Positions 1 to 64,000 of a stretch of 64,000 nucleotides of DNA are shown piece after piece (positions within the stretch are counted from its first letter, which is position 1; each line of letters starts with the position of its first letter). Both the position numbers and the translations under genes were made by a program. This DNA is from an uncultured Acidobacteriota bacterium (GTDB taxonomy: Bacteria; Acidobacteriota; Vicinamibacteria; Vicinamibacterales; CAVVIG01). The DNA lies in assembly GCA_963711795.1 (NCBI GenBank), contig CAVQFD010000004.1, positions 395,873 through 459,872 on the forward strand. Direction: 5' to 3'. The notes beneath the pieces were generated by a model that was given only the letters and a program-made list of their open reading frames with translations, had not been told where the DNA came from and ran no database searches.

Positions 1-570
1 CTTTCCTACCGGGACGAGCGTTACGTCGATGTCGCCTTTGCCAACGTGTACAGGAGTTCGCAGGAAAACGCGCCGGAGACCCAGCGGTGGGATGTTGCGA
101 ACGACTTCCGGCGCCTCCTGGGCAGCCGCTGGTACGTCAACACCACCCAGGACTTCATGAACTCTGAAGAGCAGGGCCTGGATCTGCGGATGAGCATCGG
201 TGGCGGCGGCGGGCGATACCTGACGCGAACGGCGTCGCAGTATCTGGCGCTTGGGGCGGGCCTGGCGTGGACTAATGAGAGGTACACGGACCCTACGCTT
301 GCCACGAAGGACTCGGCGGAGGCGTACTTCGGCACGGAGTTCATGACCGAGAAGCTGAAGATCACCGATCTCATCACACGGTTCACGTACTATCCCAGCC
401 TGACGATTTCCGATCGGTACCGGTTGTCCTATCGCTTCGACCTGGACTTCAACCTGCCGGGCGACTGGTATTTCCGTTTCGGACTCTTCGACAACTACGA
501 CAGCAAGCCGCCGGAGGGATTCTCCTCGAACGACTACGGCTGGTCGAATGCGTTCGGGTTCAAATTCTGA
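1..570 (+). CDS. DUF481-like outer-membrane beta-barrel protein (5'-truncated by window edge)
   Basis: Frame open from base 1; amphipathic aromatic-rich beta strands; C-terminal GFKF barrel signature. Confidence 0.7.
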   Translation, partial: LSYRDERYVDVAFANVYRSSQENAPETQRWDVANDFRRLLGSRWYVNTTQDFMNSEEQGLDLRMSIGGGGGRYLTRTASQYLALGAGLAWTNERYTDPTLATKDSAEAYFGTEFMTEKLKITDLITRFTYYPSLTISDRYRLSYRFDLDFNLPGDWYFRFGLFDNYDSKPPEGFSSNDYGWSNAFGFKF

Positions 571-832
571 GGCCGGTCGCGCCGTCTCGGAGACGCGCAG
601 ATCCCGCTCGACTCGCCCGGGCGCATCACCAGGTGCCACCTCAGAGCACAGCCTGATGGCACTAGTCGGCACGAGGGTGTCCAAGGCGGGCCCGTGTCGG
701 GCTCGAGGCGGTTGACCACATTTTCGTGCTTTGTGTGCAAAATCCGCACTCGCTGCACGAGTCGTCAGAATCGTATTCTTCCGCAACCCCCTCAAGTGAG
801 CGCGTTGCAGGCGGCTGCCAACGCCAGGGTCG

Positions 833-848
833 AGGCCCGGCCTTTGCT
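833..848 (+). promoter_or_regulatory. Putative sigma54 -24/-12 promoter of the tad genes
   Basis: AGGCCCGGCCTTTGCT has GG(834-835)-N10-GC(846-847), about 60 nt before tadE. Confidence 0.5.
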
Positions 849-907
849 AAACCCCTCATGGCGGGTCCGGTGCCGAGTGCATCGACCCTTACTTTGAGGA
901 GTCCGAA

Positions 908-1366
908 ATGATGCGCAGCCACGTTCGAGAGGCACGGGCAGGTGACGAGCGAGGACAGGCGCTGCTCGAAACTGCACTCGTGCTGCCTGTCGTCCTGCTG
1001 ATCAGCGTCGGCATTTTCGAGTTTGGCCGCGCCTATCAACTGGTCCAGGTGCTGACCAACGCGGCCCGCGAAGGCGCGCGCATTGCGGTCATGTACGGTA
1101 CGAACGAGGCCGACATCAGGGCCCGGGTCACGGCGTATCTCGACGCAGGCCAGGTTCCTACCAACGGCGGCATGACCATCGACGTTAATCAGAGCGCCAC
1201 TATCGTCGTGGGCACCGGGACGGCCAGCGCCTCCGTGGTGACGGTGAACTACCCCTACACATTCATGGTGCTGAATCCGGTGGCCAACCTCGTGGTTCAC
1301 GGCACCACCATGGGGGGTCCGATCACACTGTCGGCATCGGCAGAAATGCGGAACGAGGCAGAGTAG
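908..1366 (+). CDS. tadE: TadE/TadG-family Flp pilus pseudopilin
   Basis: RGQALLETALVLP prepilin-like motif, hydrophobic helix, NAAREGAR motif; GAGGAG RBS. Confidence 0.88.
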   Translation: MMRSHVREARAGDERGQALLETALVLPVVLLISVGIFEFGRAYQLVQVLTNAAREGARIAVMYGTNEADIRARVTAYLDAGQVPTNGGMTIDVNQSATIVVGTGTASASVVTVNYPYTFMVLNPVANLVVHGTTMGGPITLSASAEMRNEAE

Positions 1367-1368
1367 CC

Positions 1369-2578
1369 ATGAGAACTACACTAGTCTCCCGAGCGCGATT
1401 TCAACACCTTCGGCGTGACGAGCGGGGAATGTCGTTCGTCTTCGTGAGCATGGGCATGATGGCGTTTGTCTCGGCGGCGATGCTCACCATCGACGTCGGG
1501 CAGATCATGACCGCGCGGACGCAGGCGCAGCGATCGGCCGATGCCGGCGCGCTTGCCGGCGCCACCGCGATGGTGTTCAACAGCTTCGACGATCACTCCG
1601 ACAACGGCCCGGCGAAGAGCAGCGCCGTCAACATTGCGAGGGCCAACCTGGTGATCGATCAGGTGCCATCGGTCAATCCCAGCGATGTGAACTTCATAAT
1701 GAATCCCGTAACCGGACGGCAAGACATCATCGAAGTGACGGTGTATCGGAACGGTGCGCGGGGCAATCCGGTGCTCAACTTCATCGGACCGATCTTCGGA
1801 ATGGACACCGCCGACATCTCGGCGACCGCGCGGGCGGCGGCGATCCCCGCCGGCTCGGAGATCTGCGTGCTTCCCTTGACCATTCCCGATCGCTGGATCG
1901 AAAACCAGACAGGGCCGTGGACGCCCGACGACACCTTCGACATGTACGCGTCGCAAGGCAACAGGCAGAACGTCGGCGCGCCTCTCGTGCCTGCCGATCG
2001 TTACGTTGCCCCAGGGAGTATCGACGCGACCGGCTACCACCCGGTCCGGGACAAGGGCCTGCGCCTCACACTGAAGAACAACAACGAGAACAAGATTGCG
2101 CCAGGCATGTACAACGCCTGGGACCTGCCCGGAAGCGTCGGCGGCGACGACTACCGGGAGAACATCATGACCTGCAACGGGAACCTCGTGACAATCGGCG
2201 ACACGATGTCGCCGGAGAACGGCAACATGGTCGGGACCCACGAAGGAGGGAGTCGAAGAGCTCATGTTGCAGGACCCTGGAGCCCGTTGGGACGATGGCT
2301 GCAACTGCGTGGTTGGCAGTCATCCTCGCTTCAAGGGGATCTCCCCTCGCATTCGAATCGTTCCACTGTACGACCCGGAGCTGTACACGGACGGTCAACA
2401 CACCGGGAAGAGCCAGCCCGAGCTGCGCGTCGTCAATTACCTCGGCTTCTTCATCGAGGAGTTCAACGGGGGTGGAGAGATCATCGGCCGGATCACCTCC
2501 ATCACGGGCAGGAGAAGTCCGGGCGGCGGCCCCCTGCCGGTCGGCTCGTTCGCTCAGGCGATCGAGCTGGTGAAGTAG
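1369..2578 (+). CDS. TadG-related pilus assembly protein (one frameshift near 2234)
   Basis: ERGMS...QAQRSADAGALAGA motif; removing one G from GGG near 2234 joins ORF 1369 to ORF 2264..2578 as GNMVGPTKEGVEELMLQDP. Confidence 0.8.
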
Positions 2579-2592
2579 CTCGCTTTCCCGCC

Positions 2593-2622
2593 GGGCCGCG
2601 GCGTCATGCCGCGGCCCTTTCT
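2593..2622 (+). terminator. Intrinsic terminator after the tad genes
   Basis: GGGCCGCGGC-gtcat-GCCGCGGCCC 10-bp stem followed by TTTCT. Confidence 0.65.
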
Positions 2623-2832
2623 CGCACGCCGACGCACCTCGCCTCCATCCGTCAGGCTTGAATAATCGGTTGACTCGGGGATAGCCAACCGCGCTATTGT
2701 TGCGCGCGGCGCGTGGTCATCAGCCTGCGGCCTTCGGCAGAACGGGCGGTCAGGCTGACTGTCCTGTGGGCCTGCTGGTTGCCCGCCACGCCAAGCCGAC
2801 GTTCACTCGAGTCCTTCAGCGGGAGAGCCACC

Positions 2833-3984
2833 ATGTCATCACCCCGAATCGTCTTGTCGATTCTGCTCGCGGGCGCCACAGCTTCGTTTGCCGGCTGCGC
2901 GTCCGGCTCGGGCTCGGCCGACCCCCCGCCCACGTCGACGGGCAACCCGATCACCGGAGAGGGCCTCCCGAACCCGGCACCCAAGGTCACGTCCAACTGG
3001 GGACAACTGCCGGCCGGCAGGACGATGGGGACGAGCGCAGGCATGGAGATCGATCCGACCGACGGGCACGTATGGACCTACGAGCGGTGCGGCTCGGGCT
3101 CGGCCGGAGGTCCCGGCGTCAACTGCGATAGCAACGTGGTTGCGCCAATCATCAAGTTCGACCGCAATACCGGGGCGGTGCTCGCCAACATCGGAGCCGG
3201 CGTGATGGTCACGCCGCACGGCATCCATGTCGACGGGCAGGGGAACGTCTGGGTGACCGACTTCAACGTGAACGAGGCAGGAACCAAGGGCCATCAGGTA
3301 CACAAGTTCAACCCCAAGGGGGAACTGCTGCTGTCGCTTGGCGTGGCCGGGAAGCCGGGCAACGACGAGACTCACTTCAATCAACCGAACGACGTGATCA
3401 CGGCGCCCGACGGCAGCATCTTCGTCTCCGATGGCCACAGCGGTCAGGGTATGACCACCGAGCAGGCAATCGAAGATGGGAGAACGAAGAACCTGACCGG
3501 CCGCATCATGAAGTTCTCGGCCGACGGCAAGTTCATCACGCAGTGGGGCCGCATCGGCACCCTGCATGGCGAGTTCCGCACGCCGCATGCGATGGCGTTC
3601 GACTCGCAGGGGCGCCTCTGGGTTGCAGACAGAGGCAACCACCGCATCGAGATCTTCGATCAAAGCGGGAAGTATCTCGAGTCGCGCTACTCGTACGGAC
3701 GCATCAGCGGCATTCACATCACCAAGGATGGCAGGGTCTACGCCATCGACTCGGAATCCAGCCCGACCAGCCACCCGAACTGGAGCAATGGCGTTCGCAT
3801 CGGCCAGGTCGACGCCGATCGGATCGTCGGATTCATTCCGCCCTTCAAGGCGGACACGCGCCCCTACCAGGGCGCAGCGGGCGAGGGTGTCACGGTGGAT
3901 GCGGACGGCAACGTCTACGCCGCCGAGGGACCGAACTCCATGCGGTTCGCGGGCGGCCCGTTCACGAAGTACTCGGTCAAGTAA
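2833..3984 (+). CDS. NHL-repeat lipoprotein, peptidyl-alpha-hydroxyglycine alpha-amidating lyase (PAL)-like
   Basis: Lipobox FAGC; NHL blades PHGIHVD, FNQPNDV, FRTPHAMA, VADRGNHRI. Confidence 0.8.
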   Translation: MSSPRIVLSILLAGATASFAGCASGSGSADPPPTSTGNPITGEGLPNPAPKVTSNWGQLPAGRTMGTSAGMEIDPTDGHVWTYERCGSGSAGGPGVNCDSNVVAPIIKFDRNTGAVLANIGAGVMVTPHGIHVDGQGNVWVTDFNVNEAGTKGHQVHKFNPKGELLLSLGVAGKPGNDETHFNQPNDVITAPDGSIFVSDGHSGQGMTTEQAIEDGRTKNLTGRIMKFSADGKFITQWGRIGTLHGEFRTPHAMAFDSQGRLWVADRGNHRIEIFDQSGKYLESRYSYGRISGIHITKDGRVYAIDSESSPTSHPNWSNGVRIGQVDADRIVGFIPPFKADTRPYQGAAGEGVTVDADGNVYAAEGPNSMRFAGGPFTKYSVK

Positions 3985-4017
3985 CGTCGCGACAGCCGGG
4001 GACGATGGAAATCCCTC

Positions 4018-5079
4018 CTAGCGTCCTGCGGCAGGCGCGGACGCCGGCAGATGGAGCTTCGCGACGCCCTGCGCCACCACCGAATCATCGGCGTCGTCCG
4101 TGTTCATGAGGATCGCGATCGTGACCCGATCGTCCACGTAGCGCGCGAAGCTGGCAATGAACCCAGGAAGGCCGCCGCCGTGGAATACGGCCCGGTGGCC
4201 ATCCGCCGATCCGAGGTGCCAGCCGAAACCGTAGGGAGACGAGGTGCCGTCGTTGAGAGTCACTGGCGTCCACATCTGCCGTCGCGTCGGCTCGCCGAGC
4301 ACCCTGCTGGTGTAGAGCACGGCGTCCCACTTCGCCAGATCGAGGACGGTTGATAGGAAAGCGCCGCTGGGGCGCACCGCCGGCCAGTCCGCGGCGTCGC
4401 GCGGTGAATCGTTGTCCGTATAGCCCTTCGCGCGCCTCGGGACGGCCTCCGTCGTGGTCGTGGTACGGGTGTCCAGCATCCCTGCAGGTATGAACACCTT
4501 TTCCTCGAGGTACTCACTCCACGGACGTTGTGTGACGACGCGTATGACCTCAGCGAGGGCGTAGTACCCGAGATTCGAGTACTCCCACTTGTCACCGGGA
4601 GCAGAATGCAGCGGCTGACTGTAGCTGCTGGAGATGACCTCGGCGTCGGTCTGTATCTTGAACGGGTCGAAGCCGGGCGCCTCGCGGACGAGGCCGGATG
4701 TGTGCGTCAGAAGGTGCCGGATGGTGATGGGCGTCCACGCTGCCGGTGTGCCCTGAAGGTACTTGCCGACCGGATCCTCGATGCGAAGGCGTCCTTCCTG
4801 GACGAGCAGCATGATCCCGGTCGCGATGAACTGCTTGCTGACCGAACCGATCTTGAACACGGTGTCAGGCGTCACCGCGACGTTGAGCTGACGGTCTGCG
4901 AGTCCATAACCAGCTGCCTTGACGATCTTCCCGTCCTTCACCACCACGAGCGACAGCCCCGGGATGTTCTGTCTCTTCATCTCGGACCGGATGAAGTCGT
5001 CTGTCCCATCTGACTGCGCAAGGACAAACGGTCCAAGCAGGAGCCAAAGGACGATCAAGACTGTGTGTCGAGGTCGCAT
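4018..5079 (-). CDS. Serine hydrolase, beta-lactamase class C/PBP family
   Basis: SVSK (SxxK), YSN and HGG motifs; LLTHTSGL; signal peptide. Confidence 0.9.
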   Translation of the reverse strand: MRPRHTVLIVLWLLLGPFVLAQSDGTDDFIRSEMKRQNIPGLSLVVVKDGKIVKAAGYGLADRQLNVAVTPDTVFKIGSVSKQFIATGIMLLVQEGRLRIEDPVGKYLQGTPAAWTPITIRHLLTHTSGLVREAPGFDPFKIQTDAEVISSSYSQPLHSAPGDKWEYSNLGYYALAEVIRVVTQRPWSEYLEEKVFIPAGMLDTRTTTTTEAVPRRAKGYTDNDSPRDAADWPAVRPSGAFLSTVLDLAKWDAVLYTSRVLGEPTRRQMWTPVTLNDGTSSPYGFGWHLGSADGHRAVFHGGGLPGFIASFARYVDDRVTIAILMNTDDADDSVVAQGVAKLHLPASAPAAGR

Positions 5080-5179
5080 GAATATCTCTGTCGTGCGCGA
5101 AGAGGTCGCCCCGAGGCTACGGCTCAGTCAGCTGTGCGATTGAGCCGGCCATCGCATTCGAGACGATATAATCCGCAGC

Positions 5180-5548
5180 GTGCAGATTCGAGTGTTGTCG
5201 CGGCTCGAACCCTTCGCCTACGCCGCCCTCCGCATCGTCGCCGGGCTGCTTTTTCTCTGTCATGGTCTGCAGAAGTTCGGCATGCTGGGCGGCCAGCAGG
5301 TCGACCTGATGTCGCGACTCGGCCTGGCCGCTGTCATCGAGGTCGTCGGCGGCGCGTTCATGATAGCCGGATTTCTCACCGTGCCTACCGCGTTCATCGC
5401 AAGCGGTGAGATGGCGTTTGCCTACTTCCTGGCGCATCAGCCCCGTGGAACCTGGCCTATTCAGAACGGCGGCGAACCGGCAGTCCTTTTCTGTTTCATC
5501 TTCCTCTTCATCGCGACGCGCGGCCCTGGGCGATTCAGCATCGACTGA
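5180..5548 (+). CDS. DoxX family membrane protein
   Basis: LRIVAGLLFLCHGLQK, SGEMAFAYF, NGGE and GPGRFSID motifs. Confidence 0.9.
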   Translation: MQIRVLSRLEPFAYAALRIVAGLLFLCHGLQKFGMLGGQQVDLMSRLGLAAVIEVVGGAFMIAGFLTVPTAFIASGEMAFAYFLAHQPRGTWPIQNGGEPAVLFCFIFLFIATRGPGRFSID

Positions 5549-5619
5549 CTGCCAGGCAGCGTTCCAGGGTACTGCGTTCGCACGGCCCACCAGGGGACGT
5601 GACGGCTTGAACGCTCGCG

Positions 5620-5856
5620 CTACTTGACCGGATGGACTCTTGTGGCTGTTCCCACCTCGATCCACTCTCCACCCATCCGCACCATGAGCGTGCCGGTCGG
5701 CAGTCCCCCGCGGTTGAAGCCCTCGACGCGGAACCCGATATCGGGCCCCGAGAGCATCATTGGCGGCATTCTCATCTGCGCGAGAGTCACGGTCGACGCG
5801 AGGCCAGCGGCGACGAACAGTGAGACGACCCACCAGAGCACCAGCGTGCGGCGCAT
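5620..5856 (-). CDS. Small secreted hypothetical protein
   Basis: Signal peptide followed by LSGPDIGFRVEG; GGAGG RBS upstream. Confidence 0.6.
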   Translation of the reverse strand: MRRTLVLWWVVSLFVAAGLASTVTLAQMRMPPMMLSGPDIGFRVEGFNRGGLPTGTLMVRMGGEWIEVGTATRVHPVK

Positions 5857-5967
5857 ACGTCCTCCCCGAGCCCATCGGACTCTTCAGGTTTGACGATTCA
5901 GTCCTGCCGCTGGTCTTGCCTCGTGCGAGGCCCCCCGTCTGGTCGACGTCACGACCACGCGCAAGCT

Positions 5968-6034
5968 ACGAAGGACGCCCAAGGACCAGGGACGAAGGAC
6001 CGCCCAAGGACTAATGACGAAGGACCAAGGTACT
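5968..6034. repeat. Degenerate heptamer array (CCAAGGA family)
   Basis: ccaagga ccaggga cgaagga ... ccaagga ctaatga cgaagga ccaaggt; related units at 6254-6284 and 52200-52320. Confidence 0.75.
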
Positions 6035-6089
6035 AGTGACCGCAACATCTTCGTCATCTGTCCTTCGTAGACTGGTTCCGGAGGTGACC

Positions 6090-6251
6090 ATGAAGCCAGA
6101 AACCCTGGAACTGCCAGCCGAAGCACTGCCCGACGATGAGCTCGTTCGCCCGGAGGACGTTCCATCGGAGGCCAACGACGGGCCGGACGGCGAGGCGCTC
6201 GAAGACACCGATGCGCCCGAAGACCCGGGCGATCGCGCGGGGGATCTCTAA
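6090..6251 (+). CDS. Small very acidic hypothetical protein (53 aa)
   Basis: GGAGGT RBS just before ATG; D/E/P-rich sequence. Confidence 0.45.
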   Translation: MKPETLELPAEALPDDELVRPEDVPSEANDGPDGEALEDTDAPEDPGDRAGDL

Positions 6252-6312
6252 TCCAAGCGGCCAAGGACCGCCGGGCACCAGGGCCGCGGCTTACACCGAA
6301 GTGAAAGCCGCC

Positions 6313-7611
6313 CTAATTCGACCGGCTTGCTGGCAGCGCGCCGATCTCGACAAGCCCGATCTTGTTGACGCCGCTGTTGGCGGTGGCGATGTTGCCGTCC
6401 CTGGTGGCTTCGAAGTGGCGGAGCACTCCGCCGCCGGACGGAATCGCGAACGTCTGGAACTTCTCGGTCCGTGGATCGAAGCGCACCATCGTGTTCGGCC
6501 GGACGCCGGACTCGCTGTACCAGACGACGCCCCCGATCTGCGTGATGGCATACGGCTCCGAATCGGGACCGCCTGGCGAGAGCCATTCCTTGACCTGATT
6601 GGTCTTCGGATCGAAACGACCCAGCATGCCGCGCGGGAAGTCCGTGTAGTAGATGAGGTCGTCTGGCGTGATCGTCAGCCGCCGCGGCCGTGCATCCGCG
6701 TGGGGCAGCGGGAACTCCGTGATCTTCATCGTGGCCGGATCCACCGTGCCGACACGGTTGCCGCGGAAGTCGACATACCACGGCACGCCCGCTGAGTTGA
6801 GACGGATGCCGTAGGGGTAAGTGTTGTCGCTCGGCGTCTTCGCAATCAGCATCTCGCCGTTCGCGGTGTTCAGGCGCCCGACGTGACCCGACTGCAGCGT
6901 GAAGAAGAGAAGACCGGTGCGCGCGTCGTAGATCGGCGTGTGCGGACCCCGTGTCCCGGGCTGGTTGAGCGGATACTCGCGGACCTGTCCGGTTCGCGGG
7001 TCGAGCCTGCCGATGACGCCCTTCTGGATGCCCGTGTACCAGATGTTGCCCTGGCGGTCTTCGGCCAGGCCATGCGGCTGGCTGTTGGCCGGGACGTCAA
7101 ACTCCCGGATCTGGCCCGTCTTCGGGTCCAGCCGCCCGAGCTTGCTCGCATACTGGCCGGTCCACCAGATTGACCCGTCCGCTGCGGCGTGCGAGTCGTG
7201 CGGGCGAGAGCCCAGCGAGGGCGCCAGCCACTCCTTGATCGTGACCGTCGCAGGCCCGGAGATGAGGACTGCCGAAGGCGCATGCTTCACCGGGTAGTGC
7301 GTGGCCAGGTAGGACCCAATCGTCTCGAGCTGTGCCGCCGGTAGGACCACCATCGTCGCGATCCGATCCTGCCAGCCTTCCTTGGTGTAGCCCCACGAGC
7401 CGGCGATCAGGTTCAGGCCGTGGCAGCGCGTGCACGCCGCTTCGACCTGCTCGCGGCCCGGCCCTTCTGCCAGCTGTACGGCGCCACGGCCGCCAGGGCC
7501 ACCCTGACGACCGGCTCCGGCCGCGCCTTGCGGTCCTTGCAGCTGTGCGATTGCGGACGCCGAGATCACGAACACGGTAAGCGCGACGACAAGAAAGCCG
7601 CGGTGTGTCAT
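6313..7611 (-). CDS. Cytochrome c domain fused to a virginiamycin B lyase (Vgb)-like beta-propeller
   Basis: Signal peptide from MTHRG with GGAGG RBS; CTRCH heme motif; repeated PH/PY...W(Y/W)T...GRLDP blades. Confidence 0.8.
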   Translation of the reverse strand: MTHRGFLVVALTVFVISASAIAQLQGPQGAAGAGRQGGPGGRGAVQLAEGPGREQVEAACTRCHGLNLIAGSWGYTKEGWQDRIATMVVLPAAQLETIGSYLATHYPVKHAPSAVLISGPATVTIKEWLAPSLGSRPHDSHAAADGSIWWTGQYASKLGRLDPKTGQIREFDVPANSQPHGLAEDRQGNIWYTGIQKGVIGRLDPRTGQVREYPLNQPGTRGPHTPIYDARTGLLFFTLQSGHVGRLNTANGEMLIAKTPSDNTYPYGIRLNSAGVPWYVDFRGNRVGTVDPATMKITEFPLPHADARPRRLTITPDDLIYYTDFPRGMLGRFDPKTNQVKEWLSPGGPDSEPYAITQIGGVVWYSESGVRPNTMVRFDPRTEKFQTFAIPSGGGVLRHFEATRDGNIATANSGVNKIGLVEIGALPASRSN

Positions 7612-7670
7612 AAGGCCTCCAGCACGTTCGAACATCTGTTCCACTGCATCAGGTTGGCGCGCGCGGATAG

Positions 7671-9800
7671 CTACGGAAGCGCCAGTGCCACCAGAGCACC
7701 CGGCTGCTCGCGGCGTGCGCTTCCCGACTGCACGAGGATGTACTGCTTGCCCTCGTGCATGAACGTCATCATCCCGTACTGGCCCGGAATCGGGAGCTCG
7801 ACCGTCTTGAGGATCTTGCCGGTCTTCTTGTCGCGCGCGTGCAGCACCGGCTTGCCGTTCGCGTTCAACTCGGCGTCGCCCCGCAGGTCCTCGGTGGTCT
7901 GCACCAGCAGATCGCCGACGACCATCTGGACCGAATGACCTGTGCCGCCTGTCGCAGAAACATCGACGCCTTTCAAGAGGGGATGGTTGCGAATCCGCTC
8001 GGGCGTCTGTCCGACGGGAACATCCCACAGCTTGTTGCCGGTGTTCATGTCGTACGCCGCCAGGCCCTGGTAGAGCGGCTTGTAAACGGGCAGGCCGTCG
8101 AGCAGCGGCAGGCGGCCGGTCGCTGGTCCGCCTTGCTTGTACGCCGCCACCGTCGTTCCCGTCGTCGGCGTATGCCGTTCGCGTCCGCGCCAGGCTTCGT
8201 CGCTCTTGCCGGCCAGGCCGCGCTCCTCGTCCACGCCGTTCGTGGGCACGAGGAACGACGGCGCAGTGCACGTCCGCTGATGGGACGCGTACATGATGCC
8301 CGTGGTGGGGTCGGCCACGGGCGGATGGTAGATGTTGAGTCCGCCCACGCAGCCGACGTTGTTGAGCACGCCGCTCGTGTTCGGCCAGGGGAGAGGCGGC
8401 ATGTAGAGCCCGCCGACGCGGAACTTGCTCAGTGCCTCGGTCGCCCGGCGCTTCAGATCGGGCGTCCAGTCCATGATGAACTCGTCGGTGATGCCGTTGA
8501 GCACAATCCGATCGAGCGGCTCGGGACGCGTGGGGTAGGGCTGTGTCGGCGCGGTGTAGTTGCCCGGCACCTCGGTTTGCACGACCGGCCGTTCTTCTAT
8601 CGGCCAGATCGGCTCGCCGGTCTCACGATTGAGCGCGAAGATCAGGCCCTGCTTCGTGTTCTGAATCAGCGCGGGAACCCGGCGTCCGTTCACGGTGAGA
8701 TCCATCAGGATCGGCGCCGTCGGGATGTCGTAGTTCCACTGTTCGCTGTGGTGGACCTGGAAGTGCCACTTGCGTTTGCCCGTCTTCACGTCGAGGGCGA
8801 GCACGCTGCCGCCGAAGAGGTTGTGCCCTGGACGGTGGCCGGTGAAGAACTGGTAGGTTGACGCGTTGGTGACGATGAAGACGAGCCCGCGCTGAGGATC
8901 GGCGGCCGCCGGCGCCCACGACGACATGTTGCCCGAGTACTTCCACGCGTCGTTCTCCCACGTCTCGTGCCCGACTTCGCCCGGGCGTGGAATCACGTGG
9001 AACTTCCAGAGCCGCTTGCCGGTCTTCGCGTCGTAGCCCTGGATGTCCGCCGGCACGTTTTCGATTCGCGTCTGGTCGTAGCTCGGCTCGTGGCCGGCGA
9101 GCACCACGACGACGCCGTTGACCACGATGGGCGGCGACGAGCTCGTGATCATGCCGAGCGGCCGCGGAATGCCGTAGTCCGGGTCGTACTTCCCGCCCTT
9201 CCACGCCCGCCAGGGCTCCCAGTCGCTCACGAGATCCGGGATCATGTCTACGGCGCCGCTCTTCGGGAAGTCCTTCAGCGGGACGGGCGCGCCCCAGTTG
9301 TCGAGCGGCCGGCCGGTTCGGGCATCCAGGGCCCAGAGAAAGAACGCCGGCGTCGAGATGAAGATCACGCCGCGGCCATCCACCTCCGCATAGGCGACAC
9401 CCTTGCCGAAATCCGTGCGCGGCGAGCGCAGGTAGCGCATCGTGTCGGGCTCGCGGAAGGTCCAGCGTGTCTCGCCGGTGCTGGCGTCGATCGCCACGAC
9501 CTGCCGCCGCTGCCCGACCACCGTGTACAACATGCCGTTCACGTAGATCGGCGTCGACCGCGACGTGTACTCCATACCAGGGCCGAAGTTGTCGCCTCGA
9601 AAGATCCAGGCGACCTTCAGCTTGTCGAAGTTGGACGCGTTGATTTGGTCGAGCTGCGACGATCGGGTGTGGCCCGCGTCGCCGCCCAGGTAGCGCCACG
9701 ATCCGTCTTCGGTTCCCGTCAACTGCGCCAGCCCCGAGGGCGGGGCAGCCAGCAGGGCCGCGAGCGTCAGAATTCCACAGCGCGATCGCGTTCGTGTCAT
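7671..9800 (-). CDS. PQQ-dependent dehydrogenase (glucose/quinate type), secreted
   Basis: PQQ propeller repeats ([14 protein letters not shown]), QINASNF, SSPPIVV, MTFMHEGKQYI. Confidence 0.88.
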   Translation of the reverse strand: MTRTRSRCGILTLAALLAAPPSGLAQLTGTEDGSWRYLGGDAGHTRSSQLDQINASNFDKLKVAWIFRGDNFGPGMEYTSRSTPIYVNGMLYTVVGQRRQVVAIDASTGETRWTFREPDTMRYLRSPRTDFGKGVAYAEVDGRGVIFISTPAFFLWALDARTGRPLDNWGAPVPLKDFPKSGAVDMIPDLVSDWEPWRAWKGGKYDPDYGIPRPLGMITSSSPPIVVNGVVVVLAGHEPSYDQTRIENVPADIQGYDAKTGKRLWKFHVIPRPGEVGHETWENDAWKYSGNMSSWAPAAADPQRGLVFIVTNASTYQFFTGHRPGHNLFGGSVLALDVKTGKRKWHFQVHHSEQWNYDIPTAPILMDLTVNGRRVPALIQNTKQGLIFALNRETGEPIWPIEERPVVQTEVPGNYTAPTQPYPTRPEPLDRIVLNGITDEFIMDWTPDLKRRATEALSKFRVGGLYMPPLPWPNTSGVLNNVGCVGGLNIYHPPVADPTTGIMYASHQRTCTAPSFLVPTNGVDEERGLAGKSDEAWRGRERHTPTTGTTVAAYKQGGPATGRLPLLDGLPVYKPLYQGLAAYDMNTGNKLWDVPVGQTPERIRNHPLLKGVDVSATGGTGHSVQMVVGDLLVQTTEDLRGDAELNANGKPVLHARDKKTGKILKTVELPIPGQYGMMTFMHEGKQYILVQSGSARREQPGALVALALP

Positions 9801-9830
9801 GGGTCCGGTTCCTCGGCGCAGGCGGCGCGG

Positions 9831-10757
9831 CTACTTGCGGACGAACTTGTGAAGCGCGGGCTTGATCGTGTCGGCCACCCAGATCTCCCCGCCAGGACCG
9901 ATCGTCATATAGTGCGCCTCGCCGAACTCGCCCAGCCCCTTCCCGGGCTGGCCCGTTGCGGCGATCGCCTTGCCGTTCGCGTCGAGCTTGAGGATCTGGC
10001 CGGCGAACCCACTCACGAGATAGAACGTCCCGTCCCGGTCGATGAACAGACCGCAGGGGAGCCCGGCGAACTTCCACTCCTTGATGTAGGTGCCTTCAGC
10101 GTCGAAGATCTGGACGCGCCGGTTCTGCCGGTCAGCGACGTAGAGCAAGCCCTTGGCATCCACCACGACCGAGTGGGAGGTGTCGAACTTGCCTGGCGCA
10201 GTTCCCGGGCCGCCCCACGACTTGAGGAGCTTGCCCGTCGCATCGAACTTCAGCATCCGCGGCTCGCCGCGCCCGTGCCCCTGGAGGAGATAGATTTCGC
10301 CGGCGGCGCCGAATGCCAGGTCAGTCGGCTCGTTCAGCAGGCGCGCGTTTGCGGCTTCGCTCCATTCGCCAGGCTGACCCTTGACGCCGAGCGTCATCAG
10401 CACCTTGCCGTTCGCGTCCATCTTCGTGACGGTGTGTCCGTTCACGTCCGTCACCCACAGGTTGCCGGCCTTGTCGATCCGGAAGCCGTGCGGCCGGACG
10501 TAGGTGCCTTCACCGATTTTCCGGACGAAGGTCCCGTCCTTGTCGAACTCGAGCAGCGGGAACGGCCCGCGGTTGAACACAATCAGGTGCCCGGCCGCCG
10601 TCATCGCGACACCAGACGGCGCACCCATCGTGATGCCGTCGGGCAGCTTCACAGCGTTCGCGACGGGCACATAGCCCAGATCGGGTGCCTTCTCCATCTG
10701 CGCGGGATCGGGCGCGGCAAGAGCCTGCAGCAGCAGGGCGATGACTGCCATTCGCAT
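9831..10757 (-). CDS. NHL-repeat PAL-like protein
   Basis: RPHGFRID, NEPTDLAF, VADRQNRRVQIFD; signal peptide. Confidence 0.8.
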   Translation of the reverse strand: MRMAVIALLLQALAAPDPAQMEKAPDLGYVPVANAVKLPDGITMGAPSGVAMTAAGHLIVFNRGPFPLLEFDKDGTFVRKIGEGTYVRPHGFRIDKAGNLWVTDVNGHTVTKMDANGKVLMTLGVKGQPGEWSEAANARLLNEPTDLAFGAAGEIYLLQGHGRGEPRMLKFDATGKLLKSWGGPGTAPGKFDTSHSVVVDAKGLLYVADRQNRRVQIFDAEGTYIKEWKFAGLPCGLFIDRDGTFYLVSGFAGQILKLDANGKAIAATGQPGKGLGEFGEAHYMTIGPGGEIWVADTIKPALHKFVRK

Positions 10758-10779
10758 TGTTCTTTACCCCTTCGATCCG

Positions 10780-11163
10780 CTAAGCCGAATACCGGACCCA
10801 GAACAGGAAACCACTGAGGATCAGCGAGAAGACGCCGGCCACCTGAAAGTGCCAGGCGCGCTCCGGAGAGATGCGCGCCATGATGCGCAGCGCGACCCCG
10901 GGCGCAACGAAACGTATGGTGGCTTTGACGACCTGTGCCCATCCAATCAGCGTCAGCACCACGGCCGGACCTTCCCACACGTTGTGAAACGCGACGATGA
11001 CGGCGCCGAAGTGCAGCACGATGAAGCCTTCGAGGAACGCCCCGGGAGCACCCCGCGCACCGAGATCCTGAAAGAACGCGACCCAGGCCCCTGGCCGCAG
11101 CAGGTGCGACACTCCGATGACGAGAAACGAGACCGCCGCGTAGACCTGGACGGCCTGGATCAT
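10780..11163 (-). CDS. Hypothetical membrane protein (about 4 TM)
   Basis: Hydrophobic ORF from MIQAVQ; HNVW motif; GAGG RBS. Confidence 0.65.
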   Translation of the reverse strand: MIQAVQVYAAVSFLVIGVSHLLRPGAWVAFFQDLGARGAPGAFLEGFIVLHFGAVIVAFHNVWEGPAVVLTLIGWAQVVKATIRFVAPGVALRIMARISPERAWHFQVAGVFSLILSGFLFWVRYSA

Positions 11164-11183
11164 CTCGTCATTCCTCGAGGACG

Positions 11184-12074
11184 CTATTCGAGCCTCAGTG
11201 CCCAGCGAATCCCACCGGTGATGTGCGCACGAAACACGGGATCGTTGGACCAGATGTCCGCGCGGTGGCCGAGCGCCGTGTAGAACACGCGGCCCTGGCC
11301 AAAGCTCCGCTCCCAGGCCTGCGGATAGTCGCCGCCCTTGACCACCTCCGGCAGGTTGCTGATGTCGGTCCGTTCGGTGTCGATGCTCAGGAGCACGTGC
11401 ACACGGTCGCGTGTGAAGCCCATCGGGATTTTGAAGTTGCCGGGGCTGCTCACGTTGTCCTTTGGACGTGCCTCGTTCCAGGGCTCCTTGGCGAAGTGGT
11501 AGAACTCGTCGACCACCGGCCACGTGAGCCCGCCGAGCATCTTCGTCGCGGGGTGGTTGGGATCCTCGACCTTCAGCACCGCGATCGCACCCTGCCGCAT
11601 CGACCGGCGGTAGTAGGCGCCGAGCATCTCACCGTACGGCGGGTAGTCGTAGAAGGTGACCGTCGCGCAGTGCGCCCCGATGAGCGCCTTGCCGCCCCGC
11701 ACGAAGTCCACCATCGCTTTCTTCTGCGCCTCGGTGAACGGCGGGTTGCCGTTGGTCATCATCATCAACCCGTCGAACTGGTTGAGGTACTCCGGCGTGA
11801 AGTACGACAGGTCGACCTTGTCGGCGCCCTCGAGCGACTTGGGCCGTCCGGGACCGATCGTCACGTCGAACCCGCCGGCCTTGCCCAGTTCGGTGACCGC
11901 CAGTTCGGCAGGATCGAGGCTCTGGTGGTAGGCAACGCCGGGATAGGTGAGGAAGAGCAGTTTCTTGCGTGGCCCCGTCTGCGCCGCCTGGCCGCCGGCA
12001 GTGGCGGCGGTCGAATACACGCAGAGTCCCACGACGAACGCCAGCAGGCCGAGACGAATGATGTGTCTGCGCAT
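11184..12074 (-). CDS. ThuA-domain protein (class I glutamine amidotransferase-like), secreted
   Basis: GGKALIGAHCAT, DEFY, GQGRVFYTALGH, GGIRWAL. Confidence 0.85.
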   Translation of the reverse strand: MRRHIIRLGLLAFVVGLCVYSTAATAGGQAAQTGPRKKLLFLTYPGVAYHQSLDPAELAVTELGKAGGFDVTIGPGRPKSLEGADKVDLSYFTPEYLNQFDGLMMMTNGNPPFTEAQKKAMVDFVRGGKALIGAHCATVTFYDYPPYGEMLGAYYRRSMRQGAIAVLKVEDPNHPATKMLGGLTWPVVDEFYHFAKEPWNEARPKDNVSSPGNFKIPMGFTRDRVHVLLSIDTERTDISNLPEVVKGGDYPQAWERSFGQGRVFYTALGHRADIWSNDPVFRAHITGGIRWALRLE

Positions 12075-12117
12075 GCGCGGAATCATATACTCACGCCTGC
12101 AAACCGAGGTGCTGAAT

Positions 12118-13164
12118 ATGTCGAATGTGCATCGCCCCTGGCTGACGGCCGTACTGGCCGCCATTACACTCAGCGGTTCTCTCACCTTCAGCCAATCCCT
12201 CCCCAATCCTTATCGCGCCGTTGACGGCTGGGCAAAGCTCCCGGCCGGCCGCCAGATGGGCGCCGTCGGTGATGTCGAGGTGGATCGGGACGGCCGCCAC
12301 ATCTGGGCTGTCGTCCGGTGCGACGCCACAGCCCCCGATCGGTTCGGGAACGAGTGCCTCGATTCCAATCTCGACTCGATCATCAAGTTCGCGCCGGACG
12401 GGTCGGTGGTCCGAAGCTTCGGCGGCGGCATGTTCATCTGGCCACACGGAATAGATGTCGACCCGGACGGGAACCTGTGGGTGACCGACGCGGTAAGCCC
12501 GCAGCGCACGCCGGCGGGGAAGCGCGGGCACCAGGTCGTCAAGTTCAGCCCCGAGGGCAAGGTCCTGATGACGCTCGGGACTCCGGGCGTATCCGGCGGC
12601 GGCACCACGCACTTCAATGCGCCGAGCGACGTGGTCGTCGCGCCGAACGGCGACGTGTTCGTCGCCGATGGCCACGGTCTCGACGGCAACAACCGCGTGG
12701 TGAAGTTCTCGAAGGAAGGGAAGTTCCTGAAAGAATGGGGCAAGACCGGCTACGCCCCCGGCGAGTTCCGGACGCTCCACGCCATCGCGATGGATTCCCG
12801 CGGCCGCATCTTCGTCGGCGATCGCTCGAACAACCGGATTCAGCTCTTCGATCAGGAAGGCAAGTTCCTCACGATGTGGACGCAGTTCGGGCGGCCGAGC
12901 GGCATCTTCTTCGACGAGCGCGACCGGATCTACGTGGCCGACTCGGAGTCCGACGACGTGCAGAACCCGGGGTGGGAGATGGGCATCCGGATCGGCGACG
13001 CGAAGACCGGGTGGATCTCCGAGTTCATCATGTATCTGTGGGGTGATCCTCGGTCAACGGCGGGAGACGGCGCTGAGTTCGTCGCCGTGGATCGCGAAGG
13101 CAATCTCTACGGCGGCGAACCCAGCCCGAGGAAGCTGCAGAAGTACGTTCGGGTACGACCCTAG
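12118..13164 (+). CDS. NHL-repeat PAL-like protein
   Basis: WPHGIDVD, FNAPSDV, VADGHG, GDRSNNRIQLFD; GAGGT RBS; similar to 2833..3984. Confidence 0.8.
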   Translation: MSNVHRPWLTAVLAAITLSGSLTFSQSLPNPYRAVDGWAKLPAGRQMGAVGDVEVDRDGRHIWAVVRCDATAPDRFGNECLDSNLDSIIKFAPDGSVVRSFGGGMFIWPHGIDVDPDGNLWVTDAVSPQRTPAGKRGHQVVKFSPEGKVLMTLGTPGVSGGGTTHFNAPSDVVVAPNGDVFVADGHGLDGNNRVVKFSKEGKFLKEWGKTGYAPGEFRTLHAIAMDSRGRIFVGDRSNNRIQLFDQEGKFLTMWTQFGRPSGIFFDERDRIYVADSESDDVQNPGWEMGIRIGDAKTGWISEFIMYLWGDPRSTAGDGAEFVAVDREGNLYGGEPSPRKLQKYVRVRP

Positions 13165-14252
13165 TCGCGCGAGCCCTTCTTCGCGCGCTCGGAATCGAGG
13201 AGCCGCTCGCCCTTCATGATGCCGTGCATCGCGTAGTTGCCTTCGTGGCACGCGTACTCATACATCGGCTCGTCGGTTGCGAGCCAGGTGTACTCGCCGC
13301 TCCACGGCCGCGCCCACGTTGCCGGATCGTCGATCGTGAACTGATAGAGGATCGTGTCCTTGTCGGTGCGCGTCAGGCGCTCGGTGACCTTCAACTCCTG
13401 TGACGAGCCCCGGAACCTCGTCTTGTTGGTGAAGTTGGTCGTCTCGATGACCAGCGTGTCGCCCTCCCACCAGCCGATCGAGTCGCCCATCCATTTGCGG
13501 ATGGACGTGGGCAGATGCTTCGCGTTCATGCGGACGATGCGCGCGTCGTGCACCATCTCGATCTGGATGAGGATCGCGTCCGGTGTCTGCACGATCTGCT
13601 TCAGGTTGTTGTAGAAGTAGTTCGGCATGGTCGGCGGTCCCGAGGTGGAGCCGAAGCCGAGGATGCAGCGCTCGCCGAGCGGCCGGAATTCGACGTTGTC
13701 GTACGCCCCTGCCGCGGCGGTCACGACGCTTTCGGCCGCGTCTGACGATGGGGCGACCGTCCCGCGCGCGCCGCTGTTCCGCTTCTGTGCGGCGGCCGTT
13801 TGCGCCGGCACTTTGCCGTCGGCCGGATCGACGATGAGCGAACTTCGGAACTGGCCGTCGATCTGCACGACGCGCTGTCCGCGGTCGATCCAGAAGTTGT
13901 TGTAGCCGCCAACGTTGCCGCCCTGCACCGGCGCGGCGCGGTTCGGGTCGCTGTTCTGCGCGCGCGATTCAACGCGCTGCGATTCGCCACCGCTGATCCG
14001 CCGCGCTTCGGCCTCGGTCAGAATCAGGCGTCCCTTGAGGTCGTCCGGCCGCTCGATGGGCGTCAGTGTTGCGGCGTTGAATGTGCCCTGCAGGTCCGGC
14101 TTGCCGTCGGGTGTTCGAGGAACCTGCGCCCAGGGTTTGGGTTTGGTCAGGCCGCCCGCAGGCTGCTGTCCCGAACCAGACACAGTAAGGAGGACGAGGG
14201 AACCAGCGACCGCGGCGAGGAATCCCAACGCATGAGCGGAGGGGTGACGCAT
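13161..14252 (-). CDS. Uncharacterised secreted protein, PDLxG...EYACHExN family (copy 1)
   Basis: PRTPDGKPDLQG, YNNFW, ERC, EMVHDAR, WEGDTLVIET, YEYACHEGN; AGGAGG RBS. Confidence 0.8.
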   Translation of the reverse strand: MRHPSAHALGFLAAVAGSLVLLTVSGSGQQPAGGLTKPKPWAQVPRTPDGKPDLQGTFNAATLTPIERPDDLKGRLILTEAEARRISGGESQRVESRAQNSDPNRAAPVQGGNVGGYNNFWIDRGQRVVQIDGQFRSSLIVDPADGKVPAQTAAAQKRNSGARGTVAPSSDAAESVVTAAAGAYDNVEFRPLGERCILGFGSTSGPPTMPNYFYNNLKQIVQTPDAILIQIEMVHDARIVRMNAKHLPTSIRKWMGDSIGWWEGDTLVIETTNFTNKTRFRGSSQELKVTERLTRTDKDTILYQFTIDDPATWARPWSGEYTWLATDEPMYEYACHEGNYAMHGIMKGERLLDSERAKKGSRD

Positions 14253-14364
14253 TGCGCCTCCTGTATTAAACGAGTCTGAGACACCAGGGCCGACGAAGCG
14301 ACTGGGGAGGTAATACACCTGCCCATGAGGTGAAGTCAATGCCCGTATGTGGTTAGGGCTGTAC

Positions 14365-14401
14365 AAGAAACGGGCCGGGTCCCCATTGGGAGCCCGGCCC
14401 G
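14365..14401 (-). terminator. Intrinsic terminator after the second PQQ dehydrogenase gene
   Basis: CGGGCCGGG...CCCGGCCCG stem followed by TTTCTT on the minus strand. Confidence 0.65.
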
Positions 14402-14426
14402 GTTTCCGTCCCGAAATGGTGGGCCG

Positions 14427-16588
14427 TTAGGGGAGCGCGAGCGCCGTGTAGCCGCCCTGGACCGGGAGCATCACGTACTGCTTGCCCTGGTGCATGTAGG
14501 TCATCAGCCCGTAACCGCCCATTTCCGGCGTCGCCACGGCACCGACGCGCTTGCCGGTCTTCTTGTCGATGCCGAAGAGCATCGGCTTGCTGTCGGCCGA
14601 CGAGCCCGTCGCAAAGAGCAGGGTGGAAGTGGCCATCATGGCCGCATGGCCGCTGCGGCCCCAGTTGGTGTCCACGTTCACGCCCTTGAGCAGCGGGTTG
14701 TTGCGGAAGGCGTCCTGCTGCTCCTGCGACATGTCACCGTGCGGAATCATCCACAGATGTTCGCCCGTGTTCACGTCGATGGCCGTGATCCGGCCGACGG
14801 GTCCCTTGAAGAGGCCCGGGATGCCGGCGAGCGGGCTGCCGGGGCCGAAGCCCGCGCCGCCGCGGCCTCCCGGTCCTGCCCCACGCCCGGCCGGTGCGGC
14901 GCCGCGACCCTCGGCCGCGCCACCACGGCCCGCAGCCCCTGGGGGCACCGCGGAGCCGCGTGCCCACGGCACAACGGTCGTGCCGGTCATCCGGTCGTTG
15001 TCACGTTCGCTCGCCGGGCCAAGCATCACCGCGCCGCACCCGCTGTGCGACGTGATGAAGATGATCCCCGCCGTCGGATCGGCCGCCGGTGGCCCCGTAA
15101 TGTTCACGCCGCCGGTGTCGCCGGGGCAGATGCGCGCCGGGGCCGGCGCCCTCCGCGTTGCCGCGGTGCGTCGGCGGGTTGAAGAGTGGCGCGAGCTGGT
15201 TCGCGGCCTTCGCCGCCTCGAGCGCCAGCCGCTTGATCTCCGGCGTGTAGTCGATCAGGTGCTCTTCGGTGCGCCCCTGCAGGTCGTACGGCGCCGGCCT
15301 GGTCGGGTGCGGCTGCGTGGCCGCCAGCTTCTCGCCCGGCACTTTCGATTGCGGCGCCGGCTTCTCGACGATCGGCCAGATGGGTTCGCCGGTCTGCCGG
15401 TTGAACGAATAGAGGTACGCCTGCTTCGTGGCCTGGAACACTCCCGGGACGCGGCGACCGTTGACGTTCACGTCGAGGAGGATGGGCGCCGTGGGCGTGT
15501 CGTAGTTCCAGATGTCGTGCTTGACCATCTGGAAGTGCCAGACGCGCTTGCCGGTCTTGACGTCCAGCGCAATCAGGCTGGTGCCAAACAGGTTGTCGCC
15601 CGGGCGGAACCCGCCGTAGAAGTCCATCGTCGCGCCGTTGGTCGGGATGTAGACCAGCCCGCGTTCCGGGTCGGCCGCCATCGGCGCCCAGGACGAGATG
15701 TCGCCGGTCCACTGCCACGCGTCGTTCTCCCACGTGTTGTGCCCGAACTCGCCGGGCCGCGGAATCACGTGGAACTTCCACAGGTACTTGCCGGTCTTTG
15801 CGTCATAGCCGAGGATGTCGCCCGGCACGTTCTCACGCCGCGTCTGGTTGTAGCCCTGTTCGGCGGAGTTGCCGACGACGACCACGTCGTTGACGACGAT
15901 CGGCGGCGAGGAACTCGTGATGTAGCCGATCGACAGCGGCATCCCGATGTTCGGGTTGTAAGGCTGCTTCAGCTTGGCCCAGGGCTCCCAGTCGGCGATG
16001 AGATCCTTGACGAGGTCCACCGAGCCGGTCTTCGGGAAGCCCGTGATGGGCACCGAGCCGCCCCAGTTGGCGAGCGGCTGGCCCGTCCGCGCGTCGAGCG
16101 CGTGCAGGAAGAAGGCGGGCGTCGTGATGAACACCACGCCGCGGCCGTTGATGCGCGCGTAGGCCACGCCCTTGCCGTGGTTGGCGCGCATCGAGGTACT
16201 CGAGGCGGCCCGTCGTCGGCTCCTGGAACGTCCAGAGCGTCTTGCCCGAGGCCGGGTCGAGCGACACGACGGTCCGCTTCGGGCCGGACGTCGTGATGAG
16301 CATGCCGTCCACGTAAATCGGCAGCGACCGCGCGTTCACCTCGCCGCCGAGATTCACGCCCGCATCCTTCACGCCGCGCCATTCCCAGGCGACCTTCAGG
16401 TTGTTGAAGTTGGACGCGTTGATCTGGTCTAGCGGTGAATACCGGGCGCCGTTGTTGCCACCGGTGATGTTCGGCCATTCACCCGCTTGCTGCGCGATGC
16501 CGCCAGTGGTGATGACGGCGACGGCCGCCGCAGCAAGAGTGGCTCGGACCGCAAGCGGCCCCGAGCGAAACGAAAATCCGCGCATCAT
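14427..16588 (-). CDS. PQQ-dependent dehydrogenase, paralogue of 7671..9800 (frameshifts near 16193 and 15135)
   Basis: Three consecutive ORF pieces match the intact paralogue in order ([32 protein letters not shown] end). Confidence 0.85.
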
Positions 16589-16717
16589 TGATCCTCTTTA
16601 GTCCTTGTCGGCAGGGACGATAGCGTCGAAAAGGATGTGACGGTTTGGCCACCCGTGTCAACTCCGGGCCTGCCGGGTTGCACGGCGGGGACGGCTGATG
16701 TTACAAGCACAAGGTTC

Positions 16718-18302
16718 ATGGCGAAACAGCAGAAGCGCGGACCGGCCCCGGCGCCCAGGGCGGCAGCTGCGCCGCAAGGCAATGCGGTACTGCTCGCCGT
16801 GCCGTTCGGCCTGACGGCCGCGCTCTTCCTGCTGTCGCTCCTGCCTCGCGTCCAGACCAACGTTGTCCTGGTCAGGTCCTTCTGGGGCGCCGTCGTGACC
16901 CTGCTTGCCTGGCTGGCAGTGCTCTGGCTCCGTGGCGTGAGGCCGTCAATCGTCCTGGCGCCGCCCAGGCCGCAGCACTACGTGCAGGCGATGTGTCACA
17001 TGTCGGTCTACACGTACTGGGGCTGGTACTGGGCGCCCGTGCCCAACTACGTCTGGCTGCTGGTCGCGCAGCTCGTGTTCGCCTACGCCTTCGACATGCT
17101 GCTCTCGTGGTCGCGCCGCGGCAGCGTATGCCCTGGGCTTCGGGCCGCTGCCCATCGTGTTCAGCACGAACCTGTTCCTGTGGTTCAGGGACGACTGGTT
17201 CTACCTGCAGTTCCTGCTCGTGGCGGCGGGTTTCCTCGGCAAGGAGTTCGTGCGCTGGGAGCGCGACGGGAAGAGCGTCCACATCTTCAACCCCTCGGCG
17301 TTCAGCCTCGCGCTGTTCTCCGTGGTGTTGATCGCGACCGGCACCACCAGCATCACCTGGGGCCCGGAGATCGCGTCGACGCTCAGCCTCGCCCCGTACA
17401 TCTACGTGTTCCTCTTCCTCGTCGGACTGGTCGTGATGTACTTCTTCTCGATCACGCCGGTGGCCGCGTCCGCGGCCGCGACGCTCTTCGGGCTGAGCGC
17501 GCTGTACTGGGCGCTGACCGGGACACCGTACTTCCTCGATTCGGAGATTCCGACGGCCGTGTTCCTGGGTTTGCACCTGCTCGTCACGGATCCGTCCACG
17601 TCGCCGCGCACACCGCTCGGCCGGACGATCTTCGGCATCCTCTATGGGCTCGGTGTCTTCGGCCTGTACGCGCTGCTCGGCGCGATGGGCGCTCCCACGT
17701 TCTACGACAAGCTGCTGTGCGTGCCGCTCCTGAACCTGTCGGTGCCGGCGATCGATCGCGCCGTCCGGGCGCTTGGCGACCGTCCGTGGATTACGGCACT
17801 GAAGCTGGACGGTCCGCTGGGCCGGCACAACCTGGCGCACATGGCCGTGTGGATCGGGTTCTTCGGCGTGATGACCGTGGTTGGCTCGACCGATGGCATG
17901 CACCCCGGCGACCGGGTCCCGTTCTGGCAGCAGGCCTGCGCCGAGGGGCGCCGCGGCGCATGCGGCCGGCTGTTGCAGGTCGAAACCTCTTATTGCACCG
18001 ACAACGCGGGCTGGGCCTGCAACGAGTTGGGCACCCATTACGCTCAGGGCCGGCTTGTGAACAGTGATCCCGAGCGCGCACTGGCCTATTTCTCGCGCGC
18101 ATGCGAGCTGCGGTTTCAGGCCGGGTGCGTGAACCTGCTGGACGCCCGCACGATCAGCGAGGCGCCGCCTCGTGCGTTCGATCTGCGGTTGCTGCTCCGG
18201 CAGGCAGGCCCCAACCTGATCGATATGCCCGAGCCCGAGCTCTACGCTCGCGCATGCACGCACGGCTGGGCGTTCGCCTGCGACAGGCCCGTCTCACAGT
18301 GA
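16718..18302 (+). CDS. NqrB/RnfD-like polytopic membrane protein with Cys-rich Sel1-like C-terminus (frameshift near 17126)
   Basis: HIFNPSAF and TDPSTSP motifs; many TM segments; C-terminal AC..G...AC / ACNELG repeats. Confidence 0.6.
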
Positions 18303-18333
18303 GGTTCAAGGTTCAGGGTTCAAGGTTCAGGGT
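18300..18333. repeat. Heptamer array (GGTTCA family)
   Basis: aggttca aggttca gggttca aggttca ggg directly after the stop codon. Confidence 0.75.
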
Positions 18334-18337
18334 GAGG

Positions 18338-19162
18338 GTGCGGGTGCCACTCGTCGTGGCCTTGTTCGTCGTGCCGCTTTTTTTCGTGCCCTCCCGCGCG
18401 CAGACGGCGCCGGAGGCGGGGCTGTCGGGCTTCGTCGAGGTACCCGCGGGCCCAATCACGATGGGAACCGATCCCGCCGATCCGCTCGGCTACGAGAACG
18501 AACGGTGGTCTCCGGCGGGCGGCACTGGCAGCGTCGAGGTCGCGGCATTCTTCATCAGCCAGCACGAAGTGACGGTGGGTGAGTTCCGCACGTTCGTCGA
18601 GGCGACGTCGTTCAGAGCGGACCCGCAGGCGCTCGCCGGGCCGGCCGACCATCCCGTGACATTTGTCTCGTGGACCGATGCGCTGGCCTACTGCCGGTGG
18701 CTCGAAGGCGTGCTCAAGACGCGCCCGGCTACGCCCGCTCGGCTCCAGCAGGCACTGAAGGACGGCTGGCGCGTGAGCCTGCCTACCGAGGCCGAGTGGG
18801 AAAAAGCCGCACGTGGCAGCGATCGGCGCACTTTTCCGTGGGGCAACGAACCACGGAAGGATCGCGCGAACTACGAGACGACCGCCACGACGCCCGTCGG
18901 CCGCTTTCCCTGTCCGGAGTGCCCGTTCGGCCTCGACGACATGGCGGGCAACGTCTGGGAGTGGACGCGGAGCCCGTATCAGCCCTATCCGTACACCACG
19001 GCCGACGACCGAGACAATCTGGGGGTTGATGCGCTGTGGGTGATCCGCGGCGGCCACTTTGCCGATCCCGCGCGCCTCGTCCGCGCCGCCGCCCGCGGCG
19101 CCGCCGATCCGGGCGCGAGGCGCGCGTTCATCGGGTTCCGAATCGCCATTTCGCGTTTCTAA
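18338..19162 (+). CDS. FGE-sulfatase (SUMF1/EgtB/PvdO) domain protein; start approximate
   Basis: HEVT, PVTFVSW, LPTEAEWEKAARG, DMAGNVWEW, RGG, GFR. Confidence 0.88.
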   Translation: MRVPLVVALFVVPLFFVPSRAQTAPEAGLSGFVEVPAGPITMGTDPADPLGYENERWSPAGGTGSVEVAAFFISQHEVTVGEFRTFVEATSFRADPQALAGPADHPVTFVSWTDALAYCRWLEGVLKTRPATPARLQQALKDGWRVSLPTEAEWEKAARGSDRRTFPWGNEPRKDRANYETTATTPVGRFPCPECPFGLDDMAGNVWEWTRSPYQPYPYTTADDRDNLGVDALWVIRGGHFADPARLVRAAARGAADPGARRAFIGFRIAISRF

Positions 19163-19201
19163 CCCCGACGTCGAATCCCGCAGCTTTCTTCGACACGCCG
19201 T

Positions 19202-19398
19202 TCGCCGGAGGGTGGCCGAGGGCAGCCGTCCCTGTCGACGGCGCGGGGATCCTCCGCTCGCGGTATGTCGGGGAAATGCGGCAGGTCCGGCGATCGTCCC
19301 GGACCAGCCGCGGATTTCTGGCGCTACGCGTCGGTTCCCCGACTGACGCTCGCGACGCGCCGCTCCAAGGGCCGCCGCCCTCGGCCACCCTCCGGCGA
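19202..19398. repeat. ~200 nt imperfect inverted-repeat element between convergent genes
   Basis: 22-bp perfect terminal IR (TCGCCGGAGGGTGGCCGAGGGC) plus inner stems. Confidence 0.7.
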
Positions 19399-19457
19399 TT
19401 TGCGAATCGCTCGCCCCAGCCCGCCGTTCCTGCCCCACCCGCCCTGCCTGCCCGGAT

Positions 19458-22046
19458 TTATCTCCCGGACGCGCGGAAGAGATCGTCGGCGGACTGGAGA
19501 ACGATGCGGCGGAGCCGCACGGGGTAGTCAGGGTGGGCGCCGAGGAACTGACGCACGGTGTCGGCGGCCACTCTGGAGCGGTGGCCGTGCAGCGTGGCAT
19601 CGAGCCAGTTCTTCGGAAAGAAGATGTCGCCGGTCTGCCGGATCTCGACGAGCAGATCGAGCGCAGGGCGCAGGTGCTTCTCGGCGCTTGCGGCGCGAAG
19701 CGGATGGTTCAGGTAATTCAATCCCTCGACCACCCACGGCTCGCGCGTGCGGTTCTTTGCATCCCTCAGGCTCGCGAAGAATGCGTCACGCTCGCCTTCG
19801 TCGGCAGACAGCGCCGGTATCACGAACTCGAACCGCGCCTTGCGGTCCGGATTGGCGAAGCGGTTGCGTTGCTCGGCGAGAATCGCTCCTGCCTCGGGGA
19901 TGCCGCGCACCGCGAGATCGAGGGCCATCCCGGCCTCGTCCGGCTCGGCGAGCGTGAGGCCGGCGATTCGATCCTGCCGGCGCCAGATCCGGGCGAGGAG
20001 GGCCAGCCCCTCGGAGGTCGTGACCGTCGATCGGAAGGCTGAGAAGTAGGTCGCCTTGAGGCTCGTAGACGCACTGCTCCTGCGGAAGCCCGCGGTGAGC
20101 GCGCCTTCGACGCGCGAGGCCTGCGCCGCACGCTCGCTCGGCGGGAGGAAGCGCCAGAAGAGCGCTTCGAGGTAACCCGTGATGAGCTGCACGTTCTGCT
20201 CGGTGTTCTCGAGCGGCAGGCCGCGAACGGCGAGGTCCAGCAATGCGGCCGGCGCCACGCGGCCCTCGAGCATCTCGTCCCAGAGCGTGACCCATGCCGC
20301 GCCGCGGGCTACCGGGTCGGTCAACTCGGGCAGACGCAACACCAGGTACGACCGGGTGGCATCGTCGAGCCTGAAGCCGCCGTAAGCCAGGCCGGCGCCC
20401 GAGGGCAGGACGAAGCGCGGAATCGGCAGGCCGGCGGCTGCCGGGACGTCGGTCCGCTCCTGCTCCAGTTCAACCGGCATCGGGACGCCGCCGCCCGGCG
20501 TGCCGACAAGCGCCGAGATCTGCTGCGTCCAGCGGAGGGCGCGCGGCGCCTGCGGGTCGCTCTGGACGAATGTCAGGCGGCCGACGCGGCCTTCCGGAGT
20601 GGCGGATATTTCGGTCGTGATCTGCGGCCGGCCGGCCTCCTCGACCCAGGTCCGGCTCCACGCCGCCAGATCGCGATCGGTTCGCTCGTCGAGCACCGTG
20701 ATGAGATCGCGCCACGTCGCGTTGCCGAAGGCGAAACGCTCGAGGTACACGCGGAGACCGGCCCGCAGCGCATCCGGCCCCACCAGCAGCTCGAGCTGCC
20801 GCATCACGATCGGCGCCTTCTGGTAGATGATGGCGCCGTACAGGCTGCCCGCCTCGTTGAGATTCTCGAGCTCCTGACGGATGGCATGCGTGCCCGCCGT
20901 GCGATCCACCGAGTACGCGCCGGGGTAGTGCGCAGTCAGGAAGCGCAGCTCGTGGTTCACCCGCGGAAATGCCGGGTTCACGATCTTTGCCGCCATGAAA
21001 TTGGCGAACACTTCCTTCATCCACACGTCGTTGAACCACTGCATCGTCACCAGATCGCCGAACCACATGTGCGAGGTTTCATGAGCGATGAGGCTCGCGC
21101 GGCCGAGCATCTGGTTCTCGGTCGCGCTCTCGTCGAGCAGGATCGAGTTGGCGTTGTAGAAAATCGCTCCCGCGTGCTCCATCCCGCCGAACTGGAATGC
21201 GGGCGCGAGGAGGAAGTCGAACTTGCCGAAACGATACGGGATGCCGGTGTACTCCTCGAGCCACGCCAGCGCCGACGCGTGCAGATCGAACACGGTGTCG
21301 CGGTTGCGCGCCACCTTCTTTTCGTCGGTCTCCCTGTGGAGCATGCGGTACGTGCGGCCGTTTCGTTCTGCGGCTTCGACCTGGAACGAGCCGGCGGCAA
21401 ACGCGAAGAGGTAGGTCGGCAGCGGCTGGGTTTCGGCGTACTGAATCTGGAGCCGCGTGCCCTGAACCTCGCGTGAGAGCTCGGCGCCGTTGGCGACCGT
21501 CTGCCAGCGTGCCGGCACGGTGAGCGCCAGCGTGTAGCGCGCCTTGAGGTCCGGCTGATCGAAGCAGGGGAACGCCAGGTGCGCGCGCGCCGGCACGAAC
21601 AGCGAGTACATGAACTCGGGGTTGCGGTTGAGCGGAGCGTCGCCTGCGCGGAACACGATGGCCACGACGTGTTCGGACCCGGGCGGCGCCGTGAGCGCGG
21701 CCGGTGGAATCACGATGTGGCCGTTGACGGTCCGGACCGCGGTCTCGGCCCCGTTCACAGTGACCGACGTGAGATGCGACTCGCCTGGCGCGAAGTCCAG
21801 CACCACCGGGGCGGCAGTGCCGGTGAGCGTGAAGCGGATCGTCGCGCGCCCGTCGATTGGCTCGCCGGGCGCGCCCGGGATGTCGAACGCCAGGTCGTAC
21901 TTCAGGTTGCCGATGGTCTTCGCCCGCTCGGCGGCGAGCGCCTGAGAGATCCCGGGTTCGGGATCAGGTGCGGGCGGCTGCGCGGGGCTGCAGGCGGAGG
22001 TGGCAATCATGGTGGCCACCCAGAATGCCGCAAGGCCGATGCGCAT
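19458..22046 (-). CDS. M1-family aminopeptidase (PepN-like), probable lipoprotein
   Basis: FPCFDQPDLKA, GGMEH, HETSH...E zinc motif, IYQKA; TSAC lipobox-like. Confidence 0.9.
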   Translation of the reverse strand: MRIGLAAFWVATMIATSACSPAQPPAPDPEPGISQALAAERAKTIGNLKYDLAFDIPGAPGEPIDGRATIRFTLTGTAAPVVLDFAPGESHLTSVTVNGAETAVRTVNGHIVIPPAALTAPPGSEHVVAIVFRAGDAPLNRNPEFMYSLFVPARAHLAFPCFDQPDLKARYTLALTVPARWQTVANGAELSREVQGTRLQIQYAETQPLPTYLFAFAAGSFQVEAAERNGRTYRMLHRETDEKKVARNRDTVFDLHASALAWLEEYTGIPYRFGKFDFLLAPAFQFGGMEHAGAIFYNANSILLDESATENQMLGRASLIAHETSHMWFGDLVTMQWFNDVWMKEVFANFMAAKIVNPAFPRVNHELRFLTAHYPGAYSVDRTAGTHAIRQELENLNEAGSLYGAIIYQKAPIVMRQLELLVGPDALRAGLRVYLERFAFGNATWRDLITVLDERTDRDLAAWSRTWVEEAGRPQITTEISATPEGRVGRLTFVQSDPQAPRALRWTQQISALVGTPGGGVPMPVELEQERTDVPAAAGLPIPRFVLPSGAGLAYGGFRLDDATRSYLVLRLPELTDPVARGAAWVTLWDEMLEGRVAPAALLDLAVRGLPLENTEQNVQLITGYLEALFWRFLPPSERAAQASRVEGALTAGFRRSSASTSLKATYFSAFRSTVTTSEGLALLARIWRRQDRIAGLTLAEPDEAGMALDLAVRGIPEAGAILAEQRNRFANPDRKARFEFVIPALSADEGERDAFFASLRDAKNRTREPWVVEGLNYLNHPLRAASAEKHLRPALDLLVEIRQTGDIFFPKNWLDATLHGHRSRVAADTVRQFLGAHPDYPVRLRRIVLQSADDLFRASGR

Positions 22047-22064
22047 GGGCAGCAACCGCAGCGG

Positions 22065-22988
22065 CTACGCCTTGGGCGGAGCCGTCTGGTTGAGCAGCTC
22101 CCTGATGCCGCCGATCGACGCGAGCACACCGCTCGCCTCGTAGGGCATGAACACGAGCTTGTCGGCATCGGTGGCGATGTTGTTGAGCGACTCGATATAG
22201 CGCTGCGCGATCAGGTACTGCGCCGGGCTCGTGCCGGCCCCGATGGCGCGGGCGACGACCTCGAGCGCCTGGGCTTCGGCCTGCGCGATCCGGAGCCGGG
22301 CCTCCGCCTGTCCCTCAGCCGCCAGGATCGCCGCCTGCTTGGCCCCTTCCGCATTCACAATCGCCGACTGCTTGCCGCCTTCCGCGCGGAGAATCGCCGA
22401 CGATTTCTCGCCTTCGGCCGTCGTGACCACGGCGCGGCGCGAGCGCTCGGCCGTCATCTGCTTCTCCATGGTCAGCCGGATCTCTTCGGGCGGGTTGATG
22501 TTCTTGAGCTCGATGCGCATCACCTTGACGCCCCACTGCTGCGTGGCGCTGTCGAGCGCGGCGCGGAGCTGCGCGTTGATGGTGTCGCGCGAGGACAGGG
22601 TGTGGTCGAGATCGAGCTGGCCGACCACGTTCCTCAGCGCCGAGAGGGTGAGCTGCTCGATGCCCCAGCGCAGGTTCTGGATTTCGTAGGTCGCCCGGAC
22701 CGGGTCGACGATGACGAAGTAGATGACGGCATCGACTTCCATCGTGACGTTGTCGCGCGTGATGACCGGCTGCGGCTCGATCTTGGTGATCTGCTCGCGC
22801 ATGTCGATCGTGTCGCGGACCGAGTCGAGGAACGGGAAGATGGTATTGAGGCCCGCCTCGGCGGTGCGGTGGTATTTCCCAAGCCGCTCGATGAGCTTTA
22901 CCTGCTTCTGCGGAACGATCTTGATCGCCTTCATCAGGACGATCAGGAGGAACAGCGCGATACCGAAGAGCGTGTACATCGGGATCAT
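22065..22988 (-). CDS. SPFH/band 7 protein (QmcA-like)
   Basis: IERLGKY, QPVITRDNV, MEKQMTAER, AILRAEG coiled coil. Confidence 0.92.
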   Translation of the reverse strand: MIPMYTLFGIALFLLIVLMKAIKIVPQKQVKLIERLGKYHRTAEAGLNTIFPFLDSVRDTIDMREQITKIEPQPVITRDNVTMEVDAVIYFVIVDPVRATYEIQNLRWGIEQLTLSALRNVVGQLDLDHTLSSRDTINAQLRAALDSATQQWGVKVMRIELKNINPPEEIRLTMEKQMTAERSRRAVVTTAEGEKSSAILRAEGGKQSAIVNAEGAKQAAILAAEGQAEARLRIAQAEAQALEVVARAIGAGTSPAQYLIAQRYIESLNNIATDADKLVFMPYEASGVLASIGGIRELLNQTAPPKA

Positions 22989-23419
22989 GCGGGCGTGACC
23001 TCCAGGACGATGCCGTCGGCGCGCAGTACGCGAACGCGGGTGCCGGCGGTGACCGGCGTGGCGGACCGCGCCGCCCAGTCTTCGCCGCCGACGTTGACGC
23101 GGCCCGCGCCCACCGTGGCTTCGATGTCGTGCGTGACGATCCCCTCACGGCCGACGAGCGAGGCGGTGCGGGAGGGGACACCGGGGGCGTCCAGCTGCTT
23201 CATCATGCGGGGCCGCAGCAACAGCAGCGAGGCGGCGAGCACCACGATGAAGACCGTCAGCTGCACCGAGAGCCCGAAGCCCAGGAAGGCGACGAGAGCC
23301 GTGGGGATGGCGGCCAGCGTGACGAACATCACGCCGAAGTGGGGGACCGAGACTTCGACGATCGCACTGACGAGCGCGACCGTGATCCACGCGACCGTCC
23401 ACGAGTCGATGCCGAACAT
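22985..23419 (-). CDS. NfeD-like protein
   Basis: TM N-terminus, LVGREG...GEDWAARS OB fold; overlaps SPFH start codon. Confidence 0.88.
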   Translation of the reverse strand: MFGIDSWTVAWITVALVSAIVEVSVPHFGVMFVTLAAIPTALVAFLGFGLSVQLTVFIVVLAASLLLLRPRMMKQLDAPGVPSRTASLVGREGIVTHDIEATVGAGRVNVGGEDWAARSATPVTAGTRVRVLRADGIVLEVTPA

Positions 23420-23457
23420 GGAGGAGATTATAAGGGTTCGTACCCCTTCTTACTGCT

Positions 23458-23904
23458 TTACTGCGGGAAGAGCGCACGGCCGGCGCGCATTCCCGGCCAG
23501 GGGATGCCGGCGAGCATCAGGACCATCGACAACGTGAAGCACATGAGCATCCGCTTCCGCCTCGACTCGGGCGTCCGCGCCTTCCGCGCCAGGATGCGTC
23601 CGAGGTGCGCCATCACAATCGCCAGGAGCATCAGGCTGATGTGCTCGACGGCCCAGAAGCGGGCCACCGGGTCGCGCATGGCGGCGCCGAAGTCGCCGAA
23701 GATCGCAGCCGTCGTCGGGCTGAGGGCGAGGTACAGGGCCAGCCCGAACAGCAGCTGGATGTCCATCACGATCATGAAGAGCAGGCCCCACCGATCGGCC
23801 TTGCCGGACGCACCGCTGGTGAATGCCGTGAAGGTCGCCAGGAGACCCGCGATGAGCGCGGCCCACCGGAGCCACGAGTGAGCGTCGAGCGCGAAATCGA
23901 ACAT
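23458..23904 (-). CDS. Hypothetical 4-TM membrane protein with conserved His (possibly heme b-binding)
   Basis: HSWLRW, DIQLLFG, RFWAVEH, IPWP motifs. Confidence 0.65.
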   Translation of the reverse strand: MFDFALDAHSWLRWAALIAGLLATFTAFTSGASGKADRWGLLFMIVMDIQLLFGLALYLALSPTTAAIFGDFGAAMRDPVARFWAVEHISLMLLAIVMAHLGRILARKARTPESRRKRMLMCFTLSMVLMLAGIPWPGMRAGRALFPQ

Positions 23905-23987
23905 GCGTTGAAGGTATCACAGAGGTCGCGCGATTCCGGGTGCGGCTGCACACTGCTTCAACGCGTCTTGAGGCGTATACTCCCGGC

Positions 23988-25835
23988 ATGAAACGCCCCC
24001 TCTTGCTCCTGTTCGTCGCGCTCCTGGCTGTGTCCCCGGCCGGCGCCGAGGTCCTAAGGGTCGACGTCGTCCGGCGGGCGCCGATCGAGGGCTCGGGCTA
24101 CGAGAAGATCGTCGGCACGGCCCATTTCTCGCTCGATCCGGCACACCCCAGGAACCGCGCCGTCGTCGATCTGGATAAGGCGCCGACCGGTTCGAACGGC
24201 AAGGTCACTTTCTCCACCGACATTTACATCCTGAGGCCGTTGGCGAGCTCGCCCGGCAACGGCGTGGCGCTGGTCGATGTGGTGAACCGTGGCCGGAAGA
24301 TGATCATGACCGGGTTCAATCGGGGCGGGACGCAGGATCCGCAAACGCAAGCGGATCTGGGCGACGGCTTCCTCATGCGCCACGGTTTCACGCTGGTCTG
24401 GGTCGGCTGGCAGTTCGACGTCAGGCGCCAGAACGACCTGATGTCGATCGACGTCCCCTCTGCGCCTGGCGCGGGCCAGAGAGTCCAGGCCGTGTTCGTG
24501 CCAAACGACCGGTCGCCGGACATCACGGTTGCCGATCTGGCGGGGTATTCGGCGGAGGAGAGCACAGCGGCGCTGACGGTCAGGGATGGCCCGTTCGGCC
24601 GGGCCGAGACCCTGCCGCGCGAACGGTGGCGATTAAACGGGAACGTCGTCTCCATTCCCGGCGGGTTCGAGCCGGGACGGACCTACGAGGTGTCGTTCCG
24701 CGCTACCAGTGCGCCGGTTGCCGGGCTCGGCCTGGTTGCCCTGCGCGACGTCACCTCGTGGCTCAAGTACCCATCGGCCACAGGCACGGCAGCGGCGGTG
24801 CGCCATGCGATCGCGTTCGGATCGTCGCAGAGCGGCCGGTTCCTGCGGACGTTCCTGTACGACGGATTCAACGCCGACGAGCGGGATCGGCTCGTCTTCG
24901 ACGGCGTGATGGCTCATATCGCGGGCGCCGGGCGCCTCAGCCTGAACTCGCGTGGCGCAACCCCCAACGCGCTCAGCATGTTCGAGGCGACCACGTTTCC
25001 CTACGCGGATCAGGCGCTGCGGGATCCCATCAGCGGACGCGTCGAGGGGCTGCTCGACAACGACCGGGCCAGGCGGCATCAGCCGAAGGTCATGTACACG
25101 AACAGCGCGGTTGAATACTGGGGCGGGGGCCGGGCGGCCGCGCTCGTCCACACGTCGCCCGACGGCAAGACCGACCTGACGCTGCCGGCCAACGTGCGCG
25201 CGTACTTCCTGACCGGCGCGCAGCATTCGCCAGGGCGCTTCCCCCCGCGTGTTGCACAGGGCCAGCAGCCGGACAACCCGCTCGAATACTGGTGGACCCT
25301 CCGCGCGCTCCTCCTGGCCATGGACCGCTGGGTCCGGGAGGACGAGGCGCCGCCGGCCAGCCAGTACCCGCGCCTGGCAGACGGCACGCTCGTGCCGGCC
25401 GCGACCGTGCCGTTCCCGAAAATTCCTGGCGTTCAGGCTCCGCACGGAATCCCCGCCGGACGGCAGGGCCATGTGCCGGTGCCGTTCCTGGTGAGCCAGG
25501 TCGATGGCGACGGGAACGAACGGGCGGGAGTCAGGGTGCCCGAGCTCGCCGTCCCCATGGCGACCTATACCGGCTGGAACTTCCGCAAGGCGGACACGGG
25601 CGGCTCCGATCAGCTCGTGAACCTGGCCGGATCGTTCATCCCCTTTGCCCGGACCCGGGCGGATCGCGACAAGACCGGCGATCCGCGGCCCTCGATCGCC
25701 GAGCGCTATTCGTCGCGCGACGAGTACATGCGGAAGGTGGAGCAGGCCGCAGACGCCCTCGTTCGCGGGGGGTATCTGCTGGCCGATGATGTCGCCACGG
25801 TCGTGGAGCGCGCGGGCCAGCAGTGGGGGCTATAG
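23988..25835 (+). CDS. Secreted alpha/beta hydrolase domain protein
   Basis: G-S-S-Q-S-G-R nucleophile elbow, NRG, EYW, TYTGWN; signal peptide. Confidence 0.8.
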   Translation: MKRPLLLLFVALLAVSPAGAEVLRVDVVRRAPIEGSGYEKIVGTAHFSLDPAHPRNRAVVDLDKAPTGSNGKVTFSTDIYILRPLASSPGNGVALVDVVNRGRKMIMTGFNRGGTQDPQTQADLGDGFLMRHGFTLVWVGWQFDVRRQNDLMSIDVPSAPGAGQRVQAVFVPNDRSPDITVADLAGYSAEESTAALTVRDGPFGRAETLPRERWRLNGNVVSIPGGFEPGRTYEVSFRATSAPVAGLGLVALRDVTSWLKYPSATGTAAAVRHAIAFGSSQSGRFLRTFLYDGFNADERDRLVFDGVMAHIAGAGRLSLNSRGATPNALSMFEATTFPYADQALRDPISGRVEGLLDNDRARRHQPKVMYTNSAVEYWGGGRAAALVHTSPDGKTDLTLPANVRAYFLTGAQHSPGRFPPRVAQGQQPDNPLEYWWTLRALLLAMDRWVREDEAPPASQYPRLADGTLVPAATVPFPKIPGVQAPHGIPAGRQGHVPVPFLVSQVDGDGNERAGVRVPELAVPMATYTGWNFRKADTGGSDQLVNLAGSFIPFARTRADRDKTGDPRPSIAERYSSRDEYMRKVEQAADALVRGGYLLADDVATVVERAGQQWGL

Positions 25836-25898
25836 TACGGATTTATTGAACCAAGGAAGTGTATAAGCGTAATTTATAGTCACGTAAATACTATTGAT

Positions 25899-25927
25899 TT
25901 GACTCGCCGCGGCGGAGGCGGTGTAAT
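25899..25927 (+). promoter_or_regulatory. Sigma70-type promoter of the pheA-ilv operon
   Basis: TTGACT-N17-TGTAAT preceded by an AT-rich tract. Confidence 0.6.
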
Positions 25928-25937
25928 TCCCTTCACC

Positions 25938-26015
25938 ATGTTCCGGCCTCCGGTCCCCGTCGTCGTTGTTCGAGTTCGCCGCAATGTCCTTGCGGGAGGC
26001 CGATCGACCGGGTGA
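25938..26015 (+). CDS. Val-rich attenuator leader peptide MFRPPVPVVVVRVRRNVLAGGRSTG
   Basis: 25 codons with 7 Val including a run of 4; stop codon lies inside the antiterminator strand. Confidence 0.8.
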   Translation: MFRPPVPVVVVRVRRNVLAGGRSTG

Positions 26016-26083
26016 TGGCAGGACCCTTCAGCACGAGAGCAACCCAAGCCATCACCCGATAAGGGTGGTGGCTTTTTTATTTT
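26010..26083 (+). terminator. Attenuator terminator/antiterminator
   Basis: Terminator AAGCCATCACCC-gataa-GGGTGGTGGCTT plus T-run; GGGTGATGGC (26010-26019) is perfectly complementary to GCCATCACCC (26048-26057). Confidence 0.85.
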
Positions 26084-26087
26084 GACT

Positions 26088-26967
26088 ATGGTGACGATCG
26101 CGTATCAGGGAGAGCCCGGGGCCTTCAGCGAGGCCGCGTCGCGGCAGGTGAACCCCGCCGCCGAACTGCTGCCCTGCCGCGCCTTTGAGGATGTTTTCGA
26201 CGCGGTCGAGAGCGGGCGGGTGATGTACGGCATCCTGCCCATCGAAAACTCGATCGGCGGGAGCATCCACAGGAACTTCGACCTGCTGCTCGAGCACCGG
26301 CTGCCGATCGTCGGCGAGGTCGAGCTGCCCGTCGTGCATCACCTGCTGGCGCTGCCCGGGGTGACGCTGCCGCAGGTTCGCCGCGTGTACTCGCATCCGC
26401 AGGCGCTGGCGCAGTGCGATCGGTTCCTCCGGACGCTGACCGGTGTGGAGATCGTCGCGACCTACGATACGGCGGGGAGCGCGAAGCTCATCGCCGACGA
26501 GCGTCTCGCAGATGCGGCCGCCGTGGCGTCGGCCCGCGCGGCCGAGGTCTTCGGCCTGACGCCGCTGCGGTCGGCTATCCAGGACTACGCGCACAACGTG
26601 ACGCGCTTCCTTGTCGTTGCCCGTCCCGGCGCAGAGCCCCCTAGCGCGGCTGCCGCAGAGAAGACGAGCGTGGTGTTCACGCTGCCGAACGAGCCAGGCG
26701 CGCTGTTCAAGGCGCTGAGCGTGTTCGCGCTCAGGGGTATTTCGCTCACCAAGCTCGAGTCGCGGCCGAACCCCGCTCAGAAGTGGGAGTACCTGTTCTA
26801 CGTGGATCTCGGCTGCCGCCGACCGCACGCAGGCGTGCGAGCGTGCGCTGGCCCACCTCGCCGAGTTCGCGCCGATGCTGCGCGTGCTCGGGTCGTATCC
26901 CGGCTACCGTTCACCCGGCGGAGAGGCGGAACGCCCCTCGGCCACAACCCTCGAGAGACACGCGTGA
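26088..26967 (+). CDS. pheA: Prephenate dehydratase (one extra base near 26811)
   Basis: [30 protein letters not shown]-domain KLESRP; shifted frame gives LRVLGSYP and a stop overlapping the ilvD GTG. Confidence 0.88.
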
Positions 26968-28625
26968 GCCACCGACCGAACCCTCTGACCACCGGCCCGA
27001 GCCGGGCTCCGGCCCGCGCGATGTTGAAGGGCGCCGGATTTTCGGACGCCGATCTGAAGAAGCCCCTCATCGGCGTGGCCAACACGTGGATTGAAATCGG
27101 GCCCTGCAACCTCCACCTGCGCACGCTGGCGGCCGACGTCAAGGCCGGCGTCCGCGCGGCCGGGGGCACGCCGATGGAGTTCAATACGGTCTCCATTTCC
27201 GACGGCATCACGATGGGCACCGAAGGCATGCGCGCCTCGCTCGTGAGCCGTGAAGTCATCGCCGATTCCATCGAGCTCGTCGCCCGTGGCAACGGGTTCG
27301 ACGCGCTGGTCATCCTGGTCGGCTGCGACAAGACAATCCCCGGGGCCGTGATGGCGCTCGCCCGCCTGAACATGCCCGGTCTCGTCCTCTACGGCGGCTC
27401 GATTGCGCCGGGGCTGTTCCTGGGACGGCCGGTCACCGTGCAGGACGTCTTCGAGGCCGTCGGCGCGCACGCGGCCGGCAAGATGACCGATCAGGAGTTC
27501 AAGACCCTGGAGGACGTCGCGTGCCCCGGTGCCGGCGCCTGCGGCGGTCAGTTCACCGCCAACACGATGGCCGTGGTGTGCGAAGCGCTCGGCATCTCGC
27601 CGCTCGGGAGCGGCAGCGTCCCCGCAACCGACGCCGAGAAGGCCGTCGTCGCGCACCAGATGGGCACACTGGCCGTCTCGCTGGCTGCCCGCGAGCTGCG
27701 GCCCCGCGACATCATCACCAAACGCGCGATCGAGAACGCCATCGCCGTGGTGTCGGCAACCGGCGGATCGACCAACGCGGTGCTCCACCTGCTCGCCATC
27801 GCGCACGAGGCCGGTGTCGAGATGGAGCTGGCGGACTTCGATCGGATCAGCTCGAAGACTCCGGTGATTGCCGATCTCAAGCCGTCGGGCCGCTTCGTCG
27901 CCACAGAGCTTCATGCCGCCGGCGGCACGCCGCTCGTGATCAAGCGGCTGGTGGAGGGCCGCGCGATCGACGGCGACGCGCCGACGGTGACCGGGCGCAC
28001 CCTCGGCGAGGAGGCGGCAGGCGCGCGCGAAACCGCTGGCCAGCAGGTCGTGCGCTCGGTGGAGGCGCCGCTGAAGAAGTCCGGTGGCCTGGTCATCCTG
28101 TCGGGGAACATCGCGCCGGAAGGTGGCGTGCTCAAGCTGTCCGGCACAGAGCGCGCGCTGCACCGCGGTCCGGCGCGTGTGTTCGACAGCGAGGAGGCGG
28201 CCTTCGAGGCCGTGCAGCAGCAGTCGATCAAGCCGGGCGACGTCATCGTGATCCGCTACGAGGGTCCGAGCGGGGGGCCGGGCATGCGCGAAATGCTCGG
28301 CGTCACGGCCGCTATCGTCGGGGCGGGCCTGAGCGAAACGGTCGCGCTCATCACCGACGGCCGCTTCTCCGGCGCCACGCGTGGCTTCACGGTGGGGCAC
28401 ATCGCCCCGGAGGCCTCGAAGGGCGGCCCGATCGCCGCGCTGCGCGACGGCGACACGGTCGTGCTCGACGTGAGCAACCGGAAGCTGGATGTCGAGCTGA
28501 GCGCCGCGGAGATTGCCGAGCGCATGAAATCGTGGAAGACCCCTGAGCCGCGCTACAAGACCGGTGTGCTCGCCAAGTACGCGCGGCAGGTCTCGTCTGC
28601 GTCTCAGGGAGCCGTTACTGGATAA
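26964..28625 (+). CDS. ilvD: Dihydroxy-acid dehydratase
   Basis: [42 protein letters not shown]. Confidence 0.95.
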
Positions 28626-28654
28626 GGGCACTGCCGATTGCTAATCGCAAATCT

Positions 28655-28728
28655 AGGTTCTCCGTTCCCTGTTCTCTGTTCTGTGTTCAGAGTCCTTCTT
28701 AGTTCGCAGTTCTAAGTTCGAAGTTCGA
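28655..28728. repeat. Heptamer array (xGTTCxx family) between ilvD and ilvB
   Basis: ggttctc cgttccc tgttctc tgttctg tgttcag ... agttcgc agttcta agttcga agttcga. Confidence 0.75.
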
Positions 28729-28740
28729 GAGAGCGTATTT

Positions 28741-30446
28741 ATGGCTGAAAAGAAGACAATGACCGGCGCGCAAATCCTGTGGGACTCTCTCGTGCGCGAG
28801 GGCGTCAGCGTCGTGTTCGGGTATCCGGGCGGGGCCATCCTGCCGGCCTACGATGCGATGCTCGACTATCCGATCCACCACGTCCTGGTGCGGCACGAAC
28901 AGGGTGCAACGCACATGGCCGACGGATATGCCAGGGCAACGGGGAAGGTTGGCGTCGCCGTTGCGACCTCCGGACCTGGCGCCACGAACATGGTCACGGG
29001 CATCGCGACGGCCATGATGGACTCGTCGCCGATTGTCTGCATCACCGGCCAGGTCGGGAGCGCGCTCATCGGCTCCGATGCGTTCCAGGAGACCGACATC
29101 ACCGGCATCACGCTGCCCATCACCAAGCACAACTACCTGGTGACGCGCGCGGCCGACGTGGCGCCGGCCATCCGCGAGGCCTTCGCCGTCGCGGTGAGCG
29201 GCCGCCCGGGTCCTGTGCTGGTAGATATCACGAAGGACGCGCAACTCGGCACGTGTGTTTACGACTGGGAGAGCGCGGCGCCCGACCTCGCCGCGCTGGC
29301 TCGCCCCGGGCAGTCGAGCGGCGACGATGCCGTTACGCTGATCAACCAGGCGAAGCGTCCGCTCATCCTCGCGGGCCATGGCATCACGCTCGGCGGCGCC
29401 GAGTCGGCCCTCCAGGTGTTTGCCGAAAAGGCACAGATCCCGGTCGCGATGACCCTGCTCGGCATCGGCGGCTTTCCGGCCTCGCACCCGCTCAACCTCG
29501 GCATGATGGGCATGCACGGCGAAGCCTGGGTCAACACGGCCATTCAGGAGGCCGATCTGCTCATCGCGCTGGGCATGCGGTTCGACGATCGTGTCACGGG
29601 CAACCTGAAGACCTACGCCGTCAACGCCAAGAAGATCCACGTCGACATCGACCCGGCCGAGTTCAACAAGAACGTCACGGTGGAGGCGGCGATTGCCGGC
29701 GACGTCGGGCTCGTCATGCGCAGCTGGATGCCGGGACTGGAATACACCGATCGATCGGACTGGATTCAACACATCCGCGAGCTCAAGGGCGACTCGGCGG
29801 TCCGCGACATCCAGAGCCTGCCCGACGATGGCCACCTGTATGCGGCGCATGTCATCAACGACATCTGGCGCATCACCGAAGGCAAGGCCTTGGTCGTCAC
29901 CGACGTGGGGCAGCACCAGATGTGGGAGGCCCAGTACTACAAGCACGAGACGCCGCGGTCGCTCATCACCTCGGGGGGCTCGGCACCATGGGGTTCGCGC
30001 TGCCGGCTGCGATTGGCGCCAAGATGGGCCGCCCCGACGCCGAGGTCTGGGTGGTCGTGGGCGACGGCGGCTTCCAGATGACGATGTGCGAGCTTGCGAC
30101 GCTCGTGCAGGAAGAGCTCGACATCAAGGTGGCCGTCATCAACAACGGGTACCTGGGGATGGTGCGGCAGTGGCAGGAGTTCTTCTACCAGAAGCGCTAC
30201 GCCGCGACGCCGATCTCGGGTCCCGACCTGCAGAAGCTGGCCGAGGCCTTCGGCATCTTTGGCGCGACCGTCACGACCCGCAGCGAGGTCGAGCACACGG
30301 TGCAGAAGGCGCGCGCCCAGCGGGGCGCGCTCATCGATTTCCGTGTGGAGCAGGAAGACACCGTGTACCCGATGGTCCCGGCCGGCGCCGATCTCCACAA
30401 GATGATCCGCCGCCCGTCACCGCTGGCGGAGACTGCTAACGATTAG
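28741..30446 (+). CDS. ilvB: Acetolactate synthase large subunit (frameshift in G-run near 29975)
   Basis: [38 protein letters not shown]; second frame has GLGTMGF, GDGGFQM, GMVRQWQ. Confidence 0.93.
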
Positions 30447-30447
30447 C

Positions 30448-30568
30448 CGGGGCAGGCGGGGCGGGTAGGGCAGGTAGGGCGGGTGGGGCAGGTAGGGCGG
30501 GTGGGCAGGTAGGGCGGAGGCGGCAGGGAAGTACCAATTACTCAAGTACCCAGTTACTCAATTACCAG
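30448..30568. repeat. G-rich ~9-mer array followed by an octamer array (reverse of the AATTGGGT family)
   Basis: GGGCAGGTA/GGGCGGGTG alternation; then ccaatta ctcaagta cccagtta ctcaatta. Confidence 0.75.
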
Positions 30569-30577
30569 GTTCCAAAG

Positions 30578-31141
30578 ATGCAGACTTTTGCGGTGTATGT
30601 CGACAACAAGCCAGGCGTGCTCAACCGGGTGTCGTCGCTCTTCCGGCGCCGCGCCTTCAACATCGAGTCGCTGACCGTCGGCCACACCGAGGCGGCCGGT
30701 CTCTCGCGCATGACGATCGTCGTCAACACCGACGAACGGGGCGCCCGTCTCGTCGAGGCGAACCTCTATAAGCTCATTCCGGTCAGGCGGGTGGACAACA
30801 TCACCAAGCTTCCGCAGATTTCGCGCGACCTGGCGATGATCAAAGTTGCCGCGGTCGGCGATGCGCGAACCCAGGTCATGCAGCTCGTCGACGTCTACCG
30901 GGCTCGCATCGTCGACGTCAGCCCCGAGTCCCTGATCATCGAAGTGACCGGCGCTGAGGATAAGATTGATAGCTTGGTCGAGGTGCTCAGGCCGTACGGG
31001 GTGATAGAGATGGTCCGGACCGGCCGCGTCGCGATGGCCCGGGGCTCGGCGCTCGGTCCCCGTGAAGGCCTGAAGGCCTCCGGGGCCGGAGCCGACGACA
31101 CCGAGGAAGTGGGCGACGACGCGAGCGCGGGGTCCGTGTAG
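30578..31141 (+). CDS. ilvN: Acetolactate synthase small subunit
   Basis: NKPGVLNRVSSLFRRRAFNIESLTVG ACT motif; EMVRTG. Confidence 0.95.
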   Translation: MQTFAVYVDNKPGVLNRVSSLFRRRAFNIESLTVGHTEAAGLSRMTIVVNTDERGARLVEANLYKLIPVRRVDNITKLPQISRDLAMIKVAAVGDARTQVMQLVDVYRARIVDVSPESLIIEVTGAEDKIDSLVEVLRPYGVIEMVRTGRVAMARGSALGPREGLKASGAGADDTEEVGDDASAGSV

Positions 31142-31153
31142 AGCGCTTCGCAC

Positions 31154-31277
31154 TGGGCTCAGCGCTTACGACTTAGGGCTTAAGACTCAAAGGCTTACGA
31201 CTCAAGGCTTACGACGCTTCGTGGCTCATGGCCCGGTTCAGGATCCGCCTGAGCCGTGGGCCCCTGAGCCCTAAGCC
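31154..31277. repeat. Heptamer array with inverted arm (GGCTTA/GACTCA family)
   Basis: ggcttac gactcaa units on the left; complementary ctgagccctaagcc on the right. Confidence 0.65.
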
Positions 31278-31299
31278 AGTCATCTTCAGGAGCTTTTCA

Positions 31300-32335
31300 A
31301 TGGCAACGATGTACTACGACAAGGACGCGGACCTTCAGCTGATCCAGGGCAAGAAGGTTGCGGTGATTGGGTACGGATCGCAGGGGCATGCGCATGCGCT
31401 GAACCTGAAGGACAGCGGGGTCAGTGTGAAGGTGGGGCTGCCCACCGGGAGCCGGTCGCGCGCCAAGGCGCAGGCCGCCGGTCTCGAGGTCGAGGACGTG
31501 GCGGCGGTGTCGAAGTGGGCCGACGTCATCATGGTCCTGGTGCCCGACACGACGGCTGCTACGCTTTACACCGAGGCCATCGGCCCGAACCTGGCGCCAG
31601 GCAACATGCTGATGTTCGCGCACGGGTTCAACATCCGCTTCGGCGCCATCACCGTTCGTCCAGACGTGGATGTGAGCATGGTGGCGCCCAAGTCGCCCGG
31701 CCACCGCGTCCGTGAACTGTACGTGGAAGGCGCCGGCACGCCGGCGCTCATCGCGATCCACCAGGACGCGACCGGGAAGGCCAAGGCCCTCACGCTCTCG
31801 TACGCGAAGGGGATCGGGGTGACCCGCGCCGGGGTGATCGAGACGACGTTTGCCGAAGAAACCGAGACGGATCTCTTCGGTGAGCAGGCGGTGCTCTGCG
31901 GCGGTGTCAGCGCGCTGGTGAAGGCCGGCTTCGAAACGCTGGTCGAAGCGGGCTACCAGCCGGAGATCGCGTACTTCGAGTGCATGCACGAGCTGAAGCT
32001 CATCGTGGACCTGATGTACCAGGGCGGCCTCAACTACATGCGCTACTCGGTGAGCGACACGGCCGAGCACGGCGACTACACGGGCGGGCCCCGCCTGGTC
32101 ACGGCCGAGACCAAGAAGGAAATGCGCCGGATGCTGGACGAGATCCGCAGCGGCCAGTACGCCAAGGGCTGGATCGAGGAGAACAAGACGGGCCGGAAGT
32201 GGTTCGAGGACCGACGCCGCGAGGAACGGGCGCACGTGATCGAGCGGGTCGGCGCCGACCTGCGGGCGCTGATGCCGTTCCTCAAGCCGGTGACGATCAC
32301 CAACGAGGACGCAGTCGGCGCCGGCGCTCGTCAGA

Positions 32336-32343
<8 letters not shown>
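31300..32343 (+). CDS. ilvC: Ketol-acid reductoisomerase
   Basis: [31 protein letters not shown]. Confidence 0.96.
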
Positions 32344-33894
<1,551 letters not shown>

Positions 33895-33895
<1 letters not shown>

Positions 33896-33988
33896 ATTGC
33901 AGGATGGCAGAATTGCAGGATTGCAGGAAGGATCTAACGAGTCCTTGATCCGAGTCTTCGATCTTCCTGCAATCCTGTAATCCTGCAA
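33895..33988. repeat. Inverted pair of octamer arrays (GATTGCAG), probable bidirectional terminator hairpin
   Basis: ttgcaggattgcaggaag ... cttcctgcaatcctgtaatcctgcaa between convergent genes. Confidence 0.7.
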
Positions 33989-35406
33989 CGCGGCGCTATT
34001 TCTCGTGCAATGTCTGTCGCCGCGTCCCAGAAGAACTGCACGAAGCGGTAGAGCTCAGCTTCCAGGATCCGTTCCTGGTCGCTGTGCGAGCCGAAGCCCT
34101 TGGGTCCATCCTCGAGATCGGTCGCGGGGCCCACCCCGTAGCACTGCATGCCCTTCTGGCGGAGGTACGCCATGTCGGTGGCCCCCGTGCTCATTGTCGG
34201 CAGCGTGACCGTGCCGTAATGCCGCTTCACAGCGGCTTCGATCGACGCCAGCGCGGGCGAGTCGAGGCGGGTTTCGGGCGTGCGCGGCCGGGACCGCGCC
34301 GCGTAGCTGACCTCGATGGCCGGGTTGTTGACGAGCCCGCGGACCGTCTCGAGGAACTTGTCGGGGTCCTCGTCAGGCAGCAGGCGCACATCGATCGTCG
34401 CGGTCGCCTCGGACGGAATCACGTTCACGCGGTACCCGGCGGTGAAGATGTTTGGAGAGAGCGACGAGCGGAGCATCGACGCGTGACGCGGTTCGTTCTC
34501 GTAGAACCAGTTGGCGACATCGGCCGTGACCTTCGGGTCGAGGCTGAGCGCGGCGAGATAGCGCTTGGCCTCCTCAGGCGACGAGATGTCGGCAAGGCGC
34601 CTGAAGTACGCGCCCGTGGTTTCGTTGAGCTTCACCGGGGGCTGCCAGAGGCCAACCGTGGTGACCGCGGCCGCCAGGTTGAGGACGGCATTTGTCTTGA
34701 GCGGGACCGATCCGTGCCCGGCGACGCCGGTCGCTTTCAGCTGGATCTGCCTGGGAATCTTTTCGAGCGTCTGCACCGACGCGTACTTCGCCCGGCCATC
34801 GATCCGCGTGACACCGCCGCCTTCCGCGATGCAGTACTCCGCCTCGATCTCGGCGAAGTGCTGATCGACCATGAACTGGATGCCCACGCGCGTCGCGCCT
34901 TCTTCGCCGGCCTCCGCAAGGAAGATGACGTCGCGGTCGAGCGGCACGTTCAGCCGCTTGAGCAGCAGCATCGTCATCAGCGACGCGGTGACGTTGTCCT
35001 TGTCGTCGATTGTGCCGCGCCCGTAGATGTAGCCGCTGTCGCGTGCGGCGCTGAAAGGCGGAAACGTCCACTTGGCCGGATCGACGTTGACCGTGTCGAG
35101 GTGGCCCATCAGCAGAAGCGGCCGCCGCCGGCCGCTGCCTTTGAGGCGGGCGACCACGTTGGTGCGTCCCGTCTCGAGCGTGAAGGTCTGGGTGGGAATG
35201 CCTTCCTTCTTCAAGGCCTGCACGACGTAGTCGGCCGCCAGTTCCTCGCGCCCCGGCGGATCCATCGTCTCGATGCGGACCAGCGACTGGAAGTGGCCGA
35301 GCGTCTCTTGTTCGAGCGCCTTCCAGTCAGGCTGCGCCGGCGCCTGAGCGAGAAGCCCGGCACCCAGGCCCACGCTCACCGCCGCGACGGCGGCGAGCCC
35401 GCGCAC
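33934..35406 (-). CDS. M20/M25/M40 metallopeptidase, secreted (start could be ATG 35478)
   Basis: GHLDTV, GRGTIDDK, GEE, HGS, GATD, HSDQERI. Confidence 0.88.
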   Translation of the reverse strand: MRGLAAVAAVSVGLGAGLLAQAPAQPDWKALEQETLGHFQSLVRIETMDPPGREELAADYVVQALKKEGIPTQTFTLETGRTNVVARLKGSGRRRPLLLMGHLDTVNVDPAKWTFPPFSAARDSGYIYGRGTIDDKDNVTASLMTMLLLKRLNVPLDRDVIFLAEAGEEGATRVGIQFMVDQHFAEIEAEYCIAEGGGVTRIDGRAKYASVQTLEKIPRQIQLKATGVAGHGSVPLKTNAVLNLAAAVTTVGLWQPPVKLNETTGAYFRRLADISSPEEAKRYLAALSLDPKVTADVANWFYENEPRHASMLRSSLSPNIFTAGYRVNVIPSEATATIDVRLLPDEDPDKFLETVRGLVNNPAIEVSYAARSRPRTPETRLDSPALASIEAAVKRHYGTVTLPTMSTGATDMAYLRQKGMQCYGVGPATDLEDGPKGFGSHSDQERILEAELYRFVQFFWDAATDIAREIAPRCRITGLQEDRRLGSRTR

Positions 35407-35468
35407 CTTGAACCCAGAACCCAGAACCGAGCAGCGCACCTTGAACTTTGAACCCGGCACGTTGAACC
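35401..35468. repeat. Heptamer array (GGTTCA family on the minus strand)
   Basis: cttgaac ccagaac ccagaac ... cttgaac tttgaac ... gttgaac. Confidence 0.7.
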
Positions 35469-35495
35469 GCCCCCGCATCCTCCACCGCCCTTCAG

Positions 35496-36608
35496 TTACC
35501 CGAGAATCGTGCCGAGCCAGGTCAGCGCCATCGTCACCCCGGCCAGCTGGATCCAGAGCTCGGAACGCTCGCGAAGGCAGATGAACCCCGCGCCGACGAA
35601 GAACGCCGCGGCGACGAGGAATCGCCAGTACAGCTCCTCGGCTTCCTCGGTCACGCCCAGCGACGGCGCCAGGCGCTTGCCGGTGTCGACGATGGCGTTT
35701 GCGATCTGCCGGTCGCCTTCGCGGTCCAGCTCGAAGTACTGACCGCCTCCGGCGAGCGCGATCTTCTGAAGGGCGCCGCGGTCCAGGCGCGAGAAGAGCG
35801 GGATGTCGGGATCGGGCTCTGAATCTTCGCCCTCCGGGACGACAAACGCCGGCATGCGTCCGCCGCCGAGCGTGCCGACGCCGATCACGAAGACCGGGAT
35901 GCGGCGGTCGATGGCGCGCTTCAGGGCTTCGGCGACCTCGCCGCTCCAGAACTCGCCGTCGGTGATGGCTACGAACAGCTGCGCGTTGGACGAGCGGCCG
36001 TGCAGCTCCTCGTCCTTCTCGACCATGCGGATGCCCCAGTCGATGCCCTTCTCGATGTTCGTGTCCCACGTGGTCTCTTCGGTGAGCCGGAACGGCGGCT
36101 CCTTCTCGAGGTTGTCGAGGAAGAAGAAGAACGTGTTGGGATCGGTGGTGAGACGCACCTGCGGCGCCGCGAGGCGCGCAAAGAGCGTCAGCGAAATCCG
36201 GTCGTTCTTCCAGGCCATCGAATCGGCAAGAAGCCGAAGGAACCTGGTGGAGCGCTGCCAGCGATCCCCGGAGACATCCTTGACGCGCATCGATGCGGAT
36301 CCATCGAGCAGGATGACGAGGTCGATGCCGCCCTGCCGCATGACCGCTGCCGGCCCGTGCGGAGCGGCGAGCGCCACGACGAGGCACGCGATTGCGGCCG
36401 CCAGGCACAGCCAGAACGGCAGGTCTCCCGCCAGGCCGAAGCGCTCGGCAATCGGCATCGTACGGCGCGCGGCGAGCCGGCGGATGTCGGCCCGCCGCTG
36501 AAAGAAGCGCCAGGCCCAGAGGACGACAAGCAGCGCGGGCAACGCGAGGAGCCACAGCCACTCGGGTTGACCGAACGAGATCTGCTCGAAGTCGATGCGG
36601 GGCAGCAT
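35496..36608 (-). CDS. VWA-domain membrane protein (MxaL/BatB-like)
   Basis: N-terminal TM (PEWLWLL), MIDAS DGSASM, TDGE, IGVGT, GGQYF, C-terminal TM. Confidence 0.85.
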   Translation of the reverse strand: MLPRIDFEQISFGQPEWLWLLALPALLVVLWAWRFFQRRADIRRLAARRTMPIAERFGLAGDLPFWLCLAAAIACLVVALAAPHGPAAVMRQGGIDLVILLDGSASMRVKDVSGDRWQRSTRFLRLLADSMAWKNDRISLTLFARLAAPQVRLTTDPNTFFFFLDNLEKEPPFRLTEETTWDTNIEKGIDWGIRMVEKDEELHGRSSNAQLFVAITDGEFWSGEVAEALKRAIDRRIPVFVIGVGTLGGGRMPAFVVPEGEDSEPDPDIPLFSRLDRGALQKIALAGGGQYFELDREGDRQIANAIVDTGKRLAPSLGVTEEAEELYWRFLVAAAFFVGAGFICLRERSELWIQLAGVTMALTWLGTILG

Positions 36609-36610
36609 GG

Positions 36611-37372
36611 CTAGCCGCGGCGCCTTGGCGTCGCGCCCCTCCCCGGGTCGGTCTGCTCGCGCTCGTCGTAGGGCATCGGCGCGATGGTCTTGAAGTCGCT
36701 GCCCGGGATCTCAGGTGGCGGGCCGCCCGGCCGCCCGTGCATCGTCGGGCCCATCGGCAGATCCGCGCTCGGGATCGGCGGGGTCATCGCCTCGGCAGCC
36801 GCGCGCGCCCGCGCGCCCCTCGACATCGGACGGCCGCTGGCGATCGAATCACGGAACCGCGCCGCGTACTCGTAGTTGAACGAGGCATCGGCCATCTCGG
36901 GAGCCGCGCGCAGGACCTCGGCGTAAGTGGAGATGACGCCATCGAGCCGCTCGACGGTCCTGATGCGATCGGCCGCGCTGGCCTGCGCCTGGCGGAACGC
37001 CGCGTTGGCAGCGACCAGCATCAGCCCGGGGTCGCTCGCGGCATCGGCGCCGGCTGCCTCCGCGAGCGCGATGGGATCGGTCAGCGTGCCGTAGTCGCTC
37101 CGCCAGTAGGTGACGGCGGCCTGCTCGCGTCGCTCGACACCTGGTTCGAGGGTGAGCGACGAGAGCGCGCTCACCTCGCTCAAGGGCCAGGGCAGGGCGG
37201 CCGTCGACGCCGGCGCCACGCCGAGGCTGTCGTCGCGATCGGAGCGCAGGGTGACGAGGCGCTCGTAGGCAAGGGCGGCTTGATCGATGGCCCTGGCCTG
37301 ATTCCAGCAGATGATGCCCGCCGCGACGGCGGCCACGGCGACGACAAGACGACCGACCACAGATTTCAGCAT
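36611..37372 (-). CDS. Membrane-anchored helical/TPR-like protein (MxaK-like)
   Basis: N-terminal anchor, DASFNYE motif, Pro-rich tail; position between two VWA genes. Confidence 0.6.
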   Translation of the reverse strand: MLKSVVGRLVVAVAAVAAGIICWNQARAIDQAALAYERLVTLRSDRDDSLGVAPASTAALPWPLSEVSALSSLTLEPGVERREQAAVTYWRSDYGTLTDPIALAEAAGADAASDPGLMLVAANAAFRQAQASAADRIRTVERLDGVISTYAEVLRAAPEMADASFNYEYAARFRDSIASGRPMSRGARARAAAEAMTPPIPSADLPMGPTMHGRPGGPPPEIPGSDFKTIAPMPYDEREQTDPGRGATPRRRG

Positions 37373-37382
37373 CGCTTCACCG

Positions 37383-38485
37383 TCAAGGGAACCGCTGGGC
37401 CGCGGGTGCGGCCAGCTTGAGCAACGCGGCAGCCGTCCACAGGGCGGCCGCGGCCAGCGCGAATACCGCGTAACGCGGCTGCTGGCTGGTGTACTGCTTC
37501 ACCTGGATGACGCCGGCCGACACCCGATCGATGTCGGCGATGGCCGCCAGCAGGCTCTTCTCGTCGCTCGCCGCGTAGAACTTGCCGCCGGTCTTCTGCA
37601 CGGCCGGAATCCACATCGCATCGGGAATGAGCTGGCCTTCCTCGTGCGCGTAGTTGGTTCGCACCAGGTACACGGGAACCTTGGCGTCGATGGCGCCCTG
37701 CAGGATGGTGTCGAGGCTCTTGTTCTGCACCATGGCGTTGGTGTCTTCGCCGTCGGTGAAGATCACCATGATGTTGCCGGCCGCATCGAGGAAGTCGAAC
37801 GCCCGGAAGAGCTCCACGCTTTCATCGATGCCGGCGCGATGATCGTGCCCTGATCGGGGAACAGCGAGAACTCGACCGGGTCGCCGATGAGCGAGATGCT
37901 GAGCAGGATGTTGTCGTAGTCGTTCGTGAACGGCGTCACGACGTACGCCTGGTTGCCGAACTCGACGAGCGCGATGAGGTCGCGGTACCGGCTCGCGCTG
38001 CGCAGCTGCACGAACCGCTCGGCGGCCGCGACCGTCGTGAAGAACGTCGCCTCGGTCAGGTTGCGCTTGTTGAGCGTGGCGGCCGTGAACGGCGTGCGCA
38101 TGCTGATCGATGCGTCGATCATCAGGCCGATCCGCCGGCCCGGGAACGTGGCCTCGCGGCTGACGAGCGCGGTGAAGGGATCGGCGAGCGACAGAAAGAA
38201 GAAGGGAAGGCCGGCCAGGAACAGCAGCAGCGGCGCGTGGACCACGACCGACAGCCGCGCCCGCGGCACGGTTTTCAGCAGGGCCGGCAGCACCACCGTG
38301 TGCCGGCCGGCACGCCGCGAGATCGCGGACCGGGCCATGAGGAGCAGGACGGTCAAGGCGAGGAGTCCGACCATGCCCAGCCGCGCTTCGCTCCTGTGCC
38401 AGAACTGCAGGTCGGAGAACCGCAGATCCGCCCACGTCGAGGCGAGCTCGCCCATGAGGGCGCCGAGCCTCGCGATCACACTCAT
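37383..38485 (-). CDS. VWA-domain membrane protein (MxaC/BatA-like; frameshift near 37830)
   Basis: DASISM MIDAS, DLIALVEFG, TPFTND; second frame has FTDGED, TGGKFY and a C-terminal TM. Confidence 0.8.
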
Positions 38486-39751
38486 GCGGGCTGTTCCGAT
38501 TCCGGCGCACGCGAGAACCAGTTGCGCGCCAGACGCAGCGGCGAGTTGAGCTCGGACCTCGCGGATCGTGCCAGGGCCAGCGCGGACCCGATCGCCTGAT
38601 CCAGTGCCGACCGATCGAGGGAGGCCGACGGGCTGTACAGCACGGCGGAGAACGTGCCCATCGCACCGCGCATCTCCTCGAGCTGTTGCCGCCGCGCGGC
38701 CGGCGTCGAGTCAGGCATCTGGGCGAGCCGCTTCGCGAGGTCGTCCGTCGTGGTCGATGCCGACAGCGTCGTCGCCCGACGGCCCGGCACGCGGCCCAGC
38801 GCGACAAGCCGGCCCTCGCCTGCCTCCGGCGCGACCGCTCCAGCGGCGGCCGTCGCCTGGTGGACGATGTCGCCGAGCGCGCTGGCGGCCGCCACACGCG
38901 AAGCTGCGAGCGCGCGTTCGACCAGCGGCTCCGACCAGCCGGCGGCGCCCGCCTGCCGCTCCACATCTGCGAGCTCGGAAACGGCTGCCGACGCGATCGC
39001 GCCACCGCTCATCAACCTGGCGCCGGCTTTGGTCGTCCGCCTCGAGCCACGAGCGAGAGCGATGAGGGCAAGAAGCGTCATGAGGGCGCCGACCGCCATG
39101 AAGGCCCAGCCCAGGATGCTCAAGAGCCCGGCGCGGAACGACAGTGATTCCAGGCGGCTGAAGTCGAGCGACGCCGAGTCACGAATGTCCGGCGCCTCTT
39201 CGGGCACGGTGGACACCACGCGGACCGCATGCGGCGGCAGCACGTAGGTCAGCTCGCGCCCCTGCTGTGCGGTGTTGCCGGCGAGCCGGCTGTTCACGCG
39301 GTACGAGATGTCGAACGCCGGCAGGACGATGTCCTGGCCGATCGCATCCGGACCGATGATACGAAGCGTGTAGTGGTACTGCAGATACCGCCGCGAGCCG
39401 TTTCGCAGGTCCGCGGGGTGGGTGCCGCCCGTCACCTCGAAGGGCGCCAGCTGCACCACCGATGAAGGAAGCCGCGATTCGTCGGGGACGACCTGCACCG
39501 CCTCGTCGTCGAGGACCGCGCACGTGAGCGTCAACGTGAAGGGCTCGCCGATCCGGACCGAGCCGGCGCTCGTGCGCCACCAGCAGCGGATCGGGATCGG
39601 TCTCGACCATCCCGTCGCTTCTGCGGGCGGCGCCCGGATCGGGCACGGCCACGGCGGCCCCGGGACGCGTCGCCGGCGGGAGGCTCGACCTGGCCGTTTG
39701 CGCCCACAGCGAGGTGGAGGAGAGCAGAAGGAGGATCACGACTCTCAACAT
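38482..39751 (-). CDS. Secreted/membrane-anchored protein (MxaA/BatD-like; frameshift near 39595)
   Basis: Signal peptide, beta-rich domain, central TM, helical C-terminus; overlaps the next start codon. Confidence 0.6.
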
Positions 39752-39770
39752 GGTTGGCTACTCCGAACCG

Positions 39771-40693
39771 TCAATTCTTTGTCTTCCTGAGCCGGCGCTC
39801 GGCCACGAACTCGGAAAGAGCAATATCTGCCTGGCGCTGATCCAGGCTCACGCGGACGACGTCGAGGCCGGCATCCCTCGCCGCCCTGGCCACCTCGGCC
39901 TGCCAGTCGCGGACCCTGGCGGCCAGCCCCGCGGCCGTTGAGCGCGAGATCGTGCGCGTCCGGCCGGTCTCGACGTCCACGGTGTCGATCCATCCCGCCG
40001 AGAGGGAAGGCAGCTCGAAGGCGAACGCGCTGTCGATCAAGCACCAGGAACACGTCGTGCGCCGCGTTCAGCAGCATCAGCTCGCGCATGATGCGGGGCG
40101 CATCGTCGAACAGGAAGTCGGAAACGACGGGCAGCATGCGTCGTGCCCCGGAAGTAGCCGCCAATCGTCGTGCTGAGATCGTGGGTCCGGTTCACCGGCT
40201 GCAGGCCGCGATTGGCCTGATACGCCTCCAGGCAGTGGACCACGTGGCTCTTGCCGGTGCGCGGCCGGATCGTCCCGAGGTGGGAAAACCCTCCGTCGAA
40301 GGTCACGAGGCCGAACGGGTCCTGGAAGAACACCGCCGACATGCCGATCGTGGCGACGGCGCGCGCGACCGCCGCGCCGATCGGCACGCCGTCGACGCCG
40401 CAGCGCGTCGAGGCCGAGATGTCCGCGATGGCCGCGACGGTGGCCGTGCTCGGCTGTTCGAACTCGCGGACGACCAGCGGCGAGAAGTTGGTGAGCGAGG
40501 ACTGCGCCCAGTCGATGGACGACAACTTGTCGCCCGCCTGCCAGTCGCGCAGTCCGATGAAGTCGAAGCCTGAACCATGCGAGCGGCTGCGGTGGTCGCC
40601 GAGCGTGACGTCGCTCAGCCGCTTCAGGATGATGAGCTCGATCTCGGTGATGTCAGCCAGGCTGACCCAGGCCGCCTCGGTCCCCGCGCTCAC
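39771..40693 (-). CDS. DUF58 family protein (MxaS-like; frameshifts near 40140 and 40037)
   Basis: GDHRS..HGSGFDF..LRDWQAGD..IDW, VREFE, DISAS, VSDFL. Confidence 0.82.
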
Positions 40694-41732
40694 GGCATCG
40701 GCACCCGCCGACCACGTCCTTGATGACGGCTTCCGTGGTGAGCCCGTGGCTTGCGGCGTGCGGGCCGAGCCAGATGCGGTGGCTCGAGCATGTACGGCGC
40801 GAGATCCTGGATGTCCTCGGGGTAGACCTCGGTGCGCCTGCGCTGGAGGAGCGCCCACACCTTGGCGAGGCGGCCCCAGCAGATGATGGCGCGTGGCGAC
40901 GCGCCGAGATCGACGCCGCGCTCGACGAGCTCGGAGGGCGAGCGCGTGAGCCAGTCGGTGTCGGCGTTGTAGGGCCGGGTTGCCGCGACCAGGCGCTGGA
41001 TGTACTTGCCAAGGCGTTCGTGCAGGAACACCTGCTCGTTGATCGCCGCGCGCAGCTGGATGATTCGCTCCTTCGACATCAGCGGGTTCAGGCGGACGCG
41101 CTTGAAGTCGAAGTTGACGAGCTTCTCTTCCTCGGCCGGAGGCAGGTAGCCGATGTTGATCATGATCGCGAAGCGATCGGTCGCCGCTTCCGAGAGCGGG
41201 AACGTGCCCTGCCCGAGCTCCACCGGGTTCATCGTGGCGATCGCGAAGCTGAAGGCCGGCAGCTCGTAGGTCGTCTTGCCGACCGTGACCGTGCGGTCCT
41301 GCAGCGCCTTCGAGGAACGCGCTCTGCGACTTCAGCGGGATGCGGTTGATCTCGTCGAGCAGGATCACTTCGGCAGACGCCAGCGGGCCGAACTCGGTGA
41401 CGAGCGCGCCGGTGGCCGGGTTGATCATCTGAAAGCCGACGACTTCGGTCGGCTGCAGGTCGGCGCGACCCTGCAGGCGCGCGAACTTGGCGTCGCTGAT
41501 GGCCGCGAGGATGACGCCGAAGAACGTCTTGCCGACGCCGGGCACGCCTCGCAAGCAGCAGGTTGCCGGCGTTGACCTGCCGCTGCTCGCTCTTGTCGTA
41601 GGTCGTCGGGATTTCCGAGAGCAGCACGACGTTGGCCAGCGCCTTCGCGGTGTCGTAGCCGACGAGGGCCTTGCTGCCTTCGGCGATGATGGCGTGGTGG
41701 AATTCGATGGCTTCGGCGAGGTCTCGATGCAC
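40690..41732 (-). CDS. moxR: MoxR AAA+ ATPase (several frameshifts)
   Basis: GVPGVGKT, LLDEINR, ATMNPVE..GTFPL.EA..DRF, GASPRA distributed over successive frames. Confidence 0.85.
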
Positions 41733-41790
41733 GGTGCGGTAAATCCTACTTCAAACGTCCGGCCTGGCGGTGATATGGTGCTGCCCGCGC

Positions 41791-43440
41791 ATGCGCGGCC
41801 TGATGATGGACTACCCGTTCTCGATTCCGGCCATCCTCCGCCGGGCGGAGGCGCTTTTTGCCCACAAGCAGGTGGTGACGCGGCGGCCGGACCGGAGCGT
41901 CGTGCACCATTCGTACCGGCCAGATTGTGGACCGCGTGACAGCGCCTGGCCGTGGCCCTGGAAGAGCTCGGCGTCCGCCCGGGCGACCGGGTGGCCACGC
42001 TCGCCTGGGCGAGCCATCAGCACCTCGAGGCGTACCTCGCGATCCCCTCGATCGGCGCCGTGCTGCACACCCTCAACCTGCGCCTTCACCACGACGACCT
42101 GACCTACATCGTCAACGACGCGCAGGACTCGCGTCCTGATCGTCGACGAGAGCCTGCTGCCGCTGTTCGAGAAATTTCGGCGCGCAGGTCGAACCTCCGG
42201 CACGTCCTGGTGACGTCCGCGTCCGGGGCGGCCACGCCATGGCTCGACTACGAGCAGGTTCTGCTCGGCAGCTGATCCGGCGAGGTTTCGGGAGGCCGCC
42301 GTCGACGAGCACGACGCCGCGGCGATGTGCTACACGTCCGGCACGACGGGCCGGCCAAAGGGCGTCCTGTACTCGCATCGCGCCATCGTGCTGCACTCGT
42401 TCGCACTCGGCCTGCGGGACGCCCTGTCGATCGGCGAGGACGACACGGTGCTGCCGATCGTGCCGATGTTCCACGTGAACGCGTGGGGCCTGCCGTTTGC
42501 CGCACCGCTCTTCGGCGCCAGCCAGGTCTTCCCGGGACCGTATCTGGACGCGCCGAGCGTCGCTCGACCTGCTGGTCCGGGAACGTGTGACCTTGACCGC
42601 CGGCGTGCCGACGGTCTGGCTCGGCAGTGCTGCAGGAACTCGACAAGAATCCCGGCGAGCTACGACCTCAGCGCCCTCCGGGCGATCGTGGTCGGCGGCA
42701 GCGCGGCGCCGCTCTCGATGATCCGCGGGTTCGAGGAGCGCCACGGCCTCAGCATCCTGCACGCCTGGGGGATGACCGAGATGACGCCGCTCGGCACCAT
42801 CTGCAACGTCCCGACGACGGTCCGGTGCACGCCTCCGGAGGAGCGGCTCAGGTATCGGGCGACGCAGGGGACGCCGCTGCCGTTTGTCGAGATCCGCGCC
42901 CGCACCGACGAAGGGATCGCCCCCTGGGACGGCGAGACGATGGGCGAGCTCGAAGTGCGAGGTCCCTGGGTCGCCGCGCAGTACTACAACTCGACGGGCT
43001 CCGATCCGCGGTTCACCGAAGACGGCTGGTTCAAGACCGGCGAATCGTGACCATCGCCCCGCGGGGCTGCATCGAGCTGACCGACCGCGCCAAGGACCTG
43101 GTCAAGTCCGGCGGCGAGTGGATCAGCTCGGTGGCGCTCGAGACCGCGCTGATGGGCCACCCGGCCGTTGCCGAAGCCGCCGTGGTCGCCGTGCCGCATC
43201 CGAAGTGGGACGAGCGGCCGCTGGCTGTCGTGGTCCTGAAGCCGGGCCAGACCGCCACCGCCGGAGGAACTCCGCGCGTTTCTGGAGCCGGACTTCGCGA
43301 AGTGGTGGCTGCCCGACGCGTTCGAGTTCGCCGCCGAGATTCCCAAGACGTCGGTGGGGAAGTTCAAGAAGTCAGTCCTGCGCGAGCGTTTCAAAGGACC
43401 GGTACGCAATCCCGAATCCGCTGAGTCCCTTAATCCCTGA
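41791..43440 (+). CDS. Acyl-CoA ligase (long-chain fatty acid/DmdB-like; many frameshifts, end approximate)
   Basis: [50 protein letters not shown]. Confidence 0.82.
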
Positions 43441-44932
43441 AGTCCCAAGTCCTCCGATACAGAGGTATTTGATTTCGAGGAAGTCCTCGATGCCGTACTT
43501 CGATCCCTCGCGGCCGATGCCCGACTCTTTCATGCCGCCGAAGGGCGCGACCTCGGTCGAGATGAGCCCCGTGTTGACGCCGACGATCCCGTACTCGAGC
43601 GCTTCGGCGACGCGCCAGACGCGGCCGATGTCGCGTCCGTAGAAGTACGCGGCCAGCCCGAACTCGGTGCCGTTGGCGAGCTCGATCGCCTCGGCCTCGG
43701 TGTCGAACCTGAAGAGCGGCGCGACCGGGCCGAAGGTTTCTTCGCGCGCAACGATCATGTCGGGCGTCACGCCCGTCAGGACGGTCGGCGTGAAGAACCG
43801 CCCGCCCAGCGGATGTCGCTGCGCCGCCTGTCATGATCGTCGCGCCTTTCGACACGGCGTCCTTGATGTGCGCTTCCACCTTCTCGACGGCGGCCATGTC
43901 GATGAGCGGACCCTGAGTGACTCCGGCGTCGAGGCCCGGCCCGACTTTCAGCTGCATCGACGGCCTGTGCAAGCCGCCTGGCGAACTCGTCGTAGACCGA
44001 CGACTGCACGAGAAGCCGGTTGGCGCACACGCAGGTCTGCCCGGTGTTGCGGTACTTCGAGAGCATCGCGCCTTCCACCGCCGCATCGAGATCCGCATCG
44101 TCGAACACGATGAACGGCGCGTTGCCGCCGAGCTCGAGCGACACCTTCTTGACGGTTGCCGGCGCACTGCGCCATCAGCGTGCTTGCCGACCTCGGTCGA
44201 GCCGGTGAACGAGATCTTGCGGACCAGCGGGATTCGACGTCAGCTCGCCGCCGATCTCTGCTGCCGGTCCGGTCACGATATTGAGGACGCCAGGGGGCAG
44301 CCCGGCGCGTTCGGCCAGCGCGGCGAGCGCCAGCGCGGAGAACGGTGTCTGCGATGCCGGCTTGACGACCACCGTGCAGCCCGCGGCCAGCGCCGGTCCG
44401 ACCTTGCGCGTGATCATCGCGATGGGGAAGTTCCACGGCGTGATGCAGCCGACGACACCAATCGGCTCTTTCAGGACGACGATGCGCTTGTCGCGGGCGT
44501 GGGAGGGGATGACGTCGCCGTAGGTGCGACGGCCCTCCTCGGCGAACCAGTCGATGAACGCGGCGCCGTATGCGACCTCGCCCCGCGACTCGGCGAGCGG
44601 CTTGCCCTGCTCGAGCGTCATCAGGACGGCGAGGTCTTCCTGGTTGGCGAGGATCAGCTCGAACCAGCGCCGCAGGAGGATCGCCCGTTCCTTCGCCGTC
44701 AGGTGCCGCCACGTCGGGAACGCCGCGGCGGCGGCGTCGATCGCCCTGCGCGGTTTCGGCGCGTCCGAGCTTCGGCACCGAGCCGATCGTTTCGCCGGTG
44801 GCGGGGTTGTCCACCGGCGATGGCCGCGCCTCCGGAGGCTTCGATCCACTGGCCGTTGACGAAGCAGGCCTGCCGGAAGAGCTCCGGATCCCGGAGCCTC
44901 TCGCCGATCGAGCGGGCGGCGGAAGTAGGCAT
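43372..44932 (-). CDS. gabD: NAD(P)-dependent succinate-semialdehyde dehydrogenase (many frameshifts)
   Basis: [50 protein letters not shown]. Confidence 0.85.
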
Positions 44933-45016
44933 GCGGTGCATCGTACTACGCCTCCCAAACACCTTTCTGCGCACCGGTGAATGGGCTAGACTGGCGGCCA
45001 ATACTCGAGCTCTTGC

Positions 45017-45083
45017 GGTTCAAGGTTCAGGGTTCAAAGTTCAAGGTGCTGTTCGGGGTGCTGGGTTCTTGGTTCGGGGTTCG
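45017..45083. repeat. Heptamer array (GGTTCA family)
   Basis: ggttcaa ggttcag ggttcaa agttcaa ... ggttctt ggttcgg ggttcgc. Confidence 0.75.
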
Positions 45084-45086
45084 CTG

Positions 45087-45702
45087 ATGGCCAACAAGGT
45101 CGTGCTTGCCGCTCTTTCGGTGATGGTGCTTGCGGGGCCTGGGACGGCTCTCGGCGCAGGCGCCGGTGCACAAGATCGTCGTGGACAGCCCGGCGATGAA
45201 GACGGGCGAGATGATGGCGAAGGAGTTCACGCCGGACGGCCGGAACGTGTCGCCGCCGCTCACGTGGAGCAACCTGCCGCCCAACACCCGCCAGATTGCC
45301 GTTGTCTGCGAGGACTTCGATGCCGGCAACCCGCCGCCCTGGGTGCACTGGATCATCTACAAGATTCCACCAACGGCCACCGGGCTGCCGGCGAACCTGC
45401 CGATCGATCCCACGGCGCCGATGCCGCCGGCGTTGACAGGAGCCGTGCACGGCTACAACGGCTGGCGCCGCCCGATGTATCGCGGGCCTGCGCCGCCGGC
45501 GGGGAAGCCGCACCTTTATCACTTCGTCGTGTACGCGCTCGACGCCGCGCTCGACCTGCCGGCGCGGCTGACCAGGGCCGAGCTGCACGAGGCCATGAAG
45601 GGCCACATCATCGGCCAGGGAGAAATCGTGCCGGTCTACGAGCGCAAAGCCCTTCCCGCCGCCTGGCCAGGACTGACGGCGGCTCGAAATTTGGAATTGT
45701 GA
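45087..45702 (+). CDS. YbhB/YbcL (PEBP) family protein, secreted (frameshift near 45145)
   Basis: NVSPPLTW, DFDA, WVHW, YRGPAPP, H.Y.F.VYALD. Confidence 0.82.
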
Positions 45703-45783
45703 ATTGTGAATTGTGAATCCCGTGAGCCCTGAGCCCTAAGCCATGAGTCTGCCTGAAGCCCGGAGTCCGGAGCCTGGAGCCTG
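45688..45783. repeat. Compound heptamer arrays (AATTGTG and GAGCCCT types)
   Basis: aattgtg x3; gagccct gagccct aagccat gagtctg; aagcccg gagtccg gagcctg gagcctg. Confidence 0.75.
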
Positions 45784-45789
45784 AAGAAC

Positions 45790-46530
45790 ATGTCCGACGA
45801 ACAACCGCGCATCATCACGCGGCGTGATCTCCTCCGAGGGGTCGGTGTGGCGGCCGTGGCGGCGGCCGCGCCGGCCGCGGCGATCGATGGGACCGTGGTG
45901 CCTGGTACGGCCGCAGGCGAGGCGTTGCAGCAGAGCGCCACGAATGCCGCCAGGGCACGCGAGGCGTACGAGACGCTGACGGCCACCGAGGCCGACACGC
46001 TCGAGGCGATTGTCGCCCGCCTGATTCCGACCGACGCGAACGGTCCGGGCGCCACCGAGGCGCGGGCCGTTCACTACATCGATCGCGCGCTCGGCGGCGC
46101 GCTGTCCTCCTCACGCCAGGCGTACTCGGCCGGGTTCGCGGCTTTCGATCGCTATTGCCGGATGACGCGAGGGGCGCCGTTTGTCGAGCTGTCGGCGACC
46201 GACCAGGATTCCGTGCTCATCGACGTCGAAAGCGGATCGGCCACCGGCTCGGGTGCCGGGTTCGTGGGCAGCTCCGCGCAGTTCTTCGGCATGGTCCTGA
46301 ACCACACGAGGCAGGGCACCTTCGGCGATCCCTATTACGGCGGCAACGCCAACTACGTTGGCTGGGATCTCCTGGGTACCCGGGCGTACCGGACCAACGT
46401 GACCGCGGCCGATCAGCAGGCGATGGAGAAGGGCGCGCTCAAGCCCAACCACCGATCGGCGTACGAAAACGACATGTTCAACAAGGCCACCGCGCGAAAC
46501 GGTCACGGGGAGCACCAGCATGGCGACTAG
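45790..46530 (+). CDS. Gluconate 2-dehydrogenase subunit 3 family protein (Tat-exported)
   Basis: TRRDLL Tat motif; RLIP, PGATEA, YIDRAL, GTFGDPYYGGN. Confidence 0.88.
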   Translation: MSDEQPRIITRRDLLRGVGVAAVAAAAPAAAIDGTVVPGTAAGEALQQSATNAARAREAYETLTATEADTLEAIVARLIPTDANGPGATEARAVHYIDRALGGALSSSRQAYSAGFAAFDRYCRMTRGAPFVELSATDQDSVLIDVESGSATGSGAGFVGSSAQFFGMVLNHTRQGTFGDPYYGGNANYVGWDLLGTRAYRTNVTAADQQAMEKGALKPNHRSAYENDMFNKATARNGHGEHQHGD

Positions 46531-48227
46531 GCTCAAGGACACCGATGTCGTGGTCATCGGGCTCGGCGCCGCCGGCGGCGTCGCGGTGCTGCCGCTCACG
46601 CAGGCCGGCATCGAGGTCGTCGGCCTCGAGGCGGGCAACCGCCTCACGCGCCGGGATTTCGCACCCGACGAAATCCGCAACAACGTGCGCGACTGGCCGA
46701 TGGCCGTACAGAAGGCCAACGGGGAGGTGCCGACGTCGCGCGCGACCGCCTCGTCGCCGACGACCCGCGGCGCCGGGCATCCGATGATGAACGGCGTCGG
46801 CGGCACGACGTTGCACTACTGGGCGCAGAGCTGGCGGCTCAATCCCTGGGACTTCAAGGTGGTGAGCGAGACCAGGCGCCGCTACGGCGCCTCGCGCATT
46901 CCGAAGGGCTCCACGGTCGAGGACTGGCCGTTCGGTTACGAGGAGCTCGAGCAGTACTACGACAAGGTCGAGTACGAGGTCGGTGTCTCGGGGAACGCGG
47001 GCAACGTCAACGGCAAGATCGATTCGAAGGGCAACACGTTCGAGGGCCCTCGCAAGCGTCGCCTACCCGATGCCGGCGCTGCGCTGGACCGGCTTCCTCG
47101 AGAAGCTGGCCGGGTCGGCACGCTCGCTCGGGTGGAAGCCGTTTGCCGGTCCGGCGGCCATCAATACGCGGCCCTATCAGGGCCGGTCGTCCTGCATGTA
47201 CCACGGCTTCTGCAACCGCGGCGGCTGCCACGTCGATGCGAAGAACTCGACGGCCGTGACGACCATTCCGCGCGCCGAGGCAACGGGCAAGCTGAAGGTC
47301 GTGACGCGTGCCACGGTGACGACGATCGAGTCGGACGCGCAGGGGCGGGTGACGGGCGTGAACTACCTGGTCGACGGCACGGAGTACTTCCAGCCGGCGA
47401 AGGTCGTCCTGCTCGCGAGCTACACCTACGAAAACACGCGCCTGCTCCTGTTGTCGAAGGGCAAGGCGTACCCCAACGGCCTGTCGAACAATCACGGACA
47501 GGTGGGGCGCCACTACTTCAGCCACCATCAGGGAGCGGGAGTCACTGCGCTCTTTCCGTTCAATCTCCACTCGTGGTACGGCCTTCCCGCGCAGGGCGTG
47601 GCCGTGGACGAGTTCGCCGACGACAACTTCGATCACTCGGGCCTGGACTTCATCGGCGGCGGCAACCTCTGGGTCTACTCGGACCGGCGTCCGATCGGGG
47701 CAGCCGGCATGAATACCTTCGGACGGGCCCCCGCGTGGGGTTCGGAGTGGAAAGCGTTCATCAAGGAAAACGCCGATCGCTCGAGCAGCTCCTACATCCA
47801 GAAGACGACGTTGCCGTACGAGGACAACTACCTCGATCTCGATCCGCTCGTGAAGGATCCACTCGGGTTCCCTGTGTGCCGGATCACGGCCGAGTACAAG
47901 GAGAACGAGCGCGCGATTGCGGCCTATACGCAGGACAAGATGGAGCAGTGGTATCGCGAGGCCGGTGCGATCCAGATCCAGCGCGCGCCGCTCGGCGGCG
48001 CGATGGGCACCTCGACGCACGCCTATGGCGGCACGCGCATGGGCGACAACGCGGAAACCAACGTCGTGAACCGCTGGGGCTTCTCGCACGAAGCCCCCAA
48101 CCTCGGCGTGCTCGGCGCATCGGTGATGGGCACGAGCGGCGCGCGCAACCCGACGCTGACATCGCAGGCGCTCTCGTGGCGAACGGCCGAGTATCTGGCG
48201 AAGAACTGGAAATCGGTCGCGACGTAG
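46520..48227 (+). CDS. GMC oxidoreductase, gluconate 2-dehydrogenase flavoprotein-like (frameshift near 47062)
   Basis: IGLGAAGG FAD motif, VGGTTLHY, DWPFGYEELEQYY; second frame has HAYGGTRMG and NPTLT. Confidence 0.87.
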
Positions 48228-48292
48228 GAATTGGGTAATCGGGTAATTGGGTGATTGAGTAATCGGCGAATCGGGTAATTGGGTAATTGGTG
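48228..48292. repeat. Octamer array (AATTGGGT), about 8 units
   Basis: aattgggt aatcgggt aattgggt gattgagt aatcggcg aatcgggt aattgggt aattggtg. Confidence 0.8.
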
Positions 48293-48299
48293 AAACGGG

Positions 48300-48716
48300 A
48301 TGGACAGACGCCATTTGATTGGAACAGGCGTCGTGGGTGGCCTGGCGGGACTCCTCGCCGATCGGGCTGAGGCGGGCGAGGCCGCGCAGGGGCGCGGAGA
48401 CAGCGAGCAGCTGGCCGCGGCGGTCGATCGGCTGCGGGACGAGCTGCAGCGCCAGAATCAGTTCGTCGGGATCCAGGCGATCCGCGATGCGCAGCAGCTG
48501 TTTCTCCGGTCCAACGGCAAGCTGCCCGACTTCATCGAGGTCAGCCTCGAGCACTGGTTTGCGGTGCACGACTGGCACATCCGGTGGCAGCAACCCCTGA
48601 CGATCGGGCGCGACACCAACGGCCGCTACACGTTGCTCCTCATGCAGACCGTCGTCATCATGCGCCCCGACACGCTGCCGGCCTACATCGGGTTACCTTA
48701 CGACCAAAGGGCCTAG
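48300..48716 (+). CDS. Hypothetical protein with Tat-like signal
   Basis: MDRRHLI signal; coiled coil then KLPDFIEV...HDWH. Confidence 0.65.
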   Translation: MDRRHLIGTGVVGGLAGLLADRAEAGEAAQGRGDSEQLAAAVDRLRDELQRQNQFVGIQAIRDAQQLFLRSNGKLPDFIEVSLEHWFAVHDWHIRWQQPLTIGRDTNGRYTLLLMQTVVIMRPDTLPAYIGLPYDQRA

Positions 48717-48754
48717 GAATTGGGTAATTGGGTGGTTGGGTAATTGGGTAATTG
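48717..48754. repeat. Octamer array (AATTGGGT), 4-5 units
   Basis: aattgggt aattgggt ggttgggt aattgggt aattg. Confidence 0.8.
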
Positions 48755-48767
48755 CCTATAATGTAGG
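48755..48767 (+). promoter_or_regulatory. -10 box overlapped by an imperfect palindrome (possible PadR operator)
   Basis: CCTATAATGTAGG contains TATAAT 10 nt before the PadR ATG. Confidence 0.45.
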
Positions 48768-48772
48768 GCGAA

Positions 48773-49102
48773 ATGGCGGACGTGCTTGGGGCGTTCGAGC
48801 AGGCGGTGCTGCTGGCGATGGTTCGCCTGGGCGAGGCGGCCTACGGCCGGGCGATCCTGAAGGATGTCGAGGAGCACCTGCTGCGGCCGGTGGCGCCGGG
48901 CGCCGTGCACGCCACGCTGACGAGGCTCGAGGCCAGAGGCCTCGTCGCATCGCGCCTCGACGCGGCTTCCCAGGACCATGCCGGACGCGCGCGGCGCTAC
49001 TACCGCCTGCTGCCCAAGGGCGTGCACTCGCTCAACGATGCGCGCGCCGCGGTCAACTACCTCTGGCAGGGCATCAAGTGGCCCCTCAAGGGCCGTGCCT
49101 GA
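48773..49102 (+). CDS. PadR family transcriptional regulator
   Basis: LGAFEQAVLLA, AYG, TLTRLEARGLV, GRARRYY. Confidence 0.9.
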   Translation: MADVLGAFEQAVLLAMVRLGEAAYGRAILKDVEEHLLRPVAPGAVHATLTRLEARGLVASRLDAASQDHAGRARRYYRLLPKGVHSLNDARAAVNYLWQGIKWPLKGRA

Positions 49103-49251
49103 GGTTGCGCACAAGCGCGCCGGTTCGAGTCAAACCCCTGCCGGTTCGTGTCTAAACCCTTGATATCGAAGGGCTGTCCCGTTACCATTCCAGCGTTACA
49201 CCGGCAGGCGGTTGAACAGATTGACCCGGGCCCAGTTGCAGTGAGGTGCCT

Positions 49252-50255
49252 ATGAGCGGTCGGACGAGCGGCGCCGCAGTTCTCGCCTCAGGATTCCTGA
49301 TGCTCGCCGCGGCGGGCGCTCTGGATGCGCAGGGAGCCCGGCCAGCAGGCCGGAAGCCGGAAGCGCTGTGCCGCGCACCTCTGATGGCCGTCCCGATCTG
49401 CACGGTGTCTGGGCCTACGGCACGCTCACGCCGCTCGAGCGTCCCGACGCTGTAGCGGGCAAGGCGGAATTCACCCCTGAAGAAGCTGAGACGTTCCAGC
49501 AGCAGGCGCGCGAGAGCCGCAATCAGGACCGCCGGGACGGCGCGGGCACCAACGCCGACGTGTCGCGCGCGTACAACGACTTCTGGTGGGACTTCGGCAG
49601 GAACGTGTCGGGTCAGCAGACCTCGCTCGTCATCGATCCTCCGGACGGGCGCATCCCTGCGCTGACGCCGGAGGCGCAGCAGCGCGCGAGCGCGCTGGCC
49701 GAAGCGCGGGCCCGCCGCACCACCGCAGCCGATAACCCCGAAGACCGGAGCCTGTGGGAGCGCTGCATCACGCGGCAGCTGCCGACGCTGCCCGGTCCGT
49801 ACAACAACAACATCGAGATCGTGCAGACGCGCGACTACGTCGTGATCGTCAACGAGATGATCCACGAGGCGCGAATCATCCCGCTCGACAACCGTCCGGC
49901 CGGTTCGTTGGCCCGGTGGCACGGCAACTCCCGCGGCCGGTGGGAGGGCGACACGCTGGTCGTCGAGACCGCGAAGTTCACCAACAAGACCAGCTACAGG
50001 GGCTCAACCGAGGGTCTGAAACTTGTCGAGCGGTATCAGCGCGTTGACGCACGCACGCTGCTGTACCAAGTCACCGTGAACGATCCGGCCACGTGGACGC
50101 GGCCGTGGACGGCGCAGATTCCGATGTCGCCGAACCCCGAGGGCGTGTTCGAGTACGCGTGCCACGAGGGGAATCACGGGCTGCAGGGGATCCTCAAGGG
50201 GTCCCGGCTCGACGACAAGTTGAAGGCCGAAGGAAAAACGGGAACGCGTCCGTAG
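49252..50255 (+). CDS. Uncharacterised secreted protein, PDLxG...EYACHExN family (copy 2; frameshift near 49345)
   Basis: PRTSDGRPDLHG, YNDFWW, ERC, EMIHEAR, WEGDTLVVET, FEYACHEGN. Confidence 0.78.
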
Positions 50256-50281
50256 GGACGCGCGAATACAGGAGAGTCATC

Positions 50282-51709
50282 ATGTTACAACGCGTGATTG
50301 CCGGGCTCGGGTGCGTGGCGGCTGTCGTGCTGGCGCTGCCCGCATCGGCGCAGACGCCGACGTATAACAAGGACGTCGCGCCGATCCTGTTCCGAAGCTG
50401 CGCCGAGTGCCACAGGCCAAATCAGATCGCGCCGATGGCGCTCCTGTCGTATCAGGACGCCCGGCCGTGGGCGCGCGCCATCAAGGCCAAAGTCCAATCG
50501 CGCGAGATGCCGCCCTGGTTTGCCGACCCACAGTTCGGGAAATTCAAGAACGATCGCAGCCTGACCGACGCCGAAATCAAGACGCTTGTGGCGTGGGCGG
50601 ACGCGGGTGCGCCGCAGGGCACGGGTACGGCCCCGGCCGCGCCGAAGTACGCCGAGGCCGGCTGGAGCCATCCGTCCGGACAGGCGCCGGATCTCATCAT
50701 CGAGTTCCCGATCGCGTGGCAGGTCGATGCCCAGGGCGAGATGCCGAACTTCAACCTCTACACGCCGCTGCCGTTCAGCGAAGCTCGATACGTCTCGGCG
50801 ACGCAAGTGCTACCTGGTAACGTCGAGGCCACGCATCACATCACGACGAACGTGCAGAACATGCCCCGGGGTACGAGGCTGGGCACCGGTCCCGCGTGGC
50901 CCGGCGGTCCGGTGAACCCCTACGTTCCGGTGGCGGCCGAGAAGGGTGTGACCGTCGAGAACACGGGCGACCTCGCGGTGGCCGAAGACGAGGACGATGG
51001 CGGCGGGTTTGGCGCCTACATTCCCGGAGCCGGCGCGCGCGTGTCGCGTCCTGGTCAGGCCAGACTGATCCGGGCCGATCGGTTCAAGTACGTCCGCTGG
51101 AACCTGCACTACCAGGCGACCGGCAAGCCCGAGACCGCGCAGCCAGCCATCGGCGTCTGGTGGAAGCCGGCCGGCGAGATCACCAGCGTGGAGCAGAGCA
51201 TGCGGATGGTCGAGCAGACCTCTGAAGGCCAGCCGGTGCTTCTCGGCTCGCGCCAGCGGCTCAGCACGGGTTCCGGCACCGGCGTCAACCCGATGCTCGC
51301 GCCCATTCCTCCCCGCGACGGCAGCTGGACGGTCACGGGTGTGGCGCCCTTCCTGGAAGACGTCACGCTCTACGGATTCACCCTGCACATGCACTTGAGG
51401 GGCAAGGATGTCACCTACCTCCTGACCCGCCCGGATGGCAGCGAAGAGGTCATGCTGCGCGTGCCCAACTACGACTTCAACTGGCAGTTCCCGTACGAGC
51501 TGGCGCAGCCGGTGAAGGTGCCCGCGGGCAGCACGATGAAGGCAATCGCGCGGTACGACAACTCGTCGAAGAACCGGATGAACCCGTCGCCGGACAAGGA
51601 AGTGTACTGGTCCGAGCAGAGCTGGGACGACATGTTCCTCACGAGCGTGCGCTTCTCGGTGGACAAGCTCGAGAAGAAACCGCAGGCGACGTCGCAAGGC
51701 CAGCCCTGA
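50282..51709 (+). CDS. Heme c-fused copper type II monooxygenase-like (PHM/DBH-fold) protein
   Basis: Signal peptide; CAECH...MPPW; THH, NLHY, HMHLRG, YDFNWQ, WDDM. Confidence 0.75.
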   Translation: MLQRVIAGLGCVAAVVLALPASAQTPTYNKDVAPILFRSCAECHRPNQIAPMALLSYQDARPWARAIKAKVQSREMPPWFADPQFGKFKNDRSLTDAEIKTLVAWADAGAPQGTGTAPAAPKYAEAGWSHPSGQAPDLIIEFPIAWQVDAQGEMPNFNLYTPLPFSEARYVSATQVLPGNVEATHHITTNVQNMPRGTRLGTGPAWPGGPVNPYVPVAAEKGVTVENTGDLAVAEDEDDGGGFGAYIPGAGARVSRPGQARLIRADRFKYVRWNLHYQATGKPETAQPAIGVWWKPAGEITSVEQSMRMVEQTSEGQPVLLGSRQRLSTGSGTGVNPMLAPIPPRDGSWTVTGVAPFLEDVTLYGFTLHMHLRGKDVTYLLTRPDGSEEVMLRVPNYDFNWQFPYELAQPVKVPAGSTMKAIARYDNSSKNRMNPSPDKEVYWSEQSWDDMFLTSVRFSVDKLEKKPQATSQGQP

Positions 51710-51716
51710 CGTCGTG

Positions 51717-52196
51717 ATGACGAAACGCTCGCTTCTACCCGCTGCGGCGGTGGCCATGGCCCTTGCGGGGCCGTGGCCTGCCGTCGCACAACGTCAATCG
51801 CGACCTCCAGCCGAACCTCCCAAGGCGCCGATCGTCCAGGCGGTGGGGTGCGCCGAACAACGCCCGGGTAGCCCCGCCACATGGTGGCTGGCCCGTGCGT
51901 CCAATGCAGACACAGTGACGCCAGGTCCCTTGAGTGTTGGTCAGGTCGAAAAGGCCAAGGGCGCAACGCTTGGCACCAACACATTCAGGCTGATCGGTGA
52001 GACCGACTTTCTCACGCCGGAAGAACTGCTGAAGGCAGGGGACCGCGCCCGCTTCACCAATGCCGAGACCGCCAACGCCTCCGGGCAGCTCCGCGCCGGG
52101 CGCAAGATCCTGGTGAAGGGGCTCCTCGTGGATGTCTCCGGCGAGCCGCGCATCAACCTGATGTCGGTGGTCAGTATCGCGGACGCTTGCAGCTAG
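51717..52196 (+). CDS. Secreted hypothetical protein
   Basis: Signal peptide; VGC near the N-terminus and a terminal Cys (possible disulfide); follows the upstream gene closely. Confidence 0.65.
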   Translation: MTKRSLLPAAAVAMALAGPWPAVAQRQSRPPAEPPKAPIVQAVGCAEQRPGSPATWWLARASNADTVTPGPLSVGQVEKAKGATLGTNTFRLIGETDFLTPEELLKAGDRARFTNAETANASGQLRAGRKILVKGLLVDVSGEPRINLMSVVSIADACS

Positions 52197-52199
52197 ACA

Positions 52200-52320
52200 G
52201 TCCCTGGTTCTTGGGCCTTCGTCCTTGGGCGGGCCTTTGTCCTTGGTGCCTGGTGCGTTGTCGCGAGGTCCACCACGGCGTAATCTGAAACCAAGGACGA
52301 AGCCCTAAGGACCAAGGACT
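52200..52320. repeat. Inverted pair of CCAAGGA-family arrays between convergent genes
   Basis: ccttcgtccttgg ... ccaaggacgaag; also taaggaccaaggact. Confidence 0.7.
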
Positions 52321-52332
52321 ACGCGGTTCCAC

Positions 52333-53034
52333 CTACCCCTTGGCGCCTTCCCGCCTCCACCAGATCGTTCCGTAATTCGCAAACGGCCCGCCGTCGACCG
52401 AGATCTGCATCCGGAGCCGGTAGTTCTCGGGCGAGGCGAAGAACGACGTGCCTTTGAGGCGGACCTTGCGGCCGCCCTTCATCGTGATCTGGGGCGCCTC
52501 CCAGTGGTGCGAAAAGTACCCACCCGCATCGCCGCCGACTGCGCCGGTCTTGAGGAGCTCGAATCCCCGGCTGTCGCGCTCCTGGCGCACCATGTAGGTG
52601 GCCCGGCGGTCGTACACCGTGACGGACGTGATCGTGACGGCCTGATCAGGGCGCTTGATCTTCGCAGTCGATTCATAAGTGCAGTGGTCGGCGTAGCGCA
52701 CCGTTTCGGTGCCGACGAAGTCGCCGGCCGGGCCGAGCGGGGATTCGGGAAGCGTTCCCTCGATCGTCCAGGTGCCCAGCAGATAGTTCGGGTTGAACCG
52801 GGGCTGATCGTCGCCCTCACCGGCAGTCTCCACGCCGAGCGTCGGACGCTTCAGCGCCTGGAGTCGGCTCATCAGCGTGAGCTCCTGCTTCGTGAGGCAC
52901 TCACCAGGGACGACCGTCTCGCCCGACTCCAGACGCACCGCAGGCTCCTTGGGTGCAGCGGCCGGTGGCTGTTGTGCCGCTAACACAGGCAAGAGACCCA
53001 CCGCGACTGCGAACGCGCCGACGTATCTGATCAT
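52333..53034 (-). CDS. Secreted hypothetical beta-rich protein
   Basis: Signal peptide; LLGTW lipocalin-like motif; ISVDGG; GAAGGAGG RBS. Confidence 0.6.
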   Translation of the reverse strand: MIRYVGAFAVAVGLLPVLAAQQPPAAAPKEPAVRLESGETVVPGECLTKQELTLMSRLQALKRPTLGVETAGEGDDQPRFNPNYLLGTWTIEGTLPESPLGPAGDFVGTETVRYADHCTYESTAKIKRPDQAVTITSVTVYDRRATYMVRQERDSRGFELLKTGAVGGDAGGYFSHHWEAPQITMKGGRKVRLKGTSFFASPENYRLRMQISVDGGPFANYGTIWWRREGAKG

Positions 53035-53052
53035 CGAGCCTCCTTCGATCGC

Positions 53053-54099
53053 CTACCGCGACGGCTTGGCCGCCGCTTCCTTTTCGAGGAACCGCGCGCC
53101 CTTGAGCAGGTTGGTCATCCCGTAATTCGCTTCGTGGCATGCGTACTCGAACATCTGATCCGTGGTCAGCCGCATGGCGATCTGCGCCGTCCACGGCCTC
53201 GTCCAGGTCGTGGGATCGCTGACCGTGAACTGGTACAACAGAGTGTCCTGGTCCACACGGGTAAAGCGCTCGATCAGATGAAGGTTCGGACTCGAGCCGC
53301 GGAGCGAGGTTTCGTCGGTGAAATTCTTCGTCTCCACGACCAGCGTGTCGCCTTCCCATCGCCCGCGTGAGCTGCCGGTCCGCGCCGTCACTTTGCCGAG
53401 AGGTCGGTTGTCGAGCGGCACGATGCGTGCGCTGTGCACCATTTCGTTCACGAGCACCACGTAACCCGGCGCCTGGATCACCTGCACGTTCATGTTGTAA
53501 CCGCCCGGCACCATCGGAGGGCCGGAGTTGAAGCCGGAGATGCAGCGTTCGCCGACGCTTCGATCTTCGGGTCCGAGCGCGAGACGCTCGCGCTCGGCGT
53601 CCTGAGCCTCGAGACGCCGCTTGCCTTCAGCGGTCAGCGCAGGGATCTTGCCATCAGGTGGATCCACAATCAGCGAGGTTTGGCGGTTTCCGACGACTTT
53701 TGTCCCGCGATCCCACCAGAAGTCGTTGTACGCGAGCGCCACGTCCGCGGTGATGACCTGGCCGTTGACGACACCTCTGGACGTATCAGTCTTGCTCTGC
53801 TCCCTGTTGGCGTCGGCATCGCGCGCCTCGACGATGCGGCGCTCGTACGCGGCGGCTTCTTCGTCGGTCAGGAAGGGCTTGTTCGCGAACTCAGCGGGGC
53901 GTTCGAGTGGTGTAACGGTTCGAAAGTCCCACATGCCCTGCAGGTCCGGATGGCCGTCCGCCGTCCGGGCCGGCTTCCAGGCAGAGCGGGGCGATGCAGC
54001 CGACGCGCCTTGCGTGGCGGCGGTCTGACCCGCCACAAGAAGGGCTTGAGGAACGATGATCGAGAGCACGCCGACGGTCATGAACAGGAGTCGCCGCAT
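53053..54099 (-). CDS. Uncharacterised secreted protein, PDLxG...EYACHExN family (copy 3)
   Basis: RTADGHPDLQG, YNDFWW, ERC, EMVHSAR, WEGDTLVVET, FEYACHEAN; GGAGG RBS. Confidence 0.8.
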   Translation of the reverse strand: MRRLLFMTVGVLSIIVPQALLVAGQTAATQGASAASPRSAWKPARTADGHPDLQGMWDFRTVTPLERPAEFANKPFLTDEEAAAYERRIVEARDADANREQSKTDTSRGVVNGQVITADVALAYNDFWWDRGTKVVGNRQTSLIVDPPDGKIPALTAEGKRRLEAQDAERERLALGPEDRSVGERCISGFNSGPPMVPGGYNMNVQVIQAPGYVVLVNEMVHSARIVPLDNRPLGKVTARTGSSRGRWEGDTLVVETKNFTDETSLRGSSPNLHLIERFTRVDQDTLLYQFTVSDPTTWTRPWTAQIAMRLTTDQMFEYACHEANYGMTNLLKGARFLEKEAAAKPSR

Positions 54100-54137
54100 G
54101 GTGAACCTCCAGGTTTCTCCGGATTGCCGATACGCCA

Positions 54138-55706
54138 TCAACGTGCTGACGGCGCCTGGCACCGGAAGTTCTCTGCCGAGTTGACGTCGCCCTGACCCAG
54201 GTACTGCGCGACCTGCGGGTGCGGGCACAGTGGCCGCGTGCGCTCGACCTTGCCGGCCGTGGCGCGCGTCGCCACGACCTGCGCCGGCGCGGTGCCGCGC
54301 TCCACCCACCCTTCGAGGACGGTGAGCATGTCGAACGTGTTCGGGCCGGGACCGCCGCTGCAGTGATGCATCCCGGGGACGAGATAGAGCCTGGTGAAGG
54401 CGTCCGCCTCCCGTTGCCCGCCGACGGCCTTCGCCACGCTGTTGTAGTAGTCGAGCGTGCCGTAAGCGCTGATCGCCGGATCGGCCCACCCGTGGTACAT
54501 CAGGAGCTTGCCGCCACGATCCTTGAAAGGCCGCAGGTTGGCGTCGAGCGGGCTCAGGATCTCGGTCATCGTCTTCAGCCGCGGCAGATCCTGTTCAAAG
54601 CGGAAGAGGCGCCAGTTGAAGCCGGCCTCGTCCTTGTCGAACAGCAGGAAGCGCATGTTCTGCTCGCTCAGCCGATAGCCGCTCGGCAGCTCCGTGCCGT
54701 AGGCGAGAGAACCATCGGCCTGTTTGGCCGGCGGCGTGTTGCCGGTGACCCAGGCGCGCCATCCGGACTGTCCGCCTTCGTGCCCGACCGGGAAGCCCGC
54801 GGTGTACTGAGCACCGGCAGGCGTTTTCACGGGTGAGTAAACCCGCCGCACCGTTTCGAGCTGGCCCGCCGTCAAGCAGGTCGGCGAGTCCGCCCCGGCG
54901 CACTTCAGCGTCTCCGGCTTGAACGTGCACAGCCGGGGATCGGTGATGAGCCCGTCTTCCAGGCCATCGGTCTTGTCGCACGCCGCGAGCGTCGCCTTCG
55001 AGAGCAGTTCGACCTTGTCGATCGTCAGGTAGTTCGCCTCGGACGCCAGCATGTGCTGATAGACGAGCGCGCGTCCGACCTGCATGGGTGTGCCGGTCGC
55101 CGGATCGCCCGCGATGATGCCGGTGAAATCGGTGGGGTAGCGCTGGACTTCCATCAGCGCCTGCCGGCCGCCGTTCGAGCATCCGTTGAAGTACGCCTGC
55201 GCGAGAGGTTTTCCGTAGTACGTCTCGCTCAGCGCCTTGGCGGCCACCGTCGTGACGTGCGTACCCCGGTGCCCATAGTCGATTTCCTTCGCGCGGTTGC
55301 TGCCCCACGTCGTGTCGTTGTTGAGATGACCTGTGTCGGTCGAGGCAGAGGCGTACCCGCGCGCCAGGCCGGTGTTGAGCGATCCAATCGTGCCCCCGGT
55401 GCCGCCGACTCCCTGGAAGTAGAACTTGCCGTTCCATGTGTCCGGCAGACCCAGTCGGAAATTCACCGTGTTGCCGGGCACCGCCACGTGGCCATCCACC
55501 CGGCAGTGGCGCGGCACGCCGTCGGCCGCATCGACCATGGCCGCCGCGGTAACAGTCGTGTCTTTCGGCGCCCCGGCCTGGATGCGGGCGACCGAGCAGT
55601 TGCCTGCCGCAGGAGCTCCGCTCTGCGTGGATACAGTGGCTGCGAGCCCCGACACTCCAATCACGGCCGCGGACAAGACGATCACCTGAGCGTTCGCCAT
55701 CCTCAT
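54138..55706 (-). CDS. Tannase/feruloyl esterase family hydrolase
   Basis: TDTGH, GCSNGGRQ, HGWAD, PGMHHC, RPLCP. Confidence 0.92.
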   Translation of the reverse strand: MRMANAQVIVLSAAVIGVSGLAATVSTQSGAPAAGNCSVARIQAGAPKDTTVTAAAMVDAADGVPRHCRVDGHVAVPGNTVNFRLGLPDTWNGKFYFQGVGGTGGTIGSLNTGLARGYASASTDTGHLNNDTTWGSNRAKEIDYGHRGTHVTTVAAKALSETYYGKPLAQAYFNGCSNGGRQALMEVQRYPTDFTGIIAGDPATGTPMQVGRALVYQHMLASEANYLTIDKVELLSKATLAACDKTDGLEDGLITDPRLCTFKPETLKCAGADSPTCLTAGQLETVRRVYSPVKTPAGAQYTAGFPVGHEGGQSGWRAWVTGNTPPAKQADGSLAYGTELPSGYRLSEQNMRFLLFDKDEAGFNWRLFRFEQDLPRLKTMTEILSPLDANLRPFKDRGGKLLMYHGWADPAISAYGTLDYYNSVAKAVGGQREADAFTRLYLVPGMHHCSGGPGPNTFDMLTVLEGWVERGTAPAQVVATRATAGKVERTRPLCPHPQVAQYLGQGDVNSAENFRCQAPSAR

Positions 55707-55756
55707 GTCTCCCTCTTGCCCCGGCCGTCAGGGCCGCAGGCAACCTGGTCGCCGGG

Positions 55757-56212
55757 TTAGCGCTTTCTTCCAAGCCGCCGTGTTCTTGGTGCTTCCGCCT
55801 CGCGCGCAATCATGACGTCGGTGGACTTGACGATCGCGACGGCATTGTCGCCGCGCTTCAGCTTCAACTCTTCGAGGGCGTCGCTGGTGATCACCGCCGT
55901 CAGCGACTGGTCGCCGATCCGGAGCCGCACCTGCCCGAGCACTCCGTCGACGCGGACTTCGTCGACAAACCCCCGCAGGCGATTGCGCCCGCTCAAAGCG
56001 ACGATGAGGCCGGTGACCGAGGCGGGCCGGCTCGGCGCCTTGATGCCCGGCGCTTGCCTCGCCACAAGCCTGTCGACTTCGGCCTCGGGAACGCGGTGAT
56101 GCCCGCCTTCAGTCTGCGTCGTCCTCACCTTGCCCTGGTAGATCCACTGCTTCAGCGTGGAGTACCCGATTCCGAGACGTGAGGCCGCCGTCCGGACGGT
56201 CAGCAGGGACAT
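55757..56212 (-). CDS. Excisionase-type HTH plus TOBE domain regulator
   Basis: YSTLKQWI..T.GGHHR HTH; SGRNRLRG...AVIT...AIVKSTDV TOBE. Confidence 0.85.
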   Translation of the reverse strand: MSLLTVRTAASRLGIGYSTLKQWIYQGKVRTTQTEGGHHRVPEAEVDRLVARQAPGIKAPSRPASVTGLIVALSGRNRLRGFVDEVRVDGVLGQVRLRIGDQSLTAVITSDALEELKLKRGDNAVAIVKSTDVMIAREAEAPRTRRLGRKR

Positions 56213-56284
56213 GTCGCCGGAATCATACGACAGGGGCGGGACGAACGGGGAACAGGGAAGGGACGGGGATCGGGGACCGATCCG

Positions 56285-56662
56285 CTAGACGCGGCGGCTG
56301 GCCGGGACGGGCGTCTGCGACAGCTTGCGCTGGACGAGCGTGAGCAGCTCTGCCGGGACGATGGGCTTGACCAGGAAATCGGCGCCGGCCTGCCGCGCTT
56401 CGTGCTCGAGCAGCGGATCCGCGAACCCCGAGATGACGATCGAGGGGATGTGCGTGCGGGAGAGCATGATCAACTGCAGGCCGTTGAACTCGCCCAGCCG
56501 GATGTCCACGATCAGGAGATCGGGCACGCGTTTCGACAGGATAGCCCGCGCATCCTCGAATGTCGTGGCCACGTGCGCATCATGCCCGGCGTGACGGAGC
56601 AGCTCCGCCATCCCGGCACACGTCGACACGTCGTCGTCTACGATCAGGACGGAAGCGCCCAT
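56285..56662 (-). CDS. Single-domain response regulator
   Basis: VLIVDDD, DLLIVD, ISG, FLVKP. Confidence 0.9.
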   Translation of the reverse strand: MGASVLIVDDDVSTCAGMAELLRHAGHDAHVATTFEDARAILSKRVPDLLIVDIRLGEFNGLQLIMLSRTHIPSIVISGFADPLLEHEARQAGADFLVKPIVPAELLTLVQRKLSQTPVPASRRV

Positions 56663-56780
56663 GAAGCCCTCAGCTTAACGCAGAAATCGTCTGTGGCGAC
56701 TCGCCTGATTGACGGAAATCGATGGTCAATCTTTAAGGATGAGGTTGCCTCTAAAGCGCCTCGCGCATTACTGTTCTCGC

Positions 56781-57587
56781 ATGTTCAGTAGTGTTCTTCT
56801 GGCATTGCTCGTTGCTGCACAGCCCCAGGCGCCAACCACGCCGCCCCCGGCGACCGGACAGCCACGACCGCCGGCCGCCACGACGCCGGCGCGCCGTCCC
56901 GCGACCGGTGGAACAACCCTGCAAATCAAGGTGACCGATCGGTCAGGGGTGCCGGCCGCGGATATTGCCGTATCCGCCGAGGGGCCGGTCAGCCGCGAAG
57001 CCGTGACGGATGCCAGCGGTATCGCGCTCTTCCGCACGATGTCGGCCGGCACCTACAGGGTGCGCGCCGGCGGCGACAAGTTTGTCACCTTCGAGAAGGA
57101 AGTCGTCGTCAGAACGACGCCTGCCACGACGGAGATGGCGCTGTCTGCCGCACCGCCGCCACCGGAGCCGCCCCCGGCTCCGGCTCCTCCGCCTCCCGCG
57201 CCGGCGCCGGTCGCAGTCACGGGGCCGCCAGGAGAGCCAAAGGCGCTCTCGATTCCCGACATGGCCGAGCGGTCCCTGTCTGGCCGCGATCCGGTCAGGT
57301 CGTTCCCGATCGGCTGTTCCGGCATGAGCCGGACACAACTCATCGTCCTCAGGGAATCCACGCCAGCATCCGCGCTGCCGGAAACCGAGGAGATGCTTTA
57401 CCTGGTGGCCGGCGAAGCGAGCATCAAGATGGGTGCGAAGGAGCAGCCGCTCACGCCTGGATGGTTCGCGATCGTGCCGCGGGGCACCGAGCGGGTGGTA
57501 TCGCGTCGAGGGCGAAACCCCGCCATCTTTTTGTCGACGATCGCGGGACAGCCCTGCTCGACGGCAGGCTCGGCCGCGCAACCGTGA
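56781..57587 (+). CDS. Secreted protein: carboxypeptidase-regulatory-like domain, Pro linker, cupin-like domain
   Basis: VTD.SG...TDASG...GTY; poly-Pro linker; EEMLYLVAGE...VPRG. Confidence 0.65.
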   Translation: MFSSVLLALLVAAQPQAPTTPPPATGQPRPPAATTPARRPATGGTTLQIKVTDRSGVPAADIAVSAEGPVSREAVTDASGIALFRTMSAGTYRVRAGGDKFVTFEKEVVVRTTPATTEMALSAAPPPPEPPPAPAPPPPAPAPVAVTGPPGEPKALSIPDMAERSLSGRDPVRSFPIGCSGMSRTQLIVLRESTPASALPETEEMLYLVAGEASIKMGAKEQPLTPGWFAIVPRGTERVVSRRGRNPAIFLSTIAGQPCSTAGSAAQP

Positions 57588-57633
57588 CGTTGGATGCAGG
57601 CCGGGTCCTTTCTGGACCCGGCTAGCTGGCTAG

Positions 57634-59313
57634 CTAAGGAGCGTCCCAGGAATAGCCAGGCTCCGTCGTGAGCCTGGCATCGTCGACCGGCACACCGACG
57701 GTGAAGTGATAGAGGCTCTGGAACTGGTGACCAGTGAGGCCCAGCACGTCGTGCACAGGGTCGTCGAAGAAGCAGCCGATGCCCGTCGCACGGACCCCGG
57801 CCGCCTCCGATTCGAGATAGAGCGCCTGCCCGACGATCCCCGTTTCCCAGAACAAGTGGCGATAGAACGACGGGCCGAACTCGGAAAGGCTCCGGTCGAA
57901 CTCCGCAATCATGCCGAGGCTGAAGAAGCCGTCCGAGGCGATGTCCTGGTTGCAACTGAGTTGCGCTGACAGCGCCCTGGCGTCGCCGGTCGCGAGGCGC
58001 TGGAGGGGAAGGCTTTCGCACGCAGCCTCCCACTGGAAGTCAGCCCGGCACGCGCCGCGAAGCCGATCGAGCGCTTCAGCATTTCTGATCAACAGGTAGA
58101 GCCCCGGTTCGAGGCCGTCCACGCGGTGGACGAAGAGGACGAGGTGCACGCGCGGCGTCCACCACTGGCCGTTCCAGGGTGCAGCCGCGCGCGGCATCAC
58201 GCCAGCCAGGAGCCGCAGGAAGATCGTGCGATCGATCGCGGACCGGCCGTCGAAGGCGACGGCGCTTCGGCGCTGCAGCAGCAGTGTCCTCGCATCGATT
58301 TTCCGGTCTGAGGGGTTCTGACGTGGCACCGCTGGCAGCGGCGGCGCCTCTATCGTGCGGCCAGGGTCGGACGTGGCGCGTGCGATTTCGTCGATGAACG
58401 TCCATTGCACGTGCTCTTCGCTCAGCTGACTCGCGCGGCCAGACCACACGCCCTGCCGGATGCGCTCGGCGAGCGGCTCGACGCTGACCGCGTCTGGCAG
58501 GGGAGCACCGGACAAAGCGATGATGCAGCCGGGCTCTTCACGCTCCGCGTCCGTGAAGTCTTCATCCCGATTGATGCCGGTCGCTGACGCGATGGCGTGA
58601 TGCGACCACGCGGGCAGCAGCCGCGCGCCCCATCCGTGCAGAGCGGCCGAAAAGCTCACCGCCGCGATCGCATGACCGAGGTCGTGCTGGCAGTAGCGGA
58701 ACGCGCGCTCGCCGTACTTCCACGACTCCCGCCAGTGAATCGACGTCAACGCCACCAGCCAGAGGTCCGATCGTCCGGCCGAGGCCTCGCTCCACGCGTC
58801 GTCGTCGAACGTGCACCGGCGTTCGAGCGCGTGACGATCGGGCGCGTAGTGGAATACCCCGGCGTGGCTGTCGAGCCCCGGCAGCGAACCACAGATGACG
58901 TACGCCTCGGTCGGGTGAAGGTTGCCACTGGATGGGTTGACGCGAAGCGCCCATCGTGAAGGCCCGGACTGCTTCCAGGCCGACAGTCCCAGCGAATGCC
59001 TGAGTACGTCGCCAACGGCCTGGATGGTCAGTTCGGCCGGCGCCTGGTGCGCGATGAACAGGCCGTCGAACGTCGCATGGCGCGACACATCCAGGTCCGT
59101 GCCCGCCGCGGGATCCGGGTAGAGCGGAAACGTCGGCGAGCCGGCGTAGTTGCGGAATGGCCGCGGCTGCGACGCCCAGTCGAGGTAGCCCAGCGATCGG
59201 GCGAAGCGATTGAAGTGATGCTTCGTCCCGTCGTGGTAGCGGTGAACGGGGTCGAGGATCGCCTGATGCGCGCCCGGCTCGTCAGCCTGTGGAGGAACCA
59301 ACGTGTCGATCAT
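57634..59313 (-). CDS. SagB/ThcOx-like double nitroreductase-domain protein
   Basis: YHDGTKH, LRVNPSSGNLHPTE, WKYGERAFRY, RRS, GIGCFFDD. Confidence 0.85.
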   Translation of the reverse strand: MIDTLVPPQADEPGAHQAILDPVHRYHDGTKHHFNRFARSLGYLDWASQPRPFRNYAGSPTFPLYPDPAAGTDLDVSRHATFDGLFIAHQAPAELTIQAVGDVLRHSLGLSAWKQSGPSRWALRVNPSSGNLHPTEAYVICGSLPGLDSHAGVFHYAPDRHALERRCTFDDDAWSEASAGRSDLWLVALTSIHWRESWKYGERAFRYCQHDLGHAIAAVSFSAALHGWGARLLPAWSHHAIASATGINRDEDFTDAEREEPGCIIALSGAPLPDAVSVEPLAERIRQGVWSGRASQLSEEHVQWTFIDEIARATSDPGRTIEAPPLPAVPRQNPSDRKIDARTLLLQRRSAVAFDGRSAIDRTIFLRLLAGVMPRAAAPWNGQWWTPRVHLVLFVHRVDGLEPGLYLLIRNAEALDRLRGACRADFQWEAACESLPLQRLATGDARALSAQLSCNQDIASDGFFSLGMIAEFDRSLSEFGPSFYRHLFWETGIVGQALYLESEAAGVRATGIGCFFDDPVHDVLGLTGHQFQSLYHFTVGVPVDDARLTTEPGYSWDAP

Positions 59314-59472
59314 ACTGCCGCTGCTGCAGCATGGCCGCGATAGCCGCCGATGACGCGGCGACTCGCGACGGCAGCCGGCGAATACCTCGCGATCCTGCAG
59401 CAGGTCACGCATCCGGCGCGATTTCGAGGTTGAAGGTTTCGTCCCGTGCAGCGGCACGTATAGACTCGTCAG

Positions 59473-59574
59473 ATGCAGCAGGAACTCCTGCTCCGCCTGT
59501 CAGCTCTCCGTCGGTTCGCCGTAGCGTTGCGCGAGGTGGCGTCGGGCTTCATGAGCCCGCCCCCAGGCACTTGA
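59473..59574 (+). CDS. Putative leaderless small ORF (33 aa); same frame continues after TGA to 59685
   Basis: TAGACT -10-like box 6 nt before ATG; amphipathic MQQELLLRLSALRRFAVALREVASGF. Confidence 0.35.
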   Translation: MQQELLLRLSALRRFAVALREVASGFMSPPPGT

Positions 59575-59711
59575 GGGATGAATCCAGTGTCCTGGGAGCA
59601 GGACGCACGTCGACGCTATGAAGAACGGCGGCAGGCCGAGGCTACCGGGGCCACCGGCCGACTGGAGGATCGTTCCGCCGGGTGAGGAACGTCCTCAGCC
59701 TGCCTGAATTG

Positions 59712-60104
59712 TCACGCCACCTTCACCTCGCGGCCTCTCGGCGAACCGGCGGCCCGGAACTGCAGCGTCGCGAAAATTTCGACCACCACGGCAACCGCGA
59801 CCACTAGCAGCCTTGCGAGCGGCGTCAGCTGACCCCAGAAGATCATCAGCACAGCGGCGCTCGCCAGGACCCATGCGACATCGGCCGCTGTGAAGGCAAG
59901 GAGCACCGTTCGGCTCATCTGAGGCCGTCGTGCGGCGAGCAGCATGGCCCCCGCGTAGCCGATCAGTCCGGCAGCGAGGGCATCGAGTAGTGCTGGGCTG
60001 CTCAGGCCGAAGAGGCCGTACAACGAGCCACGGGCGGCCAGGAGGCCGACGGCGGATGCGCCGGTCGACAATGCGTTCATCTGCAGGATTCGATGCGGTG
60101 CCAT
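59712..60104 (-). CDS. Hypothetical 4-TM membrane protein
   Basis: Hydrophobic; NALST...D..WV..S...Q pattern; GGAGG RBS; divergent from the XRE regulator. Confidence 0.7.
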   Translation of the reverse strand: MAPHRILQMNALSTGASAVGLLAARGSLYGLFGLSSPALLDALAAGLIGYAGAMLLAARRPQMSRTVLLAFTAADVAWVLASAAVLMIFWGQLTPLARLLVVAVAVVVEIFATLQFRAAGSPRGREVKVA

Positions 60105-60217
60105 AGATGTGTCCTCCAGCAAGAATCTAGTGAGGCACCAGCATTACGCCAGGCGCGTTCGCCGGCAATTACCTGGGAGGTAATGGTCGTTCCGCCCTGG
60201 GCGCGGTAGCATCGGCC

Positions 60218-61036
60218 ATGCCCACCGCTGCCGCGGCTCACGCTCGCGAACCACAGGTCCTCGGACACCTCCTGCGCGAATGGCGGACGGCGCGCGGCAT
60301 GAGCCAGCTCAGTCTCGCCATGCGCGCGGGCTTCTCCGCCAGGCACGTCAGCTTCATCGAAACTGGACGGGCGCAACCCAGCCGGCAAGCGGTCCTGGTG
60401 CTGGCCGAAGCGCTGGACGTCCCTCTCCGTGAACGTAACCGGCTGCTCGGCGCGGCGGGTTATGCGGAGGTCTTCCGCCAGACGCCTCTGGGCGCCGAGG
60501 AGATGCACCATGTCCACGGCGTACTCGAGTTCATCCTCGAACGCCACGAGCCATACGGCGCCGTCGTCCTCGACCGGTATTCCAACCTGCTCATGGCCAA
60601 CGCTCCGGCGACGCGTCTCCTGGGCGGACTCGTCGATTCAACGTTACTGGGCGCGGCGCCCAACATGCTGCGCGTCGTCTTCCATCCGCTTGGGGTGCGG
60701 CGGTCGATCGTGAACTGGCCGGAGGTGGCCAGGCACATGTGGGGAAGGGCGGAGCGTGAGCTCGCAGCGCCGGGCGGCGACGAGGCCGGTGCCGCGCTCC
60801 TCGAGGAACTCCGCGGCTATCTCGATCCGGCCCTGTTGACGCCTATGCCACCGACGGCTCGTGGCGCCGATCTCCTTCTGCCGGTGCACATCCGGACCGA
60901 CGCGCTGGAGTTGCGCGTCTTTACCGGAATCATGACATTCGGGACCCCGCAGGACGTCACGCTTCAGGAGCTGCGGATCGAGACGTTCTTCCCCGCCGAC
61001 GACGCTTCTGCAGACGTCATGAAGCGTATTGCCTGA
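60218..61036 (+). CDS. XRE HTH plus MmyB-like ligand-binding regulator
   Basis: SQLSLA..SARHVSFIETGR, RERNRLL, FGTPQDVT..ELRIETFFPAD. Confidence 0.9.
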   Translation: MPTAAAAHAREPQVLGHLLREWRTARGMSQLSLAMRAGFSARHVSFIETGRAQPSRQAVLVLAEALDVPLRERNRLLGAAGYAEVFRQTPLGAEEMHHVHGVLEFILERHEPYGAVVLDRYSNLLMANAPATRLLGGLVDSTLLGAAPNMLRVVFHPLGVRRSIVNWPEVARHMWGRAERELAAPGGDEAGAALLEELRGYLDPALLTPMPPTARGADLLLPVHIRTDALELRVFTGIMTFGTPQDVTLQELRIETFFPADDASADVMKRIA

Positions 61037-61072
61037 CGGCTCGCTCATGCGCAACGCCCGCCAGGCCGACGC

Positions 61073-61573
61073 TCAGGCGAACGGATTCTCGTCAGCGCTC
61101 CGGCCGTAAATCACCGGGATTGGGATATCGAGCATCCTCAGGTACACCGTCAGCTGGCCTCGATGGTGATACCAGTGATTGAGGAGCACGGAGCGGAGCA
61201 GCGCGACCCGCGGGATCGTCATCAGCTCACGAGGGCCCGCCGTCATCCGCCAGGGTTTCATGGCGAGCTCGGGACTCAGCCCCGACAGATACGCCTCGGC
61301 GTTCTTCAGGCTGGCATCGAACGCCGTCAGGACCTCGTCGCGCGACGCGGGCTGGGGCGGCGTGAAATCGACCGTGGAGGCGTCGAACCCATCGAGCGCC
61401 GCGAGGCCGCAAATGGCGCCGGGAATGTTCGCGACGTGAATCGCGAGCTGCCCGAGCGTCATCGACTTGGGATGTGGCCGCCACGAGAGCTTGTCTCCGG
61501 GCACCCGTTCGAGCACGCGCCGGGTCGTGCCGGCTTCCTGACGGAGTTCGTCGACCATAGGTACGTTCATCAT
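61073..61573 (-). CDS. DinB family protein
   Basis: PHPKSMTLGQLAIH, HWYHHRGQL, YGRSADE. Confidence 0.9.
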   Translation of the reverse strand: MMNVPMVDELRQEAGTTRRVLERVPGDKLSWRPHPKSMTLGQLAIHVANIPGAICGLAALDGFDASTVDFTPPQPASRDEVLTAFDASLKNAEAYLSGLSPELAMKPWRMTAGPRELMTIPRVALLRSVLLNHWYHHRGQLTVYLRMLDIPIPVIYGRSADENPFA

Positions 61574-61610
61574 CCATCCCCTTCTTTGAGTTCGCGTCCG
61601 GAGTGAGGCC

Positions 61611-62996
61611 TCAGCCCGCCGGTATCGCCTCGGGAACCTGAGCCGGGGCGGGGGAGGCCGCGAAGTTCAACCGCTTGCGGAACTCGCTGCGGAGGAGCAA
61701 CAGCACGAGCCCCATTTGAAGCGCGATGGCCGCGACCGACAGATACCAGATCCACCAGAGCTGGAAGCCCGGAAGCCTCGACAGCAGGAACGCGGGGACT
61801 GCTACGAGGAGCAGGCGGACGAAGGACGCGATGAGCGACGGCATTGCGTTGCCCATCGCCTGGAACATGCTCCCCGAGACGAAGATCACACCGGAGGCGA
61901 TGAAGTTCCACGACGCGATGCGGAGGAACTCGTCGCCCACCGCCACGACTTCGGGGTCGCTGGAGAACAGCCGGATCATCGCCGCCGGAGCGATGTGGCA
62001 GAGCAGCGCCATGACGGTCATCACCGAGGCCACGAGCAGCATCGCGGTCCGGAACGTCGCGTAGACGCGGTCGGCCTTCCGTGCGCCCACGTTCTGCCCG
62101 GCGAGAGGCGCCACGGCGAAGCCCAGCGCGACCGCGGGCATGAAGAGCGCCTGGATGATGCGCTGGCCGACGCCGAAGCCGGCCTGTGCGGCCGCACCGA
62201 ACGGCCGGCTGACCGCGTACACGATCACCAGGTACACCGCCATGAGCGCGAACTCGGCCCCCGCTGGCAGTCCGATACCCAGCATCCTCCGCCAGAGCGG
62301 GATGTCCGGCGTCCAGTCATGCCGCCTGAACCGGAGGTACGAGTCGGCCGGGAGGAAGTAGAACGCCAGCCAGACCGTGCCGACGGCAATGGCGATCAGG
62401 CTCGCGACGGCCGCGCCGCCGACGCCGAGCGCGGGACTCCCGAACCAGCCGAAGATGAGCACCGGCGCGAACACGATGTTCATGATCACCGTGGCCGTCT
62501 GCACCACCATCCCGGGCTTGAAGTTGCCGGTGCCGCGCAGCGCCGCCGCCATCACGACCATCGGGAACTGCAGCCCCATCGCCGGGATGAACCAGAGCAG
62601 GTAGTCCGCGGCGAGGCGCGCCGTCGGTACGTCAGCGCTGAGGCCGTTCACATACGGCAGCCTGGCCGCCATGCTGAGCACGACGAATACGACGCCGACG
62701 ACGGCCGAGAGAACGAGCGACTGGTTGAACGCGCGGAGCGCCCTCTCGCGATCGCGCTGGCCGGCGGCATGCGACACCAGCGTCGTCGTGCCGACGCCGA
62801 GCATCTGCGTGACGGCCAGCACGATGAACATCAGGTTGCCGGAGATCCCAACGGCCGCGACGGCTTCCTTGCCGAGACGTCCGACCCAGTAGAGGTCCAC
62901 CAGAATGTAGAGCGTCTGGAAGACCATCGTGACGAGCATGAAGCTCGCGGTCTTGAGGAGGTGCCGCGGGATCGATCCGGTGGTGAGATCCTGCAT
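61611..62996 (-). CDS. MATE family efflux transporter
   Basis: MQDLTTGSI, about 12 TM, LRGTG, GQNVGA. Confidence 0.92.
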   Translation of the reverse strand: MQDLTTGSIPRHLLKTASFMLVTMVFQTLYILVDLYWVGRLGKEAVAAVGISGNLMFIVLAVTQMLGVGTTTLVSHAAGQRDRERALRAFNQSLVLSAVVGVVFVVLSMAARLPYVNGLSADVPTARLAADYLLWFIPAMGLQFPMVVMAAALRGTGNFKPGMVVQTATVIMNIVFAPVLIFGWFGSPALGVGGAAVASLIAIAVGTVWLAFYFLPADSYLRFRRHDWTPDIPLWRRMLGIGLPAGAEFALMAVYLVIVYAVSRPFGAAAQAGFGVGQRIIQALFMPAVALGFAVAPLAGQNVGARKADRVYATFRTAMLLVASVMTVMALLCHIAPAAMIRLFSSDPEVVAVGDEFLRIASWNFIASGVIFVSGSMFQAMGNAMPSLIASFVRLLLVAVPAFLLSRLPGFQLWWIWYLSVAAIALQMGLVLLLLRSEFRKRLNFAASPAPAQVPEAIPAG

Positions 62997-63036
62997 GGGG
63001 TTCCGCCGAGATTCCTTTCAGGTCGCTCCTCCGAGT

Positions 63037-63501
63037 CTAGCCCAGAAGGCCCTCGAGGTCGGCTTCAGAAGACCCGGTCAACCTCTTTCTCATCACAATC
63101 GCGGACTGAGGACACGCCGATGTGAACTCCACCGAGACCCTTACGGATGCCGGCACTTCATCACGTGCAATCTGCTCGAACCCGAATCTCGGAAAGAACC
63201 GTTCAGCCGTCGTGGTGAGCAGGAACACCGCCTTCGCGCCCTGCGTCTTCGCCAGGCGCAACGCCGCTTCGGTCAGCTGATGCCCGAGATGCCGCCCTTG
63301 CTCGGCCGGATCGACGGCGACGGACCGCAGCAGCGCGCCATCCGCGTAGAGCTCCAATGCCGCCGTTCCCACCACCCGCGAGCCGTCTCTGGCGACGAGC
63401 ATGGTCCTGACGTGATCGTCGACCCCGTCTAGCGGCAGATGGTGCTGCGCGAGAAGACTGCGGACGTACGGCAGATCACGATCGGTCGCGGCTTCGATCA
63501 T
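63037..63501 (-). CDS. arsN2: Arsenic-resistance-associated GNAT acetyltransferase
   Basis: LLRSVAV, LLTTTAERFF..GF, S.EF..ACP.SA..M; directly downstream of arsR. Confidence 0.82.
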   Translation of the reverse strand: MIEAATDRDLPYVRSLLAQHHLPLDGVDDHVRTMLVARDGSRVVGTAALELYADGALLRSVAVDPAEQGRHLGHQLTEAALRLAKTQGAKAVFLLTTTAERFFPRFGFEQIARDEVPASVRVSVEFTSACPQSAIVMRKRLTGSSEADLEGLLG

Positions 63502-63514
63502 CGCACCCACCCTC

Positions 63515-63928
63515 TCAGGTTCGTGGTGCGCAGCAGGCGCCGCCTGCGGGGCTGTCCAGGACGTACAGCTGCCCATACGAGCGCTGGAACTGCCTGCGGT
63601 CGCTCGCCGTGGCGGGCAGTTGTCGCAGTGCGTCAACAGCCGCATTGACGACGTTCTGGACGACAGGGTCGAGCGACTTCGACACCTGGTAGTGCATCCA
63701 GACGCCGTCGCGGCGTGCTGCCACGAGCCCGGTTCGGCGCAGGTACGCAAGGTGACGCGACACCGTCGGCTGCGGGACGCCGAGACTGTCGTGGATGTGG
63801 CAGACGCACACTTCGTTGTTGCCGAGAAGCCCGAGGATTCGCAGCCGTGTCTTGTCCGCGAGCGCCTTGAACACATCCTCCAGCTGGTCGATGGCCGCCG
63901 CCCGGGTCTTGGGAGTTGAACGGGTCAT
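63515..63928 (-). CDS. arsR: ArsR/SmtB metalloregulator
   Basis: FKALADKTRLRI, EVCVC metal site, QPTVSRHLAYL, C-terminal CC. Confidence 0.92.
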   Translation of the reverse strand: MTRSTPKTRAAAIDQLEDVFKALADKTRLRILGLLGNNEVCVCHIHDSLGVPQPTVSRHLAYLRRTGLVAARRDGVWMHYQVSKSLDPVVQNVVNAAVDALRQLPATASDRRQFQRSYGQLYVLDSPAGGACCAPRT

Positions 63929-63984
63929 ATATTTGCCTTGACGAATATACCACGCGGCAATATATTCGTAAAGACGAATATATT
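63928..63984. promoter_or_regulatory. Tandem ArsR-type operators overlapping a promoter
   Basis: Perfect IR AATATATTCGT-aaag-ACGAATATATT (63959-63984) and a degenerate copy at 63928-63949; TTGACG-N17-TATATT; GGAGG and ATG 63996 of a divergent gene at the window edge. Confidence 0.8.
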
Positions 63985-64000
63985 GGAGGTCAGCGATGAA

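Follow-up and report, generated by a model that had tools for sequence, protein, structure and literature searches.

The window, as we call the whole 64,000-nucleotide stretch of DNA analyzed here, carries six genes at 35496..41732, all on the minus strand, with a peptidase gene of the same orientation behind them:

40690..41732, minus strand: MoxR AAA+ ATPase (R slot), by Pfam AAA_3 and AAA_lid_2
39771..40693, minus strand: DUF58 protein (S slot), predicted cytoplasmic adaptor, by PF01882
38482..39751, minus strand: A-slot protein, Ig-like domain and membrane helix, by Foldseek and an AlphaFold model of the orthologue at locus L014
37383..38485, minus strand: VWA protein 1 (VWA1; C slot, BatA/MxaC-like), by VWA_2
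36611..37372, minus strand: K-slot protein, 253 aa, TPR-like, by hhalign to MxaK and AlphaFold
35496..36608, minus strand: VWA protein 2 (VWA2; L slot, BatB/MxaL-like), 370 aa, by VWA (E 7.5e-14)
33934..35478, minus strand: M20 peptidase, co-oriented neighbor judged to lie outside the system, by Peptidase_M20

A first-pass annotation had described six overlapping or closely spaced MoxR/VWA genes in mxa order, and both points hold: from MoxR to VWA2 the junctions are a 4-nt overlap, a 19-nt gap, a 4-nt overlap, a 10-nt gap and a 2-nt gap, and the order is R-S-A-C-K-L, not that of Bat. The same order recurs in 35 of the 47 loci of this six-gene family; most of the remaining loci are truncated where a contig or the fetched sequence ends, and in a few S, C or R-S is missing. 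A BatD profile found no match across the 47 loci, and a promoter and terminator scan stayed at chance level. The six genes are one conserved Vicinamibacterales operon in mxaRSACKL order.

Alignment with three comparator loci (L014, L015 and L040) revealed eight single-base indels, seen against all three, that break four of the genes: MoxR near 41552, 41304, 40784 and 40708, DUF58 near 40137 and 40040, the A-slot gene near 39595 and VWA1 near 37829; the frames of the K-slot gene and VWA2 are unbroken. Judged from the sequences, these indels look like assembly errors. Eight frameshifts in four genes could also mark a decaying pseudo-operon, and the genome does hold another copy, divided between A-C-K-L at C2:651-655 kb and MoxR at C2:714 kb, but we consider decay highly improbable: unrelated neighboring genes are split in the same way (ilvB, an acyl-CoA ligase, an aldehyde dehydrogenase, a GMC oxidoreductase and many PQQ genes), the matched segments are free of in-frame stops and show normal identity to relatives, an assembly of the same genus carries its own, different indels, and the window's DUF58 is the only one of the six-gene family in the assembly.

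MoxR is 346 aa long in intact relatives, and the window's segments are 84–95% identical to relatives within the family; across the sampled family MoxR is 75–93% identical, pointing to strong selection. Neither MoxR nor DUF58 has a membrane helix, and the D, S and S of the DUF58 DxSxS motif are conserved at 100, 95 and 100% in 20 relatives. The A-slot protein combines a signal peptide, an Ig-like beta-sandwich, one membrane helix and a helical C-terminal domain (AlphaFold model of the L014 orthologue, pLDDT 83.5); Foldseek returned weak Ig-type matches to it, TRAP subunits among them, at E about 1e-3, and BatD makes up 11% of its ESM Atlas neighbor cluster. By hydropathy, VWA1 has two N-terminal membrane helices and VWA2 is anchored at both ends, and each has a complete MIDAS, with D, S, S, T and D invariant in 23 relatives of VWA1 and D102, S104, S106, T183 and D217 invariant in 35 sequences of VWA2. 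The K-slot protein consists of an N-terminal membrane helix, a TPR-like helical bundle and a Pro/Gly-rich tail ending in R-x-G; its AlphaFold model is all-helical (pLDDT 78), and the top Foldseek rows are mostly TPR proteins, none at E<=0.001. Slot by slot, membrane topology by crude hydropathy agrees with both Mxa and Bat.

Counting as a carrier any genome with the family's MoxR, we found the family in 90 of 251 Vicinamibacterales genomes and not in the other 161. It was absent from the other Acidobacteriota sampled and from all 401 Pseudomonadota in a sample that held no positive control. A classic Bat operon is present separately in the Vicinamibacterales (locus L048). Flanking genes vary from genome to genome, as expected if the clients are several and unlinked. 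The M20 metallopeptidase, which had been put forward as a client, is real, co-oriented and signal-like at its N terminus, and its first ATG lies 17 nt downstream of the operon, but across 29 loci the pairing recurs only in the genome of the same genus (one 29% homolog lies on the other strand about 5 kb off), and M20 is missing from the flanks scanned in 18 further loci. That the operon matures this genus-specific neighbor is therefore hardly credible.

No methanol dehydrogenase adjoins the operon, as the first-pass annotation had stated, and our search of the 81.6%-complete genome, with XoxF not among the queries, found none elsewhere: the best MxaF match is 33–35% identical, and MxaI, MxaJ and MxaD gave no match at E<=1e-3. 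The genome does encode about 34 other PQQ dehydrogenases. Two of them, proposed earlier as clients, are genuine window genes of the glucose/quinate-type group (best model TIGR03074, below its cut-off), 19 kb and about 26 kb from the operon. With so many such genes in the genome, chance alone would place some as near, and the proposal loses its footing. The suggested association with PQQ enzymes across relatives fared better, in part. PQQ dehydrogenase matches occur in 89 of 90 carriers as compared to 113 of 161 non-carriers; of the 49 PQQ-free genomes, just one has the module. This association follows families, and whole PQQ-rich families are without the module. Moreover, the exceptional genome, G328, is 100% complete and keeps all six genes with no PF01011 or TIGR03075 match when all candidates are scored; PQQ dehydrogenases therefore cannot be the sole reason for retaining the operon. 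Together with the 113 PQQ-positive genomes without the module, G328 rules out strict co-occurrence. Conserved linkage to a PQQ dehydrogenase gene is likewise ruled out, such a gene being found at 6 of 47 loci, among which its place and strand differ, against a chance level of 5–11%. As a separate candidate correlate we rejected the TIGR04528 'empty quinoprotein', which occurs in 13 of 26 genomes of family f2, where 24 of 26 are carriers, and in 19 of 24 and 17 of 26 genomes of families f18 and f19, which have 0 and 1 carriers.

To place the operon among known systems, we compared its slots with those of Mxa and Bat by hhalign of profiles, as the first-pass annotation had proposed, using true mxa loci from a genome scan (plasmid searches gave Bat and other MoxR operons). 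The outcome was divided: the K slot is nearer MxaK than BatC, while R, S, C and L score nearer Bat and the A slot has no direct MxaA match. Since four of six slots favor the Bat profiles and the A slot lacks that match, the six proteins are not Mxa orthologues in the narrow sense; an NCBIfam search likewise gave no Mxa model match. Scores to the Leptospira BatA/BatB NCBIfam models were far below cut-off, and the BatA N-terminal domain PF07584 had no match at E<=0.001 in the VWA proteins of locus L017, while the Bat control L048 matched. In a four-protein tree, with which the MoxR tree agrees, Mxa (100/100) and the six-gene family (100/100) form separate clades, and Bat groups with the DUF4381 type at 100/99 with the family outside. 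A grouping with generic Bat-type operons, the outcome named earlier as telling against the mxa comparison, is thus not what the tree gives, and a tree that nests the family in the Bat set of Bacteroidota/Leptospira type is rejected (AU p=0.0004). The absence of BatD, the TPR gene between the VWA genes and this separation show that the operon is not a classic Bat operon. The family falls beside Mxa at 87/87, and at SH 97, with a long-branch warning, when the sister W family is included; the MoxR-only tree leaves the key node unresolved (SH 84), and a tree joining the family to Bat as a sister outside it, also with long branches, is not rejected (AU p=0.22). We hold sisterhood with Mxa at moderate confidence. 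On sequence grounds, the six-gene operon is best described as a separate family, forming a new and deep branch within a chaperone architecture that is already known.

What might such an operon do? We think the chances about even that it encodes a membrane-spanning, ATP-driven chaperone maturing exported metal-dependent proteins, without a tie to any single enzyme; this function is carried over from relatives 20–30% identical, and the clients are predicted. A cytoplasmic MoxR hexamer would engage the DUF58 adaptor, and this adaptor would bind the single-pass A protein at its helical domain on the cytoplasmic side. In the periplasm, the outer Ig domain of A could form a platform together with the TPR-like K and the pair of VWA proteins anchored in the membrane; the MIDAS sites of this platform would grip the client or pass it a divalent metal. 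Pulling or twisting powered by ATP would open the client, allowing its metal site to close correctly. The models for this are MxaRSACKL, acting for Ca2+ in MxaF, and NorQD, acting for iron in NO reductase. The earlier suggestion that the module matures other periplasmic enzymes thus stands as the best inference, shorn of its named clients, although the Bat-leaning profile scores of R, S, C and L and the unmatched A slot count against it, as do the unrejected tree that joins the family to Bat, the loci in which S, C or R-S is missing and the 161 genomes of the order without the family's MoxR.

A dedicated PQQ-enzyme role is possible, and if one class of client is to be named, a subset of the many PQQ dehydrogenases is the most likely. 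We consider it rather unlikely that the operon encodes a metal insertase (Ca2+ or lanthanide) dedicated to the expanded Vicinamibacterales PQQ dehydrogenases, even though the sole characterized module of such order serves a PQQ enzyme. Beyond the excess of PQQ-positive carriers, a first-look count gave a median of 55 PQQ candidates in 20 carriers and 11 in 7 non-carriers of the window's taxonomic family (a noisy proxy among non-independent kin), in 30 of 44 loci of the sister W-type module a TonB receptor precedes it (best model PqqU, E 2e-73, far below cut-off) and one W-type locus adjoins pqqB/C/E-like genes. G328 speaks against it, as do the PQQ-positive families with almost none of the family's MoxR (f18 0/24, f8 0/16, f12 0/9, f5 0/26, f19 1/26), the roughly 12 of 90 carriers without an over-cut-off alcohol-type enzyme, and the X-type relatives in G026 and G037, both without a PQQ dehydrogenase match. 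A PQQ dehydrogenase is among the nearest called genes in the 6 of 47 loci noted above, near chance for this genome (binomial p 0.11 at 7%, 0.33 at 10%). Also against it, seven of the eight alcohol-type PQQ enzymes of the window's genome carry the D-x-D motif, which we take to be the lanthanide signature, and XoxF-type enzymes mature without the six helpers (PMC12276312, excerpts).

The operon might instead be the lineage's stand-in for Bat, an envelope quality-control, export or stress complex whose MIDAS sites bind protein and insert no metal. Each of the slots has a Bat homolog, and for four of them the Bat profile gives the best score. The window's genome yielded no classic Bat operon; the A protein is similar to Ig proteins of the BatD type and bears a weak likeness to the TRAP subunits associated with the translocon; and it has been argued that the vWA proteins partnering MoxR are co-chaperones that bind substrate, not metal donors (PMC3495828, excerpts). 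Given the gene content, gene order and tree position described above, and a classic Bat operon elsewhere in the order (L048), we think this unlikely.

The chaperone reading can be carried further, and doubtfully so: the six-gene and sister W families may be a trans-membrane AAA+ apparatus that loads metal into PQQ dehydrogenases, which number in the dozens per genome and mostly bear the lanthanide-type motif; these families would be deep generalist relatives of which MxaRSACKL would be a specialized offshoot. If true, non-methanol quinoproteins, perhaps lanthanide-dependent, would have their first dedicated insertase. The family bears on how MxaRSACKL makes ATP energy spent in the cytoplasm act at a metal site in the periplasm. 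The deep branches V, W and X could enrich alignments and structure prediction, and could be tried as swaps in the nine-gene reconstitution of methanol dehydrogenase published for E. coli (PMC12276312, excerpts). It presents Mxa and Bat, slot by slot, as one architecture. Abundant acidobacteria of soils and seas have the Mxa gene order, with no methanol dehydrogenase detected in the genome examined, and an mxa-order cluster should not be read as a marker of methylotrophy in annotation.

Among known systems, MxaRSACKL shares with the family its six slots and their order, the lack of BatD, predicted topology and MIDAS-type motifs, and the K slot aligns to MxaK at 94.7% in hhalign (E 5.7e-08, 157 columns) as compared to 29% for BatC. 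The family's MoxR, however, is 27–30% identical to MxaR, while true MxaR copies are 53–64% alike, and the A slot reaches MxaA at 3.5% directly, linked to it through the X-type A protein (94% and 90%) and the Bat hypothetical protein (76% and 81%). Each of mxaR, S, A, C, K and L is required for Ca2+ loading of MxaF (PMC12276312, excerpts). In methylotrophs the six genes follow mxaFJGI; neither mxaFJGI nor mxaD was found in the window's genome, which is 81.6% complete. Stand-alone mxaRSACKL clusters have been published for the Methylophilaceae (PMC4109929): these too lie away from mxaF at variable chromosomal sites, often in more than one copy and even in strains without mxaFJGI. Those checked, the two extra clusters of Methylobacillus flagellatus L1B, are true Mxa paralogs of a methylotroph (537–557 bits to the MxaR profile), whereas the six-gene family is a separate deep acidobacterial branch, and the window's genome yielded no mxaF.

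Bat operons, taken here as MoxR-DUF58-hypothetical-BatA-BatB-BatC-BatD[-BatE] of Bacteroidota, Leptospira and Fusobacteria together with the DUF4381 type of Proteobacteria, likewise have MoxR and DUF58 along with a pair of MIDAS-bearing VWA proteins anchored in the membrane. All six slots are homologous, with the best profile scores for MoxR (E 3.5e-49, 36%), DUF58 and VWA2, and with VWA1 scoring better than against MxaC. By contrast, Bat has BatD and places its TPR gene after the second VWA gene, not between the two. The VWA domain of a BatA-type protein has been mapped to the periplasm (PMC5700661, excerpts), and bat deletion in Leptospira biflexa gave no phenotype (PMC3557215, excerpts). 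NorQ/NorD and other MoxR-VWA metal-insertion pairs also join a MoxR-class ATPase to VWA/MIDAS proteins, and NorQD inserts its metal by twisting (PMC13036017, abstract). By description, these pairs are two-component and cytoplasmic; the six-gene module has in addition four subunits anchored in the membrane, whose domains are predicted to lie in the periplasm.

The six genes lie on the minus strand, overlapping or 2-19 nt apart, in the order that had been proposed for them: MoxR (R), DUF58 (S), A, a first VWA protein (C), K and a second VWA protein (L). Pfam identified AAA_3 with AAA_lid_2, DUF58, VWA_2 and VWA domains, and neither Pfam nor NCBIfam matched A or K. Four of the genes carry eight single-base indels relative to all three comparators; since unrelated window neighbours and many PQQ genes of the same genome (G000) are broken in the same way, and the operon genes of relatives are intact, the indels are, judging from sequence, most likely assembly errors, and a decaying pseudo-operon is very improbable.

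Features in the window and elsewhere in G000
41732 to 35496, minus strand: six-gene operon
7674-9722 and 14430-16460: two PQQ dehydrogenases, about 26 and 19 kb from the operon, respectively
G000:C2:650976-654967 (L037): second copy, A-C-K-L block only, 34-51% to orthologues in G008, a relative with six intact genes
G000:C2:714382-715419 (L181): second copy, lone MoxR, 83.5%, 60 kb from the A-C-K-L block
G000:C2:about 599200-610900 (L182): another MoxR-DUF58-VWA cluster, frameshifted, which includes several large genes and is not related to the family

No DUF58 partner was found for the second copy in G000; PQQ dehydrogenases sit between its two parts, and a same-genus genome also holds an A-C-K-L block (L031). 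Short, repeat-like intergenic stretches rich in GTTC/GGTTC occur at 35400-35470, about 44985-45030 and 45720-45790 of the window, one of them within the longest M20 peptidase reading frame; the actual start of that gene may be farther downstream.

The operon and its relatives, here the V family, keep the full order in 35 of 47 loci, most of the remainder being cut by ends of contigs or of fetched DNA; the C slot is absent from two, R joins A directly without S in at least three, and two (one the second copy in G000) hold A-C-K-L only. MoxR identity is 75-93% among 22 members, with a basal member at 51% in the 100%-complete genome G328. Close homologues of the operon proteins come from Vicinamibacterales, where 90 of 251 genomes, concentrated in four families, carry the MoxR; a phylum sample yielded 15 positives in 301, all from this order, and the VWA2 profile matched none of 401 genomes from the phylum of a Dokdonella genome in a scan without a positive control, these counts being drawn from genome samples and not proof of absence. 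In several genera the module is bordered by CoA-transferase pairs (L019, L021, L023, L024, L042), and the window, L013-L015, L040 and L041 have acyl-CoA ligases upstream of it, probably reflecting shared synteny, not function. At L195 (G142:C1, about 5.92-5.94 Mb) several genes, including an opposite-strand PQQ dehydrogenase and an IS110 transposase, are inserted between S and A.

What might such a module serve? The first-pass annotation reported no adjacent methanol dehydrogenase, and none turned up in a search of the 81.6%-complete G000: the best mxaF match reached only 33-35%, and mxaI, mxaJ and mxaD were not found. Nor was pqqC, which is also absent from G008 and present in G033 and G142. 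We count about 34 PQQ dehydrogenase genes in G000, of which five exceed the TIGR03075 cut-off, so the two in the window, once suggested as particular clients, lose that standing: the chance of one lying within 20 kb is about 20%. Across the family a PQQ dehydrogenase occurs within three called genes on either side in 6/47 loci, at no fixed position (chance 5-11%). That the operon is a dedicated PQQ insertase is nevertheless favoured by co-occurrence, with a TIGR03075 match in 89/90 carriers versus 113/161 non-carriers (two listings, apparently of the same sample, cross-read by hand, five candidates scored per genome), and by first-look candidates in the window's family (median 55 in carriers, 11 in non-carriers). 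However, carriers and non-carriers divide along family lines, four PQQ-positive families contain no carrier, and G328 retains the complete set of six without a PF01011 or TIGR03075 match, all candidates having been scored. Moreover, seven of eight alcohol-type enzymes of G000 have D-x-D, taken as a lanthanide signature, in place of MxaF's D-x-A, and XoxF-type enzymes can dispense with the six helpers (PMC12276312). We find a dedicated PQQ role doubtful. The M20 peptidase behind the operon, also put forward as a client, has a counterpart there at just one of 29 loci, that of the same-genus genome, making an M20 maturase barely credible.

Two further acidobacterial modules were found. The W type (R-S-A-C-K-L; L042 in G040, L043 in G033, L211-L276) is confined to families f10 (25/26) and f17; a TonB-dependent receptor, whose best model is PqqU at far below cut-off, adjoins 30 of 44 loci with sufficient upstream DNA, and in G040 the module is about 1.9 kb from pqqB/C/E-like genes. 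As a lead to PQQ or metal uptake, the W type is stronger than the V family. The X type (L044-L047, L184) has the permuted order K-L-R-S-A-C and occurs both in genomes that have PQQ dehydrogenases and in genomes that lack them. The K proteins of V, W and most X share a C-terminal R-x-G tail.

No membrane helix was predicted in MoxR and no strong one in DUF58. For A, hydropathy and a structure model show a signal peptide and an Ig-like sandwich, together with a single long membrane helix and a C-terminal domain that is helical. Foldseek matched its model (m53e81bab5c04) at E<=0.001 to one entry, a DUF4466 protein with rmsd 11.5; weak Ig-type matches included nanobodies and, repeatedly, translocon-associated TRAP subunits (E about 1e-3, 175-195 columns), the latter perhaps a generic Ig-plus-membrane-helix likeness. 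The ESM Atlas links A to a cluster with 11% BatD. The K model combines a TPR-like bundle with a membrane helix at the N terminus, and no Foldseek match to it reached E<=0.001. Each VWA protein carries a pair of membrane helices at its N terminus, and its D-S-S-T-D MIDAS residues are invariant; for a BatA-type protein of this layout, PMC5700661 places the VWA domain in the periplasm. From this architecture we infer, at roughly even confidence, that MoxR-DUF58 would act as a cytoplasmic motor, which A would link to a platform of C, K and L in the periplasm that would grip and open exported clients for metal loading. Two papers offer precedents: when a methylotroph lacks any one of mxaR, S, A, C, K or L, its enzyme is inactive and Ca2+-poor but is rescued by Ca2+ in vitro (PMC12276312), and NorQD inserts iron via twisting of a VWA linker (PMC13036017).

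The orphan state of mxa-order clusters is not new, since PMC4109929 describes stand-alone mxaRSACKL clusters in Methylophilaceae at 2-4 copies, including in strains without mxaFJGI; two stand-alone clusters of this type that we checked proved to be genuine Mxa paralogues, and neither has mxaF/J/G/I/D within 16 kb. A literature search of incomplete coverage, main texts only, found no mxa-order module described from Acidobacteriota, and the deep acidobacterial family, in a host where no methanol dehydrogenase was detected, thus appears undescribed so far.

We compared the V family with Mxa families of 62-67 sequences per slot, built from at least 80 mxaF loci of named genomes, and with Bat (six operons), the DUF4381 type (four operons, later five), W and X. 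Gene order is that of Mxa, and in profile comparisons at unequal alignment depths K was closer to Mxa (94.7% to MxaK, 29% to BatC); MoxR (Bat E 3.5e-49, MxaR 9.5e-23), DUF58 (Bat 4e-22, Mxa 1e-20), VWA1 (BatA 6e-24, MxaC 2e-15) and VWA2 (BatB 1e-31, MxaL 2e-06) all scored better to Bat, and A reached 76% to a Bat hypothetical protein versus 3.5% to MxaA. Such scores might suit a Bat-like envelope complex that inserts no metal, which we consider unlikely. In every slot the Mxa profiles, too, lie nearer to Bat than to the V family, so the order of the scores owes as much to slow Bat evolution as to kinship. An unrooted four-protein tree (20 of 33 rows, 1169 columns, W omitted) supported the V family (100/100), Mxa (100/100) and Bat plus DUF4381 (100/99), and placed V beside Mxa at 87/87; with W included, again unrooted and with a long-branch warning, V, W and Mxa join at SH 97. 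Nesting V with the Bat B set was rejected (p=0.0004), but a tree with V as sister to all Bat was not (p=0.22). These profiles and trees place the V family outside both Mxa proper and classic Bat and probably, not certainly, on Mxa's side of the tree.

Slot for slot, the V family has the predicted membrane layout of both Mxa and Bat. It has its gene order in common with MxaRSACKL but forms a separate clade outside it, and differs from Bat in falling outside the Bat plus DUF4381 group and in lacking any BatD match across its 47 loci.
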